Positions 1 to 64,000 of a DNA stretch of 64,000 bases are shown here, piece by piece (positions within the stretch are counted from its first letter, which is position 1; each line of letters begins with the position of its first letter). Where the stretch lies: contig JARDVH010000169.1 in the NCBI GenBank assembly GCA_030324005.1, positions 12,586,198 through 12,650,197 on the forward strand. The letters are read 5' to 3'. The position numbers and the translations under genes were made by a program. The notes under the pieces were generated by a model, which ran no database searches, was not told the origin of the DNA, and saw only the letters and a list, made by a program, of their open reading frames with translations. The DNA comes from Negaprion brevirostris. Lineage: Eukaryota.

Positions 1-87
1 TTTAGCATGGCCAGTGCACCAAACCAGCACGCCTTTCAGACTGTAGGAGGAACCCAGAGCTCCCAAGCCGGGAATTGAACCTGGGTC
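1..87 (-). mobile_element. HE1-like V-SINE fragment
   Basis: tttagcatggcca...gggaattgaacctgggtc is the reverse complement of the SINE body and B-box seen in the other copies. Confidence 0.75.
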
Positions 88-103
88 ACTGAGTCAGAAG
101 ATC

Positions 104-125
104 CTATATATATATATATATATAT
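104..125. repeat. (TA)n microsatellite
   Basis: Direct TA run. Confidence 0.9.
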
Positions 126-1124
126 GTTTTTAAATATACACATGTTTATTGTGTTTTCTGGTGAATTTGCCTCTTGTTGATTGATATGGCATGTTGAGAT
201 TTCTAAAAGTCAAAGGCAAATTGAAAAGCTTTGTGTTTGCAATGATATCTGGGTGTATGTAACTTTTAATTCTTGCGACCTGCTTTGAAACTTGCTCTGT
301 TCCTGTTATTTTCAATGGACTCCTAAGCAGTGTTCATCTTTTAATTGCACCTTTTCCCAGAAAGGAAAATGGTCCTTTTTTCTGAGATCACAAATAATCC
401 TTTAGTCCTCTTTTTTGCGTATCTTTTATTAGCTGACCTCACATCTGAAAATTAATACTTATCCACAAAACAAAAAGTGGAAGAAACTTGGAGGCACTGA
501 TACCTGCTGCTTTATTGATTCTAGATTCATGTTATTTGAGCTTGTGAAATTGAACCTATGTTAGTTTGTAGGTTAATGGATTTTTCTAGTTGTTCATCTC
601 TCACGTGTCAGGTCCATTCACACCTGGTTCGCAGTGGCCAGCCTGTACTTTAATAGCATTAGTTCTCAAGATCTCACTTACTTGATTGTGGTGGTTTATT
701 TATGCTGTACACTCAGTTGTGATAACAATTTCAGTTGCAATTTGTTAAGGTGATAACTAAAATTTGTGTTTTTTATTCCCTCTGGCATTGCTCACTTGAT
801 CATACCCTGTGTAGTCACTCGTAAAAAAGGAATATTTTGTTTCTGTTAACACATTCCCCCAAAATTGTATTCTAGTCAGACTGGCTGCTGCAGGAATTAC
901 AATTATTGTAAACAAAATTACCCCTTGGATAAATAATTGTTAAAACTATCTGACTGAGTGTTTGGGGAATGGGGGGGTGTGGGGGCACGTGGTGTAAGTG
1001 CTGGAATGGCTATATTTTTGTGAGCACGAGCACTACTCATTTTTAATCCTTTTAGTTTATGTTGATACATAATCATTTGATCCAGATGTGTATAATTTGT
1101 GCTATGTTCTTACATAGTCAAGAT

Positions 1125-1230
1125 AGGTATAGAGGGATGTGGGCAAATGGAACTAGCTTTGTGATGAAAAGTGGACGGCACGGATAAGTTGTTGCCATGC
1201 TGTAAACCTCTGTGAATCAATGACTATGAC
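1125..1230 (+). mobile_element. CR1/HER1-like LINE 3' tail
   Basis: ggtatagagggatgtgggcaaatgg...ccatgctgtaaacctctgtga aligns with the tail of the copy at 51005-51122. Confidence 0.7.
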
Positions 1231-1487
1231 CCTAAAATATCCTGGTTAAATTTTGGTCGGGAAAACCCTGGTTTGATTGAGGTAGTTGGAGATGGCCGGG
1301 GACTGGGATCAGTTTGCAGTCGCAGTTTCACATTTGCAGTGAGTGGGCCTACACTTCAGTAACACTATAGATATTGAGATGATGGCTGCCATTGTGAGTG
1401 AAGTTGTGGATGACGCTCTCAGCTCCCCAGCACAGAGTGTTGGTGGCCACATTGATGAACTGCGAGATAGCCTAAAGATGAAGCAGA

Positions 1488-2034
1488 GTAGCTGACATGC
1501 CAAATTTCCTTAGTCTTTTGAGAAAGTAGAGACATTGGTTGGCTTTCTCAACTATAGTGTCAGCATGGGGGAAGCAGGACAGGTTGTTGGTGATCTGGAC
1601 ACCTAAAAACATGAAGCTCTCAACCCTTTTTACTTTGTCCCTGTTGATGTTGACAGGGGCATGTTGTCTTCCATGCTTCCTGAAGTTGATGACAGTCTCC
1701 TTTGTTTTGTTGACATTGAGGAAGAGATTATTGTCACTCTACCAGTTCACCAGATTCTCTATCTCATTGCTGTATTCTGTCTCGCCATTGTTTGAGATCC
1801 AACGCACTACGATGGTGTAATCAGCAAACTTGAAAATCGAGTTGGAGGGGAATTTGGCAACATAGTCATGGATGTATAAGGAGTATAGTAGAGGGCTGAG
1901 GACACAGCACTGTGGGGCATCAGTGTTGAGGATGATCATGGAGGAAGTGTTGTTCCCAATCTTTACTGATTGTGGTCTGTGGATTAGGAAGTTCAGGATC
2001 CAGTTGCAGAGGGAGGAGCCAAGGCCCAGGCCAC
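1488..2034 (-). mobile_element. Rex1/Babar-like LINE reverse-transcriptase fragment
   Basis: Minus-strand [42 protein letters not shown] (PQG-VLSP and FADD RT motifs); closely homologous to the copy at 32437-33528. Confidence 0.85.
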
Positions 2035-2568
2035 CTGGAGTATTGCACGCAGTTTTGGTTTTCTCACCTAAAAAAGGATATACTTGCTGTTGAGGGAGTA
2101 CAGTAAAGGTTCACCAGACTAATTTCTGGAATGGCAGGATGTTCTATCAGGAGAGATTAGGTTGACTAAGGCTATATTCACTTCCTTGAGTTTAGAAAAA
2201 TGAGAGGGGATCCAATTAAAAGGTATAAAATTTTGACATGGCCAGACTGACTGGATGCAGGGATGTTTTTTCCTGTAACAGAGGGTATAGAGCAAGAAGT
2301 CCGAATCTGAGGATACAGGGTAGGCCATTCAAGATTGAGATGAGGAGAAATTTTTCCACTCAGAAGTTGGTGAACTTGTGGAATTCTCTACCACAGAAGA
2401 CTGTGGAGCCTAAGTCACTGAATATATTTAAGAATGATTTAGGTTTCTAAACTCTAAAGGTTTTAAGGAATCTGGAGAGAACGTGCGCATATGGTGTTAC
2501 GATAGAATTACAGAGCAGGCTCGAAGGGCCAAATGGCCTATTCATGCTCCTATTTTCTATGTTCCTAT
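2030..2568 (+). mobile_element. CR1 (HER1-like) LINE 3' fragment
   Basis: Decayed PHLEYC.QFW...EGVQ.RFTRLI and FKIEMRRNFSTQKLVNLWNSLPQ (CR1 ORF2 C-terminus), then a gggccaaatggccta hairpin and ttctatgttcctat tail. Confidence 0.85.
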
Positions 2569-2598
2569 TTGCTTTGAAGATAGGAAAATACCATAACG

Positions 2599-2768
2599 AT
2601 AGAATCGTAGAATCCCTACCATGCAGAAGGAAGCCATTCAGCCCATCGAGCCTGCACTGATAACAATCTCATCCAGGCCCTATTCCCTACATATTTACCC
2701 TGCTAATCCCCTAACACTGGGATCAATTTAGCATGGCCAATCAATCTAACCCAGACATCTTTGAACAC
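2599..2768 (-). mobile_element. HE1-like SINE, 3' half
   Basis: Reverse complement of the ...ggcttccttctgcatggtagggattcta tail and the ggccatgctaaatt unit. Confidence 0.8.
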
Positions 2769-5700
2769 CATGATGTCCAAATAATACAGCATGATGTATT
2801 AGTTTGAATATGTTTTAAGTAAACACAATCTGTTTGAGTGAGACAAAAGAATAAATCCATCTGCAGGATGGAAAGTGCGAGCAAAGGTGAAGCTGTTGAA
2901 TGTAAAGTTATCTAGAACAATAATAAATCTAGTTGGTCTCTGTCTATCATTTGATGCTGTATTATTCAGATCCTCAATTACAAAATAAAATTGAGTTTAC
3001 CCAGCAAGCAATGGAGCATCTAGACCAACCAATGCTTAATTAAGTGATGCAAACAGAAATAGCAATTTAGCAACAATAATCCAGATGTCAAAGTAGGAAT
3101 AGACAGACTGGAGGAATTTTAAAAGATGATATAATTTCTGTGTTAAAGATTCTAAAGCAATGAGATAATGGGGATTATGACAAATGATTTTGCCTTTCTA
3201 GTATTGTAGAACCAGACGACACACCTGTATTTAACCGAGGTGAGGGGGGTGAGTGGGGGTGGTTGGGGAGGGGGGGCAGTAGAATCGGGAAAAGAAAGGG
3301 CAAGCCCCCATCAGATGACAGTAGCTGCCATTTTCTGGTATATGAAGGTCCAGTCTTATAATGAATGAGAATGTGTTTGTGAATGAATAATTAAATGAGT
3401 GAATGGGTAGATGGGCTAGATGGATGGACAGACTAGTTGGTGGTCAATGGAGTCAGGTTGTCGGAGAGGTGATCAGGAAGTGTGGGGTTGGGGGCGGGAA
3501 TGGTGGTGGTGGGAAAGGTGTGGTGATTGGAGAGGTCTGTTGTGGAATTATCCAGTTGCTAGCCCAGGTTTGAAATTGTCCAACATTTCCTAGATAATAA
3601 TTGCATATCTGTCCCAAATTGGTGGCTCTAGCTGAGAGTTGGAAACATTAGCACAGGGTCCCAGGTAGCAGGAAATTTCTGATCAGAATTTTCAGCTCCT
3701 CAGAGAATTCCTATGTCTGTTTGCACATTAGGATTAATGTTATATGAATAGCATTGAAGGCAAACTTTTATTTTTTTTGGAGCATCTGAGAGCAACTGCT
3801 GCTTATGGCTTTTCTGTCTCCATCTGCATCACTATCTCTCTCCCATTGGGAGCGTATCTGGTCTGAGATGATTTAAATTCAAGGACCAAATCCCTATGCC
3901 AATTTCAAATGGTTGGGGTCAATGCATCCATTTTACTTGTGTTCTTGCTAACTAAATTGATGCAACCAACCTACTGGTATATCCAGCCTATCAATTTTAG
4001 CAGTAGAATTCCTACCTGGTGCATGGAAGAAAATGTAACTGATATGTAAACATAATCTGGTCTTTCATTCTTTAAAAGTAAGATTCTAAGACAGTAAAAA
4101 GTTTACTCAAATGACCAATGCTTCAGGTTGTTAATTACATCTTCAGTTCTATTTATTCACAAACTTCTTTTTGGTGCCACATTCTGGCTGACCTGTACCC
4201 TCCCTTTGATAATTTTATTGATATGCTCCTTGTATCTCTGGCCACAGGTTTCCTGGAGTGATATCAATATACAGGTGGGCTTATAAAGTGAATAACATGA
4301 ATAGTTGTTTGACCCAAATCTCTTTTCAACAACTAAGGAAGCTAGGTAGTTACGTGCATGGCACTGCTGCCTGGATATCAGCATGTCAGCGTACAAAAGA
4401 CCATGGAACAGCACCATGTCAGTCGGCAACCAAATAATTTATTATTCAATGAGCCCTGAAATAAACTTTCTGCCGAGACCATAGCCATTTTGAACACAAT
4501 TCTCAAGTGAATTCAGTAACATAAAGCTCTGGTTGTTTTGCAGTTGTTTAAACAAAATAGAGAAGTACAGTACAGTCAGTTTATTTTTTGTTTTGAAGGT
4601 GCCCTGGTCTAGAAAGTATCAGAATGCATAAGCAATTTGCGTTTAACCTCGATCATTACAACGGGTAACATCCCCTGATCATATTAATCGTATGTCAAGC
4701 CATCAGAATAAGCAAAAATAATTTGTGGCACAGTTGAGATTAAGAAAAAAAAATGTAATAATGGCAACTAACATTCACCCTGCCGGATGGAATTTGATCA
4801 AGGCTATAAGGTTGCTTATAATGAAAGTCATTTCTTGAACACATCAATTCAGTCAATGAAATGTCACCAGTCAGATAGCAAGATATATCAGCCAGAATGC
4901 CACTAGAAAGGTCCTAGATACAGAATGAATTTTTAAGAAGTAACTATTGAGGATCAGTCTATATACGCTCTAAATGTCAATATCTTTTTAATACGTTCCT
5001 TATTTTGATATAGGTGAACATGTTTGGTCAAATGGACCAGACTTTAGCTTTCCTTGTCATATTAAGATTTGAGTGTTGTACGCTGGTGGGACTAGTCGAA
5101 AAACACATTTCAAAAACATTTTAATCCACTGGTATATTTTGGTTTGATACCACATATGTAACTGATCACCTGATATTAATTTGATGCGACTGTTAAAATT
5201 CAATCTTTCTCTTAACAATTTTAACTTGTGCTTACAGCAGAAAGGCACTTTATATAACACTGGCATTTCCATTGACCTGAAATCTGGTAACTTATACAAA
5301 ATGTGAATGGGATAGTGTGCCACAGATCTAACAACTATACTTTTACCACAGCCTTCAGCACCATTAAGTTCTCATATACATTTGACAAGGTAATAAATGT
5401 CATAACATCTGACTGTGTCACTCAGAGCAAAATTCAGTCAAATTTACTTACAAGATAATTGCAGAAAAGCAGAAAAACCCATGAAAAGAATTAGAAGCCT
5501 AGTATATGACTGACTTCATCAACTGTTTCAAAGGAATNNNNNNNNNNNNNNNNNNNNNNNNNNNNNNNNNNNNNNNNNNNNNNNNNNNNNNNNNNNNNTT
5601 TCTAACATGGCAACAAGCTATCAAAGAAGAGATCTAAAATCTCTACAGGAAAATCCTGTCAGATCTTACAGAACTTTCTGAGACATCCAAAGCCAGACTT

Positions 5701-6064
5701 CTCTGACCAAAACAAAGAAGTTCTTTATTCTTAGTCAAGCAATCCGTATGTTAGTTATTTTGACAAGTTGAGGCTTTTTTGTTCATCCTTTGATTTCAAG
5801 GAAGACAGCCAGAATAGAGCACCCCAGTTCCTGCAGTAAGTCCCATGGTAACTAATGAGAATGATTTTTATCTGTGAATGAGTAGGTTCTTGATACACTA
5901 GGTTGGGATCTGATTTTTTTCAGTTGATGTTTGCTCTGCTGGCATCAGTGATGGGATAGGCCTAATCGTAGGAATTGGAATAGAATTTTTTCCCCCTGCT
6001 TCTTATCTTGACCAAGTTGTTCCCATTTTTGGGTATCTATTTTGCACTGTTTTAGAGTCGATCT

Positions 6065-6897
6065 AAAAGAAAGGCAAAATATTGCAGATGCTGGCGTCCA
6101 AAACGACAATAGAAAATACTGGAAAATCTGAGCAGGTTTGGCAGCATCTGGAGGCAGAGAAAACAGAGTTAACATTTTGAGTTGTTTTTCTCTTCAGAAC
6201 TAATGTGAGGAAAATATGTTGGATTATATACTGTATAAGACAGAGTTCAGCAGAACAGAAGATTAGTGGGAGCTGGGTAAGATTGCAATTAAGATGTAAC
6301 AAAACCTAATAACAAGTGACAGATGGCTTGGTAAGAGAGGAGGAGAGAAGGTTTTTGGAAAAGCTAAGGATGTTTGGGATATCCAAAAAAATAAAGATGG
6401 AGGAGAAAGGTCATAGTTTGAAATTGTGGAACTTAATGTTGAGTCCTGAGAGTTGTAATGTGCCTAATTAAAAGATGAGGTGTGCTTCTCTGGTTTGTGT
6501 TGGCTTCACTGGAGCTTTGCAGCAGTTGAAGGACGGACAGGTCAGCATGAACACAATGCTGAGGAGAAATAGCAAGCACAGGGAGGTTGGGGTCACACTT
6601 GCCAGCTAAGCAAAGGTATTCTGCAAAGCGATCACCCAGTGACCCACATGCGTTACCCCAAGCTTTCTGTTGCATGCCATCTGTTAGTTGTTCTTAAGTC
6701 CTGCTACATTTTAGTTGCAATCTTTCTCAGCTCCCACTAATTGCTGGCTTCTACTCCATTCCACCCCCTCTTATATGGTATATAATTCAACACATTTCCC
6801 CTCTCATTAGTTCTGAGTATGAGTCACATGGACTTAAATGTTCCCTACCAATGCTGCTAGACCTGCTGGGTTTTTCCAGCACTCTGTTTTTATTTTT
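6065..6897 (-). mobile_element. Penelope-like element remnant (GIY-YIG C-terminus between inverted pseudo-LTRs)
   Basis: Minus ORF 6433-6675 LGDRFAEYL...DPNLPV...HADLSVLQLLQSSSEA resembles the PLE GIY-YIG domain (LGDRFAEHL..DPDLPVA.HF..H.DLSV.GL). Imperfect inverted repeat of about 230 bp at 6100-6328 vs 6676-6895. Confidence 0.8.
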
Positions 6898-7069
6898 GTT
6901 TTAGTTTTTATATTTTTTTGCTCTCCACTATAAAATTTCTTCCTTGCTATCAGTACTCATTAAAAGATTAGCTTATTCTAATCTGATTATCAGACATTCG
7001 TGCCAATATGAACCAATCCATATCATCATCAGAGCAGGATAGTTTTCAGGTATTTATCTCTGAAACATC

Positions 7070-7235
7070 CCAAAAACAGATTGTTTGTTTGTTTTTGGGG
7101 CATTTGCTGTGTGCCAATTGGCTGACATTCTTCCCACGTTATAAACAGCAAGTGTACTTCAAAAGTCCTTCATTTGGGTTATAATGTGCGAGAGGATATC
7201 CTGTGGTTGAGAGGAGGAAGCCTATTTATTTTTCT
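7070..7235 (+). mobile_element. Deu-domain SINE (SacSINE1/AmnSINE1-like) 3' fragment
   Basis: ttgctgtgtgccaattggctg...cttcaaaagtccttcatttgg aligns with the copy at 13880-14198. Confidence 0.6.
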
Positions 7236-7788
7236 TTTAAGTTCATCATTGTGTCAACTTACTCAAGTGGGTCAGGTGTTAGTTGCAGTCTCTTGGCTAT
7301 TAGCTGTGTCATTTACTACCAACATGTGTCTACAAATTAAATTATTCCTAGAGTAATGTGAAATGGCACTTTTGCTTGTCTTGAACTTGAACAAAACACA
7401 GAACCTTCCAAACAAACTGGCACTGATTACTTTTTGATCAGGGTGTAGCACCACAAATGACGGCTAGCTATTTACCTCCCCGCAGAACTAAACTATCTCT
7501 TGATAAATGTGTCTATTATTTTTCTTCCCTGACACCAAGAAGAAAACAGTTCAATCTTGTCAATTTAAAGCATGTTATTCTATCCATTCTAACATCATAC
7601 AGAATATTTCTGTTGAGGTATGGCGGAGCTTTGCTTCTTTCACATTGACTTTAATGCTCTGTTGGGATATTTGATAATGGTGTCCATTTTGAAAGCAAAA
7701 TTGCCAACTGTGCACGGATTCCCCTGGCACAGTGTGTACGACGATGACTTGGAGAATCAGGAGTTGGTTGAAAAATGAGTTTTGCACC

Positions 7789-8097
7789 GGGTGCAAAACG
7801 GGTGGCACAGTGGATATCACTNNNGTTGCCTCACAGCACCAGGAGCCCGGTTGATTCTGGCTTTGGTCATTGAATGTGTGGGGTCTGCACGTTCACCCCA
7901 TATCTGCGTGAGTTTCCTCCGGGTGCACTGGTTTCCTCCCATGGTCCAAAAGATGTACAGGTTAGGTGCATTGGCTATGCTAAATTCTCCCTCACTGTAC
8001 CCAAACAGGCACGGGAGTGTGGCGAGTCGGGAATTTTCAGTCATTTCATTGTCGTGTTAATGTAAGGCTACTTGTGATAATAATAAATAAACTTTAA
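7789..8097 (+). mobile_element. V-SINE (HE1-like head) with alternative, non-CR1 tail
   Basis: ggtggcacagtgg A-box, V-domain gtttcctccgggtgcactggtttcctccca, and tail ...gtgttaatgtaaggctacttgtgataataataaataaac. Confidence 0.8.
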
Positions 8098-9330
8098 GCT
8101 GCAACCTTGTTGCAACCCTTCCAGATACATGGCCGGCCCCAATTGTGTTCCCGGATGGAGCTTACAGGAAACATATTAATGTTCAAATAACTTCCTTAGG
8201 ATCTCATTAGTGAACTTGGAGGCCAGTTCAATGGCCGCTTGAGATGCTCCCGCCCCTCCAGCCGGAAGTAACATGGGCGTGAATTGGCACAGGTCTTGAA
8301 AAGCAGGGACCTGGCAGACTGAGCACCAAAAGGACCAAGGAGATAAGTTGCCACTTGAAAGTTATACTGGGGTGGGGGGAGGTCTCACTAAGCACCTGTG
8401 GGTGGTGGTGTCCATGTTGGTAGTTAGAGGGACCTTGGAGGTTCCTTATCCCCACACCACAACCCCAGGACATGTCCTCTTGCTGTGGGGAAAGAGTTGA
8501 GAGAAATCAGTAAAATGCTGCTCTCAGGCAACTGACCTGTAATTATGTAGCCTAGTGTCAATTGCGTGTCTCACTTGTGATGTCCGCTCCTCCAGTGATA
8601 ATGTCATGTGCCTTGTCCATCTGTGAGTCTGCATTCATCTCAAAGGAATCCATAGGTACACTGGGCATGTTTGACTTAGTGACCCTGACTTGTTGGCACA
8701 CCCCCATGAACTGCTCCTACACAGTGGGGTTGTCAGGTGTATTTGGGATCTTGACTGTGGCGCTTGTACAAATCCTCTCAATGCCTCTCAGTCACAGCTG
8801 CGGACCTGGTTAAGAAGAGGGTCAGCTGAGGAGAGTTAAGTGAATGAGCACGTCAACAAGTATCAGATGAATCAGTGTTCTGCCAGTCAACCCATGTAAC
8901 ATTGATGAATTGCTTGTTGAGTCAATCACTCAAGGCCTCATTAAGGCTCTCACCCTTCTGTCACAGCTTTGCAGCTGCTCAATCTGGCCACATCCACCGT
9001 CTGGCCTTCCTGCTGGCATGGGCGCTTAGCCCCAAATCAGGAGAATGGGGCCTATATGCGTGCATCCAAATTCCTCACCTCAGCATCATGTTTCTGTTGC
9101 AACTGTTCAACCATCTTAATTTCCAAGAGGACTTGTGTGGAATTTATACTGGATAAAACACACTACATCAATTGTTCAAAGGAATCAAGTGTCCGGACAA
9201 GGATGTGGAAGAAAGGTATTAGAATGGACCTCTTCAACCTATCTCTCTAGTTCCTGTATCCATAACTATACTGTCATTCATTATATGAACAAAATTATTT
9301 ATTGGTAACTTGTCATGTTATTTTAATCAT

Positions 9331-9797
9331 AGTGCAGAAGCCTGAACTAATGATCCAGCAACGTGAGTTCAAATCTCACCATTCCAGCCAGGGAATTTAA
9401 ACTGAACTAATTGAATAAATCTAGAATAAAAAGGTAGGATGGAGACCACGAATCTAGCAGATTGTCAAAAAAAACCTATCTGGATCACTAGGGAAAGAAA
9501 ACGGCCATCCTTACGCAATATGGTCTTACGTGATTCCAGATCCATAGCAATGGTTGACTTTTAATTGACCTGGGAAAAAAATGCTAAATGGAAAAGAACA
9601 CCTGGCATCAAGCCAGGCTCCAAATACGTCAAGGGCCCGGCAAAAACATCCTCACTAACGTCTGGGAACTTGCACCAAGGTTTGGAAAGCTGTTCCACAC
9701 ACTAGTCCAACAACAGCCTGATGTGCTCAAAGAATCATACCAACATCCTAGATCCCTCCACCACTAACCCTGGATAGGTCCTGTCCCTGGGGGACAG
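9331..9797 (+). mobile_element. 5' end of CR1-group LINE: tRNA-like head followed by AP-endonuclease start
   Basis: 9331-9570 aligns with the SINE at 32086-32428. 9645-9790 reads NILTNVWELAPRFGKLFHTLVQQQPDVLKESY, then after a frameshift DPSTTNPG*VLS (APE motif I pattern NxxGL..K...L....PDI..TE). Confidence 0.65.
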
Positions 9798-10259
9798 CTG
9801 TAAATATACTGACCCTACTATAACGTAGTCCTAATTCAACTCCCAATTCAGCTGAAAACTGAAATTTTGTTTCATGCATCTGTAGCATTAGCCTGTGGTT
9901 CATTCTCAAATACACAAATTAAATGAAAGTGTCAAAACTTAAAATAACTTTCTCCAAAATAAATTATTCCTGCTTCACAAGAAGCACCCACAAAGGAGAA
10001 AACCTTTAATTGTATATCGTAATGTTATTTGGTAAGTATAGCTTGAGTAGCCTTTGTCCACAAATCCAAAAACCAAACACATCCAAAAGCCACACTTTTT
10101 TTTAACCGCATCGCCATTTAGCACAGGAAGTAACCCAGGCTGACATGACCAGAGCTGACACGAACATCATCAACTGCATCAGACCTTTATTGTTCAGTGG
10201 TACATCTTGCTTTTCTAGCCATGTTATTTATTTTAGACCATAGCTGGCCACTAGGTTTA

Positions 10260-10458
10260 GATGTGGATATGCCGGCGTTGGACTGGGGTAAACACAGTAA
10301 AAAGTCTGACAACACCAGGTTTTAGTCCAGCCGATTTATTTCATAGTAAACTCACTAGCTTTCGAGGGGATTCCCTCTTCTTCAGGTGAATGGAGAGTTC
10401 TGGCCTCAGACAGAGCGTATAAAGCACAGACAGTTTAGAGATTACTGATTAGAATGCG
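10260..10458 (-). mobile_element. Penelope-like pseudo-LTR
   Basis: gatgtggatatgccggcgttggactggggtaaacacagtaa...acaacaccagg is homologous to 12603-12712 and 55557-55734, and contains a hammerhead motif. Confidence 0.7.
10351..10390 (-). ncRNA. Minimal type-I hammerhead ribozyme motif
   Basis: Minus strand UUCAC-CUGAAGA-A-GAGGG-AAUC-CCCUC-GAAA-GC-UA^GUGAG: core boxes CUGANGA and GAAA, 5-bp stem II, palindromic AGCU stem III, CUA cleavage triplet, stem I UCAC/GUGA. Confidence 0.75.
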
Positions 10459-10496
10459 NNNNNNNNNNNNNNNNNNNNNNNNNNNNNNNNNNNNNN

Positions 10497-10581
10497 GTGT
10501 GGCGACTAGGGGATTTTCATAGTAACTTCATTGCAGTGTTAATGTAAGCCTACTTGTGACATTAATAAATAAACTTTAAAC
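10497..10581 (+). mobile_element. 3' tail of alternative-tail V-SINE
   Basis: gtgtggcgactagggattttcatagtaacttcattgcagtgttaatgtaagcctacttgtgacattaataaataaac matches 8017-8097. Confidence 0.75.
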
Positions 10582-11879
10582 TGCTTGTGGTATCTGAAAA
10601 CCAAAATTACCTGAAATCCAAATGCAATCAGCCTCAGGGGTTTCAGATAAAGGATACTCGAAGTGTATAATAATCTGGCAGGGGAAATTAGTAACTTATG
10701 GGGAGTTGTAAAGCACTTGCTTCAACACAGTCTTCTCTTCTGTTGTATGTAATACTTAAAGTAAGTTTTCATTTTGAATTTATGTAGGTTTATAGGGAAA
10801 GATAATCATCTCCCTCTCATTTGAATGCTCTCATTATGAAAAATGACAGATCAGATTGTCATGGCTAATTCCAGATAAGGTTGTGTTTCTTGTCATAAAA
10901 TGACACATTTTAAATCTGACCTTGAACAGTTATTTTAAATAAGTGAAAATAGCTGTTAAAATATACTGTAAGAAAAAAGGACTTGAAGAAACGTGATCCA
11001 GGTTTTAGAATACTGCAAGATATGGATAATATAAATACTGCTAATTTATAAATAATTGTCAAACCAAAAGACAGAAATACAAGGTTGCAAAATCTTAAAT
11101 AAGAGTGTATTTGTGCTTTAATGTCCAAAGCACACTAAAGGCATTATAACATTGGTGTATAAATTCATTCCTTTCATTTCTTTAAAAAGATAGAAATATA
11201 GTTTGTTTTATATCTTGGCTTATTTTTATTTCCCTTTGGGGAATAGTGGCGAAATGTTGGCAGGATTAACAAGTTGATTATCAGCCTGGTTGAACAAGTC
11301 CAGGAGTGTGACTAAACCTGTAGCTTGGACTCAGAGGCAGTGGTGCTACCTACTAATAAATCACAAAACCTTCAATATAAAATAGTTCGCTTCTTCTATG
11401 ACTGCGGAAGTGCCAATTAGAATTGAATAATATAGATAGTTTATAATTTTACATCGATCTGTCAGATTAGTGTGACATTACCTTTTATTTGGTTTAGGGA
11501 AGAGTGGGTGAGGAATGCAAGAAGGAACATCAAAGTTTTACTAGTTGGAGCTTTTTCATCTCACACTGAATCCAATAAAGTATAAATCTTTTATGATCTG
11601 CTGCAAGGAATATGGAATCTGAGTGGGTTTCTCCCATTTCATACATTTTAATATCTTTGTGCGCAGACAGTTACAGTAGTAGTGCCCAGAGTCACCAGAG
11701 TGATGTCATGATAGGATTATATCTTAAACAATCAGAAGGCTGTATGGTAATATGTGATTGTGAATAGATGTCTGGCTCATTTGCAGGCGATATATAGCAC
11801 ATATACTCAAATTGTTACTCTGAAACATAAAATCCATTTCTGTTTACAATCTACTTGCCCTGAATGATATATTCTAAAA

Positions 11880-12330
11880 TTCATAAATGCTCAACAGATA
11901 ACTTGAAAAAGTGTTTCTCAGTGACCAAAAGAAGGAATCATGTGACAAGATTTTGGTTCTAAATTTTTTCTAGAACAAACACACCAAAATCAACATTGAC
12001 TAAACATTGCTTAGTCGGCAACTAATACACTGAATGTCATTCCCCATTAACTTCCAAATACAACCAAAAATGCCATGCCACATTTTGACATTACACTGCA
12101 CTCTTATGTTTGAAGTCCTAATCTCCTCTTCCATCCAGGCTTTAATAGGATTTCTTATCTCTGTCCCACCAAGGGAAGTCTTTCGATTAAACAAAATCCT
12201 CTTTACTCAATATTCTGAGCATATTCGATTGGACTTCTAGTAGAAAGGTACCCTGTGGCTTTGTTTTTTCACTCTTTACAAGCTTCATTTCTTTGAACAA
12301 GGGATCCATGCTCACCAGCACTCTGCTTGG
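11880..12330 (-). mobile_element. Possible very decayed L1/Tx1-like ORF2 C-terminus
   Basis: Minus-strand RVQCNVKMWHGIFG followed by Cys/His-containing text loosely resembles the WRILHG..C..C..H.F..C region; weak. Confidence 0.25.
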
Positions 12331-12360
12331 TGGTTAACTGAAACAATCCTTTTTTCCCTG

Positions 12361-13543
12361 TGTGTTGGGACATCAAGTACATAATTCATATGTTTTAGAA
12401 TATAACTTAGTTTTCGGAATTAAAGTGTTAAATGTAAGATAAGTGGAAACACTGATTGAGAAATGGGTACACAACCCCTGAGGTAAATACAATTCAAATC
12501 AACTTGAGTTAATTACAGTTAAAAGCTAATTTATGTTTTTATCTTACAAGAACAAAAGTAGAACTTAAACAATGGATGATTAGTCCTGAGGTTCTTAATG
12601 GAGTACGAAGTCTCACAATACCAGGTTTAAGTCCAACTGGTTAGACTTAAACCTGGTGTTGTAAGACTTCTTACTGTGTTTACCCCAGTCCAACGCTGGC
12701 ATCTCTACATCATTCTTAATGGAACCAGAAGGCCTACCCTTACTTCACTAAACCATTTAAATTATTTATGTAGTTCCCAGATGAATGAAGTGAAATGCTA
12801 GCAACTCTGGGTGAGAGGGCCATAAAACTTCATTGGAGATGTATATTACTTATAAGTCAAATCAAAGAGTTATGTTGAAGGTAGAATTAGTTAATTTATA
12901 TGGTTTTGGAACATCGCAAGTATGCCACCTTATCATGGAGATGGGCTATCAGGATTCTTTTGTTTAATTTATCTGGATGTTTCACAGAAGGCAGTTGTAG
13001 TTTTAGTCTTATGTAGATCACAGCTCACTTAGAGTTTGAGAGGAAAGGAGAGCCTAGCTTGAAGCTGTAGGAAGAAAACTACAGTGAGACCCGTAGTGAA
13101 AACAAGCCATCAGATTAAAGAATGTAATGAAGCTTAAGTTTGAACTGAGAAGCTCACAGTCTTTGATTTTGAAAGAAAATTGGAGAGTAGCTTAGAATTC
13201 CCATGACGTTTCATACTTTGGACATTAGCTGGAACACTGAAGAGAAATCAGAATTAATTTTGCAGGACTGTGGCATACCTTTGGTTCCAGGAAAAGTGAA
13301 TTAACCCATAAGATTTCACACATTAAAACAACCCTTGGGGAGAAGTAAATGTAAAACTGGATTCTTAGAATATGTAGTTATAGACTATAGTGCTAAATTG
13401 ATTGCTTTCCTTATTTTTTGTTCATATGTAGAATAATGTTTTCATGTGTAAACATGAAATCTTGTGATGTAATTTCTTTCATATGATTGCTGGATGTTTG
13501 AACTCCTCTTTAAATGTTAGCTGTCTCTACAGAGATCATAACA
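12361..13543 (+). mobile_element. Possible solo LTR (contains the Penelope hairpin)
   Basis: Begins TG, ends ...gatcataaca, flanked by cctg/cttg; composition is LTR-like. No coding support. Confidence 0.25.
12603..12712 (+). mobile_element. Short Penelope-like insertion with inverted 5' part and 11-bp TSD
   Basis: TSD TTCTTAATGGA at 12592-12602 and 12713-12723; arms gaagtctcacaataccaggtttaagtccaac / gttagacttaaacctggtgttgtaagacttc. Confidence 0.8.
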
Positions 13544-13879
13544 CTTGGGATAGCAGCACTTCTTGGGGGCCATCTTCGTCAAATCTCTGCCTGATGGACT
13601 CTGAGAGTTTGAACACCAAAAGACCAGTTGCCTCCTCTTTTTATATGCAAGTGTTAAAACTGCCATCTTATTGTCAATAAGTTTTGACATAGGCCCCTGT
13701 CTCCTAGCAACCAGGCTATACGCAAGAAAGATTTCATCAGCAGTCACAATCCCCTCCCCAAAACGGCTAAAACTACTTTTACTTTAAATGAAAGGAGACA
13801 GTCTAGTGTTCCAAACACACTGAAAGAACGCGTCATCCCCTGTTGTGGTTTCTGTAAATGTTTTACTGTATTTTACATC

Positions 13880-14198
13880 TTTCAGATGAGACAATTATTC
13901 AGGGCCCCATTAACCCTCTCACACGGATGTAAAAGATCCCATGGCACAATTGCAAAGAAGAGTGGTTATCTCTTTTGTACTGGACAATATGTATCCCTCA
14001 GTCAAAATCACTAAAAACAAATAATCTGGTCATTATCGTTGTTGCTCTTTATGGGACCTTGCTGTGTCCAAATTGCTTGCCTCGTCTCCTAAACATGACA
14101 ACAGTGATGACATTTCAAAAACGTGTACTTCATTGGCTGTAAAATGCTTTGAAACATCCAGAGGTTATGAAACGCCTGACATAAATGCAAGTGTTCCT
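13880..14198 (+). mobile_element. Deu-domain SINE (SacSINE1/AmnSINE1-like)
   Basis: cagatgagac...gatgtaaaagatcccatggcac...gaagag...tccctca...atctggtcattatc...gggaccttgctgtg.ccaaattg...tacttcattggctgtaaa...taaatgcaagt recalls the Deu domain plus L2-type tail. Confidence 0.8.
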
Positions 14199-14526
14199 TT
14201 AAAAAAAAAGTCCCTTCACAAAGCCTTACAAATTGTGTGTTCTTAAGCAGTGCATCTATGCAATATAGTATTCTTTTGCTTCACTAGTAATTTTCAATGA
14301 TTAAAAAGTTGGCAAAACAGTCTGATTAGACAATCTGCTCTTTTCATTCAGTCAAAAATAAGCAGTGTCCTGTACTGACATTGCAAGGTTAGCCCAACAA
14401 AAGGTAGGTTTTGTGTGAGCTGTAGTTATGCTATGACCAGTGCAAAACAAGTTGATGGATGCAATCTGTGGGAGATATCTTAATTTCCCTCAGTACTTCC
14501 AAATTATGGAGTAAGTTATTCGTATT

Positions 14527-15468
14527 GTTGGAGATTAATCATCTCAGTTCCAGGACCTCATTGCAGGGTTTCCTCAGGGAAGTGTTCTATGCCCCAACCA
14601 CCTTCATCAATGACCTTCCTTCTGTCACAAGGTCAGAAGTAGAAATGTTCACAGATGACTGTATTGTTCAGCATCGTTCATTCCTCAGATACTGAAGCAG
14701 TTCATGTCCAAATACAGCAAGACCTGGACAATATCCAGACTTAGGATGACAAATGACAAGTAACATTCGCACCACACAAGTGCCAGGCAATGACCACCTC
14801 CAACAAAAGAGGTTTTGACCATCGCCCCTTGACATTCAATGGCATTAGTATCACTGAATACCCACAATCAACATCCTGGAGATGAGCATTGACCAGAATC
14901 TGAATTGGTATAGCCATGTAAATACTGTGGCTACTCTTGAGCCCCCCCAAAACCTGTCCACTATTTACAAGACAGAAGTCAGGAATGACTAACTAACTCT
15001 CCACTTAGTTAGATGAATACAGCTTCAATAACACTCAAGAAGCTTGACATCATCCAGGAAAAATCAGCCTGCTTGATGGCTACCTCTTCCACAAACATTC
15101 CACCGCTAATAGACAGTGGCAGCAGTGCATGCTATATACAAGAAGCACTCATAAACTCACGAAAGTTCCTTAGGCAGTGACTTCCAAACCTACAACCTAT
15201 CTAGAAGGACAAGAGCAGCAGATAGCCAGGATAACACCACCCTAGAGGTTCCCCTCCAAGTCATTCACCATCCTGACTTGGAAATATATTGCTGTTCCTT
15301 CACTGTCGCTGTGTTAAAATCCATCCCTCTCTAACAGCACTGTGACTGTACTTACACTTGAGAGATTGCAGTGGTTCACCATCACCCTCTGAAGGGCAAC
15401 TAGGCACAGGCAATAATTGCTGGCTGAGCCAACGACAACAGCCACATCTTTAGAAGTGAATTTTAAAA
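14527..15468 (+). mobile_element. CR1-group LINE 3' part (RT domain to tail), family distinct from HER1
   Basis: Decayed GFPQGSVL..., FINDLPSVTRSEVEMFTDDC RT motifs; tail aagggcaactaggcacaggcaataattgctggc...gaattttaaaa. Confidence 0.85.
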
Positions 15469-15639
15469 TATATATGTTTATTTGAGTTGTAAAAGTAGCT
15501 TTAATGTTTGCAAGCCATACATATCTAATTCTTGTATGGATCCCCTACCATACTGATTACTCGGTCTCATCAAAACCACAGCATTGCAACACCATGTGAC
15601 ATGAAAGCTGCTGAACTGTCATGCCTGTAGTCAGGGATA

Positions 15640-15942
15640 TCATAGAATCCCTACAGTGCAGAAGGAAGCCAATTGGCCCATTGAGTCTGCACCAACACCA
15701 ATCCCATCCAGGCTCTATCCTTAGTTACCCTGCTGATCCCTCTAACCCATCACATCCTGGGAACCTAAGGGTTAACTTAGCATGTCCAATCAACCCAACC
15801 CGCACATCTTTGGACTGTGAGGAAACCGGAGCACCCGAAAGAAACCCACGCAGAAACGGGGAAAACGTGCAAACCCCACACGGACAGTGACCCAAACCGG
15901 GAATTGAACCCAGGTCCCTAATCACTGTGCCACCATACTGCC
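15640..15942 (-). mobile_element. HE1-like V-SINE, near full length
   Basis: Minus strand ggcagtatggtggcacagtg...gggttcaattcccgg (A/B boxes), V-domain, CR1-type tail ctgcactgtagggattctatga. Confidence 0.9.
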
Positions 15943-16377
15943 ATGATGATTGGTGCAAAATCAGTGCTGGATAGATCTAAAATATTGTTCAAGTTGCTGT
16001 TGTAGAAAGAGGAGAGCAACTTTGCAGGACTTTTGCTCATGGCAGGAATGAGTTTGATATGACTAATAATCTTTCACACATTGTGCTTTCTTATGGAACC
16101 TGAATTTTCACCATTCTTCATTGATCACAGCATAGGTCAAGCCAGTAAACGTTGTACTGTCGAACTTTTGGGGAACAATTATTTTGAAGGAATTTGTTTT
16201 TTCTGTGGGATTACTAAACCTGCAAATAAATTGAAAGTCTGAAAATTCAATCAGGTCGTACTTTTACAATGCGACCAGGGAGTTCAGTTATCTACTAGCA
16301 ACTTAGCAAATGGTGTTTCACATTATAGCAATAGAGTGATGTAATGTAAAGCACATTCTCTAATGTAGTGGTAGTCA

Positions 16378-16590
16378 AGTGGATGTTAAAAATCCAATGA
16401 CACTGCTCAAAGAAGAACAGTAATTCTCTGTGGCTTATCCGAGTGCTATCAATCACTGTCACCAAAAAGAGGAATTAACTAGTCAGTCATCTCGTCACTT
16501 CTATGTTAGCCAACATAACCATGTCACTGCAGTTCCAAGTAATTCATTGTGAAACACTTCGCGACCTTTAAAGCAGTGATAATGTGTGGT
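16378..16590 (+). mobile_element. Deu-domain SINE, highly decayed
   Basis: gtggatgttaaaaatccaatgacactgctcaaagaagaacag...aagtaattcattgtgaaacactt aligns loosely with 13880-14198. Confidence 0.5.
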
Positions 16591-16839
16591 GATTAAGTAA
16601 TGATAGATGCACACTGGTTGTTTCTTTTTCTGCATTACTTACTTTAATGTAACAGTGTTCAAGTTTCTCAGAAGTAGCATTCTCTTCCTTCAGTTTCAGG
16701 GGTTTTTATGGTTTATCCTTTTTTCTGGCTGCATACGTATTCCGCAGTTTTTTTGGAATACATCAACCAACAGGATAACAAAGACTGGATCGCTGCGTAG
16801 TTGGGCTGACTCTGGAGGACTTTAAAAATAGAGGACCCA

Positions 16840-17432
16840 ACCCAGACGCAAAGCTCCCAATGCCATTTTCACCAGTTTTGTTTGTGGAAGGAAGAGGTGG
16901 GGTATGAATCACATGAAACTCACACAAAACAGGGTCATTTGAAATTTCTGCTGAGTTCAAACAGATCCTACTTTGGTGATTGTAAGGGCCATGCCTTGAA
17001 GTGTGAGAGTCCCAAATTGATGGAGGAAACAAACGGTCTTGATGGATGGACGTCTGTTAAGTCTCATGATCAAAGTTATTTAAAACCATAGCCAGTTCAA
17101 CGCAAAGCACAGAAGCTGCAGCTGTCAGTTTATAAAACAAATATGTGTTTCTGGAGTAGATTGATTGACAAGCCATCTGGTGTACCTTTGAAAAAAAATA
17201 CCATCACCATCTGTTCCTGCAGTTTTAATAGGCTCTATTGTTAACACTTCCCAAGGTGTGTTATTACAACTGAACTCATTATGAATGTTTGGCTGAGTTT
17301 CAGAATTTCCCGGTAATGGCTTATGATCAATCACTGTGATGAAGTGTCTACTGTAGATGTACTGGTGGAATTTTTTAATGCCAAAGACAACTTCCAACCC
17401 CTCTTTTTTGATTTGGGAATACCTCTGTTCAG
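16840..17432 (-). mobile_element. Ty3/Gypsy pol remnant (RNase H and integrase)
   Basis: EQRYSQIKKEGLEVVFGIKKFHQYIYSRHFITVIDHKPL is the Gypsy RNase H motif; HVIHTPPLPSTNKTGE resembles the integrase H..S.PYHP.SNG.AE motif. Confidence 0.85.
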
Positions 17433-17974
17433 NNNNNNNNNNNNNNNNNNNNNNNNNNNNNNNNNNNNNNNNNNNNNNNNNNNNNNNNNNNNNNNNNNNN
17501 NNNNNNNNNNNNNNNNNNNNNNNNNNNNNNNNNNNNNNNNNNNNNNNNNNNNNNNNNNNNNNNNNNNNNNNNNNNNNNNNNNNNNNNNNNNNNNNNNNNN
17601 NNNNNNNNNNNNNNNNNNNNNNNNNNNNNNNNNNNNNNNNNNNNNNNNNNNNNNNNNNNNNNNNNNNNNNNNNNNNNNNNNNNNNNNNNNNNNNNNNNNN
17701 NNNNNNNNNNNNNNNNNNNNNNNNNNNNNNNNNNNNNNNNNNNNNNNNNNNNNNNNNNNNNNNNNNNNNNNNNNNNNNNNNNNNNNNNNNNNNNNNNNNN
17801 NNNNNNNNNNNNNNNNNNNNNNNNNNNNNNNNNNNNNNNNNNNNNNNNNNNNNNNNNNNNNNNNNNNNNNNNNNNNNNNNNNNNNNNNNNNNNNNNNNNN
17901 NNNNNNNNNNNNNNNNNNNNNNNNNNNNNNNNNNNNNNNNNNNNNNNNNNNNNNNNNNNNNNNNNNNNNNNNNN

Positions 17975-18072
17975 AAATTCCACAAGCTGCCCTAGTGGCT
18001 TTGGAACCCATATCCACAGAGCATTATCCTGCTCCTCGATTACTAGTCCAGTGGTATTACCACTACACCATT
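17975..18072 (-). mobile_element. tRNA-like head of the SINE/LINE family at 9331 and 32086
   Basis: Minus strand tggtgtagtggtaataccactggactagtaatc...aatgctctgtggatatgggttcc...ggcagcttgtggaattt; runs into a gap. Confidence 0.7.
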
Positions 18073-20002
18073 TTGTCCCCAAGCTGTCTCTGATTACTGA
18101 GGTGTCTCAATCTCTTCATTGCAATCCAAAAATCAGTTCCAGGAATGTTAAACAACTGATCTAATGAAGATCCTTTTCTGAGCATGATTGAAGGGGAAAA
18201 AATGTATCCACAAACTTTGAAAATAACAGTACTTATTGAATACTCATTGTTTATACACTTAGAGTACAGCAACATAATTTTTAGTATCTTTATGCTAATT
18301 TAGAGTTCCTTGTTTATTTTTGCAGAATTAATCTTCTCTGGGCTCATCAGCACTAGCCTTCAAAACCCCAGTAGTTCTGTGGAGATGTGTGGCTTCAGTT
18401 CCATAATGCACATCTGGAAGGAATGTTGCATTTTTTTTAGGTGAAAAAAAATCTGCTCAGTTGCATGTGTGTAGTTTCATTATTTTTTTTCAAGCCAAAG
18501 ATTTCCTGCAGCTATGGAAATTTCCAGTGAAAGGCAAAAGGGAAAAAAAAGCAGCTCCTTTTCTCAGTTTATCTGCAAACACAATACCGAAGCCATTGAT
18601 TGATGATGACAAGTAAAAGTTCAATACCATCCCAGGAAAGCATGGAATTCTTTTTTTGGCACAAGTGTGTTAGAAATTATGATATGTCAGAACTTTTTTC
18701 ATTACTCTCTGGTTTTCGAAATAGATTATTGCTGGAATGAAACAATACTCACATGTCATAATGATTAGCTTGGAAGTGACCCTCATATAGTTTAGACATC
18801 TGAATTCTATTCTAGTGTTACCAACGTGTTTTCAGCCCTGCCAAAAGTTTGAGCAGGTCTATATTTCCTTTAGAACATCAAACCAAAAAGATTTATCATG
18901 GAGATTTATCATGGGACAGACATCCAGATGGTCTGGGTATTTTAGCTGTTGGTCTGGTGTGGGCCTGATTGGACCCATGTCATTGCCTAGTTAGAATCTA
19001 ATACATCAGCTATTCTAGGGAACTGCTTGACTTTCTTTGAGTAATGTAGAAATATTAATGTCCTGGCAGATGTGGAATAGCTTGTCATTTTAAAGGAAAA
19101 CCAAGCCATACCCAATTACCCTTAATTATGTTATAATTAGAGTATGATTTGTGTTATAAAAACTGCTGGCTCAGAGAAATATTTATTCTGATAAATCACA
19201 TTTAATGTGTGTTAAAATAAAAACCTCTCACAAAATGTTGAAAAGAATAATAACAAAAAGAGGAACATAGGAGGAGCACTGCAGGATGAGAAGAATTGCA
19301 CCTAACATTACAGTGAAAGCAATAATACCCCTGATTTTGATAATTAAGTTGTCAACTGGAAATTATTTTTTGTTAATTAGTGTTAAACAACATGTATGGC
19401 TATGGCTGTCATAGAATTTGTACATTCTAGTTTTGTATGTAAGGTACTACATCTCTCATCATTCTAATAAATAAGGACAACTCATTTCTATTTCAGGATT
19501 TGATTGGGTGATCAGTTTTGACATGCACTGTCACTACAAGATGATACAGTTCACTGAATCCAATTTTAACTGTTGATTTCAGGATACTGTGATTTTGTTC
19601 TCTAACGTCTTTGATTTTCGCAGAGCTGGTGACTAAAATAGCATAAAAACTGATGATTAACCTTTGCACTGGTAACGAGACTAACTATTAAAAACCAAAA
19701 TGTTTATTTCACAAAATGGATAGAACTTAGTAAATAAAATGCATTTTGTCTTTCTGACACCAGTCAAATGTTCAGAACGGCTTTTAAAAAAGGCTATCCC
19801 AGAATTGCAAATTAAGGATGTGAGGTGGTCTTTGCTTTGTATCCACATAAACTGTGAAGTGTAATTTTGGTGTGAAATTGTTTGATTCACATCTAATATT
19901 GCACTAGACCAGTGCTAGTGTCACTGACTCCTGATGCATGCGTTTCATGCAACTTGTAACTTGCATTTACTGGGTTTTTCTAAAGCTAATTTCCAAGAGG
20001 AT

Positions 20003-20205
20003 ACAATCATGCAGCACAGAAAGAGGGCCAATTGGCCCATCATGCATGTGCTGGCCCTTTGAAAAATCTTTCTAATTAGTTCCAGTCACTTGCTCTCTCC
20101 CTGTGGCCCTGCAAATGTTTTCTTTTTGTAAATATCCAATTCCCTTTTCAAAATTACAGTGATGCCTGTTAAATCCAGCACCCTTTTAGACAGTGCATTC
20201 CACAC
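20003..20205 (-). mobile_element. CR1-like 3' tail
   Basis: cagcacagaaagaggcccaattggcccatc...atatccaattcccttttcaaa...gacagtgcattccaca is a reverse CR1 3' end. Confidence 0.6.
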
Positions 20206-20302
20206 CTGGTAAAAATGGGTCTTCTCAGCAAACAACCTTAGTGAATTCTGTTAAGCTTGTTTATTAGCTGTGGCCAGCTTTGTGATAGTCACCTGCTGGG
20301 AA

Positions 20303-20475
20303 TTCTTTTTCCCAAAAATATACTTTATTCATAAAATTTATCAAGGTATTTTACATAACGGTTCAAATTTTACATTACACAAAATGCAATGTTGTTTAAT
20401 TTATCTCAATACAGTAAGTGGCACTCTGAAATGCCTCACAAATACATACAATTATAGTATTGAACAATGGTGTCA
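20303..20475 (-). mobile_element. Possible L1/Tx1-type 3' UTR
   Basis: Minus strand ends aataaagtatatttttgggaaaaagaa (polyA signal plus A-rich end). Confidence 0.35.
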
Positions 20476-22624
20476 CAAGCACAAGTCAGTGCACAGCATG
20501 AGGAGTTTTTGGTTAAGTGGATGTTGGGCCCACCTCCAGGAAGTAGCTTCACACCACAGAGCAATGGTTAAAAATTTCCCGCTGGTCCATTGATTTCCCT
20601 GGACCAGGAAGTTTTTAACCTTCATTTTTAATCATCTTAATGTTAGCAGAAAGCCAGTGGTACAGTAAGCTCTGTGCTAACATTAAATTGTAACTAGCAT
20701 TTGGATCCTATAGAGCAATGCTTTTTGCATGCGTGGAAGCACTCATACAGAAAGCTAACTCCTATTCCCTCAGCTGGAGACTAATGTGCATCACCAGTTG
20801 CCTTGGCTTTAGTTGGCCGATTTGCTACAGAACAAATTTTAAATTCACCTTTAATCCCAACGGCTGTTTCCAAATTTTTGTTGCTCTAAAAAGCTCCACA
20901 TGACAAAAACTGCATTATCTCTCTTGTGACATTGCAGCTTTATTACATTGCCTTCATTTCTCAACTAGAAAATACAGTCATGCAGTTAAGTACATAATAT
21001 ACTGTGAGCTCTGCATCANNNNNNNNNNNNNNNNNNNNNNNNNNNNNNNNNNNNNNNNNNNNNNNNNNNNNNNNNNNNNNNNNNNNNNNNNNNNNNNNNN
21101 NNNNNNNNNNNNNNNNNNAATATACTGTGAGCTCTTCATCATGTACTACTATAATTAGCTTTGTCAGGTTCTAGCCTTACAACCTTTATGCAGATAATAT
21201 GATAATATGTCTTCATAACCAGATGACCTTACATGCACAATATTTCTCTCCTTATGAAGATTGCATGTCAATAAAGTAATTGACTCTCAGAAGCAGTGCC
21301 AAGTGAAGATACATGATTGGACTTTCAGAGCAGTGATGTACAATCATTATTATTCTCTGTGTCAGATATCTGCATGCAGGCTTCTGATGGTCATACAATG
21401 ACAAGGCTGGGGGTTATGTATAGAGAGAGAAGAGAAAGGCTAGGAATGATATCTTCCAGTCAGATGATGCACCCCTCTGAGTGATCTTCCTTTTCCATCA
21501 ATGTGACATTAAATTTTGAGCTAACAGTTATTGGTGTTGATAGGCACACCCCATGCGGTGAGCCAAACATGGTTGTTTTGATCCCTTGTTCTTTTATTTC
21601 CATCCCTTTTCCCTGTTTTCTGTCACCATGTCATGTTAAATCATTGTTTAGTGGCAGAAGCAGGACCCTCAGGTATTGCGGTATCAAGCTTCCAGAGGCA
21701 TTATAAAATGAATATAATAATGTGAACCGGAAAATAGCACAGACCACTTATCAGGCTGGAAAACATCTAATAAGTGTTGTTAGTGGTTTCTGTTGGGCAC
21801 AAAACCAGGCGTTCATCCCCCAGTCATGCAGGTGTGGATTATGCTGTCTGAGAGTCCAGTTATGGGCAACCTTGGCAGATTACTATTGATGTCTGTCACT
21901 TCATGGCTGTCAAGCTGCTTATCTGACTTGCGTTCAAAGAAGCAGAGTGTTCTGGGTCCATGCTACACTGTTGTGCATGAAAAGAAATCTATAAAACCTA
22001 GACAATTGAGTCAAACAGTTGATGTAAATTCTGTTGCCCTTGGAGAATTTTGTTAATGAGTGTATCAAATTAATGGTTTTACTGGAGTGGCCCGTTTTGA
22101 ATGAGGAAGGTTTGAAAACGCAACAAGGAGGAATACCATGTTGCTGCAATTTCTATCCCCAGCTTCAGAATAACTAACGCACATTACCAAACAAATTGAA
22201 AAAAGAACAAATATCAGTTTGCATCTTTACTTGTAAGGTAAAACTGCATGAAATTGTTTTCTGTTGTGGTGATTATTAATGGCCAGTAAATATATTTTAA
22301 ATTTGCAATTATATGTGCTTGGAGAAAGTTAATTTAGTACTCTGTGGAATGATCAGGATTAAGTGCAGTGCATGAATTTACTCTTTAGTTTACTTATTTT
22401 CTCATCAGATGTTGACATTTTAATATATTATTATTGTCGCATTATTATTGTGTCCATTGTCTCAGTATCATATATAAAGTTTATTATTACATCCAGCCAT
22501 CACCTAATTAAAATAAATATTAAATTTGTACAGCTTCAACTGCGATATTTGTTTGTTAAAAATTGCCTCTTCCAGATTTGAGCACAAAATCTGGACTTAT
22601 TTCAGCAATAAGTTGAAATATTAG

Positions 22625-22945
22625 AAGCAGTTTTTTCCAGTTGCGGCATTAAAGCATAGTTCCATCTGCCTGGTTAAGTGAATATGAAAAATCTCATACA
22701 GCAATTAAGGATTTAGCAAGGCATTTTCCTGACGTGTTGGCCATCATTTCTCCCTCAACCAATACTGGCATAAAATTCAAATGAAGTGGTTCAGTCATTC
22801 ATTAGCTGTTTGTTTCTAAGTCTTACTATGTATTAATTGGCTCTGAACTTTGCCTATATTAATAAGAGTGAAGTTGATTGCATTTCAAAAGTACTGTATA
22901 GGATGTAACATGTTTTAGATACCCTAAAAGTTTGGTAAGATGTTA
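22625..22945 (+). mobile_element. Deu-domain SINE, decayed
   Basis: ccatctgcctggttaagtgaatatgaaaaatctcat...tcctgacgtgttggccatcatttctccctcaaccaa...tttcaaaagtact. Confidence 0.6.
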
Positions 22946-22990
22946 ATTTGTCATTTGTCAATTTTTGGTAAGATGTTAATTTGTCATTTG
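22931..22990. repeat. 27-bp direct duplication
   Basis: tttggtaagatgttaatttgtcatttg at 22931-22957 and 22964-22990. Confidence 0.9.
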
Positions 22991-25900
22991 ACTTCAATCA
23001 TTGACCTGAGTCTTGTGGTTCATTAGCTGGTCTATCAATAATAATGAAGTTTGAACCATTCTTGGCCAGTCACTAGGACAAAGTTCCATTTTAAATGAGT
23101 ATTTCACTTCAGGGAAGGAGAAGATTCAGATTTCCTGCTGTAGCTCACAAGACCACATTTTCTATTGGTTAAGTAAATTAAGACCATATCTTCCTCTGCG
23201 GGCTAGTTTATAAAACATTGGATATGAGTAAACGCATGACTAAGATCACTATAAAGCTGTAGATCTGTGTCTTGATTCTAGGATTGCAAGAGTTTATTGT
23301 AATTAACTCTGAAAAGCTTGCTTGTTAGACTGTTTGAAATGGATAATAAGTCTGTCCAATAAAGTATCGCTCAGAAGGTAAGAACAGCTAGACTTATGAG
23401 TTTGTTAGTGAGTGTGTGAGGTAGGTAGCCTGCGTATGTGCAATCACACGAGAATAAATTTAGCAAGACTGTCTCTTATGAATGCACTCACTAATGAGAT
23501 GGGCTACAATTGTCCCCGTCCTGCTGGACTTGGAAAACTTTGGAGAGAAACCAGCCAGGATTCAATAGGTGAGATTTAATTTGAATAGATAATCTGGATT
23601 CCATTCACTTGTGGAATTTGAGACGGAATTTGGCAGAACATTCCTTGAAAGGATTGAACAAGTTTGGTAAAACCCATGAACAAGTAGATTATATGTTGCC
23701 TGAGGAGGGACCACACTTAGAGATAGATAAATGGCCGTTTCTTATGAATTGTAATTTAACCTTTTTAATGAAGGAAATACCAAGTGATGTAATGCAGTGG
23801 TATAACAACACATTTTACATTGAATACAAGGAAATGTTTCATATCCCCTGCATTGTGACTTTTTCATCCTCAACTGATGTTTCAGGGAAAGTTAACAAGT
23901 GGATATTTCCTGCAAAGAAAGGGAAGGCCAGTTGTAGTGTAATGCAATATGTGTATGATTTTGTGTGCATTCCAGTACCATTCATTCCACAGCAGTGTTA
24001 TTGATGCATTTACAGGTAAACTAAGTAAATAATTTGGAGGGAATGTAGTTAAGTAGTGCAGGAGAAGGAAATGGAGGAATATATTGACACGGTGAGGTGC
24101 TGTAAGATGAGAGGAAACATGGGAAATGAAAAACTGTCAGATGTTAATTCATGCCCCCTTTATTTGCATATCAAGAAACAGTTCAAGGACTGCACTTTGC
24201 TAGAGGAAATAGATGGTGAATGATGTCATAAAAAGGCAGGAAGACTTGAGACCAAAGTGTTGAAGCATTTTGCTACCTTCTGATCCTGACTCTGCAGAAG
24301 GAGCTAACTTGGAGTTGTTTGCAGTGCATCAAATTCACCAGCAGGGAAAAGAAGATGGAGGCATTTGCACCAAAGCTATTGAAACTTCACAAGGACAACA
24401 TTGCAAATAGCTTAATAACTACATTCCCTCCAAATTATTTACTTTTTACTATATTATAAAAGATTGAATAATGAAGAGCTTTGACATTTTCAGTTTACAA
24501 TATGTTTAAGTGTTTATGTTTCCATTCTTAGCACAGATTTGAAATTTTTGACTATAGTCATTTCTAAGATTTCCTCCTTCAACCTTTCTCATGCAGAAGT
24601 TTTGAGAGTGCCACTTATTTTTCCAGTTAAGTTAACTCAAACTCGATGTTGATAAACACATTTTATGATTGCATGATTATAATCTGGCCTAAATAATCAC
24701 ATCCATGTGCTTGATTAGCTGTGGCACGCAGATAGCAACTGTCTAAATCCAAATATTATATACACCTTAATTGTTCTGCTTGATCTAGAGTTTATTACAA
24801 ATGCTTTACATTAAAGATAATGCAATTTAGATTTGTTTGCAGCAGAGATCTGAATAAAACCAGATTGCATTTATTTACAACATGATGAACTGAGTTAAGC
24901 AGTGTTTAATGAATGAATCATATTGCACAGGGAACCATTGTCAGTGCAGGAATGCATTTCACATTTAGTTCAAAACGTAAATTTTAACAATTGCGATCAC
25001 ATTGGTAAATAACTTACATTTATGCTTTAAACTTCATGTGATTGAAATTTCAGAAAACAAAGTGATTAGAAACATCATAAGTATTCTGGTAGTGGGAGAA
25101 TCAATGCTCAATCATATGCAGTCATTTGACTTCTAGTTACAGATCACACATGGTTGAGTTGCTCAGTACATCAAAAATATTGCTGCATGAAAGAAAATGT
25201 TCCTCCTGGTTCTCCATCACTCTTGACTTGCTCTATTGATTTCCACCTATCTGTACCTTGCTCAATTTTCACTGCCATCTTTCTTCAGCCAAGGTTGCCA
25301 CTTCTGGATATTCAGGGTTTCAGCTCCTCTGGTAGGGTACTTCTGAATACTAAAAATAAAATGGTTAACATCTGTTGTAATCATATACAGAGGAGTGATT
25401 GTACAAACATGCTTCAGAAGTGTTTTATTAAATGAAATTAAACCCCTTGGATGTTTTTTAGTTGCCTATAATGCCACTCCAAGATGGGTTACAAGGTGGC
25501 TAGAATGAAGGCAAACAAGATAGGAAGTTTCAGATTTTTCTTCTCTCCTGGAATACGATGTTAATATACAGTTCATCAATTACCCAATAGTCAAGATGGG
25601 TTATAATTTGTTGAAGTCATTCAGGTTTAAAATAACTGCACATGAAGCTAGCCTTTGACTTTGTTAAAAACAGTGAAGATCATACCTGATTGTTTCCACT
25701 GCATCCCCTTCACACAAGCAATTCAATTTAATTCGCATCACAATACTTAAATCTGAACTCCTTACTGTTGATACATTGAACTCTCATAGTGCTGCAGCAC
25801 TGAAATCCTCAGCAATATCTGATCCAGTGAAGAGTAACAGATTTGTGTTAAAACACTAAACAGGGAGAGGATTAGTTGAAGGTAACTAAGATTTCCAAAT

Positions 25901-26069
25901 GCACGTTGTCATGCACTTGGACAAGAAGAGTGAGGTAAAGTGGAAATCTTTGAAGAAACAGTCCAGNNNNNNNNNNTTTCAGTGGATTATAGAAAACATC
26001 TTTTCCCAGATATAGGTGCACAACACAAACCTCAGCAACTATTTCGTACAGCATGGCACTAAGTATGTA

Positions 26070-26598
26070 GTGTGACCACATCATGAGCACTGTGTGCAGT
26101 TTTGGTCTCTGTGTCTAAGGAAGGATAAACTTGTGTTGATGGCAGTAGGCGTAGCCTTATTAGATAGGTTCCTGGGATAAGAAGCTATTCTATAATGAGA
26201 GGCAGATCAAATTGGGTAAATACTCACTGGAGTTTAGAAGAATGAGAGATGATCTCATTGAAATTGAAAATTCTGAAAGGCTAAACACGAAGAGATTGTT
26301 TTCCCTGGAAAATCCACAATTCAGGGGAACAGACTCAGGATGAAGGGTATTTTTTTTAAGACTGAGATGAGGAGAAATTCCTTCACCCAGTGGGTTGTGA
26401 ATCTTAATAATTCTCTAACTCAGAATTCTCATGTTCCCATCTTGAGTATTTTGTAGGCTGGAATAGATTGATTTTGATTCTTGAGAAATCAAGGAATAAA
26501 GGGAGCAGGGAAGGGAAAGTGGCATTACTGATGACCCATGACCAAATTTAATGACACATCAGGCTCAAGGGGCTGCTCTTTCTCATCTGTTCTTAAGT
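26070..26598 (+). mobile_element. CR1 LINE 3' fragment
   Basis: gaccacatcatgagcactgtgtgcagttttggtct...tttagaagaatgagagatgatctcattgaaa...gactgagatgaggagaaattccttcacccag. Confidence 0.8.
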
Positions 26599-26699
26599 TA
26601 ACCTCATAAGTCATTGATAAAAGAGTAGATGGGGTAGAGAATGTTAGGAGTTTTTCTTCTAAGCTCAGGGAGGGAAAATCCAGCAAATGTTGGTGAATG

Positions 26700-27189
26700 G
26701 TGAACTGAGATACCAAGGTGTCTCATCTCTGAGACTGAAACCAGTAAGTAAATGAGAAGGAATAGAGTCCATCTTTGACCTACAACTGAGTTGAAAAAGC
26801 CGAAAGGATCATCAATAATATCATAACTATTGAGCCAACATCGACAGCATCTCCAACAAGCAATGCAATGGCAATAACGTCATCAGCAGGTGATGCAATA
26901 TTAGCAACATCAAGCATGACTCAGAGATGACCAGAAGCAACATGCACATCAATGCCTTTGCAGAATGCCAACTCGCTACTTGAGCGATCAAAGCCAAATC
27001 CACGAGATGGAGGCACAACATCCTACCACCTAAGTGATACCATGAATAATGTTTTTTCTCAGAAATAAAACTATAAAATACCCTGAAGGAGTTCAAAAAG
27101 TCAATTGTTAACCGATTTTTGGGGAGGGAAAAAGAGCTATTGGTTGGAACACTGATATTGATATAGAAACTTTTTTTTTCAAAGAAGGA
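26700..27189 (+). mobile_element. Gypsy integrase C-terminus, 3' region and PPT
   Basis: EIPRCLISETETSK*MRRNRVHL matches the PRSY.VET...RRNRRHL module; STRWRHNILPPK*YHE* resembles TRSGR.IKPP.RY; purine tract aaagaagga at 27181-27189. Confidence 0.65.
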
Positions 27190-27413
27190 TGCTATTTTGC
27201 TGTGTTGTCCCTGGTGGGTTGTGATTAATAGTTAGTCTGCTGATGTCTGCAACAACTGCTGCTTTACTGCGATCGTGTGCTTAGTGGTGGTGTACCTATC
27301 TATTGGTCTACCAACCTGATGGAGAGTAGGAAGAAATAGACTCGACGAAGTTCCAGTATTTTGAGCCTGAATTGTGATTATTTCTTCAGTCATGAAAACC
27401 AGAAGACATAACA
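27190..27413 (+). mobile_element. Gypsy 3' LTR
   Basis: Starts tgctat immediately after the PPT and ends acataaca (TG...CA, imperfect terminal IR). Confidence 0.55.
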
Positions 27414-28675
27414 CTTTATTCAGTGTGACAATGGCTGTCTGCTGTGCGCTGAAAGCTCAGGCTTTATATTTGCCTCACATAGGCTAATACTCCTTTCATC
27501 CATGCAATTATAAAATGTATTTATTTTGGGGCACTATTTGCAGATCTTCCTGTGGAAAAGATCTCAAAGTTTCAGTGTATCAAAGCTCATCAGCTTTTGC
27601 ATTTCCAGTACTGGGCCCCACAATCAGACATGATTTATTTGTTACCATTCCACTTTGGACAACATTTTTGTGGTTTGTTTGCATTTCTGTCAAGCCCTGG
27701 GATTTTTTTTTGGCTTTGGCAAGCAGTTTGTGCATGGAGAACAGAAGTGGATATATTTTGGAATGACTTTATAAATGTGAAGATGACGGATAGAGTAAAA
27801 TTATTATTGTCAAATGCAGAGCATCAATTAACAAGATAATATGCCAAGTTGCCTCAAAAGTAAATACAGATAAAGAGTTTGGTGAACAAAAATGATTCAT
27901 GCTGATTGTTAAATACAGAATATTGTGCTGATAGCTGAGCATTACAGGAGCTCTTTTGCAAGTTTGGAAGACCTCATAACTCATCTGTGGCAAAGTTATA
28001 AAGTCTTTTTGACAAATAAAATAAGCTTTGCAGTTCACCCACATCACTGGTGTCGTTTTCAGATTTGTTTAATGAGAAACGCACTAAAAGTAGTCAAAGA
28101 TCTCGGCCCTTTGGGCATGTGCTTTTACATGTAGCCCTCCCTGACCCCCAACCACCACCCCATGCTGACTGAATCGGGATACTTTTACTGGCGGCTTACA
28201 TGAGATGCGAGTAGATGAACAGGGATCCATCTGTGAGAAGCTGATAGATTCTTTGCCACGTTGTTCCACTTTCCCTTGCAGCATTGATGAAAATGTGCTT
28301 CTGCTGCAGCCAGCCTTTTGCATGAGCATGCACAGAACTGAAGATGACAAACGTGCTGTGAACTAAGCAGAAAAGCTGGTAAACATGCAGGCACCATCTC
28401 CTATTGGCATTATTTGGAGCAGGTGATAAAAAACATTTACAAACTTTATCATTGCTATGGCAAGAAACATCAGTGTAGGCAGATCAAATGGCTCGTTTCT
28501 TTGTGGATTATGTGGTCGCATTCTATAATTGTAGGGACGTGTTGCACCCCATTGATGCCCAGTTACTAATTAATGCCCATGATTCTGAACACAAGGACCT
28601 CCCGATTTCAGCCATTCTACTATAAATATTAATAAAGGAGTACGTCATGTGTAGAAAGAAATGAAGTAACTCGGT

Positions 28676-29232
28676 ATTTTATTGTACCTTTGACAATCTA
28701 AGGATGTCTCAGAGCACTTCATGGGTGAGTATGTATTGTTGCAGTGTAGTTATTTTAATATAGGGAGCACACAATCAGTACGAATTCATGTGTAGCAAAC
28801 TTCTAAAAACAAAATTAAATAAATGGCTAGATCATCTCACAGCACCAGGGACCTGGGTTCGATTCCCAGCGTGGGTCACTGACTGTGTGGAGTCTGCACA
28901 TTCTCCCGTGTCTTCATGGGTTTCCTCCAGGTGTTCCGGTTTCCTTCCACATTCCAAAGATGTGCAGGTTAGAGTGATTGGCCATGCTAAATTGCCCCAT
29001 AGTGTCAGGGGGACTAGCAGGGTATATACATGGGGTTATGGGGATAAGGCCTGGGTGGAATTGTGGTTGATGCAGACTCAAAGGGCCGAATGGCCTCTGT
29101 CTGCACTGTAGGATTCTATGATGTTGTTTGGGATTTAATTACAGGCCAGGACACTGGAAGAGCTCCTCTAATCTTTGAAAGATAATGGGTGACTGAGATC
29201 TCAGTTTAACATCACATCTAAAAGGCAGTACC
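28676..29232 (-). mobile_element. Deu-domain SINE interrupted by an HE1 insertion
   Basis: Tail half at 28676-28835 and Deu half at 29123-29232 (ggccaggacactgg...cagtttaacatcacatctaaaaggcag) lie on either side of the HE1 copy. Confidence 0.55.
28836..29122 (+). mobile_element. HE1-like V-SINE
   Basis: ctcacagcaccagggacctgggttcgattccc B-box, V-domain, tail gggccgaatggcctctgtctgcactgtaggattctatga. Confidence 0.9.
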
Positions 29233-32085
29233 TTGGTTCCATTGTTAGCTGTCGGGCTGTCCTGGCAATGTCTTCTATTGCTTGATTTGAATTGCGAGAG
29301 CTGAATTAAGCAAATCCTTTTCTTTGTATTTAGAACATTCATACTACCCGTCATCAGTATGCAACTTAACAAAAAAAAATTTAATTGGCTCCTCTGCCCT
29401 CTTTAGAACAGGGATGTTCTTCTGTGATGTTGAATTTATCCACTCATAATGTGATGAGATCGAGTTGGAAAATTTTACGTAGCAGATGCAGATTTACAGC
29501 TGATAAATTAGTATAATTAATGCATTTTCCAAAGCATTATTAAAGCTGAATTTTAGAACTACCATTAGCCTTGGCACTAGTGTGAGATTAATAGCAATTG
29601 TGGGTGATTATCCTTTTAGATTATTATTACAAAATATAAGGGATTGCACCAACATGACCATTTTATTACCCCCAAGCAAGAGTGTTTGCAGTCATGATTT
29701 TTGGATGAAATGTTGAAATACATCTAACAATAAACCCCCATAATGGCTTCATGCTGAACTCAGTGTGATGAAAGAGCTCAGAATGGATCATTATTCAATA
29801 GTGTTGAACTATTACTGAGTTGTTTTTAATCATCACAAATGGAGTACAATTCTATGCTTTAAAGTGTATGACATATTTCACTTCATACCTTACATGGCTT
29901 CGCCATACTTGTTTGGGGATTAAAATTTTTGTAAGCCTATATTGGTTCCTCATGGTGCATTTGAGCTTGAGTTGTTTAAGAAGGCCAAAACGAAGTTAGA
30001 CAGGGTCACAAAAAATCTTTTGGGAAAGGAGCCTTGGAAAAGGAGATGGACAATGTTCAAACATTATTTTGGCTTAAATATTGCTACATATTTGTAACTG
30101 GAAAGGGATGTTGCAAATATCAGTTGTATTGAAAACAGAATTGAGTAATGTGTTCATGATGTTATGGTTAGATTCAGCATGTGGAGCTTTGACTATCAAG
30201 TCTCAAAGCCGAGTGTTTGTCATTTATTCTCTTAGCCACTCCTCACATTCAGCTGGGATAACGTTCCGTGGGTGCTGTGGTAATCACCCAACTGCCATTT
30301 TCTTGTGTGATCCTGGATGTCAGTGGGCTAATAAACTGTGGAGTGAAATCTCACATCTATGGCCTAATAGGATTCACTGCTGTGATCAGAAATGGAACTT
30401 TGTGTAACTTTGTTTTTCCCCTTCCAGAGTCCAAAGTTGAGAGCCAGCTGTAAATCTTCCACGTTGACTGGATTGAGATTAGATAACTTAGTAAAGACCA
30501 GGGAACACATTTGGCATCTTGCTACTGTGTTTATTTCACTGGCATGCTGCAAAATGTATTTACTCATTGGAGAATTGGGCCTGTTCTAGATTTGTCAATT
30601 CATCTGAATTTTGTACTCTTATCACTATTGTTTCCTTTCTTTACCAATATTATATTCTCAGCCATACCCAATGCCAGATCTTCATCTGCACTGAAGTCAA
30701 TGAATCAAATAAACCAATGAACAATTGGACTGCATAGATGTGAATGAGTCAGAAGCAGTTTGTTTTCTTTAAACAACTATTAAATCCATTCTTTCTGCAA
30801 CTTTTCTGAATTAAAGCAGAAGTCATGCTATGTTTTCATTGTCACTGAGGGTTCTGTTGCTAGTTGCGACTTCATGAAAGTTAACATTTTTGGGATCAGG
30901 AGAAGAGGATATTAATTTTGAAAATTAAAACTCTTTCTTTACCTGTATCTATCTTGTGGATAGTTTTTGCTAAGTAGCAGGAGTCGAGAAAGTTTCCTCC
31001 TCGGCCCGCCTACCTCAGAGAAAGTGAGAGGAAAGATGTGATTTTTATTCTGGGGGTGCAGGTTCAGGCTGCAGTCAAACCAGTCAATCTGGGAATAATT
31101 CCAGAGGCATCTTCAGGGATTGCTCATTTCAGGGGCAAGCTGTGTAAAAGGCCTACCTCAGTGCTGTGGAACTTTGCCTCGATTATAATAAAAACAGAAA
31201 AGTTCTCCTGCCCTTATCTCTCACACACTCATCATGCTCCATCTATGCCCTATTAAAATAGTGCATAAGAGGAGACCCAAGCATCCATTGAAATGGATGA
31301 GCCCCAGGGAAAGCATTGCTTATTGACAGCTCTGGCTCTCTGAGCTATGCTGCCAATTGCACAAGATCAAGAGGTTTCAAGTGCTTGCACTTTCTATTAT
31401 TGATATTTTAAAGGGTCTGGATGATTGACACTTCTGTTGAGCTGTAGCAAAATGAATTTATTTGCATGAATTTATTCAACATCCTTTCAGAAATGTTTAT
31501 GAGAGAGACAATTGATGGATACGAAGGTGCAATACCAATTGATGAAAGGTGAGTTTTGACTCATTGACATACTGATAACATTATTCTGCTCAATATTTAA
31601 GCGGTGGAGTTACATGAGTTGATCATCCTGATCAAGTTAATTTAGTCTCCTGGTCAATGTCAAAAAGACAAAGATGATAGAGATGAGTGGAAAAAACAGC
31701 AAAATTCTGTTTCATTGATTTCAGCTTCAATAGGTTGATGTCTTCCCGTAACTTGGGTCACTCATTAAACAAAGTACAGACACTACGAAAGAGATTTGCA
31801 AGGGTCATGGTTCAGTAAATTCACTTCAGAGTATGGAGTAGCCTCAGCATCTGCTTTACAGTGAAAGTCGATCTTCTAAGAGTCCTTGTGTGGCCAATGA
31901 TAATGCATGGCTGTGAATGCTGTACTGTCAAGAAGACAGCTTAGGTTTGGATAAGAGCATTTGAAATGAAAAGACTCAAATGAATGTTGTGTGTGTTATG
32001 GATGGCCAGACAAACAAATGTGTGGGTTCTTAAAAAAGCTGTATCAGGAGGAGCTTGTTTGATGTAGTGATATCAAGGAGGCTTT

Positions 32086-32428
32086 TTTTTAAAATTCATT
32101 AGTGGGACATGGGTGTCGCTGTCTGGCCAGCATTTATTGCCCATCCCTAGTTGCCTGACTGCAGTTGAGAGTCAACCACAGTACTGTGGCTCTGGAGTCA
32201 CATGTAGGCCAGACCAGATAAGGATGGCAAATTTCCATCCCTAAAGGACATCAGTGAATCGACAATCGACAATGGTTTCATGGTCATCAGTAGATTCTTA
32301 ATTCCAGATTTTTATTGAATTCAAATTCCACCATCTGCCATGGTGAGGTTCAAACCTGTTTCCCCAGAGCATTAGCTGAGCTTCTGAATTAATTGCCTAG
32401 CGATAATACTACTCGGTCATCACCTCCC
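32086..32428 (-). mobile_element. tRNA-headed SINE with tail of the 14527-15468 LINE
   Basis: A-box-like tgaccgagtag, B-box-like ggtttgaacc; tail ggcaactagggatgggcaataaatgctggcc...gaattttaaaaaaaa. Confidence 0.8.
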
Positions 32429-32436
32429 CATAACAT

Positions 32437-33528
32437 TGATTTGATTTGTTATTGTCACATGTATTAGTCTACATTGAAAAGTATTGTTTCTTGCATGTGA
32501 TACCATTCATAGAGAAGGAAGTGAGAGAATGCAGACGTAGTGTTACAGTCATAGCTAGGCTGTAGAGAAAGATCAGATTAAAAAAAGGTAGGTCCATTCA
32601 AAAGTCCGATGGCAACAGGGAAGAAGCTGTTCTTGAGTCACTTGTCATGTGCTCTCAGACTTTTGTATCTTTTTCCTGACTGAAGAAGGTGGAAGAGAGA
32701 ATATCTGGGGTGTGTGGGGTCCTTAATTATGCTGGCTGCTTTGTCAAGGCAGTGGGAAGTGTAGACAGAGTCAATGGATAGAAGGCTGGTTTGCGTGATG
32801 GATTGGGCTACAGTCATGGTCTTTCGTAGTTTCTTGCTGTCTTGGGAAAAAAAGGAGCCATACCAAGCTGTGATACAACCAGGAAGAATGCTTTCTGCGG
32901 TGCATCAATAAAAGTTGGTGAGAGTCATGTAGCTGACATGCAAAATTTCCTTAGTCTTCCAAGAAAGTAGGGGCATTGGTGGGCTTTCTTAACTATAGTG
33001 NNNNNNNNNNNNNNNNNNNNNNNNNNNNNNNNNNNNNNNNNNNNNNNNNNNNNNNNNNNNNNNNNNNNNNNNNNNNNNNNNNNNNNNNNNNNNNNNNNNN
33101 NNNNNNNNNNNNNNNNNNNNNNNNNNNNNNNNNNNNNNNNNNNNNNNNNNNNNNNNNNNNNNNNNNNNNNNNNNNNNNNNNNNNNNNNNNNNNNNNNNNN
33201 NNNNNNNNNNNNNNNNNNNNNNNNNNNNNNNNNNNNNNNNNNNNNNNNNNNNNNNNNNNNNNNNNNNNNNNNNNNNNNNNNNNNNNNNNNNNNNNNNNNN
33301 NNNNNNNNNNNNNNNNNNNNNNNNNNNNNNNNNNNNNNNNNNNNNNNNNNNNNNNACAGCCTTGTGGGGCACCAGTGTTGAGGATGATCGTGGAGGAGGT
33401 GTTGTTGCCTATCCTTACTGATTGTGGTCTGTATGTTAGGAAGTTCAGGGTCCAGTTGCAGAGGGAGGAACCAAGACCCAGGCCACAGAGTTTGGAGATG
33501 AGCTTCGTAGGAATAATGGTATTGAAGG
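32437..33528 (-). mobile_element. Rex1/Babar-like LINE, 5'-truncated, 8-bp TSD
   Basis: [50 protein letters not shown]; tail tgtgacaataacaaatcaaatc; TSD CATAACAT at 32429-32436 and 33529-33536. Confidence 0.9.
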
Positions 33529-34704
33529 CATAACATATGACATATTTTGGACATGTGCAGCGAACAGGAAGCCAGTGTTTGGGAAAAGAGGTAGTGCAAG
33601 GCCAAACACTCCAAGAAAAATGCACAAGGAAGAGCCAAGATGGCATGATAGATAGTATCAGAAGATTGACTGCTCTGTCTATGGTACAGGCAGTTCAGGC
33701 AGCAGAAAATATAAATCACTGGAGTTATATTGTTCATAATGAACCCTCAGAACAACAACTGGTGAAAGAAAAATGGACAGTAAAAACTTTAACAAAGTGG
33801 GAAGTTACCAATGAATTAATTTTTTAAAGCTTTTTTATATGCACCCAATTGGGTCTTTACAGTGTATAGTGGTGAATGGACATGAAAATGTCATAGCTTG
33901 GCATGGGGTACGTGAGGGGACAAAGGGGAGGAGGTAAATGAGGCGGGGGGGGGGCATTTGTTGACATGGATGGCATGAAGATGATCTTTTGAACTTGCCT
34001 TTCAAAAAGCTCCCTCATGCAAATTATGGTTCATGACATCCCTGAAGTACCATAAACGATGACTTTTGAAAAGCTGGCTTGACTCCATGAAAATTGTGAT
34101 GATTAGGGTGTGCCTATCTCCACAATGAAGCTGGCCAGGTGTGCTGGGCTCACAACCTGAAATAGCCCACATCCCTAAATGGCACACCACATAACTGGGA
34201 ATCCTGAGAATCAGACCTACCATTATTTTTAAAGAGCAACTTGCAAAAATGCAGTGTTTGGGGTTTGATGTAAGTACTGTGCCTATTTTCCAGGAATAAA
34301 ACAGGAACCTAAGCATCCAAAGTGGCGAAAGGTCAGTGAAGATTCTAGCACAAAAATTCAGGGCCTATGCCTGAATTCTGCTCTCTGTTCAGGTGTTGGA
34401 AAACTCACAAATGATGGCAGTTTGTACGATGCATGCTTCGACTTGTAGTCTCGTGCATATGAGTGGGCAGCTAGTGGATACGTTCTAATTCTTTTTACGC
34501 ACTTTAATGTGAAACAAAACATTGGTATTTGCGACAAAAGGAACAGGCTCTGTATGAGCTGGTGTAATACACATGAGGGAGGAGGGAAACTGGAGTGAGA
34601 GGGCTACAGGTGCTGGGAGCAATTACAGATCCATGGGGTTGACATTTAGGATGGAGCAAATAAGGGTGAATGAGAACAAAGTGGGAAGAGCACACCGAAG
34701 TTCA

Positions 34705-35322
34705 CATGTGGTTTTGGACATATGAACGTTCTGCACTGTTGAATAGGTACTAAACTGTAAAAAGGAAGTTCTGCTGCAATTGTGTAGGGCTTTGATGAGG
34801 CCATACCTGGAATACTGTTGTCTCTATATCTGAAATAGGATCTTTGTCTGGAAGGCGATGCAGCAAAGCCTGGGATAAAAGAGTTTTCCTAAATTGAGAG
34901 GTTGGGTACATTGGGCATATACTCTCTGAAATTTATAAGAATAAGAGGCTATCTCATTGAAATCTACAAGATTCTGAAGAGGTTTGACAGGGTAGATACT
35001 GAGAGATCATTCTCCCTGACCAGGGAATCTAGAGCACGGAAGGAATAATCTCGGGATAAAGGGTCGATTATTTAGGACTGAGATGAAGAGAAACCTCTTG
35101 TTGTGAATCATTGGAATTCTCTAACCCAGAGGAATGTCGGTACTCCATCCTTGAGTATATTCAAAGCTGGGATAAATTTTTGATCTCTTCTGGATTCAAG
35201 GCGAAAGGAGAGCAGGCAGGAAAATGGAGTTGAGGCAGAACATCAGATACGATTGTATGGAATGACAGAGCAGGCATGAGGGGCCATACAGCCTACTCCT
35301 GTTCCTATTTCTTATGTTCTTA
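34705..35322 (+). mobile_element. CR1 LINE 3' fragment
   Basis: Decayed KKEVLLQLCRALMRPYLEYC...FRTEMKRN..VNHWNSL; tail cctactcctgttcctatttcttatgttctt. Confidence 0.85.
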
Positions 35323-37469
35323 AATTAAGGATCATGTTATCCTGTATAATGTAGCTTATACTTGCTGTTAATTTGAAACTGTGCCATTTTAGTTTCATTG
35401 TCATTGAGTGAACAGCAGAGTAGGTCATAGTTTGATTGTTATTCAAGCTGCAGGTCATAACCTTAGCTTATTTTTTAAGCTTTGATTTGTAAGGTCACTG
35501 TGACATTGGAGGCCTTTGCCAAATAGTACATTTGTTAATTGTTTTTAACATGATGTAGGAATTTGAGTGAGAGGCACAGGAAATGAGGGCCAATGTACTT
35601 CTCTTAAGGTATAAAATCTTTGGGGATTAATTGCAATGTGTTGCTCCTTTCAAGTCTCTATGGATCTAGTTTATCCCATATGCTCCCTGACTTTGGTTAT
35701 CATCTTTGAGCTATGCCAGATGGATACCATGGGTGACCACTGCTTTTATTTTGCCTCCTAATGTTTGGAGAAACACCAGACGACTTCTTGACATGCCCTC
35801 CTTTATCGCCGTTTTAGTTCAGGGTTTAGCATGTGATGAATCTCTGGAGTAAACCTGTGTCCTGAGCTTTGCTGCCTTACCACCATGTCCTCCATGCATG
35901 AGAGCATCATCCTGTGTGTGAAAGATGCTTAGGTGAAAATTAATTAACTTAGATACTGAAAATGGTTACCATGAGAGCGTAATGTGGCANNNNNNNNNNG
36001 TAATAATTTATGTAGCTATTAACATAACACACAAACGTATATATACATCTCTCTCTATGAACATATACAAATAAACATAGCAATCAGCATTTAAAAATTT
36101 TTGAACCTTTTATACAGTAATTATTAAAGGTTACATTAGCTATAAAACTAAAGGCATTCCTGACAAAACTCATTACATGCCAAAACAAGCCTAGCATCTC
36201 TTTCACTGAGGGTGTAGATTTTCTTGTTACAAACCAGACTTATCTATAAAGCTATGAGATAGAGCCAAACAATTTATACACTGATAATGATGTGCCCATT
36301 GTAAATGATTTTGTCTATATCTAATATTTTCTTTTGCTGTTTCCTAAAACAAAGACTATTATCTAAAATCCAGGTTGTCACTAATATTTGTCAGTTACGT
36401 ATGAAATCCCCTGTGATGGGTCACATGGGGCCATGTACCACAGCTAGGATTAAATCTGTGATTGGATCCACTCCTACAACTTAAATTACTGTTCTCTTAT
36501 CTCAAGGTAACAGAGCGACTGTAGGCCTTGTCCCACTTTCTCCCAGATTGAATAAATGTCAGCAAAATTAATTTCATTGCCACTTAAATTAGCTCCTCAG
36601 TGTGATCTCCTGCTTCCTATCACTTTATTTCCTTAAGAATTAAATTTCCTTTTTATGTATTTTATTTCAGAAGGGAAATTCCCAGAATTGCACACGCTAT
36701 CAATAACCATTCCTCATTTCATGGAATTTACAAAGTCGAGAGCATGTTGCAGAATGCAGTAATCTTTCACTTTAATAGTCCTTCACAGAGATAGCTAAAA
36801 CTAATCTGATGTCTTGTTGCTTTTATTTTCTACATGCAGCCTCTGACTAGGAAAAAAAGTACTTTCATTAAACAGTAAGCACATATCTGATTAGCTTTGC
36901 TATCAAGAGATCCTCACTTGTACTTAATCTTCAACCTAATTTGAACAATCTCATATTATGCTTAATCATAGTCTTACAATATCAGGCTCCCTAAGAGGGT
37001 CTCAAGTTTTTTTTTTGCTGATTCATTCCTGAAAAAGAACAATCACCCAAACTTGCAAATGTGCAACTCAGCATCTCAGCGGCATGCTTTGAGTAAAGAT
37101 TTGAGAGAGGGTGCTTTATTGGACATTAAATCACAAGAATTGTGATCACTGTACAGACAGTAGCAGATTACCTACAATTAAACATGCAGAACCAGGCATA
37201 TGCATTGCCTAATTTAAAGTATATTAAAATAACAAATTGTGTTAGGAAAAATGAAAGCACCAATCTGGTTGAGTTTTACTTTCTCATTTTTGTAGATAAG
37301 GGCAGAGTCCTTTATCTCATNNNNNNNNNNNNNNNNNNNNNNNNNNNNNNNNNNNNNNNNNNNNNNNNNNNNNNNNNNNNNNNNNNNNNNNNNNNNNNNN
37401 NNNNNNNNNNNNNNNNNNNNNNNNNNNNNNNNNNNNNNNNNNNNNNNNNNNNNNNNNNNNNNNTTATAG

Positions 37470-37880
37470 ACAGTAGAGCTGAGATGGCTGAAGGTCCTGC
37501 CATAGATGATGGAGTGAGAGATTGTGAGATACACAAAAGGCCACAATCAGAAGATCAAAAAACATGGGCTGTAATGTAGTTTAGAGGAAATTGCAGAGGT
37601 AGGGTGGTTCGAGATACTGGAAGAATTTGTAAATGAGGACAAGGATATTGAATTTATTGTATTTGGGGATGAGAAAACAGTGAAATAGTTGGAAATGAAA
37701 TGATAGATGACTGGGACAGGATGTTGTTTGTGCAGCTTTTGGGTAAATTGATTTTAGTTTTAAAATTGCGGCTCAGGAACAAAGCACTGGAGACATTCAG
37801 TCTGAAGGTAACAAAATATCAAAAAATATATAAGTGTAGGTGATAAACACGAGACATAAGTTGCAAAGCTGGAATTGGTG
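37470..37880 (-). mobile_element. L2-like LINE fragment
   Basis: Minus strand FHCFLIPKYNKFNILVLIYKFFQYLEPPYLCNFL resembles the L2 LHWLP...I.FKILVL.YK....PPYL motif. Confidence 0.6.
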
Positions 37881-38909
37881 ATGTTTAAGATTGCATCTAA
37901 GCTCATAGCCAAAGAACAATTGGGCTAATCTTAACCAAGCTCACTTAGAAAACCCAGGCAATTTGGCGGAACACTGGTGTTACACCATTCTCAATAATAC
38001 ACTTCATTGGCTCCATTATATTCCTGTCAGCAAGGTTAAGTTAAAATTTCTCCCACTGGGTTTGTGCTCTGACTGGTTCTGAGTGAGCTGCAAGGAAGAA
38101 AGATGGAGTTAAGAAAACAGTGCAAGGGGAAAGGGGAAAGTCCAGTTATTTAACTTGGGAAATGGAAGAAGCCAGGCACTCAGCTTTTGGGGAGAAGGAA
38201 TTCTGAAGAGGTTGGTGGGAAGGGCATTAGATGGATGTGCACTCTTGGGCAGTGTGCAGAAATTGGGAGAGGAAAGGAGCCAGATGTACATGAATGCTGG
38301 AGGAACAAGAGCAGGAGCACAAGCTGGTGCCAATTGGTGGAACCTAAGAGAAAAAATGTCTTGCATTAACCTGAGGAGAAAATAGGGCCAATTTTTCTTT
38401 AGACATTGATCAAGGCTGAGCAACTTGTGAACTAATTTGAACCGATTTAAAATGTGCTGATCTCACTATGGAATATCTGAATTTGATGTATACAACTAAT
38501 GCCCTATGCTACGTTGCTGAGATTTTCTTTGTTCTTCTGAACAATTTGCTTCTTACAAAAGATGTTTTAGGACATGGAATACTGATAACTTATTTGCAAA
38601 ACACTGCACAATCTTTCACCGGCACTTGTTGCCACCAGTCATCACAATGCTGAAAGTGAATGAACACCTCTGAAGTAAAAGGTGTTGTTTACTTGCCTCA
38701 AGCTATGTGAAAGTGACACCAGAATGTCCTCCATGGCACCTCTTCCAGGTGTTCAGTACCTCGTATCTCTGATCTCCCGTTTACCACTGGAGGAATATTA
38801 ACACAAGGAAGACTCATTATTGTGAATACTGCATTAAGAGTGTGTTTTTCTGAAGTAACCTTCTCCAACAAATCTGCAGAAGAGAAAAAGTACAGAACAA
38901 CATCAACAA

Positions 38910-39136
38910 TCATAGAATCTACAGTGCAGAAGGAGGCCACTTAGCCCATCGAGCCTGCACCAACAACAATCCTACCCAGGTCCCATCCCCAAACCCCATA
39001 TATATTTACTCTCCAAATACCCCTGACTCTAGGGTCAATTTAGCATGGTCAATCAACCTAACCCGCACATCTTTGAACTGAGAGGAAACCGAAATCCACG
39101 CAGACACCGGGAGAATGTACAAACTCCACACAGTCA
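38910..39136 (-). mobile_element. HE1-like V-SINE, 5'-truncated
   Basis: Reverse of the V-domain and CR1-type tail; caacaat occurs on both flanks. Confidence 0.85.
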
Positions 39137-41629
39137 CAACAATATGATCCCTCTTAAGAGAACCCAATGTGCGGGTGGGGAACAGATAAATTCCAGTGTG
39201 CCATCCATGCTCAGGTCAAAAAACAACAATGTCACAAGCAGACAAGCTGATATGTTGAATTTCACTTCACATTTCTTTGGCAATCGGGCACAACTGAAGA
39301 ACAGGTGGCAGCGATCACCAGAATGGAGACCAGTAGATTCATATTTACTGGTGCCGTCAACGGCAAGGGACTCTTATACCAGTAGCCTGTCACGGTTCAT
39401 TGATGTAAAAACATCTTTACTGCATTCATAATTGTCCTTATAGTTGGTTGTGGAGAAGAATAAACATATTCATCTCTGGGCCTTAGAAGCTTTCCAGGTC
39501 AGGTATAATCTAACACTTCATTGCTAATTTGTAATTAAAACCATTTCATATTGGTAAATTGGCAAGGAAAGTACACATTGTTTCCTAACAGCTGCCATTC
39601 GGTGTAGTTAGAATCCTTAAGTAGCTCCTGTTGCTTTGTTTCAAATTTATAAAAACCGTGTGTCTCATCCCCTGGAGTTGGTCTATAATACTTTTTATAT
39701 TTGCCCGAAATTTCATCCTTAATGTTTCTTGACTGAAAACACATGGTAAACAGATTCTGTTATTCAGCTGACACCAGTTTTATTTCAAATTTGGCATCTT
39801 CCAACTGACATGAATGACAACTGTGGCAGCAATCACCTCCTCAAATCTCTCCTCGATGTCTCTCCTGGCTTCTGGCATCCTTTCTTTTTAAATTTCTATC
39901 AGATGAACATACTTTCTTTGGCATGCATTGTTGAATCTTTTCATGTTAGTTTATTGCTCCAGCAGGAGCCTTTGCCCTGCAATGCTATTTATTTTGTTTG
40001 CAACAGTTTCTCTTTTTCAAATTTATGTAAAACCAGGCACAGATCTGTTAGATTTTTTGTTGTTGCATTTTTTATTGCTTTGTTAGACGTACACGAGACT
40101 CCAAGCTTTCTTGGAAAGGGGGGCCCAAGTGATGCGGATGAGGGCAGAGTTGAGAGTCAGAAAATGGACAACTCTGAAAATTGTGCTGCCATACCACCAG
40201 CTTTTCAACCAACATAATGAATTTGGGCTGCAGTGAATGATTTAGTTCCTGCAGAAGGAACCTTTAGAGATTTATTTTATGATAAGGTTAAACTAAAGAC
40301 AATTATCCCAGCAAAGGAGAAATTTGAAAATGACTCCACCATTTTACATGTTCCATTATTGGTGGTTTTTCCACATTCGCAGCTGAGTAATTAATACAAA
40401 ATTATATGAACAATAGAAATTAGGGGTGTAAGACATAAGTGGTGGAATTTTCCAAAAATTGCACAGAGTGCTGGAACAGATGAGAAAAGCTTTGTGAAGC
40501 TTGTTGGTTTCACAGCTGCCTTTTTTAGCCTGATCAAACAGCACTGTGTAATTTTAAAATGTTGGCCAGGATTGTAGGGGGGTGGGGGTAAGTCACCAGC
40601 AAACCTGGGATTCAGAGATCAAAGGGCGCCCTTTACGATCTCACAGTAAAATAAAGCCCCTCCCCGTGGACATTGGGGTTGCCTCCCCTGCCCCCACCCA
40701 CCTGTCCCCCCACCCCACCCATAAAATTAGGACCCCCCTTGGACATTGGGAACACCCCACATTTGCACCACATTTAGAGGGGCAAACCCCCATCAACACT
40801 GGAAAACTGGGGTGCCCATCCCACACATAAGGAAATCCCCAATAGGGTCAGGTTGCCCTGCTAAGGACAGTGCCAGGACACTTCTGCCATGTCCTGCACC
40901 ACCTGAGTGCTATACTTACCTCTGCACTCCCAGCGTGGTCATCAGAATTGTTAATTTTGAAAATCAGTAGTGATTCCTGCTGGTGTGATGTCACACCAGT
41001 GGAAGTGGAGTATTTGATGCTCTTGCAAGCAATGGTGTTAAGCCTTTAATGATATTTAAGTGGAGTCAATTCTATAGAAATCAGTTTATGCCTGGCTGTG
41101 AGTCTGATTACGTTGGCAATGAGGGGACAGGGAAGAGGGAAGATCTTAAACAGAGAACTTGCTGCCACAAATCCCATTCTGACCCTCCTGAGATAGTTAG
41201 CGACCATAATGGGATTTGCACCCGTGGCAAAGGGAGAACCGCTCCCTAGATTGGCTCCCTGAAAGTACCAATCTGATTGGGTGTATTCCTGGAGGATTCA
41301 CCATATGATTGCTTGCTCCCAATTGCCCTGCTCGGTCATACAGCCATTTTATCAATCCCCAATAGCCTAATATCCAGATACTGTTGAGATAATATAATGA
41401 ATGTTCTCACCTGTGGTCTTTAACTCTCATTACACATCTCGGGTGCAACAGTGGACTGTATTGATGTGCCTATTATGATGTTGTGCTGGTTGGTTAGCTT
41501 TGGAACTGACAGGTACAGAGGAGATCTCAATTCATTAATTGCACTAATGCTCGGGGCTAATGGCCTTCATTAAGAAGGAGAAATATTGGTAAGTAGATAT
41601 TATGCAAAATAATGTTGCATCCCTAAAAT

Positions 41630-42006
41630 TTAGAAGCTTTAATGGTGATTTGGTTAAAGTTTTCAAGATATTGAAGGGAATCAATAAAGTATTTAGAGAG
41701 AAACTATTTCCACCAACTGAGGATAAAGGGGCCAGAGGAGTAGCTTAAAAATGAGAACCAGTCCTTCCAAGTGTGAAATTAGGAAACATTTGTACATATA
41801 AAAAATGATAGAAGCCTGGAAGTCTCAATGACAACTGATGGTAAATATCAGTGTTGGTTTGAAAACTGACATGAGGTTGTTCTGTTAACCAAAAATGTTC
41901 AGGATTTTGGGGCACAGGACCAATATGAAGTTGGGTTGCAGCTTTGTCATGATCTTATTGAATTGCAGAACGGTCTTGAGGGACTAAGTGACCTCCTCCT
42001 GCTCCT
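41630..42006 (+). mobile_element. CR1 3' fragment, decayed
   Basis: ggtgatttggttaaagttttcaagatattgaaggg...gtgaaattaggaaacattt...gatcttattgaattgcagaacgg...cctcctcctgctcct. Confidence 0.6.
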
Positions 42007-42074
42007 GTGGTGGCTCGGAGCATTTGTAAAAAGAAGCAGAAGGTAAATCTTGATAACTATTCCATTGTTTCAGC

Positions 42075-42375
42075 GTAGAACACAAGAACATCAAAGGTAG
42101 AAGCAGAAGTAGAGCATTTGGCTTCTTGAGCCAGCTCCGCCATTGATTATAGTTCATCCACTGCTTGAACTCTACTTTCCCATCTACTCTCCATTTACCT
42201 TGATTCGCTGAGAGACCAAAAATCTGTCTATCTCAGCCTTAAATATCTTCAGTGATGAAGCATCCACAACATTCTGGATTACAGAAATCCCAAGGTCCAC
42301 AACCCTTTGAGTGAAGAAATTTCTCCTCATCTCAGTCCTAAATAATTGTCCTCTTTTCTTGACTGTGTGCCCCTA
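42075..42375 (-). mobile_element. CR1 3' fragment
   Basis: Reverse of ttaggactgagatgaggagaaatttcttcactcaaagggttgtg and the 3' tail. Confidence 0.8.
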
Positions 42376-43159
42376 TAGACTTTTAAGTGTGACTTAATGC
42401 AAATCCCTAATGCTATATGCGTGTGTATTGAGGTCTTCAGTTGCACAGTCGTAACAGATCTCCATTCAAACACTGTATTATGGTGTGGACAGCTTATTGC
42501 ATGGAACCATAATGCAATTCGTGGACTAATTACATTTGCTTGAGACTGAGATGGAGTTGGTAAAAGTTTTCTAGATTGAGGAATGTTAAAAGCAGTTGAG
42601 ACAGAACTTCCTTGTCCAGTGGTTTCTGATGTTCTTAAACCGACAGTTTGATATTGCTCATCATTACTTGGTGCAAGTACCAGATGTAGCACAAAATAAT
42701 GTTCTTCTAGTGCAATTATTCATCTGGTAACCTCTGAACTGCTGTTTCCCCAGTGTAATCGTTTCAGATGGTAACCAAATCAATTTGCAATGTTCCAAAC
42801 ATATTTTTGGTCCAAGAAGTATTTGGTTCATCACATGAATCTTGTAGTCTACAATTCTTTTGAAAACAAATACTTTCCAGTGATTTGCCAACAGAAAATA
42901 GATAATGTGCATTTTAACGACTAGTTTTAAATCAGAATGCACAAATCTTTCTTTTACTACCTTTCTTAAAGCCTTGGGACTCTGCAAAGGGTTGATAGTG
43001 AACATTGCAGAATCCTTCCCATGGATATTAAATATGTAATATATTGTTTCCTTTGCTATGTATGCACCATTACTGAGCCAGAAAAATAAAAACATGTGCA
43101 TCAGAAAATAATTCATGCTGAACTTGAATCCAACACTAACAGTTGCCCTATATAAGGAA

Positions 43160-43252
43160 GAAAGAAAGACTTGCATTTATATTGTGCCTTTCATAACCCC
43201 AGGACATTCCAATGTGCTTTGTAGCCAATTGAAATACTCTTGAAGTGTAGTC
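43160..43252 (-). mobile_element. Deu-SINE/L2-type 3' tail
   Basis: cttgcatttatattgtgcctttcataaccccaggacattccaatgtgctttgtagccaat is the reverse of the tail at 14130-14195. Confidence 0.7.
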
Positions 43253-44432
43253 CCTGACCCAAATTTTCAGCATGATGGAGAGTCTCATGGTGAAAATGAC
43301 AGAATAGGCCAAAATTCTTAAAACGTGGCACTTCCAATTTTTGCAGAGCAGCAATGCATGCATGTTTTCTGAAAACAGTTGGCCATTATAAATCCTTAGC
43401 TGCCTCCAGCAAAGTGGGATTTTGGTAGACCAGGAGTGTGAAAACTTAAGTGTTCAGATTAGACTGGGTCAGAGTGGATCTGAACTTTGTGGATTTATTT
43501 GAATAGCCGGGGTACTACATTGGAGAGGTAAGGTACTCCTTTGAATCTGATCCCGGGGCATCTTTGGGGAGATTAGGTACCCTTTGGAGTTGGTTAGGTG
43601 CCCTTTGAATTGCTGATGGTAGACATAAACATGTGTAAAAAGTGTACAAATTCATTACTTTCAAGTTCATCGGAATTGTCAGTAGACTCGCTAAAATCAA
43701 CGATCAAAACCGAAGCACTTGTTAAAGGGACCTGTCAGGAACAAAGGAAACTGTCAATGTATTTAAAAGACCTGACCTTTAAATCTTTGAAAAAAATGGA
43801 GTGTTAAAAAATTGCTTGCCGTTGTCTTTGATAAACCTGAGAGCTTCCATTACTGGACTAGTGCTAATGATTGATTTCACAATCATCCAAGATCACAGTA
43901 GGTGCCTGCTGTTTCTCAATGTGATTAATAACCGCAAATGGTTAAAGACTCTTTGATATGGGACTATGAATTCGAGTGCTTGTTATTGTAAGGGATTGTG
44001 CACTTGAATGAAATATTTGTTGTTATAAGACTTCATTTAGTTAAATTTATTTAGTGAATGTAGTAGATTCATTTTATGATTGTGTTTTCTCTCCAGTATA
44101 TTGCATTGGATTGGTATTAGTGTTATCCAATGTATTGCTCTTCAATTTTTCTCTTGTTTAAGAGCCAGAAAATTTCAATACATTACTGATGTTGACAAAA
44201 GCCAGAACCAAGATTTTCAGTAGTATTATTAACTGATCTTGAAATATATCTTTTTAAACTTACGTATTTTTTATTTTTGTTGAGTGATATTTGGTAGGGA
44301 ATCTCATAACACTTTTGGTTTTACACTTAGAAAAAATATGCTAATTGTGACTTCATTGTGAACTAACTACCAAGACAGTCCTTATTCTGCACAGCAGGGT
44401 ACCCACCTCTCGGTTTGTCTGCCAAGAACATT

Positions 44433-45420
44433 GGGGTGAATTTTATGTTTTTCAATGGGGTGCGGAAACCTAACTCGGAAGTGTGCAGTTTATCGATTCC
44501 CACCAACTCACTTTGTAAATGCCGAATAAAGTGTGGCGCAGTCAATTAGTGGGCACCTGCTGGGAAGCTACCCAATTATAGCTGCATCCCAAACACAAAC
44601 CCTTCCTCTTCCCTTTCTCCCTTTCAAGCTTGCAGTTAGTACCATGGCCAGCTTTTAAACGCCACACCATAGAAAGCACTTGTGACTTGAGTAAATATAA
44701 TAAATAATATAGAGTTATTTTTGTTGCAGCTACATTCACATTGTCATTTGAATAGCACCTTGAAGTATGTTTATATGAGTAAAGGCTCAAAGAATTGGAT
44801 CTGCAGCCCAATAAGTCATGTGGCAGTAGGGTAATGCCAAAGTCACGGCTAGAATGTAAAGTCTCCCTGCTCTCGGAATCAGTCTTTATTAATCATTTTG
44901 AAGGTGCAAAGATGCTTAGAAAATGGAGTTAAAGATCATACAGTCACTGCCACCTGCCCACACAGAATCTGTTGGTACATTCAACTGTGGTCCCAATGGC
45001 AGGCCTTGTTTACTGCCCTTGTGTCATTCAATCTTAGCTGGCTTTTTAGATCCGATACCTGAACAATTCTGTCGTAGGGTAAAATTGTACATGATTGGCT
45101 TGTTAACAGCTATAATAGCTTATAATTTCTTTTTAGAAAATGGGATCTGTACTGTCAGAGATTAGCATGATGACATTGGCGGGATTTTCCAGTCCTCCCC
45201 ACTGCATGTTTTCTGGCAGTGGAGATAGTTCACCATGGTTCAGCCATCCCATCACCAGGAAAAAGATCAGAGGGAGTCAACTTCAGCTGGACTGAAAGAT
45301 CTTACTGACAGGAATGGCAGAAAATCCCTATCATTGGGTGGTGATCTAATGTCATCACACTGGATTGTATGTAAGCACAGGGAGACTACATGCCCAATTT
45401 CCAAACATAAAATTCACCCC
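44433..45420. mobile_element. Non-autonomous TIR element (PIF/Harbinger-like)
   Basis: Perfect 18-bp TIRs GGGGTGAATTTTATGTTT (44433-44450 / 45403-45420) and 3-bp TSD ATT. Confidence 0.7.
45178..45332. mobile_element. Small MITE-like element nested in the TIR element
   Basis: Imperfect inverted ends ggcgggattttcc / gaaaatccctatc. Confidence 0.4.
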
Positions 45421-45574
45421 ATTGTTTTACCAATCTGCACTGCATTCTCTCCATACATTAGAAACTGCCACGACAAATGTCATTAGAATGGACAATGTGC
45501 TTTTCATCTAATCTCATTCTGAAACGATAATTAATTTTTAAGTAATTAGTACTCAGTAAAGAATTGAAGGTATC

Positions 45575-45696
45575 AGCCAGAATTCTCCAACCTTGCCCAT
45601 GGTTGGGATTCTCCAGTCCTGCTGCAGTGAATGACATTTTGGCTGAATATCAAATTCTCAGTGACAATGGAGATACAAGATCAGAGAATTCCGGTC
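45575..45696. mobile_element. Small MITE-like element
   Basis: Imperfect inverted ends gccagaattctc / gagaattccggtc; internal gggattctccagtcct is similar to 45181-45200. Confidence 0.4.
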
Positions 45697-48600
45697 ACCT
45701 GAATCTTGAAGATTTTAGCACATTCGCAACCACTGTGCCTGTAGCTGGCAGTCATGAAAGAGACCCCCACCATTTTATGTGAAGATGGTTGTAAACATTG
45801 TGAATAATATCTTTTTCATGGTGATCTGTGCCACTTTAACATACTTTATCAGCAAGACGCAAACAAAGCAAATTTCTCAAAGTTCCCCATTATTATTGCA
45901 TTTAAGCATTCCATGCTTATTCTAGGACTTCTTATTCTGGATCCCATGATGTGGAACCTCCTCCCAGCCTTTCCATCCCCCATCACCATCCCTGGTTTAC
46001 TTTCCATTAACCCAACTCCCATCAGGCCCCACATCCAACCACCATCATGGTCTTTCCCCCATTGACTCATTCTACCAAAGACACCTACCTAACATATCCA
46101 GACCTTAACTTTGCCTCTTTCCTATTTGAATGCACCGGAGTGGATGCCAGTTGTTCAAGATTAACTGAAAACAATTAATACGTATTGAAGCAACAACCCA
46201 TTTCATTCTTGCAGATACTTTCAGAAACTATGAATTGAGTTACAGGCTCTAGGCCTTTAAAACAAATTGAAAATGGCCAGAACACATGCTACATTATAGA
46301 TATTCAATGCGCAATTATTAGTCCATATTTATTTTATTCTTAGTTTATCTGATGAAATGAGATTTAGCTCTTACCATAATATTGGTCAGAGTGGGTGGGA
46401 GCAGAGTGGCTGGGGGGAAAGTGAGGGGCCAGTGGCAGCAGGAGAGTATCACAACCCTTGAAGTAATTATAGACTACTTTTAGACAATGACATTGCTGTG
46501 GTCATTCAAAGTCCAGAGGCCACTGACTGTAATGAAAAATATGTCACTATTAGTGCTGTGGATGCATAATAGTATGTCAAACAGTCACTATATTCAGTAA
46601 TTAATAGGTTTAAAGTGTGCAACCATTACAGATTTTTGTGAATAAATTGTAACTCAACATTGATTTTTTTTTTATTGATTAACCACCATTTCTTAGACAT
46701 CTTATGATGCAAANNNNNNNNNNNNNNNNNNNNNNNNNNNNNNNNNNNNNNNNNNNNNNNNNNNNNNNNNNNNNNNNNNNNNNNNNNNNNNNNNNNNNNN
46801 NNNNNNNNNNNNNTTTCTTAGACATCTTATGATGCAAATGACACAATCTCACTAGCTGTGTATGTTACAATAGATTTCACAATATGGCAGGATTTCATCT
46901 GACCTGCACTCATAACATGGTGTTTCTGCATTGATGTCCTGCCACACTAGGTTCTAAAAAAAAAATTTGCATCCATGTATGTGACTATTTGAATAATTTA
47001 TTACCAAAAACAAAACTGATTTCATTACATGTTAATTTACTTGGCAAAATATGCCCAATTTTTTCGAATAAGGCTAAGAGTATTTGCTTTAATACACCTT
47101 GTTTCAAAAGGGAAACATCGCATGGAGCTTCATTCAAATGTACTTGTTATCTATATCTTTCATGAAAATGTTGTCAAAATCTAAAGGAACATGGAATTAC
47201 TGTTGTATTACTTGCAACAGCTGATTGTTGGTACAAATAATATTGATGAATAGTTTTGATACAATCGTAGAATCTGCCTTGACAAACAGACCTAAACAAG
47301 AAAACATTCAATTCCAAAATGGCAACGTACACACTTCTACAACACCCATGAATTAAACTAACAAAAACGATAACATACTGATTTGTTTTTAGCACAGAGG
47401 ACCTGATTTACAGAATATAATCTTCACACTTAAACATTGCAAGGACAATTAATTTTAGACTGAGAACAGTAACTCAGTAACATCAAATAATAAATATGTT
47501 TTGCCTCATTGCTACTGTTTATCTAAAAGAGCAAATCAATGCTTAAAAAATAAGCAGACTATCCAAGACTTTTTTGTGAGACTGAGCATATGTTACTGAT
47601 TAATATCATTGTGCTTCTAAAATCATTTTATATTGAGAGCACCCATTTAACATTGTAGATTAATTGGTTACCTCAGCTTTAAAAATCCTTAAATTGTTCA
47701 GCTCCCAGTAACAAGCAATTTGTGTTGCTGTTTATTGTATATTATAAGAAAGAGTACTGTTTCAGTTTTTTTTTGTATCTATTGCTCCTTTAATTAGTTG
47801 GTCTTTGGCAATGAATAACACTGCACTGTAAATGGACAGGCCCCCGTGTCCTAATTTTATGCAGTGGAACTGCCAAGGTTTGCTTCCAAGCATCGCTACA
47901 ATGAAAAATGGCATGCATTTTCTTGATAGTCCATGTGGTTGTAGAGTATAAATGGCTAATGAATTACAGATGAACATTGACGCAAATTAATCTTTTTGAT
48001 GTCCCTAGGTTATATGGCAGGCATTTAAAAGTTTAATCAATACACTAAAGTTGAAAACATGCAGGCACTGCAGTTGTTTGGATGTAATAAACATTAGAGG
48101 AAAACTGGAGACTTGTACTCAGTACATGTATCATAATGACAGGTATTTATGTTTAATGGACTAAATATTTTTTACTGGAAGAGAACAAATGTCAGTTTAA
48201 CTTTGAAGGTTCTGGATTTAAGTTAGCAATACAGTCTCGGGGAGATGGCTGCCATATCAAATAGTCAGTAAGGAAGCAAAAATCTAAACAATATAATGAC
48301 TAATTGGTTCTGCCTTTAGTTAACTTAATGAAGCAAAATTGTCTGAATTTTTGTTTTTGTATGTGAATATTTTCTCCTTTCTCCACAATACACAGCCTAA
48401 ACTGATTATTTAATTTTGGTAACCTAGCTTTAACCTTCTCCGCACTTTGTTGTAAGGCATTTGTTAAATTTACCGTACCTTTTTCAAACAACTGCAGGGT
48501 GAATAGTAACTATGAAGTCTAATGTTGATGCAGACCGATAAACAGTATGGATGAGATATATCCAGGCTAAAATAGCACCACACTATACTCCCTATCTCTG

Positions 48601-50547
48601 CCTAACCCCATAATTCAGTGTTACGTGTGGTTATGGATGTCTGTGCTCTGTGAGTCTATCTTTTTCCTACAGGTATTATTTCAGCCCTTTCAGATAATAA
48701 GGAATGTTTAATTGCATTGTTAATTGATTTTTTTGCACTGCGTTATTACAATGATTGATTGCTATGTTGATGGAAATGTTAAATGCAGCCCATGTAAAGT
48801 ATCAGGGCAGTAAAGAGGGAGAGGCTTGCGGAGAACAGATAACCTTGATGTTAAGAGCTACATCCTTTGGATATGTCTTTCCTTGACATATTGATGGCTC
48901 TGGAATGGGAAAAGCTGATTGTATGCAGAATACAATCATTAAACCCACTTCAGTGCACTGTTGATTAATTTGTTTTTTCCTGAAGGTTCTAGTTAAACAG
49001 AAGGCCTCAGTAACCTCAAGAGCAGCAATATTTCAGTGGAAATTGTCTTAACTGATTTTCTCTTCTTCCTTTCACTCCTCCTCACCTCCTTTCCCCTGCA
49101 AAGAAAAAATCTGTTTCCATCATCAGTACAGCAGAATAATCATTCGCCACCAGTAGCAAGTCTGAAGACAGCACATGCCCACATCAAAGCAGAGCATGTC
49201 ATTCAAGGATGTGGAGATACACTCCCATTTTTAAACAAAGTATGACATATGAGGAACAAAGTGTTGATTGTTCCACTGCCAAATTGTACATAATGGAAAC
49301 ATTAGCTTCAAGATAACTTTTAATCTGTCAGACTAATGGGTTCTTAATGTGTATAGGGGTTTAAATGTATGCCAGCCATGTCTGTATAAGGTAATATTCT
49401 TGCGGCCCGAGAGGATCTCGATGACTCTACGCTCGACACAATATGGTTTATTATTGTGTGTCAGTTCATCATTCTGTTCCCACGGACTTTGAGCTGCTTC
49501 TCAATTTTCCCGAAACAGATTATATGAAGAAGAGGCCTGAGGTTTGCAGTTATAGATGCACTGCTGCCTCTCGAGTATATTCTGATAAAGCTGTGCCTCG
49601 CCAGGATGAATAAGTTACACAGAGAGCTTGAGATGCAAACTTTTTTCAGAGCGTGCATACGTGCCTATGTTTCACAGCCTACCGTTGTACTGACTATGTG
49701 CCTGTTCCTTTATGCCGTGTCAGACATGTGGAAAAGAAAACTCGAATGTCAACTTTTCCAGATCGTAGCCGATTAAATCTCCTCAGTGAACATTAAGGGA
49801 TGGAAATAGAAACTGACAGTCTTTACATTTGTAATAGGCATCATCTGTACCTAATTTTGGTTTGTTAAGTTGTAAGTTATCAAAGTTAACAAAAATAAAT
49901 AGAATAAAAGCATAAAGGTTTCATATTAAAAAAATGCATTTATAGCACATTTCTCTTAGTGTCATTTTCAATTTATCCATTTGTGACATGTAACTAAACA
50001 AGTTGGCGCTGGCAGTGAATATATCTTTGGTCTCTATCAATTATTAGTTATGACATTTGCTAAAGCAACAGTTTATAGAGACAGTATCCCTTTTGTTGGA
50101 GTCAACAGCGTTTTTTTAAAAAAAACTCTAACCTACAAAAGCCTGTTCATATTATTTCAGATTTTTGAAATTGGCGTTCTGAAGCATGAGATTTGTTACA
50201 AAATTCAAAAGTTAATGGAATAAACCTGCAGGCCAACGTGTTACTGAGATCTTCCCACTTGTGAAAAAGGCTGTCATAACTCACTCACAACTGAGATCAT
50301 GGGTCAATCTATACATGTAACACAATCTTGGATCTCAGTCTGTTTTGAGTTTAATCTTAGCAAGGGAGTTCCTGTTGATCAAGGCACCCCTGGGATAAGA
50401 AGGAGAAAATGAACAAGGATTCCCTCTTCTTGCTGGTATCAAAGCTCCCAGCTGAAAGTGCCTGTGGGTTGATGTCAACTAGTGACGTCAACCACCGTTG
50501 AATGCTCTGTTGCCATTTACCATCAAGACACGTGATAATAGTAATCT

Positions 50548-51124
50548 CTATGGATTGAGTGATAAAGAGAGCTGGATAGACTGGGACTTTTTTCTCTGGA
50601 GTGTAGGGGGCTGAGGGATGATCTTATAGAGGTCTATAAAATAATGATGGGTGTAGATCAGGTAGATAGTCAATATCTTCTCNNNNNNNNNNNNNNNNNN
50701 NNNNNNNNNNNNNNNNNNNNNNNNNNNNNNNNNNNNNNNNNNNNNNNNNNNNNNNNNNNNNNNNNNNNNNNNNNNNNNNNNNGATGGGTGTAGATCAGGT
50801 AGATAGTCAATATCTTCTCCCAAAGATAGGGGAGGCTAAAACTAGAGGGTTTAAGGTGAGAGGGGAGAGATACAGAAGTTTCCAGAGGGGCAATTTTTTT
50901 CACACAGTGTGTGGTGAGTCTGGAACAAGCTGCCAGAGGTACTAGTAAAGGCGGGTACAATTATATCTTTTAAAAAGCTTTTATATAGTTACATGGGTAC
51001 GATGGGTATAGAGGAATATGGGCCAATTGGGATTAGCTTAGGGGTTTAAAAAAATAAGGGTGGCATGGACAAGTTGGGCCGAAGGGCCTGTATCCATGCT
51101 GTAAACCTCCATGATCCTATGACT
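50548..51124 (+). mobile_element. CR1/HER1-like LINE 3' end
   Basis: gagagctggatagactgggacttttttctctggagtgtagggggctgagggatgatcttatagaggtctataaaataatg...gggccgaagggcctgtatccatgctgtaaacctccatgatcctatgac. Confidence 0.85.
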
Positions 51125-51462
51125 AGGGCAAGGTGTCAAAGGATGATTGATGCCCATTGATAACCAAAAAAAGAGATTCTGAGTGTTCAAGAGAGAAGGA
51201 GTCCACATTGGCAGAAAAGAAAGGGTAAATTGATTCCAAAATGAACAGCCTGTCAATATATTCAGTGTAAAATAACTACATATTACTGGCAGATTCACGT
51301 TGAATTACAGATCAAATATCCATTATCTGAAATCCTTGGTAATGATTGCGTNNNNNNNNNNNNNNNNNNNNNNNNNNNNNNNNNNNNNNNNNNNNNNNNN
51401 NNNNNNNNNNNNNNNNNNNNNNNNNNNNNNNNNNNNNNNNNNNNNNNNNNNAAGTTGAATTA

Positions 51463-52083
51463 CAGCTCAAATATCCATTATCTGAAATCCTTGGGAATGA
51501 TTGCGTTTCGGATTTCAGATCATTTTGCTTTTTGGATACTGCATTTAGGACTATGCCTATTTAATTTACAATAGCCCAAGCCTAGATTACCTATAGTCTA
51601 AAATAAATAAGATAGCTAGAAAAGTCAGATGTTATCACTGAATAATAAATACAGGGTACCCTTATTAAGTTTCCACCGTCATTTGTGATTCTGCTTGGAG
51701 GAGGAAGTTCAAGGTATTGATGTGTAGACAGACAACTAGACTTCCTGCACTGAAGAGCAGATGTCAGTGAGGTGTGTGTCAGCTCAGGTCATGTTGGCTC
51801 AGGTCAGGGACTCCCCATACTTAAGGGTGGGTGCAATTGNNNNNNNNNNAGATTGGCTGTGGTTGGTGAGATTCCTTTTGGCTTGAATCGTGTCGACTCA
51901 AGTCAAGAACATGCCACACTAAAAATTGAGTGTGATCTGTGAGGTTCCTGTGGGTTCGGGTTGTGTCAGCTTGGGTCAGGGACCTCTTCAGCTAAAGGTT
52001 GGGTGCAATGGATGAGCACCAGAGACTGGTGAGGTTCAAAAAAGTGCAGTTTTTGGATTTGTGGCTAAAGAGTACACAACCTG
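51463..52083 (+). mobile_element. Tigger/pogo-like (Tigger4/MER46-type TIR) non-autonomous DNA transposon
   Basis: ta|cagctcaaatatccattatctgaaatccttggg..gtttcggatttcaga ... ttttggatttgtggctaaagagtacacaacctg; resembles the CAGGTTGAGTATCCCTTATCCGAAATGCTTGGG terminus as recalled. Confidence 0.65.
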
Positions 52084-52106
52084 CATTTCTTAACACATTT
52101 ACAATA

Positions 52107-52278
52107 TCATAGAATTCCTACAGTGCAGAAAGAGGCCATTCAGTCCTTTGAATCTGCACCGACCACAATCCCACCCAGGCCCTATTCCCACAACCCTATG
52201 TATTTACCCTACTTGTGTCCCTGACAATAAGGGGCAATTTAGCATGGCCAGTCCACTAAACCAGCACATTTTTGGATA
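52107..52278 (-). mobile_element. HE1-like SINE, 3' half
   Basis: tcatagaattcctacagtgcagaaagaggccattc...aatttagcatggcca...gcacatttttgga. Confidence 0.85.
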
Positions 52279-52587
52279 TCTAATTTTAGGTTTTAATACA
52301 TTTTAGATTTTTGTTTAATTTTGTTTTGCAAACTCCTAATAAAATGTCACCCCTATTTTTTGTATGCTTTGACTGCACATTGTTTGTCTGTGGCTTTGGA
52401 TGGATTGCTGTTGTTTACTTAGTTTCCCTCATACATTGACTTACTATCTTTTCCTTGGAAACAGATTGAGTATTGATGAGCTAGGTTTGTATTGAGTGAG
52501 GCTTCAAGAAGAGAACACAGACTATCCAGTATTTTTCCCAGGCTTAGGTTGAGTCTATGCATTTAATGTTCCAACTTAGATATATTG

Positions 52588-52925
52588 GGGCAGCATGGAG
52601 GCACAGCGCTGCTGTCTCACAGTGCCAGGGACCCAAGTTCAATTCCTGGCTTGGGTCGCTCTCTGTCTGGTGTTTGCACATTCCCCTCATGTCTGTGTGG
52701 GTTTCCTCCTGGTNNNNNNNNNNNNNNNNNNNNNNNNNNNNNNNNNNNNNNNNNNNNNNNNNNNNNNNNNNNNNNNNNNNNNNNNNNNNNNNNNNNNNNN
52801 NNNNNNNNNNNNNGTGTCTAAAGATGTGCAGGTTAGGTGGATTGGCCATGCTAAATTGCTCCTTAGTGTCTAAAGATGTGCAGGTTAGGTAGATTGGCCA
52901 TGCTAAATTGCCCCTTAGTGTGCCA
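52588..52925 (+). mobile_element. HE1-like V-SINE with tandem ~53-bp internal unit, lacking tail
   Basis: gggcagcatggaggcacag head; gtgtctaaagatgtgcaggttaggt.gattggccatgctaaattgc occurs twice (52814, 52866). Confidence 0.8.
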
Positions 52926-52994
52926 ACATGTTAATCTTAGCACCACATCTCACATTTGGACCCATTGCTGGCATCCACCATCCAGCTGGATTCA

Positions 52995-53120
52995 TCACAC
53001 ATACGCAAACAGACACCTGCGCACGCACACACACACACGCACACGCACACATATGTACATGCACACACACACACACATGTACATGCACATACAAACACAT
53101 GCATGTGTACACACACATGC
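52995..53120. repeat. Imperfect (CA)n / purine-pyrimidine microsatellite
   Basis: cacacatacgcaaac...cacacacacacgcacacgcacacatatgtacatgcacacacac; explains the overlapping His/Thr and Cys/Val ORFs. Confidence 0.9.
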
Positions 53121-53624
53121 AAATCTTCTCATCCCGTAATACTCTTTCAAGCGCCAATAGTCACTTTATAGCAGAAGAAATGAGGTGTACTCACCTAGCA
53201 CTGAAATACAATCCCTGACATAATCATTCTTAGACATTGACAATGACTATTTTAAATTGCATTGTCCGTGTACAACTGTCAATCACGCTGTAATGTATCC
53301 AGATCAAACTCATCACAGTTTAGTTATTGTTGCTTCTTTTTTACATAATAATAAATGCACCAACAATCTCTTTTTGCACAGCTCGCTATAAATATAAGGT
53401 TATATTTATAGAAGGCAAGTTAGAGAAAGAGCATTTTAGAATATGCTTCTTTATTAATGAGAGAGCCAAAGGCTCAGAGTGACATATGAATGATCACTAC
53501 ACATCAGACAGTGCCAATGAGAAATTACTGTGCTGCATACAACCAATGGGCACAGTTCATCACAAACACTGGTCGAATAACTGGGTGAAGAGATTAAAAT
53601 TCTTTGTTACAATATTCACAGTTT

Positions 53625-53830
53625 AAGTTGCATTCCATGTCCACCCTTGGGAGATATCTCTGTACCTTTATTGTTGCTGGTTTAAAGCCCTAGAACTCCC
53701 TAACGGCATTGCGAAAGTGCCTTTACCGTAACTGCAATGGGTCAAGAGGAAGGCACCACTTTCTCAAGGGCAATGAGAAATGAATAGCAATTTTCAACCT
53801 CGCCAATGACACCCACATCCTGAGAGTTAA
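53625..53830 (+). mobile_element. 3' tail of the 14527-15468 LINE family, decayed
   Basis: ccacccttgggagatatctctgtacctttattgttgctgg...ctcaagggcaatgagaaatg...gccaatgacacccacatcc. Confidence 0.6.
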
Positions 53831-53988
53831 GTTGGAAAAAAATGATTGGTTCAATTTGGCAATGTTGTTCCCTTACAGCACTCAAATGTTGCTCAAATTT
53901 AAAATGTAAAGAATAGGTTACGAAATATAAGTCATCCTTGAATTAATAATTATTAATGTTTATCAAGAATTGAAAAACAGTATTAGCG

Positions 53989-54280
53989 CCAGTCCCTTAC
54001 AGTGCCAGGGACCTGCATTTGATTCCCATCTTGGATCACTGTCTATGTGGAGTTTGCATGTTTTCCCGTGTCTGTATGGATTTTCTCTGGGTGCTCCGGT
54101 TTCCCACCACAATCCAGTGATGTGCAGGTTATTTGGATTGGCCATGCTAAATTGCCCCTTAGTGTCAGGGGAATAGCTAGGGTAAATGCATAGGGATGGG
54201 GATAAAGCCTGGGTGGGACTGTGGTCGGTGCAGACTCGATGGGCCAAATGGCCTCCTTCTGCACAGTAAGGATTCTATGA
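53989..54280 (+). mobile_element. HE1-like V-SINE
   Basis: acagtgccagggacctgcatttgattccc, V-domain, tail gggccaaatggcctccttctgcacagtaaggattctatga. Confidence 0.9.
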
Positions 54281-54394
54281 TATCCAATAGGCTTTTAGCC
54301 ACAAACTTGTTGTGCCACAGTGAGGATATGCATCTTCTTACAACTAACACAGTTGTGCCAATCTGTGCTCTCTTCACCAGTGGCAATGTATGGA

Positions 54395-54777
54395 TAGTGA
54401 GTCGATTTGTAGGTGAGTGGTTGTCCAGGATTTTCCTAGGGTCTCTGGGAAACAAAGGTTAATTTTCAGGCCACTGCCTGCTGGGAAGTGTGGAGAAAAG
54501 TGTAAGGAATTGAAGGAAATGCGCATATTTTTCATTTTCTTTGAACACTTAATAGTTCTAAAGATATTGCAGTGGGGATAAAAAGGTTGTTTGATGAACC
54601 GGCATAATCAGTTAAGAGTCTGTTTGCTTTCTAATTGCTGAAGGAAAGTAGGGCATGTGAAGATTAATTTGTTGGGAAACCAAAGGCAGGAACATGTGTG
54701 TGGGCAGAGAGGTTGGAGATGGGAGGTCATGTGATGAAGCTTTCAGGAATCCATTAAACCAGATCTGGCAACCCTAG
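54395..54777. mobile_element. Possible hAT-like MITE
   Basis: Right end ctggcaacccta resembles a TAGGGTTGCCA-type TIR; the left TIR is not clearly seen. Confidence 0.3.
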
Positions 54778-55215
54778 TGAGAGCATTTGTGATGATAATT
54801 TTGGCCTACCATCCACAATAGTCGGATTAGAGGGAATGACCAGCACATGTGTTATCACATATTACAGTACACTGTCCATGTGCATAACAAACAATTTACC
54901 CAAGTATTCTTTTCCCTCAAGATTACTTCAGTACTGAATTGGATTCTGAAAGTTGAACATGGGGAAACTTGGGAGTAAATTACATCTTTGGTCTAATGAT
55001 CCTTTAAATTCTCATGAATTATAATCAATCATGCTTGTAAAAGAACTCCCATCACAGGCTCTCAAACTACAATGCAACTATGATTCATTACAGTGATTAA
55101 GAAGTCTGCCAATACCTTACTTTTTCATCCAAAATGCATTTTTGCATCACTAATTTGGAAAGGATTTTGTACAAAATGCAACCATATGTAAAATATCAAA
55201 ATGTGTAAACCTGCC

Positions 55216-55237
55216 AGAGAGAGAGAGAGAGAGAGAG
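55216..55237. repeat. (AG)n microsatellite
   Basis: Direct AG run. Confidence 0.9.
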
Positions 55238-55556
55238 TCATGGTGAGGAAAATACAAGTAAATGGATGGGCATGTTACCATAACTTGAATTGGAAATGAC
55301 AGGGTTCAGTTGTTGCAACACAATAATCCAGAAAATGACTCTACATTTTGAAGATGCAACTCTGAAATGTGAAACAACTCCAGTAAACATTTGGAAAACC
55401 ATTCTTGGATGAAAATTCCTTGAAAGGAATGATGCAGGCACCAGAAAGGTTGTTTTTAATACATAGAAGGTAGCTCTTACATATGTTTATATTTGCTAAC
55501 ACAGTCAAATCTTACCAATTTTTACCAGTACATTGTTTTCTCTAGCCAGTTTACAG

Positions 55557-55734
55557 GGTGTGGAGATGCCGGCGTTGGACTGGGGTTGGCACAGTAAGAA
55601 GTCTCTCAACACCAGGTTAAAGTCCAACAGGTTTGTTTGGTATCACAAACTTTCTGAGCACTGCTCCTTCATCAGGAAGCTCATGACACCAAATAAACCT
55701 GTTGGACTTTAACCTGGTGTTGTGAGACTTCTTA
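55557..55734 (-). mobile_element. Penelope-like pseudo-LTR with inverted segment, 10-bp TSD and decayed hammerhead
   Basis: TSD CAGTTTACAG at 55547-55556 and 55735-55744; arms 55595-55650 vs 55677-55734; minus strand CUGAUGA-A-GGAGC-AGU-GCUCA-GAAA at about 55643-55676. Confidence 0.8.
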
Positions 55735-56795
55735 CAGTTTACAGAGGCCATTCCCTGATACAGTTTTGTCGACGTATGGCTATGGCATGAGTACTTTAGA
55801 CCAGAAATTTTGAGCGACGGAATTGTTTTCAAAGTTATTGTTTTTTAGAATTTTAATGAAATCTAGATAATATGAGGGACTCACTGTGGAAAAGCACCAC
55901 CTGATTTGTTAATGAGCATTAAATTCAGAAGGTCTCATACTACATTCTGATTTCTGCAACAGCAANNNNNNNNNNNNNNNNNNNNNNNNNNNNNNNNNNN
56001 NNNNNNNNNNNNNNNNNNNNNNNNNNNNNNNNNNNNNNNNNNNNNNNNNNNNNNNNNNNNNNNNNNNNNNNNNNNNNNNNNNNNNNNNNNNNNNNNNNNN
56101 NNNNNNNNNNNNNNNNNNNNNNNNNNNNNNNNNNNNNNNNNNNNNNNNNNNNNNNNNNNNNNNNNNNNNNNNNNNNNNNNNNNNNNNNNNNNNNNNNNNN
56201 NNNNNNNNNNNNNNNNNNNNNNNNNNNNNNNNNNNNNNNNNNNNNNNNNNNNNNNNNNNNNNNNNNNNNNNNNNNNNNNNNNNNNNNNNNNNNNNNNNNN
56301 NNNNNNNNNNNNNNNNNNNNNNNNNNNNNNNNNNNNNNNNNNNNNNNNNNNNNNNNNNNNNNNNNNNNNNNNNNNNNNNNNNNNNNNNNNNNNNNNNNNN
56401 NNNNNNNNNNNNNNNNNNNNNNNNNNNNNNNNNNNNNNNNNNNNNNNNNNNNNNNNNNNNNNNNNNNNNNNNNNNNNNNNNNNNNNNNNNNNNNNNNNNN
56501 NNNNNNNNNNNNNNNNNNNNNNNNNNNNNNNNNNNNNNNNNNNNNNNNNNNNNNNNNNNNNNNNNNNNNNNNNNNNNNNNNNNNNNNNNNNNNNNNNNNN
56601 NNNNNNNNNNNNNNNNNNNNNNNNNNNNNNNNNNNNNNNNNNNNNNNNNNNNNNNNNNNNNNNNNNNNNNNNNNNNNNNNNNNNNNNNNNNNNNNNNNNN
56701 NNNNNNNNNNNNNNNNNNNNNNNNNNNNNNNNNNNNNNNNNNNNNNNNNNNNNNNNNNNNNNNNNNNNNNNNNNNNNNNNNNNNNNNNNNNNNNT

Positions 56796-56970
56796 ACCCC
56801 TCCTCCCCCACCCCTTTCTGATTGACCTTGTACCCTTGCAGGTTAATTTCCTCTTGAAATCATTGATTGTTTTTGCTTCCACCATTCTCATGGGCAGCAC
56901 ATTCCAGGTCATTGCCACATACTGTGCAAAAAAAGTTCTTTCTCATGGCAACGCCCTGCATCTCTTGCCC
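56796..56970 (-). mobile_element. CR1 3' fragment
   Basis: Minus strand WNVLPMRMVEAKTINDFKRKL (CR1 WNSLP..VVEA.T...FK..LD). Confidence 0.75.
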
Positions 56971-59900
56971 TTTTGAACAATTTCTTGGTACTTTGTATAG
57001 TTAAAGTTTAACTGTTCAATTGCAGCACTTCCTTTCATAAAGCAAATTGTTACTTTGTTTGTATGATATCTGAGCTTCCTATTTTAAATGAGTATCTTTT
57101 TATTGCGCCTTTGAAATCTAGTTTTAGCAGGTACACATGAAAGCCATAAAATATGATTTGCTATCAACTCACAGCTGCATCGCCTGGTGTGGCTTCTCTG
57201 CAAAGCTGAGCCCTTTTTAAAAAAAAATTAAACAGTTTCAGACCCCGGGAGTTCAGAAATTTCAGCTGACTTTTACTGTCACTAGCTCGAGCACCTTTAT
57301 CCCCAGGCGAACAGCAGCAGCTGGAATTTATTTCCCGCTGCCAGACAGTCCAACTGTTTTATGATACATCCAGAAATTCACTTTCTTTAATATTCGAACC
57401 TTTTATTCAAGGTGACAGCTGCTCACACGTTGCTGTACAGAGCACCTCAAGTAGCGAGAGTTTTCAGAAAAAATGAGTGTCCCGCCGTTACAAGCTCACA
57501 ATGTAGAATGACTGAGGTTATCCCTAGGCCTCTGAGCCCCAACCTCCTTGACAGAACAACCGCTGGTAACATAAAACTTGACTACAGTTTGTAATGATGT
57601 CTGGGGAAAACTAGGCGGAGGAGCAGCAGAGAGTACTGCAAGTGATAGGAGATGATGTCAGATTCAGTTAGAAGTGCAGACAGTGTTCGAATATGGTTGG
57701 CACTAATATGGTACCAGTATCTTTCTCCTCATATCTGTTTTCTGTCACTGCTCACAATTCTGGGCCTGTCTCCACAACTGACAATGTCTTTTCAGATCAC
57801 GTTATTGCCAGCACAGAGTGCACTCAGCACATCATCACTCAGCTCCTTTGTTTGAAGCCTGGTCTTTTGTCATTAATGCACTTGATATCTATTTAAAACT
57901 GCCGGAGAATATGGGATCTGTTTTCCTGTCTCGAGATCATTGACAATATTAATACCACATGTCCTTGCTTCATATTCTAAGCGCTGACACCTAGCTGCAG
58001 TCTCCTGCATTCATCAAGTGGCTCTTTCACCAGGATGTCTGTTAACAGTCCTGTTTCTAATCCGTCAGTAACACCAGCAGATTGCAATCACCAACTGTTA
58101 ACATAGCCTACAAAAACATGTTCTTAACAAGTCACTTCATTTATTTTATTTTGGTGATGGGGTGAGAGGGTTGGCGGGCTGGAGAGGAGCATGATAAATC
58201 TAGCGTGTAAAGGGCAGAAGCCTAAATTGTTTCTGGAAAGAACTGATCCGGATAGCCTGAAGGCATTGAGTGTTAAACATTGGCCAGATATCCCTACAGC
58301 TGAGAGTTTGTAACCCAGTCAAATCATGCAGCCTCTGTCAGCATCTATGCTTCAAGCTTATCAATGGAATCAGTAGCCTGCCCGGCTGACCTCAGGTCAA
58401 AGTACAAATGCCAAGAACTCACTCTTTTGTTTACTGTCCCTCTCCAAGTTTGGCCAGTGACTTTGTTGAGTGCTATGCCTGTTGTCAGTACAGTTGGGCA
58501 CCTTGATAAAATTTTCTGCCAATAATTTTACGTGCTGTGGAAGGCCTGCAGATTGTTAAAGAAATTGCAAGGTTACTTTATATATGTAATATAAAGAATT
58601 GATCAATATTTACAAGTTGGGGGGCTGGACAAAGGAAGTTTAATGAACCAATTAGAAGGCATTACATTGCACAAAATGATTCAGTAATTTAGTGCGTAAC
58701 GTTTGGGTGCCGTGTCAAGTGGGAAATAAAATCTTTTTTTGCACAGTTGACACTTCATCCTTACACTTGGTGCTCTTTCTTCCTGAGACCAACATGATAG
58801 TGCCATACGTCTCATGAATCATTATTTTCCCCGCATGTTCGCCTTTCAAGGATGCCATTTCCCTTCCTGACACTGTTTAATCATAACTTCCCTCCATGAG
58901 CCTGTCAATCCCTTCTGGAGATCGTCATGAATGATGTTCTTCTCCTGAGAGCAGTTCTCCCAGTATCAAAGGGCAAATAAATGATAGACTGATCCCATCC
59001 ACTGCTTAAAAATTAAGGAGATCAATAATGAAAAAAGTCCAGAAACTTAAATTACATGAAACATGTCAATATATCATGAAAAAGATAAAGTTTGCATTTC
59101 AATAAAGGAACCCTTCAGCTCGCTGAGAAATAACTGCCTCCCTCATTCGAACTCTTAAGATATTGTGGTCNNNNNNNNNNNNNNNNNNNNNNNNNNNNNN
59201 NNNNNNNNNNNNNNNNNNNNNNNNNNNNNNNNNNNNNNNNNNNNNNNNNNNNNNNNNNNNNNNNNNNNNNNNNNNNNNNNNNNNNNNNNNNNNNNNNNNN
59301 NNNNNNNNNNNNNNNNNNNNNNNNNNNNNNNNNNNNNNNNNNNNNNNNNNNNNNNNNNNNNNNNNNNNNNNNNNNNNNNNNNNNNNNNNNNNNNNNNNNN
59401 NNNNNNNNNNNNNNNNNNNNNNNNNNNNNNNNNNNNNNNNNNNNNNNNNNNNNNNNNNNNNNNNNNNNNNNNNNNNNNNNNNNNNNNNNNNNNNNNNNNN
59501 NNNNNNNNNNNNNNNNNNNNNNNNNNNNNNNNNNNNNNNNNNNNNNNNNNNNNNNNNNNNNNNNNNNNNNNNNNNNNNNNNNNNNNNNNNNNNNNNNNNN
59601 NNNNNNNNNNNNNNNNNNNNNNNNNNNNNNNNNNNNNNNNNNNNNNNNNNNNNNNNNNNNNNNNNNNNNNNNNNNNNNNNNNNNNNNNNNNNNNNNNNNN
59701 NNNNNNNNNNNNNNNNNNNNNNNNNNNNNNNNNNNNNNNNNNNNNNNNNNNNNNNNNNNNNNNNNNNNNNNNNNNNNNNNNNNNNNNNNNNNNNNNNNNN
59801 NNNNNNNNNNNNNNNNNNNNNNNNNNNNNNNNNNNNNNNNNNNNNNNNNNNNNNNNNNNNNNNNNNNNNNNNNNNNNNNNNNNNNNNNNNNNNNNNNNNN

Positions 59901-61103
59901 NNNNNNNNNNNNNNNNNNNNNNNNNNNNNGAAAGTAAGTCAAAACAATTTATGAAAATTCTGATTTATTTGGCCTCACAACTCCTGGATAGTAAAAGGAA
60001 AGATGAATCAAAGTTCTTTCTGTAGGTTCCTGGAATGTACATGTACGGATGCTTGGTGAGGTCTAGATAGGTCTTGGTTGTGATACCTCCACAGCCAAAT
60101 AGCCCAGGGACATTCACTGCAGAGACTCGATTGTGAATAAAGGTGACTTGGTGCCAAAAAAGACCATTCATTGAAACTGCACCTCAACAAGGAATCAACG
60201 CACTCGCATGAGGAACAGAGAAAACCATGTTTTAAAACTGAACGCTTTGATTTAATACATATGAATTTACTTTGTACTCATTGCCGGAATAAGGAATATA
60301 AAAAAAAGGTGCTAAAATTTGATTTTTTTCTAAGTTAAGTGTTGTCTCCCCGACCCCTGCTGTACTCCCACTCCTCCCCCCCTCTCCCCCACATTCCACC
60401 CCTTCCACACTGGGATAAAATTCAAAATTACCTCTAACCTGTCCAAAATCTGTCAATGAGTCGGAAATTTCAAGGGGATTTTTCACTCCCTCCCCATCAG
60501 TTTATTTCTAAGCCAGCATTCTAGCTTCTCTGCTCACATTTTGTTGCATTTCAGGCGTTTGTCCCTCGTGGACTTGCATCCGGGAAGGTTGATTGAGGCT
60601 ACTCAACTGCTTTACACTTTGTACGTTAAATAGGCATCAGAAAATTGCCTTTTATCTCTTCTGTGTGGACTAAATTCAAACTCTGAGCTGAAAGGAAATG
60701 TTCTAACCCACTGTATCACCCAATTGCCTGATGGTCAGATTTTATCTGCGGGCTCTGTTCCTTGCGATAACCTTATCTAAAGGCGTTGTCTTTCCACGGT
60801 CCACTGTGACAGGCCAGCTAATTGAAGTGCTTAGTGTGTCAGAGGGAACAACTTTATTCCCAGTTTAACCATAAAGTGATATAGCCTGCTTTGGGATGGA
60901 GTTTTCCACCTTCCAAGCAGGAAGATACTTAACCTGCCCCAGTGATTATCTTCATTTGAGGCACAGAATAGTGCTGAGTTTCGGTTTGCATGGAGATAGG
61001 TACAGCCGAATGGGCATCCTGGTAAAGAACAATGTATAAGTTTGTTTTCTTTAAATGAAACTAGAAGACAATATTAATTGTCGTTTTTTTGTGTGTGTTG
61101 TAG

Positions 61104-61183
61104 GTGTTTTTGCAAAATGTCGCTATGTCTATCATGGAAGGCACTCAGAGGGGAACAGATTCATTCGTGATGACCAGCTTTAA
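61104..61183 (+). CDS. LRMDA: Terminal coding exon of LRMDA (leucine-rich melanocyte differentiation-associated, C10orf11)
   Basis: T/GT-rich tract then AG acceptor at 61102-61103. Reading GT|GTT TTT GCA... gives (G)[25 protein letters not shown] with TAA at 61181-61183. This matches the human LRMDA C-terminus as I recall it ([26 protein letters not shown]), including the stop position; phase-1 intron. Confidence 0.93.
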
Positions 61184-62780
61184 GAACAGTTCTGTCAGGC
61201 TACCTGCTTTCATCTTTCCATATATTTTATTATATTCAAAGCTTAAGATTTATNNNNNNNNNNAAACACAGAGAATACACTGTCAGCCTGCTAGTGTCGT
61301 CTGCTGACTTTGCCGTGCCTGTCAAGATCAACCTTTCAGCCTAGTCTGAGCAGGCACATAGAGATTGACATGATTGCCTTTAAGCAGGTCCCTTCTATCG
61401 CCATGACAGACAGCTGCACCGAGGCTGTATGCCTGACAGGATGAACCTCATGATGGATTGCCTGGTGCAACTGCTGCTCATGGGAGGGCAGAGGTCACAC
61501 CTGAGGTTGAACTGAGCATGCTTATTGCATCACACCAAGTTCCAGAAAGTCACATTAAGCCCTTACTGCACTCATTACAATGACTTGTTGTTGAGTAATG
61601 GGAAAATTCTGTTCCATTTTATAGATGGCCATGGACAAGATGAAATGAATAGTCATATTAAACCGTAAATCCCATTGACTGACCAACATTATTTCAGGGA
61701 CTTTATCTTGATTTATCTTTTGCCTTATGGGTCTTATTTTGAGGTTGGGAAGATTAAATATCAGCTCCATTAGATGAGATTCTCTTTTTAACTTTGATCA
61801 GTGACGGTTCACTAGCAAAATTGACAACTCTAGCAGGCTGAATAGATTGTGCTGGTATCTCTCTGTGGCTTTGACTTTTGATGTATTGAAAACCCAGTCT
61901 ACCTTTACTGCAACTTTTTTTCTTAAGCAGCAGATCATTTTTGAACCATGTAAATTTTTTTTAATGTCACAGTTGCTGTCTCTTACTAAATTTGAGTGGA
62001 ATTTGCAATTTATCAGTGCTGTAAAAAGATAGAGAAAAAATCTTTTGTAGCTTATCCTCTTCTGTGTTTAAAACCTATTCAGTTGAGGGTCAGTCTTTTT
62101 TGTAAAAGACTTTTCAACCTTTTTTTTAGTGCCAGTAGTGCAGCAGCGGGATAATCTGACAGCATTAAACTCAATTTTTCTACATAATAGTGTTGTATTC
62201 AGCTTGCTGAAAATGGTGCAGCACTGTTTAGCCAGGTACTTTCTACATCTCCACTGCCTACTGTTTGAGTTTTCTACAAAGGACATGTTGCTGTTTTATA
62301 TTTAACGGTGGCCAATCATTTTGCTATATTCATTTTTCTACATGGTATAGCATTGTGGCTTTGTCATATTTGGATAAAGTGACTAAATGTTTGGATACAT
62401 GTTTTCTACACGTAACTTTTCTATGCTGTCTTGTTTAATACAGATGATGTTCTAAGAAGCGCAAATTTACAATTTATCCAGTGGATCCATTGAAAAATTG
62501 AGCAGTGTTGAGTAAGATTTACTGTAAAGCAGATAGCCTGTCTAAACAATATGAAATTATTGCAAGTATTATTTACCTAAGCTAAGGATATTATGTTACA
62601 TCATTTAGGCTTAAAAACTAACAAAGTTGAATTCTTCACTTTGTTAATCTGTGCCTGGTACACACACAGCAATAATTTATGTCCTGTATTTTGAAGAACA
62701 ATATAGTTATTAGCAGTTTGTTATCTAAAAACTCTGATGACTGTTTCACTTATTAATAAAGTAAAAGCATTCACTAAATT
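61184..62780 (+). other. Putative LRMDA 3' UTR / downstream region
   Basis: Follows the stop codon. First canonical AATAAA seen at 62755-62760, with ATTAAA variants at 61657, 61753 and 62164; the true end is unknown. Confidence 0.3.
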
Positions 62781-63241
62781 GTTTGATTCTTATTTGTCTG
62801 CTCAACTTGGAATCTTCAATGTAGCCTCAGCTTAATGGCAACTATGGGATTGTAAGCACATGGATAATGCTTGAAATAGGCTGTAACTATTTCCGGAACA
62901 AATTCTTGGATTACCACTCTAAAAAAGATCTCAATCTGTTTTAAAGATTCAAAAATGAAGAAATAATTCACCGATGACAGCTGCTTTCTTCCACGGAACT
63001 TTTGATAATAACTGTAAGAAGTTCACTTTTAAGTCTGAACTAAAATCAGTCCAAATTGAACCAAATGTGCAAATGTTTAGCGTTAACTTCATTTAGGTTA
63101 AGTCAACCTTTTAACTATTCCCTTCCCAAGTACTTTTTTATTTATGCATTCTCCCATCGCAATGCGGTTCCCAGCTTGGGAAGAGTAACAATGAACTTGC
63201 CCACAGGCAGGGAAAAGATGTGAGATGCTCTCCCAAACTGA

Positions 63242-63358
63242 TGGCATGGCGGCACAGTGATCAGCACTTCACAGCAACAGGGAACCGGGTTCGATTCCTG
63301 GCTTGGGTCACTGTCTGTGTGGAGTTTGCATGTTCTCCCTGTGTCTGCGTGGGTTTCC
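63242..63358 (+). mobile_element. HE1-like V-SINE 5' part (runs into gap)
   Basis: ggcggcacagtgatcagcac...gggttcgattcctggcttgggtcactgtctgtgtggagtttgca. Confidence 0.85.
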
Positions 63359-64000
63359 NNNNNNNNNNNNNNNNNNNNNNNNNNNNNNNNNNNNNNNNNN
63401 NNNNNNNNNNNNNNNNNNNNNNNNNNNNNNNNNNNNNNNNNNNNNNNNNNNNNNNNNNNNNNNNNNNNNNNNNNNNNNNNNNNNNNNNNNNNNNNNNNNN
63501 NNNNNNNNNNNNNNNNNNNNNNNNNNNNNNNNNNNNNNNNNNNNNNNNNNNNNNNNNNNNNNNNNNNNNNNNNNNNNNNNNNNNNNNNNNNNNNNNNNNN
63601 NNNNNNNNNNNNNNNNNNNNNNNNNNNNNNNNNNNNNNNNNNNNNNNNNNNNNNNNNNNNNNNNNNNNNNNNNNNNNNNNNNNNNNNNNNNNNNAAACCA
63701 AATTTGAATTTTAATCACACCTTTTGGGCGGGTAGGGTGGGGGCAGGAATTGAAACTTTTTTTGCATGATTGAGCTAAGTTGGGCTGAGTGGCCTTTCCC
63801 AACTGTGAATCACCTCAGAACTATCACAAACTTAGCAACAATATGCATTTACAGAGAGGCATAGGTTTACAGTTTGATTAGCTGCACGTTGTGCAAATCC
63901 TAAAGTGAAGGTTAGAAATGGGAATATCAAATGTTTCAAATGACCTTTTGGTTAAAAATATTTTTGTGGAACAACAGTCTGGCTACATTACAAACTTGAG

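What the first reader, a model, noticed from the sequence alone, without database searches (positions are those of the whole stretch)
10351..10390. Intact minimal hammerhead ribozyme motif in a shark Penelope-like repeat
The minus strand reads UUCAC CUGAAGA A GAGGG AAUC CCCUC GAAA GC UA^GUGAG. All core nucleotides are present, stems I and II pair, and stem III is reduced to palindromic AGCU. This is the form known from Penelope-associated type-I hammerheads, which are thought to cleave as dimers. The homologous copy at 55643-55676 has a different stem II (GGAGC-AGU-GCUCA) in the same context, i.e. sequence change with pairing largely kept, and both have an extra A after A9. Predicted cut is between plus-strand 10355 and 10356. 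It is antisense to LRMDA, so it would not cut the host pre-mRNA. PLE hammerheads are established in other animals; I cannot tell whether this shark family has been described.
Basis: partly seen in the sequence, partly recalled or inferred. Interest (0 to 1): 0.7.

Follow-up and report, generated by a model that had tools for sequence, protein, structure and literature searches.

The report
Shark Penelope retrotransposon end with hammerhead
This is a real, intact copy of the tiny hammerhead self-cutting-RNA motif already known from Penelope-like jumping genes, one of about ten thousand such copies in this shark genome; this lone copy is likely an inactive, recent insertion, and the only fresh hint is that the family's copies stop where the element's RNA may begin.

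Summary
The motif is there as described (window 10350-10391, minus strand), the only strict hit in the window against 0.017 expected. It sits in the terminal repeat (pLTR) of a Penelope-like retroelement: the same repeat follows a reverse-transcriptase/GIY-YIG reading frame and precedes its start codon elsewhere in the genome. An exact core pattern occurs 9,899 times (control 0). Stem II covaries across subfamilies, so source elements were selected for the fold; inserted copies decay (12 of 50 keep the core). The second copy cited is a decayed member of another subfamily. The motif lies antisense in the last LRMDA intron and is probably absent from two relatives. This is the minimal hammerhead of Cervera and De la Pena 2014; I found no paper on the shark family. 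Cleavage is untested. Side result: copy 5' ends pile up at the 5' arm of stem I, 31-32 nt behind a TATA-like box, which may mark the RNA start; a cap test failed. The scan noted this kind of family in other sharks before.

The parts
10350..10391 (-). Type I minimal hammerhead motif: stem I 6 bp, core CUGAAGA, extra A after A9, stem II 5 bp with 4-nt loop, GAAA, palindromic AGCU, H17 = A; predicted cut 10356/10355
   Evidence: covariation
10260..10458 (-). Visible part of a Penelope-like element end (3' UTR / pLTR plus tail); its 5' part runs into the assembly gap after 10458
   Evidence: 93-96% identical to 39 other places; 3' end fixed at 10260 by loose-end pile-ups in 4 runs
10416..10423 (-). 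TATA-like box (one private change in this copy), first T 32 nt before the A at 10391 that starts stem I; candidate pLTR promoter (inferred)
   Evidence: best TATAWAWR match at -31/-32 in 47 of 71 long copies; private change seen table 3
10335..10340 (-). AATAAA hexamer after the hammerhead, shared by the family; poly(A)-signal-like (role not tested)
   Evidence: part of the tail pattern with 20,603 exact matches
10260..10295 (-). Optional 36-nt tail between the two preferred 3' ends of the family; ends just before the start codon of the element's frame
   Evidence: 47 of 92 uncensored copies end at 10300-10291 equivalents, 28 at 10266-10260; ATG follows
55559..55738 (.). Second locus: decayed hammerhead copy of another subfamily (55559-55676, minus) in an inverted arrangement with a second arm (about 55672-55738)
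   Evidence: (I12)
12602..12713 (.). Third locus: head-to-head tail fragments of the same family, no hammerhead
61104..61183 (+). Last coding exon of LRMDA (host gene; motif lies antisense in the intron before it)

Best explanation
The motif is the minimal hammerhead in the terminal repeat of a high-copy Penelope-like retroelement, likely of the Neptune clade; the fold was kept in the source elements, and this lone copy is likely a recent, inert insertion that would not cut LRMDA RNA. Shown: the order frame end - 3' UTR - hammerhead - tail - start codon; about 10^4 intact cores; compensatory stem II changes between subfamilies; decay of inserted copies. Inferred: in a source element arranged pLTR-frame-pLTR the RNA carries two hammerheads, whose AGCU palindromes would pair to supply stem III (a single copy cannot close it over a 2-nt loop), perhaps helped by the element's protein; cutting is probably weak, and most genomic copies were made from uncut RNA by reverse transcription primed at the tail.
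For: Sequence and chance. Element identity; linker C-x4-C-xx-C fits the CX2-5CxxC linker of Neptune/Nematis in PMC8557442 (passages). Copy number: 9,899 core matches and 20,603 tail matches, controls 0. Covariation in 92 copies not selected for the inside of stem II: pair 2 G-C 64 / A-U 21, pair 3 G-C 39 / A-U 36 / G-U 12, pair 4 G-C 59 / A-U 8; 0 of 2000 shuffles reach each; 227 of 276 Watson-Crick cells against 144 of 276, 86 of 276 and 99 of 184 when slid; by eye at least three separate double changes on a tree of 71 flanks. Decay: 12 of 50 tail-selected copies keep the whole core, with C11.1 to T in 16 and G12 to A in 10, the CpG pattern. Young age: three private changes in about 199 nt and flank contigs of two related organisms that stop matching at 10260. 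Uncut template: 50 of 100 tail-selected copies span the whole motif, in line with PMC11167929 (parts 1-2 read).
Against: No cleavage was measured. Rfam's hammerhead models do not match. The modelled intermolecular dimer (-26.5 kcal/mol) is no better than two monomers (2 x -13.2; 2 x -14.2 for the best fold) and a competing dimer reaches -31.2. Pfam hits on this genome's own fragments are under the curated cut-offs (GIY-YIG 22.0 of 22.6 bits in 1 of 3; RVT_1 21.1 of 29.6 in 2 of 7). No full-length element was recovered and no RT tree was built, so the clade rests on one motif. The shuffle control ignores relatedness. The empty site in relatives is not bridged by any contig, and the gap after 10458 could hide a tandem partner.
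Confidence: 0.85

Rival explanations
1. The motif is conserved as a structure or protein-binding signal at the RNA 5' end, and cleavage is incidental or absent in vivo.
For: Most copies derive from uncut RNA; dimer energy is marginal; PMC11167929 reports that hammerhead mutants do not affect insertion in vitro and that no RNA reads begin or end at the cut; PMC4209133 leaves functions other than cleavage open.
Against: Across subfamilies the majority base is the catalytic one at every core position while position 7 and position 17 vary as chemistry allows (N7 T 27, C 19, A 3, G 1; H17 T 22, C 12, A 12, G 4 of 50). The related lizard motif does cleave when the protein is added.
Confidence: 0.25
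2. The short copies are a non-autonomous retrozyme (tandem, circular-RNA) family rather than truncated Penelope ends.
For: Many copies are only about 100-140 nt and start at stem I; one same-strand pair 152 nt apart is listed; the bioRxiv preprint 10.64898/2026.07.22.740005 reports retrozymes in its one chondrichthyan.
Against: Copies end at the two tail positions, not at the cut site; 5' ends are spread and continue into the reading frame; this copy is not visibly tandem.
Confidence: 0.07
3. This copy is a domesticated regulatory ribozyme of the LRMDA locus.
For: It is intact and intronic.
Against: Antisense to LRMDA; one of about 10^4 intact cores; intactness is expected for a young copy (three private changes); probably absent from two relatives about 2% diverged in the flank.
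Confidence: 0.02
4. The hammerhead look is chance.
For: No Rfam match; weak folding z-scores with flanks.
Against: 0.017 expected per window; compensatory changes; position in the pLTR as published.
Confidence: 0.01

Closest known systems
Minimal hammerheads (min-HHR) in pLTRs of metazoan Penelope-like elements (Cervera and De la Pena 2014, PMC4209133; parts 1-2 of 4 and supplement file 2 part 2 read; file 1 not held)
   Same: Type I layout, extra base after A9, G10.1-C11.1, palindrome at 15.2-16.2, no true stem III, thousands of mostly solo copies (about 9,000 in Xenopus tropicalis, 4,000 in coelacanth). The turtle row of Fig. S3 has the same AGCU palindrome.
   Different: No cartilaginous fish in the text or supplement parts seen. 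Stem II is 3-5 bp here, shorter than in many published rows.
Poseidon element PAc of Anolis carolinensis (Frangieh et al. 2024, PMC11167929; parts 1-2 of 4 read)
   Same: Hammerhead in the pLTR near the start codon; two 3' ends bounding a 30-40 nt tail; uncut RNA as main template.
   Different: In PAc the frame starts in stem II and the tail lies inside the frame; here the start codon follows the tail, and the protein has the Neptune/Nematis-type cysteine linker.
Neptune-clade EN+ Penelope-like elements (Craig et al. 2021, PMC8557442; passages read)
   Same: RT followed by CX2-5CxxC linker and C-terminal GIY-YIG domain; partial tandems, inverted 5'-truncated copies, tail.
   Different: Clade not tested by tree; Nematis shares the linker.
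Animal non-LTR retrozymes (bioRxiv 10.64898/2026.07.22.740005; parts 2-3 of 5 and passages read; supplements closed)
   Same: Hammerhead-bearing short repeats related to pLTRs; reported in one chondrichthyan.
   Different: Defined by tandem units; this copy and most sampled copies are solo or inverted.

Membership tests
Minimal hammerhead of Penelope-like elements | Core CUGANGA, GAAA, UH all present | tested here: met
Minimal hammerhead of Penelope-like elements | Extra base between A9 and 10.1; G10.1-C11.1 pair | tested here: met
   A in 46 of 50 and G10.1 in 45 of 50 tail-selected copies
Minimal hammerhead of Penelope-like elements | Palindromic 15.1-16.1 in place of stem III | tested here: met
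   AGCU; G 48, C 44, U 46 of 50
Minimal hammerhead of Penelope-like elements | Compensatory changes in stem II across families | tested here: met
Minimal hammerhead of Penelope-like elements | Position in the pLTR of a Penelope-like element | tested here: met
Minimal hammerhead of Penelope-like elements | Self-cleavage as dimer or with protein help | not testable with these tools
   only energies computed; genomic footprint inconclusive
EN+ Penelope-like element | Reverse transcriptase followed by a C-terminal GIY-YIG domain in one frame | tested here: met
   seen in overlapping broken copies and in one 643-aa shark homolog; Pfam hits on own fragments below cut-off
EN+ Penelope-like element | pLTR in front of the frame, inverted 5'-truncated copies, 30-40 nt tail | tested here: met
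   L288, L307
Neptune clade | CX2-5CxxC linker between RT and endonuclease | tested here: met
   shared with Nematis
Neptune clade | RT phylogeny | not tested
   no named reference sequences of the clades were in hand
Non-LTR retrozyme | Two or more tandem units with hammerheads | tested here: inconclusive
   none visible at this locus, but an assembly gap follows 10458; one same-strand pair elsewhere
Rfam hammerhead families | Covariance-model match | tested here: not met
Domesticated intronic hammerhead | Same insertion conserved across species, sense to the host gene | tested here: not met
   antisense; flank contigs of two relatives leave the window sequence at 10260, empty site inferred, not bridged

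The most novel reading that the evidence does not exclude
The element's RNA starts at the 5' arm of stem I, driven by a TATA-initiator promoter in the upstream pLTR. The hammerhead is then the first 42 nt of the mRNA, and cutting would remove the cap with about 36 nt: a built-in decapping switch that takes the RNA out of translation, licensed only when two pLTRs are in one transcript. The many 100-140 nt copies would be run-off cDNAs primed at the 5' tail, so the genome records the RNA start thousands of times.
Probability: 0.3. Interest if true: 0.6.

Novelty: new member of a known kind. Interest (0 to 1): 0.27.

Why it matters
As a single motif it is ordinary: a known ribozyme form in a known class of element, here extended to a shark family that I did not find described. 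Its use is as a data set. The role of these hammerheads is an open question in the papers read, and a family with about 10^4 intact cores, several covarying subfamilies and sharp copy ends lets one test where the RNA starts and whether cut RNA is ever copied.

Tried and rejected
Cap signature: G at the junction before the stem I A was 52 of the 67 purine cases among the first 100 listed (hand count), but the control junction inside the core gave 67 of 100 (hand count; Fisher p 0.16); not diagnostic, and in several loci the G is explained by the flank or the inverted arm. Cleavage footprint (lead from earlier scan notes): among the first 100 of 1,251 matches, 17 begin at the cut or one base before it against 4-6 at neighbouring positions, but 14 of the 16 one-base-early cases carry A17, so the excess is off by one and cannot be credited to cleavage (hand count; p about 0.014 under a rough flat rate); the tail-selected sample shows no peak there. 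Strand bias in LRMDA introns: intact motifs 4 antisense, 0 sense in 604,748 non-N bases (p 0.125); motif-bearing arms 15 against 6 after dropping one false call at window 55691 (p 0.078); inconclusive, and the AATAAA would predict the same. Expression: no RNA holder listed. Rfam: no hammerhead match. PDB sequence search with P0006: 0 matches. Look-up of earlier findings by sequence: nothing. A protein search in a wrong frame found nothing. Literature: searches gave no paper on hammerheads of shark Penelope elements or on copy ends at stem I; Repbase/Dfam could not be searched, and closed supplements (preprint tables, file 1 of PMC4209133) may hold the family.

Full report
Observation. The minus strand over 10391-10350 holds a complete type I minimal hammerhead: stem I of 6 bp (one G-U), CUGAAGA, an extra A, stem II of 5 bp with a 4-nt loop, GAAA, GC, UA, and the 3' arm of stem I. 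The predicted cut lies between 10356 and 10355. My descriptor finds this as the only strict hit in the window; 60 simulated windows give 0.017 on average. The 42 nt fold into stems I and II (z -2.84), while longer stretches do not stand out. Rfam finds no hammerhead family.

The repeat. The motif lies in a repeat visible from 10458 (edge of an assembly gap) to 10260, 93-96% identical to the other 39 best places scored. Walking upstream in other copies reaches the end of a reading frame with a weak GIY-YIG match (1 of 3 proteins, 22.0 bits, cut-off 22.6) and then reverse-transcriptase motifs (2 of 7 pieces match RVT_1 below cut-off). All 40 homologs found are unnamed or from sharks where a species is given; one of 643 aa passes RVT_1 and ends with 80% identity to the frame in L063, which runs into the same UTR as the window copy. 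Downstream, the tail is followed by the start codon, and L288 and L307 show UTR, hammerhead and tail in front of the frame. Copies have two 3' ends about 36 nt apart (47 and 28 of 92 uncensored) and are often inverted. These are the pLTR, tail and inversion features of Penelope-like elements in PMC8557442 (passages) and PMC11167929 (parts 1-2). The linker C-x4-C-xx-C points to Neptune or Nematis; no tree was built.

Selection on the fold. An exact core pattern has 9,899 matches and an exact tail pattern 20,603, both with 0 in the reversed control. In 92 copies taken from the first 100 listed core matches plus their neighbours, the inside of stem II was not selected, yet pair 2 is G-C 64 or A-U 21, pair 3 G-C 39, A-U 36 or G-U 12, pair 4 G-C 59 or A-U 8; no shuffle of 2000 reaches these, slid controls are far lower, and the sixth position shows no signal. 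Shuffles ignore kinship, but a tree of 71 flanks shows by eye at least three separate double changes. Inserted copies are not maintained: of 50 tail-selected copies that span the motif (two of them poorly aligned), 12 keep the whole core and 4 also keep both stems and AGCU; the commonest losses are CpG changes at C11.1 and G12. So selection acted on source elements.

This copy. LRMDA exons lie on the + strand 5.3 kb before the window and at 61103, so the motif is antisense in the last intron. It carries three private changes, none in the hammerhead (table 3). Single-copy flank contigs of two related organisms match up to 10260 and then run on for 57-60 unlike letters, while the run with no differences continues into the element; an empty site is the likely reading but no contig bridges it. 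Intact motifs in 605 kb of LRMDA introns are 4 antisense, 0 sense, which is not significant.

Mechanism. Shown: anatomy, copy number, covariation, decay. Inferred: a monomer cannot close stem III over two bases, so two hammerheads in one pLTR-frame-pLTR transcript would pair through AGCU, as proposed in PMC4209133, where a monomer did not cut and multimers cut weakly. The computed dimer is no more stable than two monomers, which fits weak or protein-assisted cutting as reported for the lizard element. Half of the tail-selected copies span the uncut motif, so the usual template was uncut RNA.

Side result. Copy 5' ends are not uniform. In 100 tail-selected copies (24 censored) the rate per 100 nt is 1.0 inside the motif, 9.8 at 3-12 nt before C3 (31 events), 1.3 just above and 0.27 further up; in the 92 core-selected copies the zone is wider, 4-17 nt before C3 (44 events). 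A TATA-like box lies 31-32 nt before the first A of stem I in 47 of 71 long copies. This suggests that the RNA starts at stem I and that short copies are run-off products. Against it: the cap-G test failed its control, the zone is broad, a small hairpin just upstream or microhomology in inversions could also stop synthesis, and the Drosophila Penelope promoter is TATA-less and starts upstream of an intron (PMC2377424, passages). I formed this idea before reading the scan's notes; similar unchecked notes exist for other sharks and are not independent support. Their cleavage-footprint lead gave a weak excess that is one base off here.

Verdict. Real and correctly identified, of a known kind; no paper on the shark family was found in the searches listed, with repeat databases and some supplements out of reach. 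Interest 0.27.

Noticed in passing
L389 (G000:C1:26224804 and 26224956): Two intact cores on the same strand 152 nt apart: a natural tandem pair suited to a dimer cleavage test.
   Followed up: no
young lineage of the window copy, e.g. L002-L060: Stem-loop II comes in six or more discrete versions with length changes, all paired, while the flanks differ by only a few percent; the loop seems to change faster than the UTR around it.
   Followed up: partly
window 10383-10391, + strand: The antisense strand of the core and stem I reads as a 5' splice-site-like CAG/GTGAAT (CAG/GTGAGT in other subfamilies), so antisense copies put a cryptic donor into host introns; consensus recalled, not tested.
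   Followed up: no
window 10276-10335, - strand: The tail region folds into a long stem that encloses the first 3' end of the family; a candidate binding site for the reverse transcriptase.
   Followed up: no
window 10497-10582, + strand: 3' end of another very abundant repeat directly behind the gap, present in related organisms too (D16, 61).
   Followed up: no
L324, L327, L328: Short copies flanked by direct repeats of about 9-13 nt that look like target-site duplications.
   Followed up: no
G000:C169:11765988-12647377: LRMDA coding exons span about 880 kb in this shark.
   Followed up: no
many loci, e.g. L007, L010, L017, L018: Assembly gaps sit right beside these elements very often (24 of 100 tail-selected 5' ends censored by a gap or by the end of the reference), so tandem and full-length copies are probably under-assembled.
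   Followed up: partly
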